The notes under the pieces were generated by a model that saw only the letters and a list, made by a program, of their open reading frames with translations, had not been told where the DNA came from and did no database searches. Source: Candidatus Omnitrophota bacterium (lineage in GTDB: Bacteria; Omnitrophota; Gorgyraeia; Gygaellales; Profunditerraquicolaceae). From it: 33,001 nt of DNA. Position numbers and translations under genes: made by a program. The DNA lies in contig CAIRWO010000149.1 in assembly GCA_903882345.1 (NCBI GenBank), positions 1-33,001 on the forward strand, written 5' to 3'. Numbering within the stretch: the stretch's first letter is position 1; each line of letters starts with the position of its first letter. This document shows positions 1 to 33,001 of the stretch, piece after piece.

Positions 1-1
1 G

Positions 2-490
2 GATATGTTTATAGCTCTGCTATGCATTTCCCTTGCGGGCATCGTCCTTGGTTTTTTACTGCGAAATTTTCCCCGGGCAGAAATTTACATGGGCAATTGC
101 GGTAGCCATTTCCTCGGGTTCGTCTTAGCCGTAATTGCGATCGCGGTAAGCTATGCGCCCGCAGAGCACAAGGTTGCCTTGTTCAGCCCGTTATTGATCA
201 TGGGCCTGCCTATTTTTGATACCTCATTTGTGACCTTGATGAGGATCGCCAAGGGCAGATCCGCGCTGATGAAAAGCAATGATCATCTGGCGCTGAGGTT
301 TTTAAAAGCGGGGTACTCCAAAAAGAGGACTTTATTCTACATCTTAGCCCTGTGCGTATTTTTTGCCTCTTGCGGCATATTGCTGGTCCGCGTTTCTAAC
401 TTTACGGGGCTTATGCTTATCGGTATCGTAACCGTTATGTGCGTAGCGTTAACGATAATAATGAGCAGGGTGCGTATTGATGACAGTTAA
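2..490 (+). CDS. Glycosyltransferase family 4 (WecA/MraY-like polyprenyl-phosphate sugar-1-phosphate transferase), C-terminal fragment open at the window edge
   Basis: The frame is open to base 2. The product is a multi-pass hydrophobic protein with MGNCGSHFLGF, which resembles the MGDxGS motif region of the MraY/WecA family. Confidence 0.6.
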   Translation, partial: DMFIALLCISLAGIVLGFLLRNFPRAEIYMGNCGSHFLGFVLAVIAIAVSYAPAEHKVALFSPLLIMGLPIFDTSFVTLMRIAKGRSALMKSNDHLALRFLKAGYSKKRTLFYILALCVFFASCGILLVRVSNFTGLMLIGIVTVMCVALTIIMSRVRIDDS

Positions 491-498
491 TATTTTCC

Positions 499-526
499 TT
501 GACTTAGGTTTCGAAAGTAATATAAT
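499..526 (+). promoter_or_regulatory. Candidate sigma70-type promoter (TTGACT, 16-nt spacer, TATAAT) upstream of the TPR gene
   Basis: TTGACT is at 499-504 and TATAAT at 521-526. The ATG at 538 lies only 11 nt after the -10 box and has no SD, so a very short leader is implied. Confidence 0.4.
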
Positions 527-537
527 ACAGCCAACAG

Positions 538-1344
538 ATGTATAATTCCTTCCCGGCCACCTTCAAAAACATTACTGTAAGAGTTATTGTCTCTGCGCTA
601 TTCATTTGGGGATTGATTTTGCCGTTTCCTGCTAAAACCGCCAGCGCCGCCGGCGGGGCGTTGGGAAAACTCGACGCAAAAAAAAGCTTATTTTCCGGTA
701 TCTATTCTGATGAGGAAAACGTGTCTACCGCCTTACAGAGAGAAGCCAGAGACTACCGGCAGCAAGGCGTAGAATACCAGAGGATAGACGATCTTGATAC
801 GGCGATGGTTTGCTATCAAAAGGCGATAGAGTTAGACCCCAGCTATACCGTTGCCTATAATGACTTAGGGATTATTTATGAAGCAAAAGGCACGCCTGAC
901 CGCGCGGAAGAGAGTTATTTAAAGGCGGTTAAGATAAACCCCAACTATTTGAGTTCTTATTCAAACCTGGCGTTACTCTATGAAAGCAAGCGCGACCTGC
1001 TGAAGGCCGCCGAGTATTGGCAAAAGCGGGTGGAACTCGGGCCTGTCAATGATCCCTGGACAGAAAAGGCCAAGACAAGATTGAACGATATACGGCTTGT
1101 GCTTGAGGATAAACCAGTAAACCCGGGAGAAGATAACGTACTTAGCTTAATGAATGATGTGTTGGTTCAGAAGGCATCCCGCAATGAAGATAAAACGCTT
1201 GCCGGAAAGCGCCCTGATAAGGCAAAAACGAGTTATAAAAAAGGAGACAACGTAGAGGCATATAATGTCAGGTCACCGGACCTTGCCAATCAAGGGGTTG
1301 ACGAACTTCTGGACAAGGTTCAGATGAGGATGTTGTCAAGATAA
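538..1344 (+). CDS. Secreted TPR-repeat protein
   Basis: It has an N-terminal hydrophobic signal-like segment ending AKTASAAG. Several TPR-like units follow (AYNDLGIIYEAKG, YSNLALLYESKRDLLKAAEYWQKRVEL). Confidence 0.75.
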   Translation: MYNSFPATFKNITVRVIVSALFIWGLILPFPAKTASAAGGALGKLDAKKSLFSGIYSDEENVSTALQREARDYRQQGVEYQRIDDLDTAMVCYQKAIELDPSYTVAYNDLGIIYEAKGTPDRAEESYLKAVKINPNYLSSYSNLALLYESKRDLLKAAEYWQKRVELGPVNDPWTEKAKTRLNDIRLVLEDKPVNPGEDNVLSLMNDVLVQKASRNEDKTLAGKRPDKAKTSYKKGDNVEAYNVRSPDLANQGVDELLDKVQMRMLSR

Positions 1345-1394
1345 AAAGATTCTACAAAATTTTCCTACCAATTGATTCCCGTGCGTTTTAATCA

Positions 1395-3938
1395 ATGGAT
1401 GAAAAACGGTTATATTTAATTGATGCTACTGCTTTTTGCTACAGGGCGTTTTATGCCTTAAAAGGGCTTTCTACGTCTTTTGGCCAGCCGACAAACGCGA
1501 TCTACGGCTTTCTTAATATGCTGAATAAGATCATAAAAGAAAAGAAACCCTATTATCTTGCAGCCTGTTTTGATGTTTCCCGGGATACCTTCCGGTTAAA
1601 GAAATTTACTGAATACAAGATCCAGCGGCCCCCGATGCCCGACGGACTAACTAGTCAGATCCCCTTGATCAAAAAACTGATTTCTGCTTACGGTATAAGC
1701 ATACTGGAGAAAGAAGGTTTTGAGGCAGATGATGTCATCGCCACAATGTCCGCAAAGGCAAAAGAGGCCGGCGTAGCCGTGACTATCGTCAGTTCCGATA
1801 AAGACGTTTTGCAACTGGTTGATGAAAACACGGTAGTTTTTAATCCTTATAAGGAAAAAGGCGTTATCCTTGATGTTAAAGGCGTAGAGGAATTTTTCGG
1901 CGTCGGCCCCGGCCAGGTAAGCGACGTTATTGCGCTGATGGGTGACAGTGTTGATAATATACCGGGCTGCCGCGGCATCGGTGAAAAAACGGCAGTAGAA
2001 TTGATCAAGGACTTTGGCAGCGTAGAAAACCTGCTTAGTAATGCCGACCGGATAAAGCAGGCAAAGGTAAAAGAGGCAATAAACTCCTCTGTCGATATTA
2101 TTAAGCTGAGCAAAGAACTGGCGCTGCTTGATAGCAAGGTTGATATAGGCTTTGACTTGGAAGGTCTCAAACCCAAGCAAGCCGATAGCAAAGAATTGTT
2201 CCGGCTTTTTAAGTATCTTGAGTTTAAGAAGCTGCTCAAAGACTTGCCGGTCCTGGATGATACGCCGGAGCAAGAAGCAGAAATTGTCTGTCTGGAGGAT
2301 AATGATTTGAAAGGCAAGTTGAGCGTAGGCGATGAGTTGTTTTTGTTTGGAGATTCCTGCGAAACCCTGGTTTTTTTTGCTAACGGTATTTTCTTTCGTC
2401 TTAAGTCCTTTGGTAAGAATGCCTCCGGTATTTTTTCGGACACTTGCATTAAAAAGATAGGCCACGATCTTAAGAAGATAAGGGTAGCGTTGGCTGGCCA
2501 GGGGATCACGTTAGGCGGAATGCATTTTGACACAATGGTCGCCGGATACCTTGTTAATCCCTCAGGCGCAGGATTTTCCCTTGCCGATTTGGCGCTGGAA
2601 TATTTGGACAGCCCCCCGCCGCTAGAGGCCCTTAACAACAGTAAGGGACTTAGCCTGCTATTACGGCTCAGGCCTGCGTTTGAAAAGATGCTTTCCGAGA
2701 GATCATTGACAAAACTTTTTTACGATACTGAAATGCCGCTGGTAGAAGTCTTGGCACGGATGGAGTTGAACGGGATCAAAGTCGATTTAAACATATTGCA
2801 GCGTCTCTCCAAGGACCTGGAGAAGAGGCTGATCTATTTGATCGATGAAATATACTCGGCCAGCGGAACGCAATTCAACATAAATTCACCAAAACAGTTG
2901 AGCCAGGTCTTATTTGAAAAACTGAAATTACCGGTAGTCAAAAGGAGTAAGACCGGACCCTCAACTGACGAAGAGGTGCTTAAAAAATTGGCACCGTCGC
3001 ACCCTTTGCCCGCTCTTTTATTAGAATATCGTCAATTAATGAAACTTAAAACCACGTATGTGGACACGCTGCCGGAATTGGTAGATCCCAAAACGGGCAG
3101 GATCCATACCTCTTTTAATCAGACGGCAACCGAAACGGGCAGGCTTAGTTCCAGTAACCCCAATTTACAGAATTTACCTATCAAGACAGAGATAGGCAGC
3201 AGGATCAGACAGGCGATCGTGGCTTCAGGGGACGGCTACCATATCCTTGCCTGCGATTATTCACAGATAGAATTAAGGATACTGGCGCATATATCCGCAG
3301 ATGAGAATTTGATCAGGGCGTTTAAAAACAACCAGGACATTCATAAGGCTACGGCGGCATTGATCTATGGGCTGGAAGAGAAAGACGTAACTGACCAGAT
3401 GAGAGAGACCGCAAAAAGAGTGAATTTTGGGATTGTTTACGGACTTACATCTTATGGGCTTTCCAAGGATCTGAACATACCGCTAGATGAAGCAGGGGCT
3501 TTCATTGACGCGTATTTTATCCGTTATCCGAAGGTCAGGGGTTACATGGAGGATCAGATCCAAAAGGCGGAAAAGGACGGCTTTGTTACGACGATCCTGG
3601 GCCGGCGCAGGTATATCCCTGAAATCAACAACAAGAATCAGGGGATCCGGCAGTTTGCCCAGCGTAAGGCGATCAATACTCCTATCCAGGGCTCGGCCAG
3701 CGATCTGATAAAATTGGCGATGATTGAAATACACAACCAGATAAATGCGAAGCAACTTGATTCCAAAATGGTGCTCCAGGTCCACGATGAGCTGGTATTT
3801 GATGTACCGGAAAAAGAGCAAGATGATTTTGCAGCAATGGTAAAAGAGCGGATGGAAAATGTCCTGCAGCTTAACGTGCCCATACGGGTGAGCGTTAAGC
3901 AGGGCAGAAACTGGCTGGAAGCGGAGGAAGCCAAATGA
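1395..3938 (+). CDS. polA: DNA polymerase I
   Basis: The 847-aa product has a 5' nuclease domain (LIDATAFCYRAFYA, GIGEKTA). It also has family A polymerase motifs (DYSQIELRILAH, RRxAKxxNFGIVYG, QVHDELVF). Confidence 0.95.
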   Translation: MDEKRLYLIDATAFCYRAFYALKGLSTSFGQPTNAIYGFLNMLNKIIKEKKPYYLAACFDVSRDTFRLKKFTEYKIQRPPMPDGLTSQIPLIKKLISAYGISILEKEGFEADDVIATMSAKAKEAGVAVTIVSSDKDVLQLVDENTVVFNPYKEKGVILDVKGVEEFFGVGPGQVSDVIALMGDSVDNIPGCRGIGEKTAVELIKDFGSVENLLSNADRIKQAKVKEAINSSVDIIKLSKELALLDSKVDIGFDLEGLKPKQADSKELFRLFKYLEFKKLLKDLPVLDDTPEQEAEIVCLEDNDLKGKLSVGDELFLFGDSCETLVFFANGIFFRLKSFGKNASGIFSDTCIKKIGHDLKKIRVALAGQGITLGGMHFDTMVAGYLVNPSGAGFSLADLALEYLDSPPPLEALNNSKGLSLLLRLRPAFEKMLSERSLTKLFYDTEMPLVEVLARMELNGIKVDLNILQRLSKDLEKRLIYLIDEIYSASGTQFNINSPKQLSQVLFEKLKLPVVKRSKTGPSTDEEVLKKLAPSHPLPALLLEYRQLMKLKTTYVDTLPELVDPKTGRIHTSFNQTATETGRLSSSNPNLQNLPIKTEIGSRIRQAIVASGDGYHILACDYSQIELRILAHISADENLIRAFKNNQDIHKATAALIYGLEEKDVTDQMRETAKRVNFGIVYGLTSYGLSKDLNIPLDEAGAFIDAYFIRYPKVRGYMEDQIQKAEKDGFVTTILGRRRYIPEINNKNQGIRQFAQRKAINTPIQGSASDLIKLAMIEIHNQINAKQLDSKMVLQVHDELVFDVPEKEQDDFAAMVKERMENVLQLNVPIRVSVKQGRNWLEAEEAK

Positions 3939-5290
3939 AGATAGCTATTTGCGCATCAGAAGTAGTGCCCTTTGCCAAGACCGGAGGCCTGGCAGATGTA
4001 ACCGGCGCCCTGCCGTTTACCTTGGAAGCGCTTGGCCACGAAGTGATCATTATCATGCCCGGCTATAAACAGATCCCTGATAAAAAATCCGTGATCGGTA
4101 AAAATATCCGGGTTTATTTTATCGAAAACGATGCCTATTTCGGCCGCGACGGCCTTTACGGAGATAAAAAAGGCGATTATAAAGATAACCTAAAAAGATT
4201 TTCTTATTATTGTAAAGAAAGCCTCAAACTGCTGAAAGAAATCGGCTTTACCCCCGATATTATACATTGCCATGACTGGCAATCGGCGCTGATCCCGGTT
4301 TATATGAAAACAATATATGCCAACGATCCTTTTTATCGCGGAGTAAAAACAGTATTCACCATACATAATCTGGGTTATCAGGGATTATTTCCCAAGGAGG
4401 AATTTCCCGAGTTGGGGCTTGATTGGAAATATTTTGACGTAGATACGCTGGAATTTTTTGGCAGGGTCAATCTTTTGAAAGGCGGGATTGTCTTTTCAGA
4501 CCTGATCAATACCGTGAGCCCGACTTATAGTAAAGAGATACAAACCAAGGAACTTGGTTTTGGCCTGGAGGGTGTCCTTACTAAGAGGCGTAACCGGCTT
4601 TTTGGGGTCTTAAACGGCATTGACTATTCGATCTGGAATCCGGCAACCGATAAGATCATCCCTGCTGGTTATTCTTTATCGGACATGAACGGTAAAATGG
4701 AAGACAAAAAACAGCTGCAGCAGCTTTGCGGACTGCCTTTAAATAAAGATATTCCATTGCTGGGGATCGTTTCTCGCCTGGCTGAAGCAAAAGGGTTTGA
4801 TCTGTTAGCGCAGATAATGGATACACTCTGCAAGATGGATCTGCAGATCGTAATATTAGGTACAGGCGATTTAAAATATCATAAACTTTTGTCTGATGTC
4901 GCAAAAAAATATTCCCGGGTTATGTCTTTGCAGCTTAAATTCGACGATGCGCTGGCGCATAAAATATACGCGGGCGCGGATATTTTTCTTATGCCTTCCA
5001 GTTACGAACCCTGCGGCCTTGGGCAGTTGATAAGTTTAAGATACGCCACGATACCTGTCGTGTTTAAGACGGGGGGACTGGCCGATACGGTAAACGCTAG
5101 CCACGGTTTTGTTTTTAAGCGCTACAAAAAAGAAGATTTAATGCATTCGTTAAAAAGTGCGCTGAAGGCATTCAGCGATAAGGATAAATGGAACAAATTA
5201 ATGGTTAACGCGATGAAGTGCGATTTTTCCTGGGAAGAATCGGCAAGGGAATATGTCCGTTTGTATGAAGAAGCAGGTAAGCCTGAATAA
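3935..5290 (+). CDS. glgA: Glycogen/starch synthase (GT5)
   Basis: The N-terminus MKIAICASEVVPFAKTGGLADV carries the KTGGL motif. The C-terminus has PSxYEPCGL and GGLADTV. An ATGA overlap joins it to the polA stop. Confidence 0.9.
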   Translation: MKIAICASEVVPFAKTGGLADVTGALPFTLEALGHEVIIIMPGYKQIPDKKSVIGKNIRVYFIENDAYFGRDGLYGDKKGDYKDNLKRFSYYCKESLKLLKEIGFTPDIIHCHDWQSALIPVYMKTIYANDPFYRGVKTVFTIHNLGYQGLFPKEEFPELGLDWKYFDVDTLEFFGRVNLLKGGIVFSDLINTVSPTYSKEIQTKELGFGLEGVLTKRRNRLFGVLNGIDYSIWNPATDKIIPAGYSLSDMNGKMEDKKQLQQLCGLPLNKDIPLLGIVSRLAEAKGFDLLAQIMDTLCKMDLQIVILGTGDLKYHKLLSDVAKKYSRVMSLQLKFDDALAHKIYAGADIFLMPSSYEPCGLGQLISLRYATIPVVFKTGGLADTVNASHGFVFKRYKKEDLMHSLKSALKAFSDKDKWNKLMVNAMKCDFSWEESAREYVRLYEEAGKPE

Positions 5291-5879
5291 AAAGATAGTG
5301 CTGGGTATAACCGGCGGGTTCGGCACCGGCAAGAGCACAGTAGCCGGATATTTCCGGCGTTTTGGCGCCAAGGTAGTTGACGCGGATAAGATCGTCCATG
5401 ACCTGATTAAGCCCGGCTCAAGTGTATACAAAAAGATCATTACCGGCTTTGGCAGGGAAATGCTTAAAAAGGACAGAAGCATTGACCGGGCCAGGTTAGC
5501 GCGGTTGGTATTCAGCGATCGCAGGCTCCTGGACAAATTAAACAGGATTATCCATCCGCAAGTCATAAAGATAATGAAGAAAGAGATCGCTTCAGCCCGG
5601 GGAAAAATCGTCGTCCTGGACGTGCCTTTGCTTTTTGAGGCGGGGCTTAAGCGGCTGGCGGATAAAGTAGTTGTTGTAACGGCAAGCAGGGAAATTCAGC
5701 TTCGGCGTATTTTTAAAAAAACCTCTCTTCTTGAAAAGGATATTTTAATGCGGATAAAGGCGCAGCTGCCTCTATCCACTAAGGTCCGCAGGGCGGATTT
5801 TGTAATAGATAATAATAGAACGCAAAACTGGACAAAAAAACAAGTTGTGAATTTAAGGAGGATGTTGTGGAAAAATTAG
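5253..5879 (+). CDS. coaE: Dephospho-CoA kinase
   Basis: It has the P-loop [12 protein letters not shown] and IIHPQV, typical of CoaE. The start could instead be the ATG at 5265; both candidate starts overlap the glgA 3' end. Confidence 0.85.
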
Positions 5880-7123
5880 ACATTGGAAAACTTAAACAAA
5901 TGAAAATTACCGAGCTCAACAAGCTGGCAAAAGAATTGAATGTCAACGGCATGAGCGGGCTTAAGAAGCAGGACCTGATATTTAAGATCTTGCAGGGGCA
6001 GGCAGAAAAAGAAGGGCTGATGTTCGGGGAAGGGATATTGGAGATCCTTCCGGAAGGGTTCGGTTTTTTAAGGAGCCCGAACTACAATTATCTGCCTTGT
6101 CCGGATGACATATACATTTCTCCGTCGCAGATCAGGAAATTCGACCTGCGCACGGGAGACACGGTGAGCGGTGAAATCCGTCCGCCTAAAGAGGGAGAAA
6201 AATATTTTGCCCTGCTTAAGGTGCAGGCGGTGAATTTTGAAAATCCCGAAGATGTAAAAGAGAAAATACTCTTTGATAATCTTACGCCGGTTTATCCGCG
6301 GGAACACTTTGTCCTAGAGACTAACCCTAAAGAGGTATCGATGCGCATAATGGACCTTTTAGCGCCTATCGGTAAGGGCCAGCGCGGCCTGATCGTCGCC
6401 CAGCCCTACAGCGGTAAAACCGTGCTGCTGCAGAAGATCGCCAACGCCATCACCACCAATCAACCCGACACGATACTGATCGTGCTCTTGATCGATGAGC
6501 GGCCGGAGGAAGTCACGGATATGCAGCGTAACGTAAAAGGCGAAGTAATATCCTCTACCTTTGACGAGCCGCCGGAAAGGCACGTCCAGGTTGCGGAAAT
6601 CGTCCTTGAGAAGGCTAAGCGGCTTGTCGAGCATAAGAGGGACGTCGTAGTACTTCTGGATAGCATCACGCGCCTGGCGCGCGCCTATAACTCCGTTGTG
6701 CCGCACAGCGGCAAGGTATTATCCGGAGGCATAGATTCCAACGCCCTGCAGAAACCCAAACGCTTTTTCGGAGCGGCACGCGCGATCGAAGAAGGCGGCA
6801 GCTTGACGATTATTGCCACCGCACTCGTAGATACGGGAAGCCGGATGGACGAAGTAATTTTTGAAGAGTTTAAGGGCACAGGTAACATGGAACTGCAGCT
6901 GGACAGGAATCTCTTCCAGCGCAGGATCTATCCGGCCATCGACATAAAACGTTCCAATACCCGTCATGAAGAATTGCTGCTTAAGCCGGACATTCTTCAG
7001 AAGGCCTGGATTTTGCGCAAGGTGCTTAATGAACTAAGTAACGTTGAGGCAATGGAGCTTTTGATCGAGAAACTGGCTAAGACAAAGAACAACGAGGAGT
7101 TTTTAGGGAGCATGAACCAATAG
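5867..7123 (+). CDS. rho: Transcription termination factor Rho
   Basis: A GTG start follows AAGGAGG. The product has an N-terminal Rho_N domain ([11 protein letters not shown]), an RNA-binding domain (GFGFLR), Walker A (GKT) and a RecA-like ATPase core. Confidence 0.95.
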
Positions 7124-7125
7124 AG

Positions 7126-7172
7126 ACACCCGAACCTATAGGATGGTTCGGTGTGCGTTTACTACGCAAGGA
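7126..7172 (+). repeat. Two-hairpin intercistronic element, copy A (rho-rpmE spacer)
   Basis: Hairpin 1 is ACACCCGAACC-TATAGGAT-GGTTCGGTGT. Hairpin 2 is TGCGT-TTACT-ACGCA. The element ends in AAGGA, which is the rpmE SD. The first 31 nt are identical to the copy at 24144. Confidence 0.75.
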
Positions 7173-7180
7173 GGTTTCAA

Positions 7181-7381
7181 ATGAAAGACAAGATTCATCC
7201 CAAGTATCAGGACTGTGTGATTGTTTGCGCATGCGGCAATACCATACATACCCGTTCGACAAAACCGAATATCCGGGTTGAGGTGTGCTCTAAATGCCAT
7301 CCTTTTTTCAGCGGTAAGCAAAAGTTCGTTGATTCCGCCGGTAGGGTAGATAAATTTATCAAGAAATACGCAAAGAAATAA
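7181..7381 (+). CDS. rpmE: 50S ribosomal protein L31 (Zn-ribbon type)
   Basis: MKDKIHPKY... carries CxC and CxxC cysteine pairs. The ATG at 7181 is preceded by AAGGAGG. The track start at 7151 (GTG) lies inside the repeat element and is unlikely. Confidence 0.9.
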
Positions 7382-7409
7382 TTATTATCAGTTAATCAGT
7401 ATATGGTGA

Positions 7410-8474
7410 ATGGCTATGATTGAACAATTAGTAAAGCTGGAAAAGCGCTACGAGGAACTTGAACAGCTTTTAGGCAAACAGGAAGTTGTCGCAGACCAAG
7501 AGACATGCAACCGCTATGCCAAGGAGCTGTCGGATCTTAGTGAACCGGTAATGCTTTTCAGGCAGTACAAGAATCTTTCCAAGCAGGCCGATGACCTGGA
7601 GCATGTTTTTAAAGAAAAACACGACAAGGAATTTTTAGAGCTTGCGGTAGCGGAAGTAGCAAGCCTGAAAATTCAGAAGTCGGGACTGGAAGAGAAACTA
7701 AAAGTTCTGCTTGCCGGTGAAGACAAGGATATGGGTATCGACTTAATCGTAGAGATACGTCAAGGTACCGGCGGAGGCGAGGCAGCGTTGTTTGCCGCTG
7801 ATCTTTACCGCATGTATTCGCAGTATGCAGCGGCTAAAGGTTGGCAAATCGAATTGATGTCGGGCAGCCCTACGGAATTAGGGGGGTTTAAAGAAGTCGT
7901 TTTTAGCGTAAAAGGAAAAGACGCCTATAAGCGGCTTAAGTTTGAAAGCGGCGTGCACCGCGTCCAGCGCGTACCCGAGACCGAGGCGCAGGGCAGGATC
8001 CATACTTCGACGGCTACCGTGGCAGTGCTTGCCGAACCCAAGGAGGTGGATCTGGTTGTTGAACAGAAAGACCTGCGTATCGATACATACCGTTCTTCCG
8101 GGCCGGGAGGCCAGCACATGCAGAAGACCGATTCTGCGGTGCGCATTACGCACATACCTACCGGCCTTGTAGTTGCCTGTCAGGATGAGCGCTCCCAGCT
8201 AAAAAACAAGACTAAGGCAATGCGTATTCTCGGGGCGCGGCTCCTCGATATAAGGCGAGAGGCGGAGATAAGAAAGGCTTCGCAGGAGAGAAAATCCCAG
8301 ATCGGCTCAGGCGACAGAAGCGAAAAGATACGTACTTATAATTTTCCCGACCGCAGGGTTACCGACCACCGGATAAACTTTACCTCGCACAGGCTGGAGG
8401 CGATCCTTGACGGAGATCTGGACGAATTATCGGATGCCTTAATCAAGGCAGCCGAGGAGAAAAAGCATGAATGA
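7410..8474 (+). CDS. prfA: Peptide chain release factor 1
   Basis: It has the GGQ motif (SGPGGQHMQKT) and an RF1-type PxT tripeptide region (RVPETEAQGRIHTS). Confidence 0.95.
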   Translation: MAMIEQLVKLEKRYEELEQLLGKQEVVADQETCNRYAKELSDLSEPVMLFRQYKNLSKQADDLEHVFKEKHDKEFLELAVAEVASLKIQKSGLEEKLKVLLAGEDKDMGIDLIVEIRQGTGGGEAALFAADLYRMYSQYAAAKGWQIELMSGSPTELGGFKEVVFSVKGKDAYKRLKFESGVHRVQRVPETEAQGRIHTSTATVAVLAEPKEVDLVVEQKDLRIDTYRSSGPGGQHMQKTDSAVRITHIPTGLVVACQDERSQLKNKTKAMRILGARLLDIRREAEIRKASQERKSQIGSGDRSEKIRTYNFPDRRVTDHRINFTSHRLEAILDGDLDELSDALIKAAEEKKHE

Positions 8475-9255
8475 GGCAGAGCTGCTTTTCAGCAGTGTTC
8501 TAAATTGCAACCGGATGTCTTTGTATCTGGATAGACAGAGGCTCCTGACAAATGATGAATCTGAGGCTATTGCCCTAGCTTTGAAGAGAAGGATTGCCGG
8601 AGAGCCGCTTGAGTACATATTGGCTAGCACAGAATTTATGGGCCTTGAGTTTAAGCTAAGCCCGGATGTGCTTATCCCGCGGCCGGAAACGGAGATACTC
8701 GTTGAGACGGTGATTAGGCAAGCCAGGGCAGCTGATAATGCAAAAATCCTTGATTTAGGCACGGGCTCAGGATGTATTGCCGTATCTCTGGCGAAGTTCA
8801 TTTCGGACTCAAAGATTACGGCAACCGATATCTCGGTTAAGGCGCTGGAGATTGCCGCGGCTAATGCGGGGTTTCACAACGTTAAGATAAATTTTCTCTG
8901 TAGTGATTTATTTACAAGTCTTTCTTTGTCGCAATATAAATATGATATTATCGTATCAAATCCTCCATATATAGTAACTGAGGAAATCTGGCAACTGCAG
9001 CCGGAATTGCAATACGAACCGCTGGTTGCCTTAGACGCAGGTCCTGACGGTTTGGAGTTTTATCGCCGCATCATTGATAAGGCGCCGGATCATCTGGAGA
9101 AGGGCGGGTTTCTGGTTATGGAGATGGGGTTTGGCCAGCGCAAAGCAGTAGAAAATATTTTTAAAAAATCAAAAAAATTTGAGATAATAGAAATAGTCGC
9201 GGATTATAACGGTATAGACAGGGTGATCGTAGCGAGGAGACAGACAGGTGGATAA
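8467..9255 (+). CDS. prmC: Release-factor glutamine N5-methyltransferase
   Basis: It has a SAM-binding LDLGTGSGCIA motif and the NPPY motif (IVSNPPYI). It lies immediately downstream of prfA and overlaps it. Confidence 0.9.
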   Translation: MNEAELLFSSVLNCNRMSLYLDRQRLLTNDESEAIALALKRRIAGEPLEYILASTEFMGLEFKLSPDVLIPRPETEILVETVIRQARAADNAKILDLGTGSGCIAVSLAKFISDSKITATDISVKALEIAAANAGFHNVKINFLCSDLFTSLSLSQYKYDIIVSNPPYIVTEEIWQLQPELQYEPLVALDAGPDGLEFYRRIIDKAPDHLEKGGFLVMEMGFGQRKAVENIFKKSKKFEIIEIVADYNGIDRVIVARRQTGG

Positions 9256-10506
9256 ATTAGTCATCGAAGGGGGAAAGAGTTTAAGGGGAGAGGTTACGGT
9301 CTCTGGAGCAAAAAATGCCGTGCTTCCCATACTGGCAGCCACGCTTTTGACCGAAGAGCCTTGTGTGATCAAAGGCGTGCCCAATTTACGCGATACGAAT
9401 ACGATGTTAAAAATTTTGCGTTCCTTAGGTAAAAACGCGGAGTTTGACAAGGGCACGGTAAGAGTCACGCAGGCAAAAGAAACGAATTTTGTTGCCGATT
9501 ACAAACTGGTTTCTACGATGCGCGCATCGTTTTGCGTGCTCGGGCCGCTTCTGGGTAAGCTTAAGAAAGCAAAGGTTTCCCTGCCCGGAGGCTGTGTAAT
9601 CGGCGTCCGCCCGGTTGACCTGCATCTTAAGGGGTTCAAGGCATTGGGCACAGAGATAACTATCGAAGGCGGCTATGTTAACGCTGTGGCAAAAAACCTC
9701 AAAGGAAATAGAATGTATCTTGGCGGGGCATATGGCTCGTCCGTGCTTGCTACGGATAACGTAATGATGGCGGCAGTTTTAGCAAAAGGTAAGACGATTA
9801 TTGAATCCGCAGCCTGCGAGCCGGAAGTGGTGGACTTGGCAGAATTTCTCATCAAGATGGGGGCAAAGATCAAAGGCTACGGCACGCCGATCATAGAAAT
9901 CGAAGGAGTAAAATATCTCCACGGAGCAGAACACAGGATAATACCCGACAGGATAGAGGCAGGCACGTTTATCATTGCCGCTCTGATTACGCGCGGCGAC
10001 ATTACCATAAAAAATGTGATGTTCCAGCATCTGGGCGCTTTAATCGATAAGCTTGAAGAAGCCGGCGCGCATATCTCCAGGACCGACGGTTCCATGCGCG
10101 TGCGTTCCCGCAAGCGGCTTACCCCGATAAACATCACAACACTTCCTTATCCGGGCTTTCCTACGGACATACAGGCTCAGATCATGAGCTTGATGACGGT
10201 TACGCCCGGCATCAGCGTAATCACCGAGAAGATTTATCCTGACCGGTTCATGCATGTAGCGGAACTTAATCGTATGGGCGCCCATATTCAACGGGAAGGC
10301 CCGCATGCGATCGTCGAAGGGATAAAGCATCTTTCAGGAGCTCCGGTTATGGCATCTGACCTTAGGGCCTCCGCAGGCCTGGTCCTGGCAGGCCTGGCAG
10401 CAAAAGGACTGACCTCGGTTTCCAGGATTTACCATCTTGAACGGGGTTATGAAAATATGGAAATGAAGCTGCAGGCGCTGGGGGCGAAGATCTGGAGGGA
10501 AAAAGA

Positions 10507-10510
<4 letters not shown>
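9248..10510 (+). CDS. murA: UDP-N-acetylglucosamine 1-carboxyvinyltransferase
   Basis: The product starts (GTG) [24 protein letters not shown]. The active-site Cys lies in the context [15 protein letters not shown]. Confidence 0.95.
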
Positions 10511-11066
<556 letters not shown>

Positions 11067-11070
<4 letters not shown>

Positions 11071-12077
11071 TCAAAGAAGCAACCGGAATTTTATCTTCCG
11101 GCAGTGACATTACTGCCGGTCAAATGGGCGCGGTAATGGAGGAGATCCTGCGGGGCGAGGCAACAACTCCCCAGATCGTTTCTTTTTTGACCGCGTTGAG
11201 CGCAAAAGGCGAAACCGTCGAGGAGTTGACTTCCGCGGTAACGGTAATGCGCACGCACGTCACGCGGATCAATAGCTGCGATACGGCTGTCCTGGATACC
11301 TGCGGCACAGGAGGGGATGTCAAAGGCAGCTTTAACATTTCTACGGCAGCGGCATTTGTCGCTTCAGGCGCCGGTATTACTGTTGCCAAGCACGGCAACC
11401 GCTCGGTATCAAGCTGCTGCGGAAGCGCGGATATCCTTGAGGCATTGGGTATAAAAATAGACCTGCCTTCGGAAAAAATCGAAGAGGCCTTAGAGGCAAT
11501 CGGGATCGCTTTTTTATTCGCGCCTAACCTGCACCCGGCAATGAAATACGCTGCGGCTGCCCGCAAAGAGATCGGCAAGCGGACAATGTTTAATATTCTT
11601 GGGCCGCTTACTAATCCCGCCGGCGCAACGCATCAGTTGATAGGCGTTTATGACCAGCGCTGGGTAGAGATCATGGCCAACGTCTTAGGTAATCTTGGGA
11701 CTATGCACGCTTTAGTCGTGCACGGAGAAGACGGACTGGATGAAATAACTACCACAGCGCCTACTTTTATTGCCGAAACCCGCGCTGACAAAGTAAAGGC
11801 CTATAGGCTAACTCCTGAGGAATTCGGAATCAAACGGGCGAAGCCGGATGATCTAAAAGGCGGCAACGCTTCAGAAAACGCAAAAATCCTGCTGAATATT
11901 TTAAACGGGAAAAGCGGCCCAGGGCGGGATATCGTAGTATTGAACGCCGCAGCAGCGATATACGCAGCGGATAAGGCAGGTTCGATCAAAGAAGGTATGG
12001 GTCTGGCGGAAAAATCCATCGACAGCAAAAAGGCCCTGGAAAAATTACTCCGCTTGAAAGAATTTACCAATAAATGA
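11067..12077 (+). CDS. trpD: Anthranilate phosphoribosyltransferase
   Basis: The motifs [15 protein letters not shown] and KHGNRSVSS are present. Confidence 0.9.
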
Positions 12078-12865
12078 AAAAGACCGATGCGTTAAAAGAG
12101 ATTATCGCTAAAAAGAAAGAACGGCTTGTTCTGGCAAAGCAAGGCTTGCCTGAAGAAGAGCTAAAGGCGAAAACCTTAGGGCTGCCGGCAGTAAAGCCGT
12201 TTATCGAGGCGATAAATAAGCCGCGGGTAATTTCCCTGATTGCCGAGGTCAAAAAGGCCTCGCCATCTAAAGGCGTGATCCGGGAGAATTTTAATCTTCA
12301 GGAAATTGCTGCTGCCTACAAAGAAGCCGGGGTACAGGCGATCTCTGTATTGACGGAAGAAGATTATTTCCTAGGTTCTGTCAACTATATAGCCGAGGTA
12401 AAGGCCGCGGCAGACCTGCCTGTATTAAGGAAAGATTTTATCTTTGAGCCTTACCAGGTTTACGAATCGCGTTTTTTTGGAGCTGACGCGATACTTTTGA
12501 TCGCTGATCTGCTTACAAAAGATAAATTGGTTGAGCTGATGGAGCTTGCAGCCAACTTAGGATTGGATTATCTTATCGAAGTGCACACAGAAAAAGAGTT
12601 AAAGAAGGTACTTACCTTAAAAAACGTGCCTTTGATCGGGATAAATAACCGTGATCTGCATACGCTGGAAGTGGATTCTAAGACAACGGAAAAACTTTTT
12701 ACCCTTATTCCCCGCGATAAAGTGGTGGTTGTGGAAAGCGGTATCAAGACATACCAGGACATGCTATTTTTGAAGGTGCTGGGCGTAAATGCGGTTTTGA
12801 TCGGCGAGGCATTTATGGCGAGTTCCGACATCCGTAAAAAAATCGAAGAGGTTATGGGTTGGTAA
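12074..12865 (+). CDS. trpC: Indole-3-glycerol phosphate synthase
   Basis: IAEVKKASPSKG, ISVLTEEDYFLGS and INNRDL are present. Confidence 0.9.
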   Translation: MKKTDALKEIIAKKKERLVLAKQGLPEEELKAKTLGLPAVKPFIEAINKPRVISLIAEVKKASPSKGVIRENFNLQEIAAAYKEAGVQAISVLTEEDYFLGSVNYIAEVKAAADLPVLRKDFIFEPYQVYESRFFGADAILLIADLLTKDKLVELMELAANLGLDYLIEVHTEKELKKVLTLKNVPLIGINNRDLHTLEVDSKTTEKLFTLIPRDKVVVVESGIKTYQDMLFLKVLGVNAVLIGEAFMASSDIRKKIEEVMGW

Positions 12866-12869
12866 TGGA

Positions 12870-13511
12870 ATGGCAAAAGTAAAAATATGCGGCATAACCA
12901 ATTCAGAAGATGCGTTGTTTTCAGCAGGATCCGGCTGCGATGCGCTGGGTTTTGTTTTTTATAAAAAGAGCCCCCGTTATATCCCCCCTGAAAAAGCCGC
13001 ACAAATAATCAAAGGATTACCTGCGGAGCTGATCAAGATCGGCGTATTCGTCAATTCCCGGGAAAAGACTATAAGACGGATCGCGCAATTGTGCGGGCTT
13101 GATACCTTACAGTTTCACGGCTCAGAATCTCCGGAATTCTGCCGCAGGTTCAAAGACAAAAAAATTATCAAGGCGTTCAGGGTAAAAGATAGATCGAGCC
13201 TGAAAAGTATCTTAAAATACAAAGTCTTTGCTTTCCTTTTTGACACTTTTAGCCGATCCCGCATCGGCGGCACGGGGAAAAAATTTAATTGGGAACTGGT
13301 TAGGCACATTGACGGCATAACGCGGCCGATATTCTTATCCGGCGGCTTAAATGAAAAAAATGTCAGAGGCGCGATCAAGGCGGTGCATCCGGATTGGGTT
13401 GACGCGTCCAGCTCTCTGGAGGTTTCTCCCGGCAGGAAAGACCAGAATAAAGTAAAAAAGTTTATCGTCGCCGCGAAGAAAGGTAAGAGCAAGAGGACCG
13501 TTTCCTTATAA
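12870..13511 (+). CDS. trpF: Phosphoribosylanthranilate isomerase
   Basis: KVKICGIT, LGFVFYKKSPRYI and LSGGL are present. The last six sense codons plus the stop lie within the left arm of the 19-bp inverted repeat. Confidence 0.85.
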   Translation: MAKVKICGITNSEDALFSAGSGCDALGFVFYKKSPRYIPPEKAAQIIKGLPAELIKIGVFVNSREKTIRRIAQLCGLDTLQFHGSESPEFCRRFKDKKIIKAFRVKDRSSLKSILKYKVFAFLFDTFSRSRIGGTGKKFNWELVRHIDGITRPIFLSGGLNEKNVRGAIKAVHPDWVDASSSLEVSPGRKDQNKVKKFIVAAKKGKSKRTVSL

Positions 13512-13660
13512 CTGTATACGTAGTAATGAGTTTTGTAGGAACTGTCCCTGGGGGACATTTCTAAAATAATCTTTTTATGTTAGTAGAGTAACTTAATAGG
13601 GAGGGGGGACAGTTCCATAGGAACTTATTGTTATTTAATGGGTTATAAGGAAACGGTCCT
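13494..13660. repeat. Perfect 19-bp inverted repeats (AGGACCGTTTCCTTATAAC at 13494-13512, its complement at 13642-13660) enclosing a 129-nt AT-rich core with nested inverted repeats
   Basis: I read this directly from the sequence. The nested 11-bp pair is GGAACTGTCCC (13538-13548) and GGGACAGTTCC (13606-13616). Competing local hairpins are TGTCCC-TGG-GGGACA and GTTCC-ATA-GGAAC. Confidence 0.7.
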
Positions 13661-13666
13661 GGAGTT

Positions 13667-14290
13667 ATGTTATTAGACTTAAGGATAAAACTCGACAATG
13701 CGATTACTTACGGCAGCCAAAGGCAGGCGCTTGGACTGGCGAAGCGGTTTTTGCAAGAGGCAATAAAAAAGGATCTGCCTGGAGAAATCGAATATTTCAA
13801 GGGGCAGGTAGAGATGCTTAAAGGCAACCTGGTCAGCGCCATCGAGCACTTTGACGCGGCAATAAAGCATGATCCCAAAGACGGCGCCGCCTATAACGAC
13901 CGGGCGTTGTGCATGGTGGAATTGGGGATCATTGATCAGGCGTTTTTATATTTTGACAAGGGCATTGAGGTTGAGCCGGATTATGCTACAATTTATCATA
14001 ATAAAGGCTGGCTCCTGAATAATATCGGCAGGCACAGCGAAGCGATAGGTTATTTTAAAAAGGCGCTTAAGTTCGAGCCGGGCCGGGCAGTAACTTACGA
14101 TAATCTTGCTGACGCTTATTTTAATCTTTTGGATTACGCCAATGCATTGGAGGCTTATCAACAGGTGCTCAAATTATTAAAGCCCGGCTCCTGCCGTGGC
14201 ATCAGGGGAGAAATAAGGAAAAAAATCAAACTCATCGAAAAAAAATCAAACCATAAAATACGGAGCAGGAATGCGCATAAGAACGATTGA
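13667..14290 (+). CDS. TPR-repeat protein (cytoplasmic; no signal peptide seen)
   Basis: It has repeated 34-aa TPR-like units (AAYNDRALCMVELG, TIYHNKGWLLNNIGRHSEAIGYFKKALKFEP, VTYDNLADAYFNL). Confidence 0.7.
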   Translation: MLLDLRIKLDNAITYGSQRQALGLAKRFLQEAIKKDLPGEIEYFKGQVEMLKGNLVSAIEHFDAAIKHDPKDGAAYNDRALCMVELGIIDQAFLYFDKGIEVEPDYATIYHNKGWLLNNIGRHSEAIGYFKKALKFEPGRAVTYDNLADAYFNLLDYANALEAYQQVLKLLKPGSCRGIRGEIRKKIKLIEKKSNHKIRSRNAHKND

Positions 14291-15314
14291 GTGGGTGGAA
14301 GATGCGATCAAGATCATTGACCAGACAAAGCTTCCCGGCAAACTGGAATATCTTTATATCAGGAATTTAAAGGCGCTTTGGCAGGCGATCAAAGAACTGA
14401 AAGTGCGCGGCGCTCCGGCATTGGGCGCGGCAGCTGGATTAGGGGTTTACCTTGGCCTAAAGGATTATAAAGCCGGCAACTTCCCAGAATTTAAAGCAGG
14501 CTTAGACAGGGTAATTTCTTATCTTGGCACTTCCCGGCCCACGGCAAGAAATCTGTTCTGGGGTTTAGAAAGGATGCGTTGGGTTGCCGAAGAGAATAAG
14601 GATAAATCTGTGCCTTGTATAAAAGAAATACTCCTTAAGGAGGCAAAGAAGATCATCGAGGAAGACCGTGCCTCCTGCCGCAGGATCGGTTATTACGGCG
14701 CGCAATTATTTAAAAATAAAGACGCTGTTTTAACGGTTTGTAATGCCGGGATACTGGCGACGATCGATTACGGCACTGCCTTGGGGGTTATTTACCGGGC
14801 CCAGGAAGAGGGTAAAAGATTAACGGTATTTGCCTGCGAGACAAGGCCGCTCTTACAGGGCGCGCGTTTGACTGCCTGGGAGTTGAACAAAAAGGGAGTT
14901 GATGTAACGCTAATTTCCGATAATATGGCTGCGACTTTAATGGCGCAAGGCAGGATCAAAAAGGTAATCGCCGGCGCAGACAGGATCGTTGCAAACGGCG
15001 ATACCGCCAATAAAATCGGCACTTATAACCTGGCAGTGCTAAGCCGGTATCACAAGATCCCTTTTTATATTGCCGCACCCGCCTCTACCTTTGACCTGAC
15101 GCTCAAAAGCGGCAGGGATATCCCAATTGAACAGCGGCAAGCACGGGAGATAACTGAGTTACTTTTTAAAAAACCCATCGCCCCTAAAGGCATAAAAGTA
15201 TATAACCCGGCATTTGACGTTACGCCGGCCGTATTGATCACCGCGATCATCACTGATAAAGGCGTTATCCGTCCGCCTTATAAAATCAACATTAAAAAGA
15301 CATTGGGAAGATAA
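14271..15314 (+). CDS. mtnA: S-methyl-5-thioribose-1-phosphate isomerase (eIF-2B alpha/beta/delta family)
   Basis: IIDQTKLP, RGAPALG, TRPLLQGARLTAWEL and GADRIVANGDTANKIGTY are present. Confidence 0.85.
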   Translation: MRIRTIEWVEDAIKIIDQTKLPGKLEYLYIRNLKALWQAIKELKVRGAPALGAAAGLGVYLGLKDYKAGNFPEFKAGLDRVISYLGTSRPTARNLFWGLERMRWVAEENKDKSVPCIKEILLKEAKKIIEEDRASCRRIGYYGAQLFKNKDAVLTVCNAGILATIDYGTALGVIYRAQEEGKRLTVFACETRPLLQGARLTAWELNKKGVDVTLISDNMAATLMAQGRIKKVIAGADRIVANGDTANKIGTYNLAVLSRYHKIPFYIAAPASTFDLTLKSGRDIPIEQRQAREITELLFKKPIAPKGIKVYNPAFDVTPAVLITAIITDKGVIRPPYKINIKKTLGR

Positions 15315-15316
15315 GC

Positions 15317-16216
15317 ATGCTTGTCGATAAAATAGGCGAATTCGGCTTGATCGAGAGGTTCCGTAAAGCGATAAAGACAGACGCGTCGGTAGTAAAGGCT
15401 AGCGGCGATGATTGCGCGGTATTAAAACCCGTGAAGGATAAATACCAGCTTTTTACCTGCGATATGATTGTCGAGGGAGTGGACTTTACCCTTAAGGATA
15501 ATCCTTGTCTTGTCGGCAGGAAGGCACTGGCAGTGTCGATAAGCGATATCGCTGCCTGCGGTGGCACTCCGTCCCATGCGGTAGTTTCATTCGGCATACC
15601 CAAAAATACAAGCGTCAGCTATATTGACAGGGTTGCCAAGGGCCTGTTTTCTCTTGCCAGGGAATTCAAGGTCAATATTGTGGGCGGAGATATCAGTGTT
15701 GCGCCAAAAGTGGTTATTGACACCAGCCTTTTGGGCGTCGTAGAAAAAGATTGCCTTGTTTTAAGAAACGGGGCCAAGGCAGGCGATATCATCTTTGTTA
15801 CCGGACAACTCGGAGGTTCGATAACCGGAAAACATTTGAAGTTTACGCCGCGCATTAAGGAAGCGCGCTATCTGGTAAAGCATTTAAAAATCAATGCGAT
15901 GATCGATATCTCCGACGGCTTACTTGCGGATTTAGGCCATATATTGCAGGAAAGCAGGGCCGGTGCGGTGATCTATGAAGCCATGCTTCCTGTAAGCAGG
16001 CAGGCGAAAGGATTAAACGACGCGCTTTATAGCGGTGAGGATTTTGAGCTGCTTTTTACGCTCTCACCCCTGGAAGCGAAAAAACTGTTGAAAAAAGAAC
16101 TCCTGCGTTTTTATAAGCCGATCGGCAAGATCGTAGAAAAAAGATCCGGCCTGAAACTGATTGGCAGGGACAACCGGGAAAGAAATGTCCGGCCAAAAGG
16201 TTACCAACATTTTTGA
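15317..16216 (+). CDS. thiL: Thiamine-monophosphate kinase
   Basis: The N-terminus has GEFGLIERF, GDDCAVL and TCDMIVEGVDF, as expected for the AIR-synthase-related fold of ThiL. Confidence 0.85.
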   Translation: MLVDKIGEFGLIERFRKAIKTDASVVKASGDDCAVLKPVKDKYQLFTCDMIVEGVDFTLKDNPCLVGRKALAVSISDIAACGGTPSHAVVSFGIPKNTSVSYIDRVAKGLFSLAREFKVNIVGGDISVAPKVVIDTSLLGVVEKDCLVLRNGAKAGDIIFVTGQLGGSITGKHLKFTPRIKEARYLVKHLKINAMIDISDGLLADLGHILQESRAGAVIYEAMLPVSRQAKGLNDALYSGEDFELLFTLSPLEAKKLLKKELLRFYKPIGKIVEKRSGLKLIGRDNRERNVRPKGYQHF

Positions 16217-16231
16217 ACCGACATCGGCAAT

Positions 16232-16705
16232 ATGAAACTTCTCTCAAAGTCAATTAAAGAAACTTTTGGCATCGGTGAAAAGATTGCCAAAAATCTGGGT
16301 AAAGGCGACATCGTCTGCCTATTCGGGGACCTTGGTTCAGGTAAGACCGTAATTACTAAGGGCATTGCCGCGGGGCTGGGGATCAAAAAAAACAAGGTGG
16401 TTAGCCCGACCTTTGTTTTGATCCGTCAACATCGGACAAAAAATAATATGCCATTTTACCATTTTGATCTTTACCGCCTTAGAGATTGTCAAGACGTGGC
16501 AGGTTTGGGTTATGAAGAATTTTTTTACGGCGGCGGCATCAGCATAATCGAATGGGCAGACCGGCTAAAGCAATTTATGCCGCAGGAATGTCTGAAAATA
16601 AAACTTAGCGTTAAAGGAAAAACATCGCGGCTCGTGGAGATTTCCTATCGCGGTAACCGAGGTCGGAGATTAATGGAGGATATCCGTGAAAATATTCGGC
16701 ATTGA
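16232..16705 (+). CDS. tsaE: tRNA t6A37 biosynthesis ATPase TsaE
   Basis: It has the P-loop GDLGSGKT, then SPTF, HFDLYRL and EW, in the YjeE family pattern. Confidence 0.85.
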   Translation: MKLLSKSIKETFGIGEKIAKNLGKGDIVCLFGDLGSGKTVITKGIAAGLGIKKNKVVSPTFVLIRQHRTKNNMPFYHFDLYRLRDCQDVAGLGYEEFFYGGGISIIEWADRLKQFMPQECLKIKLSVKGKTSRLVEISYRGNRGRRLMEDIRENIRH

Positions 16706-17357
16706 TACAACCAGCACTTTTTTATGCATAGGTATTTATGATAACGGCAGGGTCTATGAATACAATCTGCAACTCGGCAGGAAACATTCCGTGCTGATTA
16801 TGGTAACGGTTAAAAGGATACTGGCTGCGCTTTCCTGGCAGGCTAAAGAGATCGATTATTTTGCCTGCGGCAGCGGCCCGGGTTCTTTTACAGGAGTGCG
16901 TATAGGTGTAGCGGCAATAAAAGGCCTTGCCTGGAGCCTGAAGAAGCCGGTAATAAGTATATCTTCGCTGGATATCCTTGCGGAGAATGCCGATTGTGAC
17001 GGTATGATCGTGCCTGCTGTCGACGCGAAAAGGAACCTTATTTACGCAAGTATTTACCGGAATAAAAATAACAGCCTTAAGAGGGTTGCGCCTTATATGC
17101 TGCTTTCTACGGACGATTTTATAAAAAAAATAAAACCGGGCAGCATTATCTTCGGTGATGCCTTGTCTCTATATAAAGAGGAAATTTCAAAGCACCTAAA
17201 AGGGGCGCGCTTTCTGGATAAAGATTACTGGAGGTTACGCGGCGGCAATATCATCAAGCCGGCGCTGGAAAAGATCAAGCAAGGCAGGCTTAATACTGCT
17301 TTTGACATTGAACCGATCTATCTTTATCCCAAGGAATGCCAGATCAGCAAAAAGTAA
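16686..17357 (+). CDS. tsaB: tRNA t6A37 biosynthesis protein TsaB (YeaZ)
   Basis: It has a GTG start, GIDTTS and GPGSFTGVRIG. It lies next to tsaE. Confidence 0.8.
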   Translation: MKIFGIDTTSTFLCIGIYDNGRVYEYNLQLGRKHSVLIMVTVKRILAALSWQAKEIDYFACGSGPGSFTGVRIGVAAIKGLAWSLKKPVISISSLDILAENADCDGMIVPAVDAKRNLIYASIYRNKNNSLKRVAPYMLLSTDDFIKKIKPGSIIFGDALSLYKEEISKHLKGARFLDKDYWRLRGGNIIKPALEKIKQGRLNTAFDIEPIYLYPKECQISKK

Positions 17358-17366
17358 AAAGTTAAT

Positions 17367-18503
17367 ATGGATAAAAATAAGCACATAGGCTACCGGCCGA
17401 CCTGGGCGGAAATTAATCTGAGTAGTATTGATTATAACTTTACGCAGGTGAGGAAAATAATTTCTCCCCGGGTAAAGATAATGGTTACCGTAAAGGCGGA
17501 TGCCTACGGGCACGGATTGATCCCCGTGGCAAAGAGGTTATCTTGTTGCGGCGCGGATTATCTGGGCGTTGCCTCCATTGACGAAGGGATAAAGTTAAGA
17601 AACGCGGGGCTCAAGCTTCCTATTCTGGTATTGGGGGTTGTCCTTAAAAAGGACATCGAGCCTTTGTTCAAATACAACCTTACGGCCACCGTGTGCACGC
17701 GGGAACTCGCCGCTAGCTTAAACCGGCGGGCGGCTCAATTAGGTAAACCGGCCAATGTCCATATTAAGGTCGATACGGGAATGGGCAGGATCGGGGTCTT
17801 GCATGAAGATGCCGGATCGATCGTTAAGGATATCCGGCGGTTTAAATTTATAAATATCGAAGGGATCTTTACGCATTTCGCCTTTGCAGACATGGATAAG
17901 GCGTTTACCCTGTATCAGATAAACCTCTTTGACCGGCTGATCGCCGGCTTAAAAAAAGAGGGGATACATATACCTTTAGTCCACGCGGCAAACAGCGCCG
18001 GCATGATTAATTATAAAAGCGGGCATTTTAACATGGTCAGGCCCGGCTTGGTAATCTACGGCCTCTATCCTGCAAAAAAAGTTCACCCCAACGGGGTGAA
18101 TATCCGGCTGAAACCCGTTTTAAGCCTTAAGTCCAGAGTGGTATATGTAAAAAGGGTGCCTAAGGCCTACGGCATAAGTTACGGCCATATCTATTTTACC
18201 AAAAAAAATACCACGATCATTACCCTGCCGATCGGTTACGGCGACGGCTATCCGCGCAACCTTTCTAACCTAGCGCCGGTCTTGATCAGAGGCAGGCGGT
18301 TCAAAATAAGCGGAAGAGTGTGCATGGACCAGATGATGGCGGATGTAGGAAATGCGCAGGTTAAGACAGGAGACGAGGCGGTGTTGATCGGCAGCCAGGG
18401 TAATCAGCGCATTACTACGGAAGAGCTTGCAGGTTTGTCAGGGACTATCCCCTATGAAATTGTCTGCGGGTTGGGCAGCCGTATCCCGCGCGTATATATT
18501 TAA
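17367..18503 (+). CDS. alr: Alanine racemase
   Basis: It has the PLP-lysine motif VKADAYGHG. The C-terminal domain has YGDGYPR and VCMDQ. Confidence 0.9.
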   Translation: MDKNKHIGYRPTWAEINLSSIDYNFTQVRKIISPRVKIMVTVKADAYGHGLIPVAKRLSCCGADYLGVASIDEGIKLRNAGLKLPILVLGVVLKKDIEPLFKYNLTATVCTRELAASLNRRAAQLGKPANVHIKVDTGMGRIGVLHEDAGSIVKDIRRFKFINIEGIFTHFAFADMDKAFTLYQINLFDRLIAGLKKEGIHIPLVHAANSAGMINYKSGHFNMVRPGLVIYGLYPAKKVHPNGVNIRLKPVLSLKSRVVYVKRVPKAYGISYGHIYFTKKNTTIITLPIGYGDGYPRNLSNLAPVLIRGRRFKISGRVCMDQMMADVGNAQVKTGDEAVLIGSQGNQRITTEELAGLSGTIPYEIVCGLGSRIPRVYI

Positions 18504-19600
18504 GGCAGGGTGAAGATCATATAGAGGCTGAACGACAGGGCGATGATGTGGCTCAGCGATGCCGCCAGAAACGGCATCAACACTTCGCCTTTACCCAGGG
18601 CGATGCTCATAGCATTCAAGACATAATAGAGGAACGCAAGGATAATCGAAATCCCCAAAGAGGAAACCCCCGTCGCGCGCTTGCGCATCTTAAACGAAAA
18701 AGGAATCCCCAAGAGAACGATAATCAGGCTCAATAGCGGCGCAGTGTATCTTTGGTAAAGGTCTACTTTTAACCTCTTTACTACATTTATTGCCCCGCTT
18801 TTGGATAATTTCCAGAGATAATCATTGAGTTGGGAGATGGTCATAATTTCCGGGCTCTGCCGTTGGGCAAGGAATTCTTCCGGGCCCTCAGGGATCGGCA
18901 CCAGCTCTTCGTCAGAATAGCGCGGCTCGTATTTTACCTGCCCGTTTATATCAAAATCATAGGTAATCGTCTGATAAAAAGTCCAGCCCTTACTGGAGTA
19001 AACTCCTTTGTTGGCCACGATTTTTCTAGTGATATTCTGATTTTCATCCTGCTCCAGGATAATGATGCCTTCCATGGTATTGATGCTAGGTGAGAATTTA
19101 TTCACAAAGAAAAGCCGGTTCCTCAGGCCGTACATGGAAAGGTTGGTTATCGTTTCCTTTTCTTTCTCCTGCCCCTTTTTGGGCCTGGTGTCCATCTGGT
19201 ATTTTATTTTTTGATTAAGCACAAGGGCGTGGGGGACAAACCTGTCGTTTACCCAAAAGACAACCATGCTGATCATAAACCCGAAGATGATTATGGTTTT
19301 GGTGATATCGAATATATTTAATCCTGATGAGCGCATGGCGATAATTTCGTTGTCGCGGTTTAAGCGGGCAAAGGTATATAATGTCGCCAAGAGGCAGCAG
19401 AAGGGCGCAACCTGAACGAAGATTACCGGCATATAGATTATGTAATAGCGGACTAAAGTATTTATGCCGACGTGCTGCTTTAGTATGTCTTCCAAATAGG
19501 AAAATATATCGATAATGATATACAAGGAAAGAAAGATAGAGAGGCAGAGAGAAAAGATACTTAGGACGGATTTAAATATGTAGCGGTCTAAGATACGCAT
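18500..19600 (-). CDS. lptG: LPS export ABC permease LptG (YjgP/YjgQ family)
   Basis: MRILDRYIFKSVL matches the LptG-type N-terminus. The product has six TM segments and a central periplasmic domain. I prefer the ATG at 19600 over the track start at 19654, which runs into lptF. Confidence 0.75.
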   Translation of the reverse strand: MRILDRYIFKSVLSIFSLCLSIFLSLYIIIDIFSYLEDILKQHVGINTLVRYYIIYMPVIFVQVAPFCCLLATLYTFARLNRDNEIIAMRSSGLNIFDITKTIIIFGFMISMVVFWVNDRFVPHALVLNQKIKYQMDTRPKKGQEKEKETITNLSMYGLRNRLFFVNKFSPSINTMEGIIILEQDENQNITRKIVANKGVYSSKGWTFYQTITYDFDINGQVKYEPRYSDEELVPIPEGPEEFLAQRQSPEIMTISQLNDYLWKLSKSGAINVVKRLKVDLYQRYTAPLLSLIIVLLGIPFSFKMRKRATGVSSLGISIILAFLYYVLNAMSIALGKGEVLMPFLAASLSHIIALSFSLYMIFTLP

Positions 19601-20682
19601 AGCCGGAAAGTTAATATTATTCCCAGGGCCCCGAGGATGATATTGGGCAGCCACATTCCGATTGCCGGGTTTATCAATCCCCGAACGCTCAATGTCTCTG
19701 CAGTGATAAACAGGATATAATAAATCCCGACGATCATGAAGGTAAATCCGAAGTTGATAGATTTCTCCCTGCGACGGGTGATTATAGCCAGGGAAGAGCC
19801 AAGGAGAATAAACGTCAGGCAGGAAAAGGCCATGGAGACCTTTGCGTGTATTTCAGTAATCAGGGGCGTCGGGTCAATGTCCTTTTGCTTAAGGCTCTTT
19901 GCTTCGGCAAGCAGCTCTTTGATCGTCATGTCTTTGGGTTTTTTATCGATGTTATCAGACTTCTGCGCCTTTGCCAGGTTTAAGGAGATAAAATAAGTTT
20001 TGAAATTCAATTTATAGAAATTGGTAAGGTTTTCCGGGTCCGGCTCATCGGCGGTGCCGTCAATCAGCTTTAATTTAATCATGCTTTTTTCCGGGATGGC
20101 GATGAATTCCCCGCGTTTGGCAACGATGGTCCGCGTGGGCTTGCCTTCATGCGGTTCGTAGATACGCACATTATAAAGTTTATTGTCTTCGATCCGGTAA
20201 ACGAAGAGGACATATTTTTCAAACGAATTAATGAATACACCCGGCTCAAGGGCGGCAGTGGGATTCTTTACCCCGACTTCCATCAGGGTCCTGCGCGAGG
20301 CAAAATGCGCGTACGGTATGACCCGGTCGTTGAAGACTACCAAAAGCAGGCTGAGCATAGTGCCGACGATTAAAAGCGGCACAATCAGCCTGAAGATATT
20401 TATCCCCGAAGCCTTTATGGCGATGATCTCATTGTCGCTGGAGAGCCGGCCTAAAGAAAGCAGGACCGCAGTCAGCGCAGCGATAGGCAGGGTATAGGTC
20501 AGCAGGTAAGGGATCATAAAGATAAACAGCTTGGATACGCTGTAAATATCCACGCCTTTATTAATCACCATTTCGGCAATTTTTATCAGGTTGCCGAGGA
20601 TCATCACGAAGGTCAAAACACCCAACGCCAAAAACAGCGGGGCAATGAATTCCTTAATAAAATAGTTCCTTAGTATTCTCAT
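19588..20682 (-). CDS. lptF: LPS export ABC permease LptF (YjgP/YjgQ family)
   Basis: It has the same fold pattern as lptG and is the upstream partner of the pair. It overlaps lptG by 13 nt. Confidence 0.75.
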   Translation of the reverse strand: MRILRNYFIKEFIAPLFLALGVLTFVMILGNLIKIAEMVINKGVDIYSVSKLFIFMIPYLLTYTLPIAALTAVLLSLGRLSSDNEIIAIKASGINIFRLIVPLLIVGTMLSLLLVVFNDRVIPYAHFASRRTLMEVGVKNPTAALEPGVFINSFEKYVLFVYRIEDNKLYNVRIYEPHEGKPTRTIVAKRGEFIAIPEKSMIKLKLIDGTADEPDPENLTNFYKLNFKTYFISLNLAKAQKSDNIDKKPKDMTIKELLAEAKSLKQKDIDPTPLITEIHAKVSMAFSCLTFILLGSSLAIITRRREKSINFGFTFMIVGIYYILFITAETLSVRGLINPAIGMWLPNIILGALGIILTFRLCVS

Positions 20683-20684
20683 GG

Positions 20685-21416
20685 TTAGTTAGCCAATGTA
20701 AGCACATAAACGCTGCTTGCCCCGGCCATTTTTAGCGCCTTAGCAGCCTCGGAAGCCGTTGCGCCGGTAGTCAGGACATCGTCGATTAAAAGGATATTCT
20801 TGTTGTTCAGTGCTTTTGCGTCTATTACGGAAAACGCGTCTTTTACATTCAGGCGGCGTTCCCGGTCATTGAGTTCCGTCTGGCTACGGCTGTTACGCAG
20901 CCTCAGGAGTTTATCTTCCATTATCTCTTTGTTAAATTCTTTTCCGATATGCCGGGCCAGGAGGAGCGCATGGTTAAATTCCCTCTCGCGTAGCTTGGCC
21001 GCGGACAACGGCACAGCTGCAAGCGCATCAATTGTCCGTATCGGCAGGTTGTATTTTTTTATAAATTCTATCATCGGTTGAGCCAAGAGGCTCGAAAGAT
21101 AATCCTTATTTTTATATTTGAATGCGTGTATCAGCTCTTTAATCGGGCCTTCATATAAACAAGGGCTAAAGGCGCGGTCAAAATGCAACGGCTCCTTGAC
21201 GCAGCCGCTGCAGAGATTATTCAGAGATCTTCTGCCTATAAGGTTCCTGCCGCAGCTGGCGCAGAAGGGAGGCAAATTTAATTTTATTTTTGACCAGCAT
21301 GTTGCGCAGACCAGTCCGCCTATAGAAGCAGCTTGAAGCTTGTTTTTACAGAGATGACAGGTCTTAGGATATATGATATCGCATAAACCGCTGATGAGAT
21401 TGCGCATTAACCCCAT
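20685..21416 (-). CDS. comF: ComF family protein (Zn-finger plus phosphoribosyltransferase domain)
   Basis: N-terminal CxxC pairs are present (CHLC, CATC, CASC, CSGC). The C-terminus has the PRT motif ILLIDDVLTTGAT. Confidence 0.8.
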   Translation of the reverse strand: MGLMRNLISGLCDIIYPKTCHLCKNKLQAASIGGLVCATCWSKIKLNLPPFCASCGRNLIGRRSLNNLCSGCVKEPLHFDRAFSPCLYEGPIKELIHAFKYKNKDYLSSLLAQPMIEFIKKYNLPIRTIDALAAVPLSAAKLREREFNHALLLARHIGKEFNKEIMEDKLLRLRNSRSQTELNDRERRLNVKDAFSVIDAKALNNKNILLIDDVLTTGATASEAAKALKMAGASSVYVLTLAN

Positions 21417-21422
21417 AGAATC

Positions 21423-21475
21423 ATTATACTAACATTCAAAAAATGCTTTGTCAACGCCGTAATAAATGCTAAGAT
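21423..21475. promoter_or_regulatory. Candidate divergent promoter region with overlapping -35 boxes
   Basis: On the plus strand, TTGTCA (21448-53), a 16-nt spacer and TAAGAT (21470-75) lie 10 nt before the ATG at 21486. On the minus strand, TTGACA (21449-54), a 17-nt spacer and TAGTAT, or TATAAT (21423-28), lie 6 nt before the comF ATG. Neither gene has an SD. Confidence 0.3.
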
Positions 21476-21485
21476 AGCTGGTATT

Positions 21486-22634
21486 ATGGAAACCCTTAAT
21501 GCTTTATGGACATTTCCGGCAATCGTTTTTTCTGCAATGCTTATTACCTGGGCAGCAGAATGCGGCCAGTTCTTTATTTCTCAAGGGCTGGCCTTGGCTG
21601 TGCTTGCCTGGATACAGACACTGCCTGAATTCGCGGTGGAAGGCGTGATCGCCTTCACGGCAGCCAAAGATCCCTCCAAGATGCACCTTATTACTGCTAA
21701 CTACACAGGTTCTTTAAGGCTGTTTGTCGGTTTGGGATGGCCGATGGTCTATTTCGTGGCTTTATTTTTTAGAAAAATAAAGGGTAAGAAAACAGGCCCT
21801 TGGGTCATCGAGCTGGAAGATGAGCATGCAATAGCAGTGCTTTCGCTTTTACCGGCGCTGCTTTACTTTTTAGTGATTTATTTCAAGGGAACCCTGAAAA
21901 TCTTTGACGGGTTAGTATTGAGCGCGATCTATTTTGCCTACCTTTATCTTTTGTCAAAAATGCCCCCTCACGACAAGGAGGAAATCGGAGATCTTGGCCG
22001 TATCCCGAAGTACGTGATGCAGTTTAAGCCTCCGGTGAATATCGTATGGATTACAGGTTTTTTCATTTTGGGCGCTGTAATTTTATATTTTTCCGCGTAC
22101 CCGTTCCTTAATTCGATGCTGGCGATAGCTGTTTCCATCGGGGTTTCACAGTTTGTTTTTGTGCAGTGGGTAGCGCCTTTCCTAAGCGAATTTCCGGAAA
22201 AACTCTCGGCGTTCCACTGGGCAAGGAAGGTCAACAAGGCGCCTATGGCGTTGATTAATTTTGTTTCTTCCTCGATTAATCAATGGACGATCCTTGTGGC
22301 GATGATACCCGTCATTTATTCTTTGGGGATGGGAAAAATCGCCTATGTGGTCTTTGACGAACATCAAAAAGTCGAGATACTCCTGACCATTATTCAGTCT
22401 TATCTGGGGTTCCTCTTTCTGGCGAGCATGGATTTCAATTTTTTTGAGGCTGCCGCCTTGTTCATCTTATGGCTGGTGCAGTTTTTGCTTCCCGGCATAC
22501 GGGAGGAGATCATCTGGGTTTATGGCGCCTGGGCCTTGATAGAAACGTTCCGCATGATAAAAAATTTCAAGAAAAAAAAGAATGCCTTTCAGGTCTTTTT
22601 AAGGTTAAGCAAAGAATACTGGAAGAAGAAATGA
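21486..22634 (+). CDS. Polytopic membrane protein, CaCA (Na+/Ca2+ exchanger)-like
   Basis: It has about 10 TM segments. Two alpha-repeat-like motifs (WIQTLPEFAVEGV and LSEFPEKLSAF) resemble GTSLPEL of the YrbG family. The assignment is tentative. Confidence 0.45.
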   Translation: METLNALWTFPAIVFSAMLITWAAECGQFFISQGLALAVLAWIQTLPEFAVEGVIAFTAAKDPSKMHLITANYTGSLRLFVGLGWPMVYFVALFFRKIKGKKTGPWVIELEDEHAIAVLSLLPALLYFLVIYFKGTLKIFDGLVLSAIYFAYLYLLSKMPPHDKEEIGDLGRIPKYVMQFKPPVNIVWITGFFILGAVILYFSAYPFLNSMLAIAVSIGVSQFVFVQWVAPFLSEFPEKLSAFHWARKVNKAPMALINFVSSSINQWTILVAMIPVIYSLGMGKIAYVVFDEHQKVEILLTIIQSYLGFLFLASMDFNFFEAAALFILWLVQFLLPGIREEIIWVYGAWALIETFRMIKNFKKKKNAFQVFLRLSKEYWKKK

Positions 22635-22641
22635 TGTTATA

Positions 22642-22650
22642 TGGTATAAT
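22642..22650 (+). promoter_or_regulatory. Candidate extended -10 promoter element (TGgTATAAT) for greA
   Basis: TGGTATAAT lies 25 nt upstream of the greA ATG, and AAGGGGA serves as the SD. I see no good -35 box. Confidence 0.3.
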
Positions 22651-22675
22651 TATAGAAAATACAAGGGGATAGGCA

Positions 22676-23155
22676 ATGACGGATGCGGCAAATTCTTATC
22701 TCACTCCCGAAGGCCACAGGAAACTCGTTCAGAAACTGGAGCATTTAAAAACTGTCCGGCGCCGGCAGATCTCTAAGGAAATCGAAAAGGCGCGCGGCCA
22801 CGGCGACATCAGCGAGAATGCCGAATACGACGCGGCAAAAGATGCCCAGGCGCACAATGAACAGACGATCTTCGAATTGGACTTTAAGCTTGCGCATGCC
22901 CAGATTATCGATAATGCGAACATTTCCAAGGATGAGGTATTGGTCGGCGCCACTGTCCTGATCTTAGATGTGGATACAGGCGAAAAATTAGAATATACCT
23001 TAGTATCTGAACTTGAAGCAGATTACTCCCAGGGGAAAATTTCCATTACCTCTCCCGTAGGTAAAGGCTTGATGAACCATAAAGTGGATGAGCTTGTCGA
23101 AATAAAAATCCCGGTGGGGATATTGAAGTATAAAATACTTAAGATATCAAGATAA
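22676..23155 (+). CDS. greA: Transcription elongation factor GreA
   Basis: LTPEGHRKLxxxLxxL, GDISENAEYDAAKDAQ and the C-terminal ISITSPVGKGLM are present. Confidence 0.9.
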   Translation: MTDAANSYLTPEGHRKLVQKLEHLKTVRRRQISKEIEKARGHGDISENAEYDAAKDAQAHNEQTIFELDFKLAHAQIIDNANISKDEVLVGATVLILDVDTGEKLEYTLVSELEADYSQGKISITSPVGKGLMNHKVDELVEIKIPVGILKYKILKISR

Positions 23156-23181
23156 ACAAACCCTCCTTTTATTACCCACAG

Positions 23182-23691
23182 ATGAAAGACAACAGAGTTA
23201 TATATAAAGGCAGGCTGATCAGCCTGGCGGCAAGGATCGTAAGGCTGCCGAATAAATTTATTGCGCACATTGAGGTAATCACGCATCCGGGCGCAGCGCT
23301 GGTGGTCCCTTTTTTAAGCAGGGATAAAATAATCCTTCTGCGTCAGTTACGGCCGGTGATCAGGGCTTATTTATATGAGCTGCCGGCCGGTACGCTTAAA
23401 AAGGATGAGACTGTGCTTTCCTGCGGCCGCAGGGAAATCGTGGAAGAGACCGGTTACCGCGCAAAAAAGTTTACCCGGCTGGGCTATATTTATCCTGTGC
23501 CGGGGTATTCTACGGAAAAAATCGTCATCTTTAAGGCAGAAGGCCTGTCTAAGGAAAATGCGCAGCTAGATAAGGATGAAATTATCGAGAGCCTTATCGT
23601 TACGCGCAAACAGTTGAAGGCGATGTTCGCGAAAGGAAAAATTGTCGATGCAAAGACTATCTGTGCGCTTACGCTGTGCGGGTGGCTGTAA
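23182..23691 (+). CDS. NUDIX hydrolase (ADP-ribose pyrophosphatase-like)
   Basis: It has the Nudix box LPAGTLKKDETVLSCGRREIVEETGY. Confidence 0.8.
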   Translation: MKDNRVIYKGRLISLAARIVRLPNKFIAHIEVITHPGAALVVPFLSRDKIILLRQLRPVIRAYLYELPAGTLKKDETVLSCGRREIVEETGYRAKKFTRLGYIYPVPGYSTEKIVIFKAEGLSKENAQLDKDEIIESLIVTRKQLKAMFAKGKIVDAKTICALTLCGWL

Positions 23692-25396
23692 AAACATACT
23701 GATCCTCGTCGTACTGACTTATTTTTTCTTTTGTTTTGGTAACGGCATAATCAGCCTTAGCAATCCGGATGAAGTTTTTTATGCCGGCACGGCAAAAGAG
23801 ATGATCAACCAGCACAGCTGGATGACGCCTTATTTATTCGGCCAGCCGCAATTTGAAAAGCCGGTATTTTTATACTGGATGCTGCGGATCGCCTTTATGA
23901 TTTTCGGTATTGGAAGTTTTGCCGGCCGTTTCTTTCCGGCAGTATTCGCTTCCCTGGGGGTAGTTGCGGTTTACCTTTTCTCGCTGATAGCATTCAAGGA
24001 TGAAAAGAAGGCATTCTTTACCGGCTTGGTTTTGATGTCCTCAGGGCTCTATATCGGGCTGGCGCGGACAATTTTTACGGATATGATTTTTTCCGTATTT
24101 ATCCTTTTATCGCTGCTAGCGTTTTTCTGGGGGTATGCGCGGGCACCCGAACCTATAGGATGGTTCGGTGTGCGCTTGTTGCGCAAGGAAAAGAAGGCCG
24201 GCGGTATCCTCTTATTTTTTGTTTTTTCCGCTTTAGCGGTCTTGACCAAGGGGCCGCTGGGATTTTTTATCCCGTTTATGGCGATAGTGATTTTTCTTGC
24301 GCTAAAGAAAGAGCTGAAATTTATCTTTTCGAAAGCAACGCTGTGGGGTCTGTTGGTTTTTATTCTGATCGCTTTTCCCTGGTACCTGCTGATGATCAAA
24401 AAATACGGCTCTAGCTTTACCCACGAGTTTTTTTATAATGACCACATCCGCCGGATATTCGAGGCAGAACATAGTTCAAACGACACTTGGCATTTTTATC
24501 CTTTCGCAATGGTTTGGGCGATGTTCCCCTGGAGCGCGTTTGTAGTTATTTCCCTGCTCGGCCTGTATAAGCATATAAGGAAGGCAGGGGAGCCAGTCTA
24601 CCTTTTTCTTGCCTCTTGGATTGCCGCAGTCTTTCTTATTTTTCAACCCTGCCATTCTAAGCTGGTAAGCTACATCTTCCCGATGTTTCCCGCGCTGGCC
24701 ATACTTAGCGCCGACCTTATTTATCGCGGGGCAGCGCAAAATCAAAGGCCACGCCTTGTATTTTCCGCTTTTTTGCTCACGGTATTGGCGCTTGTTGTTT
24801 CATACGTTGGCTTGGCCGTGGGTTCGGTTTTATTTTCCCGCTATATTACGACGTATTTGCCGAACAAGCTGCCGGTTTATATTTTATTAGCTCTGCTTTT
24901 TATCTTGGTCATACTGTGTTCGGTTTTTATCGCGTGCCGCAGGCTGCTGAAAACGGCCTGCGTATTGATGCTTTTTATCCCCGTGCTTTTTTCTATCGTG
25001 CCCCAGGTCAGCAAATATATCGATCCCTACCTTTCATCGCGTGATATCTGCCGCTACCTTCAGGATAATTATAAGCTCGACAATACGATATTGGTCTCTA
25101 AATTTTTTACCCGCGGGGTAAGATATTATACGGAAAAAAAAGTAGCGGTAATCGACATCCCGGGAAATGGTTTTTTTAGCCCGCACCCCATAGCTTTTCT
25201 TAATTCCGACAGTAAGGTCCTGGATCTTTTACGCCGGCAGCCGGTTACATATTGCGTCCTTAAGAAAACGGCGCTACAGGATATCCAACGTTTCAGCAAT
25301 GAATTTGACTATAAGGTCTTGAAGGTCATCGGCAACGAGTATTTAGTCAGGATCAAGCCGAGAACATTGACAATAGCGGGAAGGGGAGTAGAATAA
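23642..25396 (+). CDS. Glycosyltransferase family 39 (ArnT / PMT_2-like lipid-linked sugar transferase)
   Basis: PDEVFYAGTAKEMINQHSWMTPYLFGQPQFEKPVFLYW resembles the ArnT N-terminal loop. The product has more than 10 TM segments. The start is TTG 23642 or ATG 23648, both overlapping the Nudix gene. It contains repeat copy B in frame. Confidence 0.8.
   Translation: MSMQRLSVRLRCAGGCKNILILVVLTYFFFCFGNGIISLSNPDEVFYAGTAKEMINQHSWMTPYLFGQPQFEKPVFLYWMLRIAFMIFGIGSFAGRFFPAVFASLGVVAVYLFSLIAFKDEKKAFFTGLVLMSSGLYIGLARTIFTDMIFSVFILLSLLAFFWGYARAPEPIGWFGVRLLRKEKKAGGILLFFVFSALAVLTKGPLGFFIPFMAIVIFLALKKELKFIFSKATLWGLLVFILIAFPWYLLMIKKYGSSFTHEFFYNDHIRRIFEAEHSSNDTWHFYPFAMVWAMFPWSAFVVISLLGLYKHIRKAGEPVYLFLASWIAAVFLIFQPCHSKLVSYIFPMFPALAILSADLIYRGAAQNQRPRLVFSAFLLTVLALVVSYVGLAVGSVLFSRYITTYLPNKLPVYILLALLFILVILCSVFIACRRLLKTACVLMLFIPVLFSIVPQVSKYIDPYLSSRDICRYLQDNYKLDNTILVSKFFTRGVRYYTEKKVAVIDIPGNGFFSPHPIAFLNSDSKVLDLLRRQPVTYCVLKKTALQDIQRFSNEFDYKVLKVIGNEYLVRIKPRTLTIAGRGVE
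24143..24189 (+). repeat. Two-hairpin element, copy B, embedded in frame in the GT39 CDS
   Basis: CACCCGAACCTATAGGATGGTTCGGTGTGCG is identical to copy A. Hairpin 2 is TGCGC-TTGTT-GCGCA, followed by AAGGA. The element translates as ...[16 protein letters not shown].... Confidence 0.75.
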
Positions 25397-25401
25397 GCAT
25401 T

Positions 25402-25965
25402 ATGGAAAATAAAATAGCTATAGGGCTTCTCAAGGAACAACTGCTGGCCTTGCTGAAAAAAGAAGCGTTGAAAAAAGGCAAGTTTGTTTTATCTTCGGGT
25501 AAGGAGAGCACCTATTATCTTGACGGCCGCATCATAACCCTGACCCCGGAAGGCGCTTATCTTGTTGCCAGCATTATATTGGAATTGATCAAAGGAAAAA
25601 ATATCGATGCCGTGGGAGGCCCTACGCTAGGAGCAGACCCGATAGTCGGAGCGCTGGCAGCGCTCAGCCATATAAATAAAGTCCCGCTCAAGACATTTAT
25701 TGTCAGGAAGGCGGTCAAGGCACACGGCATGCAGCGGCAGATCGAAGGCCCGGAGATAAAAAGAGGCAGCCGTGTAGTCATCGTGGATGACGTGGCAACC
25801 ACCGGTAAGGCGCTGATCGAAGCCAAGGAAGCGCTGGATACCTGCGGCGCCCTGATAGATTCCGCGATCGTGATTGTGGACAGGCGCGAAGGCGCTGCGG
25901 AGAATCTTAAAACCGTTGGCCTGAAACTGGACTCAATATTCAAAATTGAAGAGCTAGGCGTATAA
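25402..25965 (+). CDS. pyrE: Orotate phosphoribosyltransferase
   Basis: GKFVLSSGKESTYYLD and the PRPP motif VVIVDDVATTGKA are present. Confidence 0.85.
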   Translation: MENKIAIGLLKEQLLALLKKEALKKGKFVLSSGKESTYYLDGRIITLTPEGAYLVASIILELIKGKNIDAVGGPTLGADPIVGALAALSHINKVPLKTFIVRKAVKAHGMQRQIEGPEIKRGSRVVIVDDVATTGKALIEAKEALDTCGALIDSAIVIVDRREGAAENLKTVGLKLDSIFKIEELGV

Positions 25966-25976
25966 AAGGCTTTCGC

Positions 25977-27221
25977 GTGGAAATAAAAAAAATTGCTATT
26001 GTCGGTGCAGGCCCTGCAGGCATGATGGCGGCAATCCGCGCGGCCGGGCTAAAACAGGACGTAACGCTTTTTGAAAGAAATCCCACCTTAGGCAGGAAAC
26101 TCCTTCTAAGCGGCAAAGGCCGCTGTAATCTTACCAATACTTGCGATTTTGATTCATTCATCGAAAAATTTTCCGGCAACGGCCAGTTTTTACGGGATGC
26201 TTTCCGTAAATTCTTCAATCACGAATTGATGCGTTTCTTTGAAGAGAGGGGCCTTAAGCTGAGAGTCGAAAGGCAATTACGCGTTTTTCCTTCCACTGAC
26301 AGTTCTGCCAGCGTGCTGGCTGTGCTTAAGCGCGAACTGCTAAAAAATAAAGTAAAAGTTTTGCAGGATTGCCGGATTAACGCTATCATAGCAGAAAACG
26401 GCACAGCCAAAGGAATTTCATTTTCCGGCGCCAGGCATTTTTCTGCCGATAGAATAATCCTCGCTACAGGCGGGGTGTCGTACAGTTTTACCGGCTCAAG
26501 CGGAGATGGATTGGAGATTGCCCGCAGCCTGGGGCATCGTATAGTGCCGCTGCGGCCGGGATTATCGCCCCTTATAATCAGGCAAGGTTATCCAAAATTA
26601 CTTGAGGGGCTTACATTGAAGAATATCCGCCTTAAAATAAGCGACGAAAAAAAAGAAATTATTTCGCCTGTAGGAGAATTGCTTTTTACCGGCCGGGGCA
26701 TTTCCGGGCCGCTGGTTTTTTCTTTAAGCGCGAAAATCGGCGAGTGGCTAGAGAAGTCGCATAATTTATATATGGAAATCGATTTAAAGCCGGGATTGTC
26801 CTCTGAACAGTTAAACAGCCGTCTTCTGCGGGAATTTAAATCCAACCCCAAGAAGAACGCAAGGAATACGCTTAAAATTTTGCTGCCGCAGCGCTTGATC
26901 GATCTATCTATGGATATCTTAAAGCTTAGCCCGGATAAAAAAGTAAGCCAGATCACTCAGGCAGAACGCCTAAAAATCATAAGTTTACTAAAAGCCTTTC
27001 GTATGGACATTACCAGCTTAGCCTCTATCGAAGAAGGCATGGTTACGCGGGGCGGGGTAAGCTTGAAAGATATAAATCCGCGGACTATGGAGTCTCGTTT
27101 GGTTAAAGGGCTTTATTTTGCCGGGGAGATCATTGACGTAGACGCCGATACCGGCGGGTTTAATCTTCAGGCGGCTTTTTCCACCGGATACCTTGCGGGG
27201 GAAAGCGCTGCCCTATCCTAA
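25977..27221 (+). CDS. NAD(P)/FAD-dependent oxidoreductase, HI0933/YhiN (BaiN-like) family
   Basis: It has a GTG start and the dinucleotide fold IAIVGAGPAGMMAA. LLSGKGRCNLTN and the C-terminal YFAGEIIDVDADTGGFNLQ are also present. Confidence 0.8.
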   Translation: MEIKKIAIVGAGPAGMMAAIRAAGLKQDVTLFERNPTLGRKLLLSGKGRCNLTNTCDFDSFIEKFSGNGQFLRDAFRKFFNHELMRFFEERGLKLRVERQLRVFPSTDSSASVLAVLKRELLKNKVKVLQDCRINAIIAENGTAKGISFSGARHFSADRIILATGGVSYSFTGSSGDGLEIARSLGHRIVPLRPGLSPLIIRQGYPKLLEGLTLKNIRLKISDEKKEIISPVGELLFTGRGISGPLVFSLSAKIGEWLEKSHNLYMEIDLKPGLSSEQLNSRLLREFKSNPKKNARNTLKILLPQRLIDLSMDILKLSPDKKVSQITQAERLKIISLLKAFRMDITSLASIEEGMVTRGGVSLKDINPRTMESRLVKGLYFAGEIIDVDADTGGFNLQAAFSTGYLAGESAALS

Positions 27222-27225
27222 AAAC

Positions 27226-28608
27226 ATGAGAAAGATCTATCTGGCATCCGATTCTAAAGCAAGAAAGAAGCTCCTGAAAATTTTCGGCCTGAACTTTAAG
27301 GTCCTGCCGAGCAAAATCAGGGAAAAAACTGCAGCTGGCAGCCTTTCTTATACGCAGCTTGTCAAAACAAATGCCCTTAAGAAGGCAGCCGATGTCGCGT
27401 CCAGGGTTAAAAACGGAGTTGTCATCGCGGCGGATACGATCGTTGTCTGCGGCGGCAAAGTCTTCGGCAAGCCCAAAGATCTAAGCGGGGCGCGGAAAAT
27501 GCTAAAAGTCCTGGCAGGCAAACCCCAGTGGCTTTACACGGGCCTGGCAATAATTGATAAAGACAACAAAAAGGTAAAGACCGCCTGCGAAAAAACAAAG
27601 ATCTATATGGATAAGCTGACGGATAAAGAAATAGATAATTATTTCGCCGCTGTTTCGCCGCTGGATAAAGCAGGCAGTTTCGATATCCAGGGCAAAGGCG
27701 CATTTTTTATCCGGCGTATCGAAGGCTGCTTTTATAATGTTGTCGGCCTGCCGCTAAGAAGGCTGTATTTAATACTTAAGAGCCTTGATCTAAAAGTATT
27801 CATGTTTTTGTTTTTTCTTTTGCCTTTTGCCTTTTGCCTTTTGCTCTCCGGCTGTACGACAGAATATAACACTGTTACCGGAGAAGAAGAGACCTATTTC
27901 TACAGTACAGACAGGGAAGTGGCAATAGGGGAGTCGATCAACCGGGCGGTGGAAAAAGAATATAAATTTGTGGAAGACCCTCTGGTAGAAAAACGCGTGA
28001 AAGATATCGGTGAAAAAATCGCTGCTGTCTGCGACAGAAAAGAAATTACCTATCATTTTAAGGTCTTAGACGATGATGAAGTAAACGCCGTATCCCTGCC
28101 CGGCGGGTTTGTCTATATAAATAAGGGATTGATCGAAAAGGTGGCTAACGATGATGAGCTGGCAGGGGTAATCGCACACGAAGTCGGCCATATTGTTGCG
28201 CGCCACAGCATAAAGAAGCTGCAAGGAGAGATAGGATATTCTATATTAAGGCTTTTGGTTGCGGCTGCGCCGCGGTCCGGCGGCGAGGTAGGCGGAGCAG
28301 CAGACGCTGCCTTTACCGAATTGATGCTGGGTTATTCCAGGGAAGACGAGCTGCTTGCCGACCAGCTGGGCGCGCGTTACGCAAAGCTAGCCGGATATAA
28401 CCCCCGCGGGATGCTTGAGTTTCTTCTAAAATTACAGGCCATAGACAAGCGCAGGCCGCTTGCCCCGAAGTCATATTTTAAAACTCATCCTTATGTTCCG
28501 GACAGGATCCGCGTAGTAAAGGAAGAACTGGGAGAGGGGATGAATTTTAAAGATTACATAAATATTGAGCAAGTCTCGCACGGAGTTAAACAGGATCCGC
28601 ATGAATAG
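27226..28608 (+). CDS. maf: Single ORF joining a Maf-like nucleoside-triphosphate pyrophosphatase domain (about 27226-27801) to an M48 peptidase with a lipoprotein signal
   Basis: The Maf part runs from MRKIYLASDSKARKKLL through GSFDIQG to VVGLPL. No stop codon occurs before M at 27802. The ATG at 27226 lies just after the upstream stop and is preferred over the track start at 27193. Confidence 0.6.
   Translation: MRKIYLASDSKARKKLLKIFGLNFKVLPSKIREKTAAGSLSYTQLVKTNALKKAADVASRVKNGVVIAADTIVVCGGKVFGKPKDLSGARKMLKVLAGKPQWLYTGLAIIDKDNKKVKTACEKTKIYMDKLTDKEIDNYFAAVSPLDKAGSFDIQGKGAFFIRRIEGCFYNVVGLPLRRLYLILKSLDLKVFMFLFFLLPFAFCLLLSGCTTEYNTVTGEEETYFYSTDREVAIGESINRAVEKEYKFVEDPLVEKRVKDIGEKIAAVCDRKEITYHFKVLDDDEVNAVSLPGGFVYINKGLIEKVANDDELAGVIAHEVGHIVARHSIKKLQGEIGYSILRLLVAAAPRSGGEVGGAADAAFTELMLGYSREDELLADQLGARYAKLAGYNPRGMLEFLLKLQAIDKRRPLAPKSYFKTHPYVPDRIRVVKEELGEGMNFKDYINIEQVSHGVKQDPHE
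27802..28608 (+). CDS. M48-family Zn metallopeptidase lipoprotein (possible internal start in the same frame)
   Basis: MFLFFLLPFAFCLLLSGC carries a lipobox (LSGC). The HEVGHIVARH HExxH motif is present. I see no obvious SD upstream of 27802. Confidence 0.55.
   Translation: MFLFFLLPFAFCLLLSGCTTEYNTVTGEEETYFYSTDREVAIGESINRAVEKEYKFVEDPLVEKRVKDIGEKIAAVCDRKEITYHFKVLDDDEVNAVSLPGGFVYINKGLIEKVANDDELAGVIAHEVGHIVARHSIKKLQGEIGYSILRLLVAAAPRSGGEVGGAADAAFTELMLGYSREDELLADQLGARYAKLAGYNPRGMLEFLLKLQAIDKRRPLAPKSYFKTHPYVPDRIRVVKEELGEGMNFKDYINIEQVSHGVKQDPHE
27817..27844 (+). repeat. Tandem heptanucleotide repeat (CTTTTGC)x4 inside the signal-peptide coding region
   Basis: Four perfect consecutive 7-nt units were read directly at 27817-23, 27824-30, 27831-37 and 27838-44. 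Confidence 0.9.
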
Positions 28609-29680
28609 AAAAATATTCTTCTGGATAGTGCCGATTCTCTTTGCTATATTATGCTTAAAATCCTATGCAGAGGATTTAACCGGCCAGGATAAGATGGATA
28701 ATAACCCTTTTGGCGTGCTGGAGTTTCCGCATTGGAACGACGATTGGAACAATTATAAATACCCGGACGTAAAATCCTTAGTCCATGTGCTGTCTTCGAT
28801 GAAAGAGGCAGGCGTAGGCTGGGTAAGGGCTGATTTCTTATGGCAGGATATCGAACCGCAAGAGGGTAAGTTTGACTTTACCAAATACGATACAATAGTA
28901 GATCTATTTACCCTCAACGGCATTAAGATACTGGGTATTTTGGATTACAGCGCTAATTGGGCTTCCGGCTGTAGCCAGTGGAACTGTGCCCCGCGCGAGA
29001 ATAAATTATTCATTAATTACGCCGTAAGGGTCATTAAACACTATAAGGATCGCGTAAAATATTGGGAACTATGGAATGAGCCGGATTCTCCGGTTTACTG
29101 GCAGCCGCAGGACGGCCTGAAAAGCTACTGCGAGCTGCTTAAAGAATTCTATCCGGCGGCAAAAAAGGCCGACCCCGAATGCAAGATCTTAAACGGCGGA
29201 TTGGCAACCGCCAATTCCGGCGTAAACAAGCTTTATGATAACGGCGCAAAGGGCTATTTTGACATCCTTAACATCCATATCTTTGTTACACCTCTGAATA
29301 AAGGCGCAATAAAAACCGCGCTCGCCTATCCGCGCATGGCTTATAAGATAATGAAGCGTAACGGCGACGGAGATAAGAAGATCTGGATCACCGAGATCGG
29401 CTGTCCCGGCGTGAAACGCGGAGTCAAGGCTGCGAACTGGTGGCTGGGCAGGAATCCTACAGAGAAACAGCAGGCAGTCTGGGTCAAAGAAGTTTTTTCC
29501 CAGTTGATAAAGGCAGAGGTAGTGGAAAAAGTTTTCTGGGCGTTTTTCCGCGACTGCAAAGATCACTGGCATGACGGCACGGATTATTTCGGCCTGGTGC
29601 GCTGGAATTTTTCCAAAAAAGCGTCGTTTAAGGCGTATAAAGAATGTTTCCAGGAGTGGAAACAGAAAAAGGAAAGATAA
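28601..29680 (+). CDS. Secreted clan GH-A (TIM-barrel, GH5/GH39-like) glycoside hydrolase
   Basis: It has the signal peptide MNRKIFFWIVPILFAILCLKSYA. The acid/base motif is WELWNEPD and the nucleophile motif is IWITEIG. The ATG at 28601 overlaps the upstream stop (ATGAATAG). Confidence 0.65.
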   Translation: MNRKIFFWIVPILFAILCLKSYAEDLTGQDKMDNNPFGVLEFPHWNDDWNNYKYPDVKSLVHVLSSMKEAGVGWVRADFLWQDIEPQEGKFDFTKYDTIVDLFTLNGIKILGILDYSANWASGCSQWNCAPRENKLFINYAVRVIKHYKDRVKYWELWNEPDSPVYWQPQDGLKSYCELLKEFYPAAKKADPECKILNGGLATANSGVNKLYDNGAKGYFDILNIHIFVTPLNKGAIKTALAYPRMAYKIMKRNGDGDKKIWITEIGCPGVKRGVKAANWWLGRNPTEKQQAVWVKEVFSQLIKAEVVEKVFWAFFRDCKDHWHDGTDYFGLVRWNFSKKASFKAYKECFQEWKQKKER

Positions 29681-29681
29681 A

Positions 29682-29993
29682 ATGTTCATACTCGCCAACC
29701 TCTTGATCACTTTAGCCCAGATGCTGGATATCGTGTTGACGATAGTCTACTGGCTTATCCTGATACGCGCGCTGGTCAGCTGGGTAAATCCCGACCCCTA
29801 CAATCCGATAGTGCAGTTTTTATACAGCGTAACCGAGCCCCTGCTTTACCCGATCAGAAGGATCCTGCCGGCAACATTAAGGTTTGGTATTGATATTTCC
29901 CCGATCATCGCCTTCCTTGCGATAATGTTTTTAAAGTCATTTCTCGTCCGGACACTGCTGGACATCAGCTCGCGGATAAGGCTGGTAAGCTAA
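29682..29993 (+). CDS. yggT: YggT family membrane protein
   Basis: ILIRALVSWVNPDPYNPIVQFLYSVTEPLLYPIRRILP is the YggT signature region. The ATG at 29682 follows AAAGGAAAG and the upstream stop. Confidence 0.8.
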   Translation: MFILANLLITLAQMLDIVLTIVYWLILIRALVSWVNPDPYNPIVQFLYSVTEPLLYPIRRILPATLRFGIDISPIIAFLAIMFLKSFLVRTLLDISSRIRLVS

Positions 29994-30003
29994 GCATAAT
30001 GGC

Positions 30004-30032
30004 TTGACAAAGATATAATATTATGGTATACA
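30004..30032 (+). promoter_or_regulatory. Candidate sigma70 promoter of the kdp leader (TTGACA, 17-nt spacer, TGgTATACA)
   Basis: The consensus -35 is at 30004-09 with a 17-nt spacer. An extended -10-like TGG plus TATACA is at 30024-32. Confidence 0.45.
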
Positions 30033-30072
30033 TTTAACCATAAGACACAAGGTTGTGTGAGTAAGAATAGAC

Positions 30073-30100
30073 AAAGACGTTTGCAAAGACGTCTTTTTTT
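30073..30100 (+). terminator. Hairpin plus T-run (AAAGACGT-TTGCAAAG-ACGTCTTT-TTTT); a possible weak terminator or a leader structure
   Basis: An 8-bp stem with 3 GC pairs forms from a 9-nt direct repeat CAAAGACGT (30072-80 and 30084-92). A run of 7 T follows. It lies between the candidate promoter and the riboswitch aptamer, so its role is unclear. Confidence 0.3.
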
Positions 30101-30109
30101 GTGCCTTAT

Positions 30110-30238
30110 ACATGCTTAATCCCTTAACAGGGAGCGGGGGAACCAGGAGCAGGATTTCAATAATCTTGGGGCGGATATCCGGTAATTGCGGATTAAGGTT
30201 ACTCAACCTGAGCCCGACAGCTAACCTCGTAAGCTCAT
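30110..30238 (+). promoter_or_regulatory. c-di-AMP riboswitch aptamer (ydaO/yuaA class)
   Basis: From memory of the ydaO consensus, it has GCTTAATC (30114-21), GGGAGCGGGGGAACC (30130-44), TTGGGGCGGATATCC (30166-80) and CCCGACAGCTAACCTCGTAAGC (30213-34). P1 forms as GCTTA/TAAGC. It lies upstream of a K+ transporter operon. Confidence 0.8.
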
Positions 30239-30251
30239 AACAAGAGAATAC

Positions 30252-30283
30252 ACCAGAGAAAGTGTTCTCTGGTTTTCTTTTAG
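30252..30283 (+). terminator. Intrinsic terminator (expression platform of the riboswitch)
   Basis: A 9-bp stem ACCAGAGAA / TTCTCTGGT with loop AGTG is followed by TTTCTTTT. Confidence 0.75.
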
Positions 30284-30320
30284 TGAAAAAGACGCCAATC
30301 CATCCTATAGGATTGGGTGT
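30274..30320 (-). repeat. Two-hairpin element, copy E, inverted orientation
   Basis: The minus strand reads ACACCCAATCC-TATAGGAT-GGATTGGCGT, then CTTTT-TCACT-AAAAG. The loop and the ACACCC are conserved and the 5-bp variable stem is fully swapped. There is no AAGGA and no downstream gene on the minus strand. Confidence 0.5.
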
Positions 30321-30350
30321 CTATTAGGTTAGGTGTATTTGACATTAAAT

Positions 30351-30440
30351 ATGAAAGAAAAAGTATATTGGATGGGAGTTATTGTTTGCGCTATACTAAT
30401 ACTATATCTTTCTATTAGTTTTTGCCTGATTCGCCATTAA
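30351..30440 (+). CDS. Small hydrophobic ORF (29 aa), KdpF-like: MKEKVYWMGVIVCAILILYLSISFCLIRH
   Basis: It is a single TM helix and shares the pattern YW-G-I----L--YL-I with the adjacent kdpF product. It has no clear SD and falls below the length cutoff of the ORF track. Confidence 0.4.
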   Translation: MKEKVYWMGVIVCAILILYLSISFCLIRH

Positions 30441-30476
30441 GAAAGTTATGCCTGCTAACGAAAGATTGAGGTAATA

Positions 30477-30557
30477 ATGGACATTTTAATAATAGCAATA
30501 ATACTTATTATTACACTAGCTTCTTTTGCTTTTATTACCCTTTGCTCTAAGGTCTAA
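30477..30557 (+). CDS. Small hydrophobic ORF (26 aa): MDILIIAIILIITLASFAFITLCSKV
   Basis: GAGG lies 5 nt upstream of the ATG. The product is a single TM helix. The final A of its TAA stop is the first base of repeat copy C. Confidence 0.45.
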   Translation: MDILIIAIILIITLASFAFITLCSKV

Positions 30558-30603
30558 CACCCGAACCTATCGGATGGTTCGGTGTCCATAATCTATGGAA
30601 GGA
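30557..30603 (+). repeat. Two-hairpin element, copy C (spacer before kdpF)
   Basis: Hairpin 1 is ACACCCGAACC-TATCGGAT-GGTTCGGTGT. Hairpin 2 is TCCATA-ATC-TATGGA. The element ends in AAGGA, 8 nt before the kdpF ATG. Confidence 0.75.
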
Positions 30604-30611
30604 ATCTTATA

Positions 30612-30701
30612 ATGATTATTTATTGGATCGGCGGAATTATTTCTTTTCTCCTGTTTATTTATCTCTTAATAGCCCTTTTAAAACCGGAGATTTTCTCGTG
30701 A
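30612..30701 (+). CDS. kdpF: K+-transporting ATPase subunit F (29 aa): MIIYWIGGIISFLLFIYLLIALLKPEIFS
   Basis: Its size, single TM helix and ...YLLxALLxPExF ending are typical of KdpF. Its stop overlaps the kdpA GTG (GTGA). Confidence 0.75.
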   Translation: MIIYWIGGIISFLLFIYLLIALLKPEIFS

Positions 30702-32443
30702 ATTTGAACAATTTTATCCAAATATCTATTTATTTAGCGACATTGCTTCTTTTGGTTAAGCCATTGGGCACTTATATGGCGCGAGTCTATGAAGGCAAGC
30801 CTAGCGGTTTAAATGTTTGGTTCGGCTGGTTAGAGAAGCTGATCTATCGGCTTATAGGAACTAATTCTCAACAAGAGATGTCTTGGAAGACCTATGCAGT
30901 GGCAGCGATGTTGTTCAATATAATAGGTATAATTATAGTATATGCCATTCAGCGCCTTCAAGCGCACCTTCCTTTAAATCCGATGTCTATGCCGGCAGTA
31001 AGCGCAGACCTTTCGTTCAATACGGCTGTCAGTTTTGCTACCAATACAAACTGGCAGAGTTATGGCGGAGAGACTACCTTAAGTTATTTTACCCAGATGA
31101 TAGGTTTAACCGTGCAAAATTTTGTTTCCGCGGCAACAGGAATGGCGGTTTTGGTGGCTTCTATCAGAGGATTTATCCAAAAGCAGGCAGAAACGATCGG
31201 CAATTTCTGGGTAGACTTGGTCAGGTCAACGCTTTATATCCTGCTGCCGCTTTCTTTAATTCTGTCCTTAGTATTAGTATCACAGGGCGTGGTGCAAACT
31301 TTTAAGCCAAGCGCAAAGGTTGATCTGTTGCAATCGACAAAAGACTCTAGCGGGAAAATAATTTCCCAGCAGGAAATTGCTTTGGGCCCGGCTGCATCGC
31401 AGATAGCTATTAAACAGTTAGGGACAAACGGAGGAGGGTTCTTTAACGTTAATTCTGCTCATCCTTTCGAGAATCCTACGCCTTTATCAAACTTTCTAGA
31501 AGTGCTGGCGATAGTCCTGATAGGTGCTGCTTTATGTTATACGTTCGGCTATATGGTTAAGGATAAACGCCAGGGGTGGGCATTATTGATTGCTATGCTG
31601 ATTATTTTTATTCCCTGTCTTTGGACGTGTGTCCATTTTGAGCAAAAAGGCAACCCTTTGTTTAAGAACCTTGGCGTTGATCAAAGTTATTCGGCAACGC
31701 AACCAGGCGGGAACATGGAAGGAAAAGAAGCGCGTTTCGGAATCGCGAATTCCGCCATCTGGGCCGCAGCTACTACTGCGGCTTCCAACGGTTCAGTGAA
31801 TTCAATGCATGATTCCTATATGCCTCTGGGTGGTTTAATTCCCCTGTGGCTTATACAATTAGGCGAAGTTGTTTTTGGAGGAGTAGGTTCAGGACTTTAT
31901 GGTATGCTTGCGTTTGTGATTGTCGCTGTTTTTATTTCCGGGCTGATGATCGGCAGGACTCCCGAATACCTGGGAAAGAAAATCGAAAGCTTTGAAATGA
32001 AGATGGCGGCGCTTATTCTTTTGATCCCGCATATATGTGTGCTTTTAGGAACAGCAATCGCGGTTGTCTTACCCAAAGCAAAGGCGGCAATCTTAAACCC
32101 CGGAGCGCATGGTTTTAGCGAAGTGCTGTATGCCTTTACTTCTGCCGGAAACAATAACGGCAGCGCGTTTGCCGGTTTATCAAGTAATACATTTTTTTAT
32201 AATATTGCCTTAGGTTTAGCAATGTTTTTTTCAAGATACTGGCTTATTATACCAATGCTGGCGATTGCCGGTTCGCTTTCTAAGAAAAAGATCGTGCCGG
32301 CGAGCGTAGGAACGCTGCCTACGCATACGCCGCTTTTTATCATATTTTTAGTGATGGTTGTTTTGATTGTCGGAGCGCTTACATTTTTTCCGGCCTTGTC
32401 TTTGGGGCCGATTGTCGAACATCTTATGTTACGCGGGGGTTAA
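30698..32443 (+). CDS. kdpA: K+-transporting ATPase subunit A
   Basis: VKPLGTYMARVYEG, NWQSYGGE, LGTNGGGFF and TSAGNNNGSAFAG are KdpA selectivity-filter-like regions. I prefer the GTG at 30698 over the track ATG at 30623, which runs through kdpF. Confidence 0.92.
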   Translation: MNLNNFIQISIYLATLLLLVKPLGTYMARVYEGKPSGLNVWFGWLEKLIYRLIGTNSQQEMSWKTYAVAAMLFNIIGIIIVYAIQRLQAHLPLNPMSMPAVSADLSFNTAVSFATNTNWQSYGGETTLSYFTQMIGLTVQNFVSAATGMAVLVASIRGFIQKQAETIGNFWVDLVRSTLYILLPLSLILSLVLVSQGVVQTFKPSAKVDLLQSTKDSSGKIISQQEIALGPAASQIAIKQLGTNGGGFFNVNSAHPFENPTPLSNFLEVLAIVLIGAALCYTFGYMVKDKRQGWALLIAMLIIFIPCLWTCVHFEQKGNPLFKNLGVDQSYSATQPGGNMEGKEARFGIANSAIWAAATTAASNGSVNSMHDSYMPLGGLIPLWLIQLGEVVFGGVGSGLYGMLAFVIVAVFISGLMIGRTPEYLGKKIESFEMKMAALILLIPHICVLLGTAIAVVLPKAKAAILNPGAHGFSEVLYAFTSAGNNNGSAFAGLSSNTFFYNIALGLAMFFSRYWLIIPMLAIAGSLSKKKIVPASVGTLPTHTPLFIIFLVMVVLIVGALTFFPALSLGPIVEHLMLRGG

Positions 32444-32491
32444 CACCCCGCGCTTATCGGATTTGCGCGGGTGTGCCCTTCTGGGCAAGGA
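32443..32491 (+). repeat. Two-hairpin element, copy D (kdpA-kdpB spacer), the most diverged copy
   Basis: Hairpin 1 is ACACCCCGCGC-TTATCGGATTT-GCGCGGGTGT. Hairpin 2 is TGCCC-TTCT-GGGCA. The element ends in AAGGA, 6 nt before the kdpB ATG, and starts on the last A of the kdpA TAA. Confidence 0.65.
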
Positions 32492-32497
32492 CTATCC

Positions 32498-33001
32498 ATG
32501 AGTAAGTTGCATAAAGCAAAATCTTTATTTGACTCTTCTATCGCCAGGGTAGCGGCTATTGATTCGCTAAGGAAATTAAATCCCGGACATCAGATCAAAA
32601 ACCCCGTGATGTTTGTGGTATTGGTAGGTAGTATTTTAACCACTGGATTATATATCCAGGCATTAACCGGCCATGGCGAAACCAAAGCCAGTTTTATTTT
32701 ATCCATAACCTTATGGTTATGGTTTACTTTGATTTTTGCTAACTTTGCCGAAGCTATGGCTGAGGGTAGGGGAAAGGCGCAAGCTGAAAGCTTGAAAAAG
32801 GCGCGTAAAGATACTCTTGCCAAAAAACTTTCAAAAGCCGAATACGGATTAGATTATGAAAAGATATCCGCCTCAATGCTGCGAAAAGGAGATATTGTCC
32901 TTGCTGAAGCGGGCGATATCATACCCATGGACGGAGAAGTTATCGAGGGCGTGGCAAGCGTTGATGAGAGCGCGATTACCGGAGAGAGCGCGCCTGTTAT
33001 A
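32498..33001 (+). CDS. kdpB: K+-transporting P-type ATPase subunit B, 5' part (runs off the window)
   Basis: It translates as [14 protein letters not shown]...[15 protein letters not shown]...[21 protein letters not shown]...[30 protein letters not shown], which closely matches the KdpB N-terminus. It is absent from the ORF track because no stop falls within the window. Confidence 0.92.

Follow-up and report, generated by a model that had tools for sequence, protein, structure and literature searches.

The five short sequences listed in Table 1 are probably copies of a mobile DNA element, miniature and non-autonomous, which is specific to, and widespread in, the Omnitrophota, and not a dedicated regulatory RNA. 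They were studied in a stretch of 33,001 nucleotides from a Candidatus Omnitrophota bacterium, which as a whole is called the window here. The Omnitrophota are uncultivated and often ultra-small bacteria with compact genomes. The element is regarded as mobile DNA because insertions are polymorphic among close relatives, because copies are found in coding sequences, in a riboswitch, nested in one another and in tandem, and because copies are homogeneous within a genome. A previous reading made from the sequence only had argued from covariation and placement for a function at the RNA level and had held a DNA-level REP to be less likely. This conclusion is not supported by the present analysis, as all five sites are insertion-polymorphic, no strand signature is seen, and copies also occur within genes, within a riboswitch, nested and antisense; the behaviour is that of mobile DNA of a REP/RPE-like kind.

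A covariance model was built from 34 copies (33 of other genomes and the window copy E) and run over the whole window with filters off. Exactly five copies were returned with 37.7-56.1 bits, the next match having 10.9 bits, which agrees with the five places given by the sequence-only reading. The pattern CACCCN5TATNGGATN5GGYGT, which describes hairpin 1, has four matches in the window against 0.00 expected in shuffles, and copy D, with a loop 3 nt longer, escapes it. The genes of the window are housekeeping genes only, and the best matches of its GT39, KdpA and Rho proteins carry the name Omnitrophota. The surroundings of the copies include the rho-rpmE-prfA and kdpFABC operons.

Table 1. Copies of the element in the 33,001-nt window, their parts, and the neighbouring riboswitch
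Feature	Position	Strand	Bits	Sequence and context
Copy A	7126-7170	+	52.0	between rho stop (TAG 7121-7123) and rpmE SD
Copy A, hairpin 1	7126-7154	+		ACACC-C-GAACC / loop TATAGGAT / GGTTC-GGTGT
Copy A, hairpin 2	7155-7167	+		GCGT TTACT ACGC
Copy A, 3' flank	7168-7174	+		AAGGAGG; rpmE ATG at 7181
Copy B	24143-24187	+	49.0	in frame within GT39/PMT_2 glycosyltransferase gene, ORF 23642-25396, 584 aa
Copy B, hairpin 1	24143-24171	+
Copy B, hairpin 2	24172-24184	+		GCGC TTGTT GCGC, then AAGGAAAAG
Copy C	30557-30601	+	49.9	between 26-aa hydrophobic small ORF (30477-30557) and kdpF (ATG 30612)
Copy C, hairpin 1	30557-30585	+
Copy C, hairpin 2	30586-30598	+		CCATA ATC TATGG, then AAGGAAT
Copy D	32443-32488	+	37.7	between kdpA stop (TAA 32441-32443) and kdpB (ATG 32498)
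Copy D, hairpin 1	32443-32474	+		CGCGC/GCGCG, 11-nt loop TTATCGGATTT
Copy D, hairpin 2	32475-32486	+		GCCC TTCT GGGC, then AAGGAC
Copy E	30275-30320	-	56.1	antisense to kdp leader, directly 3' of c-di-AMP riboswitch terminator U-tract
Copy E, hairpin 1	30320-30292	-		AATCC/GGATT, GGCGT
Copy E, hairpin 2	30291-30277	-		CTTTT TCACT AAAAG, then A-run (complement of terminator U-tract)
c-di-AMP riboswitch RF00379	30103-30251	+	83.9	kdp operon; E 2.4e-18 (Rfam gathering, whole window)
Terminator U-tract of the riboswitch	~30254-30283			insertion target of copy E

The idea that the copies fill gaps between a stop and a start codon applies to A, C and D, and fails for B, which lies inside an open reading frame; E is antisense to the kdp leader. 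Likewise the terminal AAGGA is found in A, C and D and is replaced by AAAAG-AAAACC in E. As had been stated, the ATG of rpmE, kdpF or kdpB follows 6-8 nt after the end of A, C and D, respectively, and the first base of both C and D is the final A of the preceding TAA, which for C is the stop codon of the small ORF (30555-30557). The possibility that copy D alters the C-terminus of KdpA was rejected; the protein has 581 aa in all relatives, with its last three residues naturally variable, and copy D therefore lies after the kdpA stop. In the peptide encoded around copy B the residues YA are followed by 14 residues and then by RKEKK. The basal stem of copy E has an A.C mismatch on its own strand, which is a G.U on the transcribed strand. 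Two small hydrophobic ORFs (30351-30440 and 30477-30557; MKEKVYWMGVIVCAILILYLSISFCLIRH and MDILIIAIILIITLASFAFITLCSKV) are placed between the riboswitch and kdpF (30612-30701). The second is kept in the relatives L115, L116, L119 and L120, always with a KV-stop end, and the first is also found in L115. Elsewhere in the window (13494-13660) the spacer between a trpF-like and a TPR gene forms a near-perfect long hairpin of ~170 nt with a folding energy of -74.9 kcal/mol (z = -8.7 versus shuffles). Neither a second copy, in the ~1 Mb of sequence fetched, nor an Rfam match was found for it.

The element has ~42-46 nt and is composed of two hairpins with no spacer between them, followed on the 3' side by an A and then further purines. 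Hairpin 1 consists of ACACC, a bulged C, a free stem of 5 bp, the loop TATMGGAT, the complementary free stem and GGTGT. Hairpin 2 is a stem of 4-5 bp of free sequence with a pyrimidine loop YTNYT of 4-5 nt. The 5' end of the element is (A/G)CACCC, with a weak T-[A/T] preference before it. The search pattern left the five free pairs of hairpin 1 unconstrained; in the set of copies defined by it they are 95% paired and show 249 double-sided changes versus 63 in shuffles, and the pairing drops to 32-39% once the partners are slid. In the 146 model-defined copies both helices taken together are 96% paired with 522 double-sided changes versus 121 in shuffles, and the stems, loops and compensatory differences originally read off the five copies proved correct. 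Moreover the conserved basal stem has compensated variants (AUACC/GGUAU, ACGCC/GGCGU and ACCCC/GGGGU). Because covariation is present in both stems and the basal variants are compensated too, both hairpins are real and under constraint. This pairing constraint is without a visible RNA-specific signature: G.U pairs number 30 versus 25 A.C mismatches when the terminal pair is excluded, and neither strand folds better than the other.

The kdp and rho-rpmE loci of relatives (L115, L116, L119, L120, L125 and L127) were compared with those of the window, to which their KdpA is 88-91% and their Rho 93-95% identical. Between rho and rpmE (site A) the element is present in the window and, as a different and degenerate copy of a D-like subfamily, in L125, and the site is empty in L127 (TAA-AGGAGATAAAA-ATG). 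The site between the small ORF and kdpF (site C) is filled in the window and in L115 and L116, these two having the free stem GGCCA/TGGCC, and is empty in L119 (TAG-GGGGATTATCGC-ATG) and L120 (TAG-GAGGTATATCGC-ATG). Between kdpA and kdpB (site D) a copy is found in the window, the P0122 strain and L116, and none in L115 (TAA-TT-ATG), in L119, where the genes overlap, or in L120; the insertion thus replaces an overlap or a spacer of 2-8 nt by 54 nt of hairpins. The antisense copy in the kdp leader (site E) is shared by the window, L119 and L120 and is missing from L115 and L116. The three kdp sites are therefore filled or empty independently among five genomes whose KdpA is ~90% identical, which indicates that gain and loss are frequent. 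In a further rho-rpmE spacer (L126, 2458-2566) an unrelated insert of 109 nt, rich in GCGTTC/GAACGC repeats, stands in place of the element, and this junction may attract small insertions in general.

Copy B gives the same picture within a gene. An insert of 42 nt (~24139-24180) is missing from an 88%-identical GT39 orthologue in L113, and its 14 residues are missing from all other GT39 homologues aligned as well. At the DNA level the empty site reads TATGC followed directly by GCGCAAAGAAAAG, the filled site has 42 nt more, and the junction is ambiguous by only 3 nt. A 99%-identical GT39 protein (P0001, two ENA samples) contains the residues of copy B and 15 more at the place encoded by the loop of hairpin 1. 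These 15 residues carry the peptide pattern of a further copy, translated in another frame and nested in the hairpin 1 loop of B.

The placement of the copies follows a simple rule. Some 56 of the 146 copies (~38%) have an SD-preceded start codon 5-19 nt downstream, and 33 of those are also close after a stop codon. According to crude gene calls, copies between co-directional genes are sense in 59 cases versus 21 antisense, so that the preferred position and orientation proposed from five copies are borne out when tabulated. Over all copies purines account for 60-80% of the bases at positions +1 to +6 of the 3' flank, versus ~50% upstream. An SD or a purine run is already present at every empty site that was compared, and at filled sites it directly follows the element, as can be seen between kdpA and kdpB, where the empty TAG-GAGTTTTT-ATG of L120 corresponds to the filled TAA-element-TAGGAGTTTCT-ATG of L116. 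As the SD or purine run is there before insertion, the element does not carry the downstream SD, contrary to what had been supposed. In antisense copies the 3' A-run together with its hairpin is the reverse complement of an intrinsic terminator that belongs to the opposite-strand gene, and copies inside genes precede Lys/Glu codons. One rule, insertion 5' of a purine run on the strand of the element, accounts for the placement: the filling of stop-to-start gaps, the adjacency to the SD, the sense bias and the antisense class all follow from it. No fixed target-site duplication was detected, flanking 2-4-mers (k = 2-4, nine offset combinations) not exceeding shuffled pairings; in the filled/empty comparisons the junction ambiguity is only 2-3 nt, with inconsistent boundaries.

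In other genomes copies are found in places that would not be expected of a regulatory RNA. The gene encoding Lnt has the element in frame, with a 16-aa gap exactly there in the alignment to E. coli Lnt (PDB), and in-frame copies are also present in RsmD, MtnA-like and PLD-like genes. In five MAGs the terminal loop of P6 of the FMN riboswitch holds the element, with free stems that differ. These copies are in L055 (7457-7652, minus strand), L099, L068, L042 and L048, sometimes with extra degenerate or inverted copies, and the FMN aptamer of L055 still scores 81 bits despite its 74-nt insert. Other copies are nested in the hairpin 1 loop of a resident copy, often with members of one subfamily with the stem GCACC(T/C)TGCC, and in all cases of a split hairpin 1 that were found a 45-nt copy is nested between the halves, which gives loops of 51-55 nt. 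Head-to-tail tandem arrays have a period of 42-46, and inverted pairs occur in L019, L029, L070 and L017. Upstream duplicates resembling hairpin 2 were considered as long target duplications and rejected, as the 3' arm of another hairpin 1 precedes them and they belong to tandem copies.

Two other arrangements were observed around the copies. A second and larger composite repeat of ~330 nt has inverted ends ATGAGCGC(A/T)TAACTTAC and a long hairpin CCCCCCACCACTTTT...AAAGTGGTGGGGGG. Its first stem-loop contains a single copy of the 45-nt element; the composite repeat has no Rfam match and is found in L091 (~4900-5900, two copies flanking rpsG), L002, L030, L043, L042 (2349) and L007. In three MAGs an orthologous gene has copies on both sides (L021 ~1900-2508, L053 1495-2050, L057 2068-2605). 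The flanking copies are all antisense to this gene in L053 and L057, and only the upstream ones are in L021. This ORF was considered as a candidate transposase and rejected, its product being a small ECF-type sigma factor (Sigma70_r2 + r4).

A scan of 185,579 species-representative genomes, with a pattern in which the 5-bp stems were left free, gave at least 112 stretches. Among the matches listed, true copies are present in ~55 species genomes, nearly all labelled Candidatus Omnitrophota or Omnitrophica, and they are confined to the Omnitrophota; in ~1 Mb of loci around copies 146 + 21 copies were counted. Six pattern matches outside the Omnitrophota have no complementary stems and were rejected by the covariance model, and four matches in IMG/VR viral contigs are all due to chance. 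Some copy-bearing MAGs have other labels: L099 (DATJPV01) is a 'Patescibacteria group' genome, L006, L010, L027 and others are 'uncultured Planctomycetales', and L092 and L106 are given as 'bacterium'. The KdpA or Rho of MAGs labelled 'Planctomycetales' or 'Patescibacteria group' is ~90% identical to that of the window (DATJPV01 by Rho, CAYHBB01 by KdpA), which places them in the same lineage. Such MAGs look like Omnitrophota whose labels are outdated or mis-mapped. Rfam 15 has no family for the element (gathering threshold on the whole window, where the c-di-AMP riboswitch is the only match; E<=10 on 7090-7200 around copy A, 0 matches), in agreement with the early impression that it is no named motif, and literature searches on Omnitrophota and Omnitrophica found no description of it.

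The copies of one genome often resemble each other. The free stem GAACC/GGTTC is common to copies A, B and C of the window, and in other genomes hairpins 1 and 2 are shared across unrelated genes, for example at four MHHD01 loci and at five loci with AAGC-TTGT-GCTT. A free stem or hairpin 2 shared at unrelated genes points to a recent common origin within the genome and not to independent conservation. Moreover orthologous sites hold different subfamilies in different genomes. The subfamily with the stem GCACC(T/C)TGCC...GGCAAGTG(T/C) is almost only found nested in the hairpin 1 loop of other copies (L027 3433-3478, L029 7294-7339, L036 3464-3508, L086 1528-1573 and the protein P0001), and this nesting hints at a target choice specific to the subfamily.

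It can be argued that the element is a cis-acting RNA selected by the host, whose intercistronic hairpins bind a protein, set processing or stability, or tune translation by pairing of the hairpin 2 loop with the SD. We consider this unlikely. The strong covariation of both helices, the share of copies followed at once by an SD and start codon, the 59:21 sense bias, a loop invariant across the phylum, and the occupancy kept at site C and in the FMN P6 loop would all be expected of such an RNA. Pyrimidines make up 86% of the hairpin 2 loop, which in some copies is able to pair with AGGAG. Moreover start-proximal copies have a GGA in the hairpin 1 loop and another at the SD, which together resemble a paired CsrA-type site and are counted here in its favour; tblastn gave no CsrA match in the ~1 Mb of loci around copies, a search that is uninformative for a single-copy gene. 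Against this stand the presence or absence of the element among close relatives at every window site and the copies that are in frame in coding sequences, antisense behind terminators or nested in one another. The downstream genes are mutually unrelated, G.U is not favoured over A.C, and stem integrity is no better in start-proximal than in other copies (p = 0.23). There is also no Rfam family.

The same holds for the folding predictions. Partition-function folding of 46 start-proximal copies gave a mean unpaired probability of 0.60 for the SD (0.84 in A, 0.84 in C and 0.50 in D). General occlusion of the SD, which had been among the proposed functions, and an RNA thermometer were therefore rejected, the SD being mostly predicted unpaired, with occlusion in a minority of copies only. 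An alternative helix between the pyrimidine loop of hairpin 2 and the SD is likewise predicted in a minority of copies only. A role of that loop as a guide to its own 3' flank was also rejected, since the complementarity is not above a between-copy null, and the absence of such copy-specific complementarity counts against the cis-acting RNA too. An added effect at the RNA level on some operons, through mRNA stability or coupling, is possible.

It is still less probable that the element spreads like a SINE, that is, as an RNA of both hairpins with a purine- or A-rich tail, copied by target-primed reverse transcription at pyrimidine-rich nicks of the other strand (CCTCCTT or TTTTTT). The 3' flank is indeed always purine- or A-rich, there is no consistent target duplication, and the element is transcribed wherever it lies within operons. 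In copies B and E the identity of element and target reaches into the 3' arm of hairpin 2, an argument from 3' homology that comes from two sites only. However no reverse transcriptase is linked to the copies and no master gene was identified, antisense copies located behind terminators may not be transcribed at all, and we know of no precedent for bacterial SINE-like elements. A protein-binding site on double-stranded DNA (the core site of a recombinase as an 11-8-10 inverted repeat, a nucleoid-protein site or an uptake signal) has very little to recommend it, for although two inverted arms of 10-11 bp around an 8-bp core recall tyrosine-recombinase sites, with outer arms and core conserved, five non-conserved arm positions are complementary within a copy and free between copies, which indicates intrastrand pairing, the bulged C is asymmetric, and hairpin 2 has no conserved sequence whatsoever.

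If the five sequences are taken as copies of a mobile DNA element, a trans-acting enzyme would work on the folded single strand and recognise hairpin 1, which has a bulge and whose loop and base are conserved. Lineages in which the pairing was lost would cease to propagate, and covariation would result. In compact genomes the extragenic purine runs would mainly be SDs right after stop codons, giving sense copies in stop-to-start gaps, and the complements of terminator U-tracts would serve as purine runs for the antisense copies behind terminators. Within genes Lys/Glu codons would offer such runs, giving insertions that are in frame and free of stops. When transcribed, the element would add two stable hairpins to the mRNA and leave the pre-existing SD exposed, so that mRNA stability or translation would be affected in a secondary way, if at all.

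As for the mobilising enzyme, our best guess, and a tentative one made by analogy, is a single-strand DNA transposase of the HUH/RAYT-like type, because the REP/RAYT and IS200/IS605 systems are also without duplications and have strand-specific targeting. When 2,696 open frames were searched by phmmer with RayT of E. coli, nothing was found at E<=10, a weak negative as the frames came from ~1 Mb in 8-kb pieces around copies. Equally weak is the negative for a parent IS bounded by the halves of hairpin 1, none enclosing 1-3 kb in the fetched loci.

An alternative cause, selection at the level of the host, is conceivable for the loop and basal stem conserved across the phylum, for the occupancy kept at site C in three genomes and at the FMN P6 in five MAGs, and for the 3:1 sense bias. 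A bolder version, which we hold to be rather improbable, would make this a class of elements guided by structure that home to the junction of stop codon and SD and recognise the SD-like purine tract there, perhaps by pairing of the pyrimidine-rich, anti-SD-like hairpin 2 loop or the 3' tail, perhaps through an RNA intermediate, and that were perhaps co-opted throughout the Omnitrophota as modular intercistronic spacers reshaping the operon mRNA. If targeting of this junction is true, it would be a natural, tool-like system that places structured RNA modules exactly between cistrons.

Five copies in a 33-kb window imply that the element is a sizeable and overlooked component of Omnitrophota genomes. 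It will break assemblies, inflate riboswitch loops and shift gene calls through false N-terminal extensions and protein inserts of 14-16 aa. It is also a warning for the discovery of RNA motifs, as covariation together with a fixed position relative to start codons can come from the needs of a mobile hairpin and its choice of target. The presence or absence of copies would moreover serve as a fine-scale strain marker for Omnitrophota populations.

Among known systems, the REP/BIME and REPIN-RAYT repeats of Enterobacteria and Pseudomonas share many traits with this element. Both are short imperfect palindromes with a bulge (~30-45 nt), numerous and dispersed, with tandem and inverted clusters, no target duplication and long-term persistence in a lineage; both are homogeneous within a genome and different between genomes, and both become mRNA hairpins when transcribed. 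However the 5' GTAG which is the hallmark of REPs is absent from the Omnitrophota element on either strand. Its loop, in contrast to those of REPs, is conserved, its first hairpin is fused with another one of free sequence, and the sequence is conserved at the level of the phylum. Moreover REPs are placed at the 3' ends of operons, whereas this element is found 5' of an SD or purine run and also in frame in genes. In the latter respect it resembles the RPE of Rickettsia, which are likewise palindromic selfish repeats lying in frame in protein genes and in RNA genes and tolerated by the host product. In-frame insertion with the host ORF retained is seen here in the GT39, Lnt, RsmD, MtnA-like and PLD-like copies. 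RPEs are nevertheless 100-150 bp long and limited to Rickettsia, whereas the Omnitrophota element has ~45 nt and is mostly intercistronic.

The Correia/NEMIS repeats of Neisseria, ERIC/IRU of Yersinia and BOX/RUP of pneumococci are likewise non-autonomous, often intercistronic and co-transcribed, with hairpins able to change mRNA stability according to orientation. These bacterial MITEs differ in their length of at least 100-150 bp, their terminal inverted repeats and their defined target duplications (e.g. TA), whereas here there is no duplication and no parent IS was found. With IS200/IS605 and PATEs the element has in common hairpin ends, the lack of a duplication, insertion beside a short sequence of one strand and a strand-specific targeting that leads to an orientation bias. 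In IS200/IS605, however, 10-19 nt separate the cleavage sites from two hairpins that resemble each other, and insertion requires a strict tetra- or pentanucleotide, whereas the Omnitrophota element has two dissimilar hairpins and only a purine run as target, and no TnpA was identified. Integron attC sites are also imperfect palindromes with extrahelical bases, conserved outer boxes, a variable and compensated inner stem and a location between stop and start. They are nevertheless 55-140 nt long, have R/L boxes (GTTRRRY), form cassette arrays by intI and do not occur in housekeeping operons, coding sequences or riboswitches; the element has none of the R''/L''-L'/R' boxes, and its surroundings are housekeeping operons. 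Because it has no GTAG, no duplication, the wrong size and no attC boxes, the element is filed apart from REP/REPIN, RPE, MITEs and attC. The family is a previously undescribed miniature palindromic mobile repeat, REP/RPE-like with unusual targeting, and it is set apart by its size of ~45 nt, its fused second hairpin of free sequence, its phylum-wide loop, its targeting of the stop/SD junction and its nesting in its own loop.

Follow-up and report, generated by a model that had tools for sequence, protein, structure and literature searches.

In the 33,001-nucleotide stretch of Candidatus Omnitrophota DNA analysed here (the window), a gene for a membrane glycosyltransferase carries within its reading frame a copy of a two-hairpin element that also lies between genes on the same contig. 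How did the element come to be there, and what does it do to the gene and its product?

The element and its host gene

The host gene (23648..25396, plus strand) encodes a PMT/PMT_2 membrane glycosyltransferase (NCBI 'GT39') with a GT-C, ArnT-like fold, as judged from Pfam, homologue names, PDB and Foldseek. Both Pfam matches exceed their cut-offs (PMT 6.9e-12, PMT_2 7.7e-07), 766 homologues of the protein are named GT39 or ArnT-like, the comparison with ArnT in the PDB gave E=1.3e-38, and Foldseek aligned the protein model with 5F15 (ArnT) at TM 0.76/0.81. Every family-invariant column is intact, including D-E at residues 41-42 (582-aa form), and the protein combines the PMT/PMT_2 domain, D41/E42 in the first periplasmic loop and the multi-helix fold of GT-C PMT/ArnT-like enzymes. 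The open reading frame (23642..25396, plus strand) encodes 584 aa when read from TTG; database gene calls begin at the ATG at 23648 and give 582 aa. Translation of this frame agreed with the earlier note, which had described an uninterrupted 584-codon ORF carrying the element and the peptide that it encodes.

The inserted unit consists of two hairpins. Hairpin 1 (24144..24170, plus strand; 27 nt), for which an RNA fold was computed, reads CACC-C(bulge)-GAACC / loop TATAGGAT / GGTTC-GGTG and matches 7127-7153 exactly. Hairpin 2 (24171..24185, plus strand; 15 nt) reads T-GCGC / TTGTT / GCGC-A. Together they make 42 nt, or 14 codons, the size of the gap in orthologues described below. In register, the extra codons occupy 24143..24184 on the plus strand (residues 168-181 of the 584-aa ORF), with insert boundaries that are ambiguous by a few bases (GCGC microhomology). 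The 31-mer CACCCGAACCTATAGGATGGTTCGGTGTGCG at 24144-24174 recurs without mismatch at 7127-7157, in the spacer that separates the stop codon of rho from the start of rpmE, just as had been noticed from the letters alone. The window holds a third copy at 30558-30588, which differs at 3 positions; 0 copies are expected by chance (100 shuffles). The 11 residues said to be shared by two antisense ORFs (24049-24399 and 7077-7262) do occur in each, a trivial result because the two have this DNA in common.

Directly 3' of the unit lies the Shine-Dalgarno-like AAGGAA (24185..24190, plus strand), read in frame as the codons Lys-Glu. The earlier note had drawn the element at 24143-24189 with AAGGA included; the unit stands, but AAGGA is most likely host or target sequence rather than part of the insert. 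It had also raised the possibility that the element with AAGGA marks a place where translation of the gene's 3' two-thirds is regulated internally. An internal start was rejected, since no ATG, GTG or TTG occurs within ~35 nt after AAGGA in this gene; moreover, the PMT match in Pfam and the fold shared with ArnT both run across the insertion site as a single protein. Because the unit elsewhere abuts (A)GGAG, the empty sites of a congener keep this motif, and no start codon follows here, AAGGAA is presumably a target-site motif and not a working ribosome-binding site.

Alleles with no, one or two units

Among close relatives, the glycosyltransferase site is found with 0, 1 or 2 units. Exactly 14 residues are missing in 12 orthologues from related genomes, including the same-genus genome G001 (71% aa identity), and the same 14 are missing in the homologues P0002 through P0117. 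In a metagenomic relative with 89% nt identity, the empty site reads TGGGGGTATGC^GCGCAAAGAAAAG. The nearest empty site has AAAGAA and not AAGGAA, so that a Shine-Dalgarno-like target at this particular site is something we only infer. The alignment of homologues places the gap on the element, as expected of a lineage-specific insertion; the insert measures 14 codons (42 nt) and not the approximately 16 residues first estimated. The absence of these residues from the 12 orthologues and from the nearest metagenomic relatives, with a gap equal to the element, also supports the original proposal of an in-frame palindromic-element insertion of the kind known from Rickettsia.

Several other ENA assemblies contain 597-aa alleles of the host gene. 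One locus, L132, is 99.6% identical across the gene and 99.8% across 6.9 kb, shares both junctions and carries a second unit of +45 nt (15 codons), which is in frame and nested in the hairpin-1 loop of the first. The two-unit allele has 29 extra residues against the 14 in the window, in other assemblies that are 99.6-99.8% identical, and the one-unit allele was seen solely in the contig of the window itself. The two near-identical alleles of the gene are separated by 7 substitutions, of which 4 lie within or just after the element. Comparison of the alleles shows a site that has been recently active in natural populations. An allelic series of 0, 1 and 2 units in one enzyme loop, among wild strains up to 99.8% identical, amounts to a natural experiment on the acquisition and tolerance of loops.

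A repeat mis-joined into the gene during assembly has two observations in its favour: an assembler working with short k could be misled by the 31-nt identity to another locus of this contig, and some assemblies are broken precisely at the element, as P0124 and P0125 show. However, both junctions were found again in independent assemblies of other samples, the reading frame is kept, and the one-unit and two-unit haplotypes differ at additional nearby SNPs. Because other assemblies share the junctions and add a second in-frame unit, we exclude such an artefact, whose probability we consider negligible. An in-frame insertion of a mobile-type repeat, tolerated in a loop, is on the other hand highly probable, a statement that covers the insertion and its tolerance rather than the enzymatic mechanism.

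The AlphaFold model of the host protein (mean pLDDT 84.9, pTM 0.86) has a coil between helices 143-164 and 177-201 in which residues 169-178, numbered as in the 582-aa form, score below 50 in pLDDT. This low-confidence coil between two helices fits the expectation that the insert forms a loop between hydrophobic segments. A conserved aspartate just before the preceding helix (D145 of the 584-aa ORF, D143 in the 582-aa form) aligns with the Asp of the ArnT TLDM motif, which we take to be an Asp of the periplasmic, catalytic side. The 14-residue peptide would thus form part of a disordered loop that joins two transmembrane helices and faces the cytoplasm, across the membrane from the periplasmic catalytic face; the side was assigned from the ArnT alignment and the positive-inside rule and not from coordinates. 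Because the predicted loop is disordered, cytoplasmic and away from the catalytic face, the insert is probably tolerated and near neutral, and the enzyme probably still functional.

Could the 14 residues instead be an adaptive, exapted peptide, for example an amphipathic interfacial segment? The sequence PIGWFGV, flanked by Arg, could lie at the membrane interface, and the frame is open in the one-unit and two-unit alleles alike. Nevertheless, the peptide is missing in all other homologues, falls in a low-confidence coil of the model and is polymorphic in length (14 or 29 residues) among 99.8%-identical strains, while a run of 14-15 stop-free codons has a chance of ~0.5 without selection. We consider adaptation very unlikely.

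The repeat family and its landing sites

The 1.25-Mb genome holds 24 structural matches and ~33 covariance-model matches to the unit, or about 30 copies. Within the window, the sibling copy in the rho-rpmE spacer (7127..7168, plus strand) abuts the rpmE Shine-Dalgarno site; in the orthologous spacer of the congener G001 the unit is missing and a different palindromic element is found instead. Another sibling copy (30558..30599, plus strand) lies upstream of the small ORF that precedes kdpA, and a diverged one occupies the kdpA/kdpB spacer (32444..32488, plus strand; covariance-model match E=1e-8). A further sibling copy (30265..30319, minus strand; covariance-model match E=8.7e-8) has the opposite orientation and does not adjoin a Shine-Dalgarno site.

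The copies share the loops TAWMGGAT and YTTNCT and a bulged C, with stems that covary. Across the stems of the unit, 99.6% of cells are paired and compensatory changes occur at 9/14 pairs, values that were reached in 0/500 shuffles. In hairpin 1, 100% of cells are paired and 6/9 pairs show compensatory changes (19 genome copies); in hairpin 2, such changes occur at 3/5 pairs across copies. The unit was found in 23/24 genera of the family and in 22/201 genomes sampled across the phylum, nearly all of the same family or class. The best explanation is a lineage-specific dispersed repeat of 42-43 nt that behaves as mobile DNA; its two hairpins have covarying stems, and their loops and a bulged C are conserved. 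Its identity as a known RNA family was rejected, as Rfam 15 gave no match to the element at the gathering threshold in the whole window and none at E<=10 on 7080-7220.

A Shine-Dalgarno sequence and start codon directly follow the unit, in sense orientation, in 23/29 placements in its own genome, with the unit 0-1 nt before the Shine-Dalgarno sequence. Approximately 20% of copies do not adjoin one, so the insertion rule is not absolute. At site C21, the Shine-Dalgarno sequence looks as if it arrived together with the unit.

Intragenic copies are rare. The glycosyltransferase copy is the only one within a long ORF in this genome (1 of ~30), and none is clear among 22 in the congener. The DUF1318 lipoprotein of G018 holds a further candidate in-frame copy. 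A second apparent in-frame copy from G018, in a 630-aa ORF (L136), was not counted because the composition of that ORF resembles a shadow frame.

Some 20 syntenic sites could be compared between the window's own genome (G000) and G001, of which only 3 are occupied in both. Empty congener sites retain the Shine-Dalgarno sequence and the spacer, most cleanly at C25, C183, C68, C143 and C12, which implies that the unit inserts 5' of (A)GGA. By this comparison, units are shown to have been gained and lost between close relatives, and a Shine-Dalgarno motif that was already there, (A)GGAG, is what usually follows directly 3' of the place where the unit lands. Landings just before the GGAT of an older copy's hairpin-1 loop are shown as well and give nested composites; the orthologous copies C9 and G001 C1:331303, for instance, differ by 42 nt gained in the loop. 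These filled and empty sites form a clean set for deducing the insertion rule. Three other rules were considered and rejected. That the unit generally brings its own Shine-Dalgarno sequence conflicts with the orthologous sequence and spacer at empty G001 sites (C25, C183, C12). That the 3' arm of hairpin 2 derives from the target, as hinted by GCGC at the glycosyltransferase site and TGGGAT at C9, conflicts with Shine-Dalgarno-site pairs in which no such match occurs. A target-site duplication of AGG or GG was inconsistent across filled/empty pairs.

The placement would also suit a functional cis-acting RNA module that owes its spread to usefulness: it could insulate or stabilise the 5'-UTR, or could be a protein-binding leader that has GGA both in a hairpin loop and in the Shine-Dalgarno sequence. 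On this view, the glycosyltransferase copy would be either a stray or a regulator of that gene's mRNA, through processing, stability or ribosome pausing. The strict sense orientation 0-1 nt ahead of the Shine-Dalgarno sequence in those 23 placements, the conserved loops and bulged C with covarying stems, and a hairpin-2 variant (TCCCGC...GCGGGA) that can pair with part of the Shine-Dalgarno sequence all agree with such a role. In addition, one site filled in both genomes, C1:744, differs by compensatory changes alone, which could mean selection on structure and a family that may not be purely selfish. Against this, only 3 of ~20 sites are conserved between congeners, the downstream genes are unrelated in function, Rfam gave no match, and no start codon follows the AAGGA of the glycosyltransferase copy. 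A CsrA-type leader, a weak part of this explanation, was rejected: no CsrA gene (PF02599) was found in the unit's own genome, which is 84% complete, and the controls were positive. Taken as a whole, an RNA module spread by its usefulness is unlikely.

Alternatively, copies could spread by recombination, gene conversion or template switching between Shine-Dalgarno-proximal regions, through AGGAG microhomology and with no dedicated transposase. In every case the unit's 3' boundary falls at the shared AGGAG motif, neither target-site duplications nor terminal inverted repeats were seen, no transposase linked to the unit was found, and the clustering of 4/7 allelic substitutions within or just after the element would fit as well. 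The 5' boundary at CACCC is nevertheless sharp, upstream homology is not shared, and the insertions into hairpin loops and into the coding Lys-Glu site share nothing but GGA with the Shine-Dalgarno sites. We consider spread by this route unlikely.

Relation to known elements and the route of spread

Rickettsia and some REPs already provide examples of palindromic insertions that keep the frame; at 42 nt, or exactly 14 codons, the present one is extremely small, and the normal target of the element, the base just before ribosome-binding sites, is unusual. We found no description of such repeats in Omnitrophota in the literature searched. The Rickettsia palindromic elements RPE-1 to RPE-10 (Ogata et al. 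2000, as summarised in PMC10969869) are dispersed palindromic repeats, also found inside unrelated ORFs, where, read through in frame, they occupy surface regions or loops in which protein function can be kept; they are ~100-150 bp long and encode a conserved peptide (PMC10969869). Similarly, the unit lies in frame and is read through in a loop of an unrelated gene, as 14 codons with no counterpart in orthologues. In contrast to RPEs, it measures 42-45 nt, its peptide is not conserved between copies because the stems covary, it is rarely intragenic with its usual site immediately 5' of Shine-Dalgarno motifs, and its host phylum, as homologue names indicate, is Omnitrophota; the comparison was one of features.

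REP and REP-RAYT/REPIN elements, which include intragenic REPs, carry a GTAG or CGTC tag and are found for the most part downstream of coding regions (Di Nocera et al. 2013, PMC3733652). They resemble the unit as very short (20-40 bp) multicopy palindromes with variable stems, a structure that is kept and some intragenic copies, and the Y1 (RAYT-like) genes of this genome are flanked by long inverted repeats, as described there (PMC3733652). Unlike REPs, the unit has the consensus CACCC...GGTG-T...A with neither GTAG nor CGTC tag on either strand, is made of two different hairpins rather than a single palindrome or inverted pair, lies upstream of genes in sense orientation, and does not flank the Y1 genes. 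It also differs from classical MITEs, having no terminal inverted repeats and no consistent duplication in filled/empty pairs. IS1397/ISKpn1-type elements are full insertion sequences with a transposase that insert into REP loops. The nested units likewise target the loop of a palindromic repeat, but here the inserted item is another copy of the same 42-45-nt repeat.

The ends of IS200/IS605 elements and of their gene-less derivatives (PATEs) carry a pair of subterminal hairpins, in one of which an extrahelical base is conserved, and these elements insert in a fixed orientation next to a short fixed motif with no target duplication. The unit likewise has two hairpins and a bulged C, abuts (A)GGA at Shine-Dalgarno sites, in loops and in the glycosyltransferase gene with no target-site duplication, and inserts 3' of TCC on the other strand; a Y1_Tnp gene is present in most genomes of the family (31/41 related genomes, that of the window included). 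On the other side, no autonomous parent with the unit's ends was found, and Y1 presence correlates poorly with unit copy number. Adjacency to a RAYT gene was rejected: the Y1 genes at G000 C203, G001 C1:573623-574231 and G001 C4:60132-60620 are flanked by other, unrelated inverted repeats, and no covariance-model match to the unit lies next to any of the Y1 loci listed. That a Y1 HUH transposase of the IS200/RAYT type copies the unit in trans, as hairpin ssDNA inserted 3' of TCC on the opposite strand with no duplication, is possible, and we propose it tentatively.

Under an insertion of mobile-type DNA, the unit would have landed at the Shine-Dalgarno-like AAGGAA made by Lys-Glu codons in a K/R-rich loop of the ArnT-like glycosyltransferase. 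The gene would have stayed open because the unit is 42 nt (14 codons) long and free of stop codons in the frame used, and in other strains a second unit, of 45 nt, is nested in the first, the frame being kept again.

More speculatively, and with a rather low probability in our estimate, the unit might be a miniature mobile element, active and site-specific, with the Shine-Dalgarno GGA core as its recognition signal, possibly through hairpin ssDNA and guide-like pairing of the IS200/IS605 kind. If so, ribosome-binding sites would be natural landing pads, the GGAT loop of the unit itself a decoy target, and Lys-Glu/Gly codons (AAG-GAA, GAA-GGA) coding off-targets. The unit might in addition serve the cistron downstream as a portable 5'-UTR hairpin, by insulating or stabilising it, which would explain the unit's persistence in genomes of only 1.2-2 Mb. 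Finally, the repeat breaks metagenomic contigs, as in P0124 and P0125, and can cause split genes or wrong starts in gene calls.

An in-frame unit in the glycosyltransferase gene

The 31-nt sequence singled out in the earlier note occurs exactly at 7127-7157 and 24144-24174 of the window, and with three mismatches at 30558-30588; by chance, no such copies are expected. As that note had described, the copy at 24144 lies inside an uninterrupted ORF (23642..25396), for which database gene calls place the start at ATG 23648, giving 582 aa. The protein matches Pfam PMT and PMT_2, both over their cut-offs, and its 766 homologues at E<=1e-30, mostly from Candidatus Omnitrophota, carry the names 'glycosyltransferase family 39' or 'ArnT-like'. 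Here the unit consists of hairpin 1 (24144-24170, 27 nt) and hairpin 2 (24171-24185, 15 nt), directly followed by AAGGAA (24185-24190). It is the only copy in a long ORF of the window's own genome (G000), and none that was convincing was found inside long ORFs of the same-genus congener G001. The kdp region contains three more copies, one on the minus strand at 30265-30319 and the others at 30558-30599 and 32444-32488. Upstream of the kdp genes, at 30103-30251, is a c-di-AMP riboswitch (RF00379, 83.9 bits).

Whole-genome searches of 40 relatives yielded 12 orthologues covering the insert region. All 12 lack exactly 14 residues, bearing out the proposal of an in-frame insertion; the orthologue from G001 is 71% identical in amino acid sequence. 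The gap falls between WGY-xx and the K/R-rich stretch ahead of GILLFF. At the DNA level, the window has a net gain of 42 nt relative to the orthologues, the summed size of the two hairpins. In the closest metagenomic relative (protein P0002, locus L130; 88% aa and 89% nt identity), the empty site reads TGGGGGTATGC^GCGCAAAGAAAAG. Because GCGC is present at both sides, the ends of the insert can be placed only to within a few bases. These 14 codons were gained by insertion.

The 90% cluster of the window protein includes 597-aa forms (P0001, P0121 and P0122), which are found on at least seven contigs of other ENA assemblies, one of 116 kb. One such locus, L132 (ENA ERZ18623327 scaffold_3775), is 99.6% identical to the window across the gene and 99.8% across 6.9 kb, with both insert junctions the same. 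L132 carries a second unit nested within the hairpin-1 loop (L132:2620-2730), reading CACCCGAACC-TAAAAGG[CACCTTGCCCTATCGGATGGGCAAGTG-TCCCGCCTACTGCGGGA]AT-GGTTCGGTG; the additional 45 nt (15 codons) keep the frame and produce the 597-aa allele. Four of the seven substitutions separating the two-unit and window alleles lie inside or just after the element. Thus, with an empty site in the relative, one unit in the window and two in L132, the loop is known with 0, 1 or 2 units.

The same junctions in other ENA assemblies rule out an assembly artefact. The contigs encoding P0124 (628 bp) and P0125 (3493 bp) stop exactly at the element, as expected of a repeat, and the unit fragments metagenomic contigs; the gene call on the truncated ORF then begins at a spurious start (MRLLHKEKK...). 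As a separate observation, Maf and an M48 peptidase form a single ORF at window 27193-28608 and in 99.8%-identical strains (460-aa call), and are called separately in the 89%-nt relative (L130:6557-7686).

Structure, distribution and landing site of the repeat

Using a structure-only pattern with no Shine-Dalgarno (SD) requirement, we found 24 hairpin-1 copies in the window's own genome (1.25 Mb, 218 contigs). An alignment of 19 copies fits ((((.(((((........)))))))))(.((((.....))))) with pairing in 99.6% of cells, while structures shifted by one position reach only 30-39%. Compensatory changes occur in 9 of 14 pairs, a value reached by none of 500 shuffles. Conserved across the copies are a CACC-C / GGTG frame that includes a bulged C, the hairpin-1 loop (TAWMGGAT) and the hairpin-2 loop (YTTNCT). 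A covariance model detects ~33 copies in the own genome (E<1e-5). Within the family, the model recovers the unit from 23 of 24 genera, with no more than 43 copies in any genome. When the phylum was sampled evenly, 22 of 201 genomes matched; among them are 14 of the 17 genomes from the family, one genome from another family of the order and 6 genomes from other families of the class. An Rfam search with the unit gave no match.

To compare sites with syntenic flanks, we set nearly the whole of G001 against the own genome. Only three of ~20 comparable sites are filled in both; at the remainder G001 is empty with the SD retained, and the spacer is often recognisably orthologous. At site C25, TAACAA-GGAGGAAAAAG in G001 corresponds to TAACAG[unit]AGGAGGAATAAG in the own genome, and at C183, AAAAAC-AAGGAGCCGGACAATG corresponds to CCAAA[unit]AAGGAGTCGGACAATG; C68, C143, C12, C87 and C180 are similar. 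Since the SD is kept at empty sites, it was not delivered by the unit. The unit inserts directly 5' of (A)GGAG, with a net gain of 42 or 43 nt. An SD and start codon follow the unit in 23 of 29 placements in the own genome and 13 of 22 in G001. Nested copies are real insertions: the outer unit at C9:149-249, orthologue of that at G001 C1:331303, is longer by 42 nt, which lie in its loop directly ahead of GGAT. A rule of 'immediately 5' of GGA' (3' of TCC on the opposite strand) fits the SD, loop and glycosyltransferase sites, with about one-fifth of copies as exceptions and no consistent target duplication at insertion sites.

Contrary to the other sites, at C21 (G000 845-901 versus G001 C1:33836-34361) neither the unit nor the following AGGAGGAG is present in the congener, so the SD may have arrived jointly with the unit. 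At one intergenic site filled in both genomes (G000 C1:744-800 and G001 C1:320666-320722), stem 1 is GGCCT/AGGCC versus GAACC/GGTTC and stem 2 is GCG/CGC versus GCAC/GTGC, all compensatory. This divergence fits either structural selection or re-insertion, with a new copy taking the place of the old one. Another type of repeat likewise lands ahead of an SD: a 167-nt element at window 13494-13660, bounded by 19-bp inverted repeats (AGGACCGTTTCCTTATAAC...), stops right in front of the next gene's GGAG.

Site choice and effect on the protein

In every orthologue, Lys, Arg and Glu abound in the glycosyltransferase loop, and for this reason AAG-GAA-type codons recur in it. The unit would have inserted off-target at such an SD-like motif. 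Its sequence lacks stop codons in two of three sense frames and, being 42 nt long, cannot shift the frame. A candidate second in-frame copy is found in another related genome (G018:C9:5421-5475, locus L160), in a 212-aa DUF1318 lipoprotein, where it is read as QHPGQSDAPVRASAQE, N-terminal to the DUF1318 domain (E=4.9e-15).

We modelled the protein with AlphaFold2 using 55 homologues (mean pLDDT 84.9, pTM 0.86). The insert is modelled as low-confidence coil (pLDDT <50 at 169-178) between helices 143-164 and 177-201, in agreement with the loop suggested earlier. The model superposes on ArnT structures 5F15 and 5EZM (TM 0.72-0.81), and a profile search returned ArnT at E=1.3e-38. A conserved Asp at the N-terminal end of the helix before the insert (D145 in the 584-aa ORF, D143 in the 582-aa form) aligns with the Asp of the ArnT TLDM motif, which we take to be the periplasmic-side catalytic Asp. 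The insert loop is strongly basic, and all residues invariant across the family are intact. By the ArnT alignment and the positive-inside rule, the insert is probably cytoplasmic; it would lie away from the active site and be tolerated. The alternative of an internal translation start, also raised in the earlier note, is rejected, because no ATG, GTG or TTG lies within ~35 nt after AAGGA and the domain and fold matches cross the site.

Known systems and the spread of copies

The in-frame unit behaves most like Rickettsia palindromic elements (PMC10969869) and intragenic REPs (PMC3733652). Membership in either was rejected on length, tags, position and transposase linkage. No paper on such repeats in Omnitrophota was found in the literature searched.

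The unit resembles the ends of IS200/IS605 elements in its two hairpins, bulged base, fixed flanking motif and lack of duplication, and by this analogy may be akin to them. Alternatively, template switching at AGGAG microhomology could spread the unit, or it could have a selected RNA role. Of 41 related genomes, 31 have Y1_Tnp genes, with a single gene in the own genome and two in G001; the presence of these genes does not track unit copy number. In the own genome and G001, the Y1 genes are flanked by inverted repeats other than the unit. One of these is a member of another palindromic family, of greater length, also seen in the G001 rho-rpmE spacer (C3 ~271700-272000), where an ~85-nt element, TTAGGGACGGTTCT...GGGGACA...AGAACCGTCCCTAA, occupies the same spot as the window's two-hairpin unit; the observation also takes in G001 C4:60132-60620, a Y1 gene, and C1:504988-505084. 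Because a Y1 (IS200/RAYT-like) gene is flanked by this repeat, the ~85-nt element has the look of a miniature derivative of that very gene.

Follow-up and report, generated by a model that had tools for sequence, protein, structure and literature searches.

The kdpA-kdpB junction and its two hairpins

The window analysed here, a stretch of 33,001 nt from the genome of a Candidatus Omnitrophota bacterium (G000; contig CAIRWO010000149.1), ends within a kdp operon in which the stop codon of kdpA and the start codon of kdpB lie 54 nt apart (Table 1). The translated part of kdpB is 74–83% identical to kdpB of 11 other genomes of the family, and the ATG at 30612, downstream of copy C, belongs to kdpF and not to kdpA. 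The spacer holds two consecutive hairpins, designated copy D. Hairpin 1 is built from the 5' arm ACACCCCGCGC, the loop TTATCGGATTT and the 3' arm GCGCGGGTGT, and is followed directly by the shorter hairpin 2. The pattern ACACCC-N10-30-GGTGT occurs four times in the window, against 0.02 occurrences expected.

Table 1. Features of the kdpA-kdpB junction and other copies of the repeat in the window.
Feature	Coordinates	Strand	Description	Evidence or score
Copy A	7125-7174	+	Upstream of rpmE-like gene (ATG 7183)	R1 78.4 bits
Copy B	24143-24184	+	Exact 42-nt (14-codon) in-frame insertion in GT39-type membrane glycosyltransferase; AAGGAA immediately 3'	
Inverted, partly decayed copy	30274-30321	-	Just after riboswitch terminator	R1 40.7 bits
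Copy C	30556-30605	+	Between 26-codon ORF and kdpF	R1 67.9 bits
kdpA stop TAA	32441-32443	+	Last A is first base of hairpin 1	ORF 30623-32443, sequence
Copy D hairpin 1	32443-32474	+	ACACC/GGTGT foot, one unpaired C, CGCGC/GCGCG inner stem	Pattern, covariance-model alignment, fold
Copy D hairpin 2, GCCCTTCTGGGC	32475-32486	+	GCCC-TTCT-GGGC; 3' end of inserted unit	Fold
kdpB native Shine-Dalgarno AAGGA (32487-32491) and 6-nt spacer CTATCC	32487-32497	+	Outside element	
kdpB 5' part	32498-33001	+	ATG 32498-32500; 168 codons, then window ends	

An earlier note on this DNA had described the spacer as two hairpins. Folded alone, copy D indeed forms exactly two (-25 kcal/mol, z = -3.4, with none of 200 shuffled sequences folding as well), but in 81 nt of context the minimum-energy structure pairs CGCGGGG at the 3' end of kdpA with the 5' arm of hairpin 1. 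This alternative pairing is absent from both other genomes that carry the element at the kdpA-kdpB junction.

A repeat family with two unlike hairpins

Membership of copy D in a wider family was assessed with two covariance models, both built without it: R2 from copies A–C of the window only and R1 from 17 other genomic copies. The earlier note had assigned copies A–D to one element family and had staked that claim on a model of A–C alone; with R2, copy D reaches 35.5 bits (E ~1e-7) and the best background match 12.6 bits, so that the kinship is borne out. The score with R1 is 37.8 bits (E = 4.8e-7). Position agrees as well, copy D lying in sense orientation and abutting AAGGA without a gap, with the ATG 6 nt further on.

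The repeat unit measures about 42–45 nt. In hairpin 1, a conserved CACCC/GGTGT foot and one extrahelical C are combined with an inner stem of 5 bp that covaries freely and with a loop containing GGA; the stem of hairpin 2 is 4–5 bp long and its loop is TTNCT-like. In the alignment of the element, 98.7% of cells are paired and eight pairs are changed on both sides. The inner stem was counted in 58 distinct versions, whose 290 pairs include 263 (91%) of the Watson-Crick type, and on the sense strand G-U pairs outnumber A-C pairs by 11 to 3 (one-sided binomial p ~0.03). Copy D was correctly described as keeping the frame, the single bulged C and the GGA-containing loop while its stem sequence differs. 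The further statement that all five stem pairs are swapped relative to A–C is accurate for four of the five inner pairs, which differ on both sides; the loop-proximal C-G pair is unchanged. Copy D has also not diverged in place from an A–C-like copy as supposed; its CGCGC/GCGCG stem and 10–11-nt loop mark a separate, abundant subfamily (D-type). The loop variant was considered as a signature of the locus and rejected: D-type copies with a TGAT loop occur at unrelated loci, and the loop TTATCGGATTT is also found with other, compensated stems.

The repeat is widespread within the family. The source genome (1.25 Mb) has 34 matches, and 21 of 24 other sampled family genomes, representing 24 genera, also have matches. 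The D-type stem occurs in 97 of 204 family genomes (40 genera), with up to 27 copies per genome and with copy numbers from 0 to 27 within a single genus (g24); the canonical type occurs in 93 of the 204, with no hits for reversed-pattern controls. Homologous copies across the family number in the hundreds, and in a scan of the phylum 44 of 53 positive genomes belonged to it. A start codon with an ORF lies within 30 nt downstream of 23 of the 34 matches in the source genome, the remainder being mostly inner units of nested copies. A second D-type copy precedes argH (contig C81). Other copies precede unrelated genes, lie within an ORF or within further copies, or adjoin a tRNA gene, and tandem arrays were seen. 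Another genome of the family, G105, has an inverted copy in the position that corresponds to 30274-30321.

Known classes of structured element did not account for the repeat. An Rfam search of the window found a c-di-AMP riboswitch alone, and permissive scans of copies D and A gave a best E of 3; a known RNA family was thus set aside at gathering and permissive thresholds alike. Our literature search found no paper on such repeats in Omnitrophota, and the two-hairpin repeat is undescribed in Rfam and in the papers searched. Integron attC sites are recognised by GTTRRRY/RYYYAAC boxes. The sequence has no such boxes, which excludes this identity. A CsrA-binding module, suggested by GGA in a hairpin loop and in the Shine-Dalgarno (SD) motif, was likewise rejected, PF02599 being absent from all 61 family genomes searched, with positive controls.

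Insertion upstream of Shine-Dalgarno motifs

Comparison of filled and empty sites shows that the unit is inserted 0–2 nt upstream of an existing purine-rich SD motif, in the sense orientation of the downstream gene. Eight comparable sites are filled in G001, a genome of the same genus as G000; in G000, four of these are clearly empty with the SD intact, one is ambiguous and three are filled. The 3' flank of copies is always a purine-rich, SD-like run (AAGGA, GAGGAGG or AGGAGG, and GG^AT in loops). One nested copy is a 42-nt unit set into the loop TATAGG^AT of another copy, and is absent from the orthologous G001 copy. Copy B appears as a gap in BLASTP against a 71%-identical orthologue (L017), in agreement with the DNA of the empty site, and none of 47 GT39-type orthologue loci carried the element.

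The kdp operon itself was found in 12 of the 204 family genomes and is missing from G001. In nine of the 12 operons the kdpA-kdpB junction is empty, with a spacer of at most 13 nt or overlapping genes, and three carry the element; the 54-nt structured spacer is unusual, as the earlier note had proposed. The empty junctions of G062, G203 and G113 consist of 8–12-nt spacers with an SD. Insertion of copy D downstream of the kdpA stop and upstream of the kdpB SD has made a structured spacer of 54 nt out of a short junction. The layout described earlier, with hairpin 2 followed by AAGGA 6 nt before the ATG, is correct, but AAGGA is the pre-existing SD of kdpB and lies outside the element, because an SD is also present at empty orthologous sites and the insertion measures 42–45 nt. 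The same filled and empty pairs rule out the SD as part of the element.

No consistent target duplication was found in the filled and empty pairs, and terminal inverted repeats were not seen; the ends are two different hairpins, and the repeat therefore differs from a classical MITE, defined by terminal inverted repeats and target-site duplication. The repeat would probably spread as single-stranded DNA, moved by an enzyme that is specific for sequence and structure and creates no target duplication. The mobilisation may be of the HUH/Y1, RAYT-like style with a putative enzyme, and hairpin formation would presumably be required for the element to be maintained. A RAYT-like Y1 gene is present in the source genome (contig C203; NF047646 at 74.6 bits, below the curated cut-off of 80), with no element beside it and with its 3' flank truncated where the contig stops. 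Of 61 family genomes, 47 have Y1_Tnp genes, the source genome included. A direct RAYT link was rejected: in the source genome and its relatives, Y1 genes do not lie beside the listed copies, and their number does not follow that of the copies. G007 and G016 have three Y1 genes and no elements, and elements are present in G003, G008, G017 and G023, where Y1 genes are lacking. A link to small GIY-YIG ORFs, which are common in the order, was also discarded. An element lies within 1.5 kb at only 2 of 20 small-GIY-YIG loci, in both cases more than 1.3 kb away; a motif scan for such a link found nothing, and G000 has only a UvrC-type gene. Long, ORF-carrying versions of the element were sought in G000 and none was found.

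Altogether, copy D is probably one copy of a REP-like, 42–45-nt two-hairpin insertional repeat, of the CGCGC-stem subfamily, that occurs mainly in one family of uncultured Omnitrophota. As the repeat is inserted before ribosome-binding sites throughout this family, copy D is no dedicated switch of the potassium pump, and the earlier suggestion of a role in setting KdpA:KdpB stoichiometry is not indicated for an element that is not kdp-specific. Once inserted, copy D would be transcribed within the kdpFABC mRNA, where it would separate kdpB initiation from kdpA termination, so that kdpB would rely on its own SD. A stable hairpin would also be set directly against the kdpA stop codon, as with some E. 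coli REPs. Such RNA effects would be generic to the repeat family and not tailored to kdp. Judged from sequence, an effect on kdpA/kdpB coupling is plausible, and a generic RNA effect (translation uncoupling, 3'/5' hairpin protection or processing) is possible, gaining some support because copy D is strongly conserved across three operons.

Conservation, function and relation to known repeats

The conservation of the kdp copy is the main observation that an insertional repeat leaves to be explained. Over 31 nt from 32444, hairpin 1 is identical between G000 and G105 (31/31), and in G010 it is identical with one extra C, although the flanking genes of the three filled operons share only 45–54% identity at third codon positions. 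At the same place, hairpin 2 is GCCCTTGTGGGC in G105 and lacks its 3' arm in G010. The three filled operons do not form a clade (AU p = 6e-6, 9e-5 and 2e-8), so that one common origin for this copy is rejected on the gene tree, and the nearest relatives of each have an empty junction. The kdpA 3' tree joins G000 and G113 (95/92), and the kdpB 5' tree gives (G113, (G010, G109)) at 100/99 with G000 alone; as the two trees disagree, gains and losses of the kdp copy cannot be counted. The copy upstream of argH is 55/58 identical between two genera, argH itself being much more diverged (~60%, by eye). In G105, the orthologue of copy C has an identical hairpin 2 (13/13) and two changed hairpin 1 pairs, both compensated. 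The kdp hairpin 1 identity, the argH copy and the copy C compensation indicate either that individual copies are under selection or that they have been exchanged horizontally, neither of which is predicted by a purely selfish-element model.

Selection could mean that copy D is a cis-acting RNA module of the kdp mRNA, whatever its family origin, in which hairpin 1 protects the kdpFA 3' end or stalls the terminating ribosome and hairpin 2 caps the kdpBC 5' end and presents the SD, thereby setting KdpA/KdpB output or marking a processing site. If the three copies were orthologous and neutral, the identity of hairpin 1 at saturated synonymous divergence would have a chance of ~0.54^31 = 6e-9, and the argH and copy C data, the excess of G-U over A-C and the nearly always sense orientation, in which the copies are necessarily transcribed, are all in keeping with a function in RNA. 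Furthermore, E. coli REPs lying at most 15 nt from a stop codon are reported as stalling ribosomes and lowering translation (PMC12306157, citing its ref. 17). We nevertheless regard a dedicated kdp module as rather unlikely: nine of the 12 kdp operons, including the nearest relatives of each filled one, do without the element, and the same two-hairpin unit stands before unrelated genes, in an ORF, in other copies and beside a tRNA gene. KdpFABC is considered a 1:1:1:1 assembly, and differential output therefore has no obvious benefit. If mobility and function were combined, the repeat would act as a self-spreading cassette of 'operon punctuation'. As single-stranded DNA it would home to SD motifs; as RNA it would close the upstream cistron with a 3' hairpin set against the stop codon and open the downstream one with a 5' hairpin that leaves the SD free, and copies such as the kdp one would be under strong host-level selection. 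This would explain the identical hairpin 1 in three operons that are not closest relatives, and we consider it speculative and unlikely on present evidence.

Horizontal exchange would account for the same identity if the element or a short tract had recombined between kdp operons of different lineages, the junction being a breakpoint and not a selected site. The discordant kdpA 3' and kdpB 5' trees favour such a history, as does the patchy occurrence of kdp noted above, including its absence from same-genus G001; the G000 kdpA 3' end is 85–93% identical to those of G021 and G113 in most 60-nt windows, and for its kdpB 5' end identity is no higher than ~73% with any of the other operons. However, the sequence beside the element is no more alike among the filled operons, the last kdpA codons and SD spacers differing, and neither putative parent lineage of the G010 mosaic has the element at this junction, which makes this account improbable. 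That the hairpin is a duplex DNA operator, or a GC-rich palindrome that arose by chance and is unrelated to the other copies, can practically be dismissed. Hairpin 1 comes close to a palindrome, and the search pattern finds it on either strand, but this idea is refuted by covariance-model scores far above background and by hundreds of homologous copies, D-type ones in 97 of 204 genomes, whose stems vary freely with compensation that a duplex operator would not tolerate.

Among known systems, the repeat most resembles the RAYT-mobilised REP/BIME/REPIN elements of Enterobacteria and Pseudomonas, which are likewise imperfect palindromes of 20–45 nt in tens to hundreds of copies, lie between co-transcribed genes, have a bulged stem base, form clusters and tandem arrays, are conserved far better than neutral DNA and as transcribed hairpins can act beside stop codons. 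The RAYT-like gene of the source genome is a further parallel, and with 34 copies the repeat fits the many-copy extragenic 20–40-nt palindrome that defines REP/BIME. It has neither a GTAG-like tetranucleotide, the alignments showing no 5' tag but only the CACCC...GGTGT foot, nor a repeat-flanked cognate RAYT, the NF047646 match being below cut-off with no copy-flanked gene found. Its unit also has two unlike hairpins, and it lies nearly always in sense, 0–2 nt upstream of an SD; REPs, by contrast, are mostly found after genes. IS200/IS605-derived PATEs, spread as single-stranded DNA by peel-and-paste, share with the repeat hairpin-defined ends and no visible target-site duplication, as well as what seem to be a short specific adjoining motif, strand-specific orientation and exact presence/absence differences. 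In contrast to PATEs, the repeat is far shorter, its hairpins are not alike, its apparent target is an SD-like purine run and action of TnpA (Y1) on it is only putative. Copy B, which adds 14 residues to a membrane protein loop with the frame intact, recalls the Rickettsia palindromic elements, whose hallmark is in-frame insertion into genes (summarised in PMC10969869). These are ~100–150 bp, mostly intragenic and of a different lineage, and in-frame copies are exceptional in the present repeat. MIRU and the ERIC/Correia-type MITEs are also small, co-transcribed intercistronic repeats of operons, some of which alter mRNA stability or translation of their neighbours, but MIRUs are direct tandem repeats overlapping stop and start codons, and ERIC and Correia have terminal inverted repeats and TA duplications. 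To our knowledge, and going by PMC10969869, docking at SD sites in only one orientation has not been reported for any of the three.

If the interpretation is correct, the rapid gain and loss of copies, together with the near-perfect conservation of those retained, would revive, now in the Omnitrophota, the question long attached to REPs of whether such repeats are selfish, useful or both. The kdp operons would provide natural experiments in which a translationally coupled kdpA/kdpB junction has been pulled 54 nt apart by two hairpins, and 'conserved structured leaders' in Omnitrophota would mostly be copies of this repeat, a warning for annotators and RNA-motif hunters. Gene starts across a whole Omnitrophota family would also be in the course of remodelling by a tiny element that recognises the ribosome-binding site, a target for which we know of no reported mobile repeat.

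The repeat family of copy D

The whole source assembly (1.25 Mb, 218 contigs, the window being contig C149), searched for repeats and by regular expression, contains one design in many copies: CACCC, a 5-nt variable stem, TAWMGGAT, the complementary stem, GGTGT, a short second hairpin, AAGGAGG and a start codon. In the window, the ACACCC...GGTGT frame occurs four times, against 0.02 expected. Seventeen copies were aligned by structure, leaving out copy D, at the kdpA-kdpB junction, and its closest look-alike. Herein, 98.7% of cells were paired in the proposed structure and 8 pairs had changed on both sides, which was matched by none of 500 shuffles. The covariance model built from these 17 copies detected 34 copies in the genome and scored copy D at 37.8 bits (E = 4.8e-7). 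The structural kinship of copy D with the other window copies, proposed in the earlier note, was borne out by a model built from copies A-C only (35.5 bits, against a background of at most 12.6 bits). Its description of all five stem pairs as swapped was accurate for four inner pairs, which differ on both sides from those of A-C (GAACC/GGTTC), but the fifth is unchanged. The isolated 56 nt fold into exactly two hairpins with the Shine-Dalgarno (SD) sequence free (-25 kcal/mol, z = -3.4), whereas in an 81-nt context another minimum free energy fold is obtained, in which the kdpA 3' end pairs with the 5' arm of hairpin 1. This pairing was treated as chance, because it is unavailable in both other genomes that carry the element there.

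Copy D, described earlier as diverged, is not an isolated case but belongs to a CGCGC/GCGCG-stem subfamily (D-type). Within the taxonomic family of the source genome, the pattern CACCCCGCGC-N6-16-GCGCGGGTG was found in 97 of 204 genomes and 40 of 98 genera, with up to 27 copies in some genomes and no match to the reversed-pattern control across the 204 genomes, and a second copy in the source genome lies in front of argH on contig C81. The canonical 8-nt-loop type was present in 93 of the 204 genomes (64 genera). A phylum-wide scan with the 17-copy model detected the repeat in 53 of 401 genomes, 44 from the same family, 1 from another family of the order and 8 from three other families of the class; the repeat is thus mainly restricted to one Omnitrophota family. 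D-type copies in relatives also form head-to-tail arrays with a period of about 46-49 nt, and an inverted pair in genome G014 may bracket a larger segment.

Among the 150 canonical copies listed, 58 distinct inner stems were counted, with Watson-Crick pairs at 263 of 290 positions. On the sense strand, G-U exceeded A-C pairs (11 vs 3, p about 0.03), a weak sign that this is the folding strand. Judged by eye, D-type variants with up to two mismatches vary mainly in the loop, with few changes in the stems.

Coordinates of copy D, its surroundings in the window and related features elsewhere (G000, source genome; other G numbers, relatives in its family; C, contigs; L, loci)
Feature	Position	Remarks
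Palindromic element	13494-13660	167 nt; 55-nt inverted-repeat arms (75% complementary), 57 nt apart; unrelated to the two-hairpin family
Copy B insertion, GCACCC...TTGCGC	24143-24184	AAGGAA directly 3'
c-di-AMP (ydaO-type) riboswitch, RF00379	30103-30283	83.9 bits for the riboswitch; a terminator-like hairpin with a T-run follows; at the start of the kdp operon
Small hydrophobic ORF between riboswitch and kdpF	30351-30440	29 codons; kept in G105 (L122)
Second such ORF	30477-30557	26 codons; kept in G105 (L122) nearly residue for residue (MDILIIAIILI.TL.SF.FI.LCSKV)
kdpF, starting at the ATG downstream of copy C	30612-30701	MIIYWIGGIISFLLFIYLLIALLKPEIFS; not kdpA
kdpA start	near 30698	overlaps kdpF stop
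kdpA last codons and hairpin 1 5' arm	32432-32452	CGCGGGG complementary to CCCCGCG; competing fold in G000 only
kdpA stop TAA	32441-32443	terminal A is first base of hairpin 1
Hairpin 1 of copy D, ACACCCCGCGC-TTATCGGATTT-GCGCGGGTGT	32443-32474	
Hairpin 2 of copy D, GCCCTTCTGGGC	32475-32486	
AAGGA (kdpB SD)	32487-32491	CTATCC next
kdpB ATG	32498	
RAYT-like gene	C203:1585-2148	cut by contig end
D-type arrays	G168:C32:3736-3863; G061:C60:27-225; G020:C6 (L115)	in G020, successive units have mutually compensated stems CGCGC, GGCGC, CACGC
Inverted D-type pair	G014:C72:2163-2192 (-) and 8786-8815 (+)	identical hairpins, 6.6 kb apart, short contig
D-type copy at tRNA gene	L120 (G197:C112:828-998)	abuts 5' end of the gene, in place of SD

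Insertion sites and candidate enzymes

Copy B lies inside a 584-codon GT39-type ORF as an exact 14-codon insertion relative to the closest orthologue (71% identity), and a counterpart is absent from all 47 orthologous loci. Eight element sites of the same-genus genome G001 could be matched to the source genome, in which three are likewise filled, four are clearly empty and one is unclear. Every empty site already has an SD (GGGAGG, GGAGAG, AGGGAGG, AAAGGAG); therefore, the element lands 0-2 nt before an SD and is not its carrier. At one site filled in both genomes, an extra 42-nt unit interrupts the loop of the resident copy (TATAGG^AT), in the source genome only. Such composites of about 95 nt recur at least 8 times. 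On contigs C87, C31, C12, C170, C54, C153, C215, C206 and C9, the inner unit seated in the outer copy's loop is CACCTTGCC..GGCAAGTGT plus CCCGCCTACTGCGGG, or CACCCCAACA.., and the same composite occurs at least three times in G001. A start codon with an ORF follows within 30 nt of 23 of the 34 copies, the others being mostly the inner units of composites. Neither a consistent target duplication nor terminal inverted repeats were seen at the repeat ends.

The conserved hairpin foot, extrahelical base, conserved loop and freely covarying stem resemble what HUH/Y1 single-strand enzymes recognise, as do the lack of duplication, the single orientation and the apparent short flanking target. The source genome encodes a RAYT-like Y1 transposase (NF047646, 74.6 bits, under the cut-off of 80). 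No repeat copies were found flanking its gene in the upstream flank examined on C203, Y1 gene counts do not track element copy numbers, and small GIY-YIG nuclease genes were not adjacent to the repeat at the 20 loci examined. CsrA binding, suggested by the GGA loop, was ruled out by the absence of CsrA from the 61 family genomes searched.

Filled and empty kdp junctions

Only 12 of the 204 family genomes have kdpB, which is absent from G001. In agreement with the earlier note, which described kdpA-kdpB junctions as short or overlapping in many bacteria, nine of these 12 operons have short junctions; three are filled with a D-type element. The short junctions read TAA-T-ATG (G064, G003) or TAA-TC/TT-ATG (G021, G108), overlap as TAATG (G109) or ATGA (G047), or hold an 8-12 nt spacer with an SD (G113, G062, G203). 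The filled junctions of the source genome and G105 share hairpin 1 in full (31/31) and are distinguished by a single loop base in hairpin 2; in the G010 copy, one C is added and the 3' arm of hairpin 2 is missing. The SD spacer 3' of the element resembles that of the empty relative from its own lineage (G105 and G062; G010 and G113).

The filled operons do not form a clade (AU p = 6e-6 for concatenated flanks, 9e-5 for kdpA alone, 2e-8 for kdpB alone). Among the three, identity at third codon positions in the flanking genes is only 45-54%; for orthologous copies evolving neutrally, a match at all 31 bases would be expected with a probability near 6e-9. In addition, the kdpA 3' and kdpB 5' trees are discordant and pairwise identity falls sharply at the junction (window 31798-33001 vs L082-L096, alignment A3). 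In most 60-nt windows of the kdpA 3' end, the source genome shares 85-93% identity with G021 and G113; over the kdpB 5' end, identity with all other operons is about 73%. This tree conflict and identity drop indicate that recombination has broken these operons at or near the junction. The kdp operons of the family are mosaics, recombined at the boundary of kdpA and kdpB or close to it.

Conservation extends to other copies. The argH-upstream copy is identical at 55/58 positions between two genera, with argH far more diverged (~60% by eye). The G105 counterpart of copy C, which precedes kdpF, keeps the unusual hairpin 2 (CCATAATCTATGG) unchanged and shows two compensated pair changes in hairpin 1. 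Despite the gain and loss of sites between close relatives, individual copies look constrained or recently exchanged.

Affinities of the family and predicted consequences for kdp

No Rfam family matches the repeat, and a full-text literature search returned nothing on such repeats in Omnitrophota. The nearest known elements are REP/BIME/REPIN, IS200/IS605-type miniature elements, the co-transcribed MIRU and ERIC-type repeats and, for the in-frame copy B, RPEs; for each, some defining features are missing from the Omnitrophota repeat. Copy D belongs to a REP-like family of repeats that docks at SD sequences and is so far undescribed; it does not represent a device specific to kdp. The structured kdpA-kdpB element reported earlier is upheld as an observation, and its interpretation only in part.

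Copy D may have a functional role, given its unusual conservation. At the kdp junction, stop-start coupling from kdpA to kdpB would be lost, kdpB initiation would rely on its own AAGGA, and a ribosome terminating on kdpA would have to melt a stable hairpin. According to a statement in PMC12306157, citing its ref. 17, E. coli REPs no more than 15 nt from a stop codon stall ribosomes and reduce translation.
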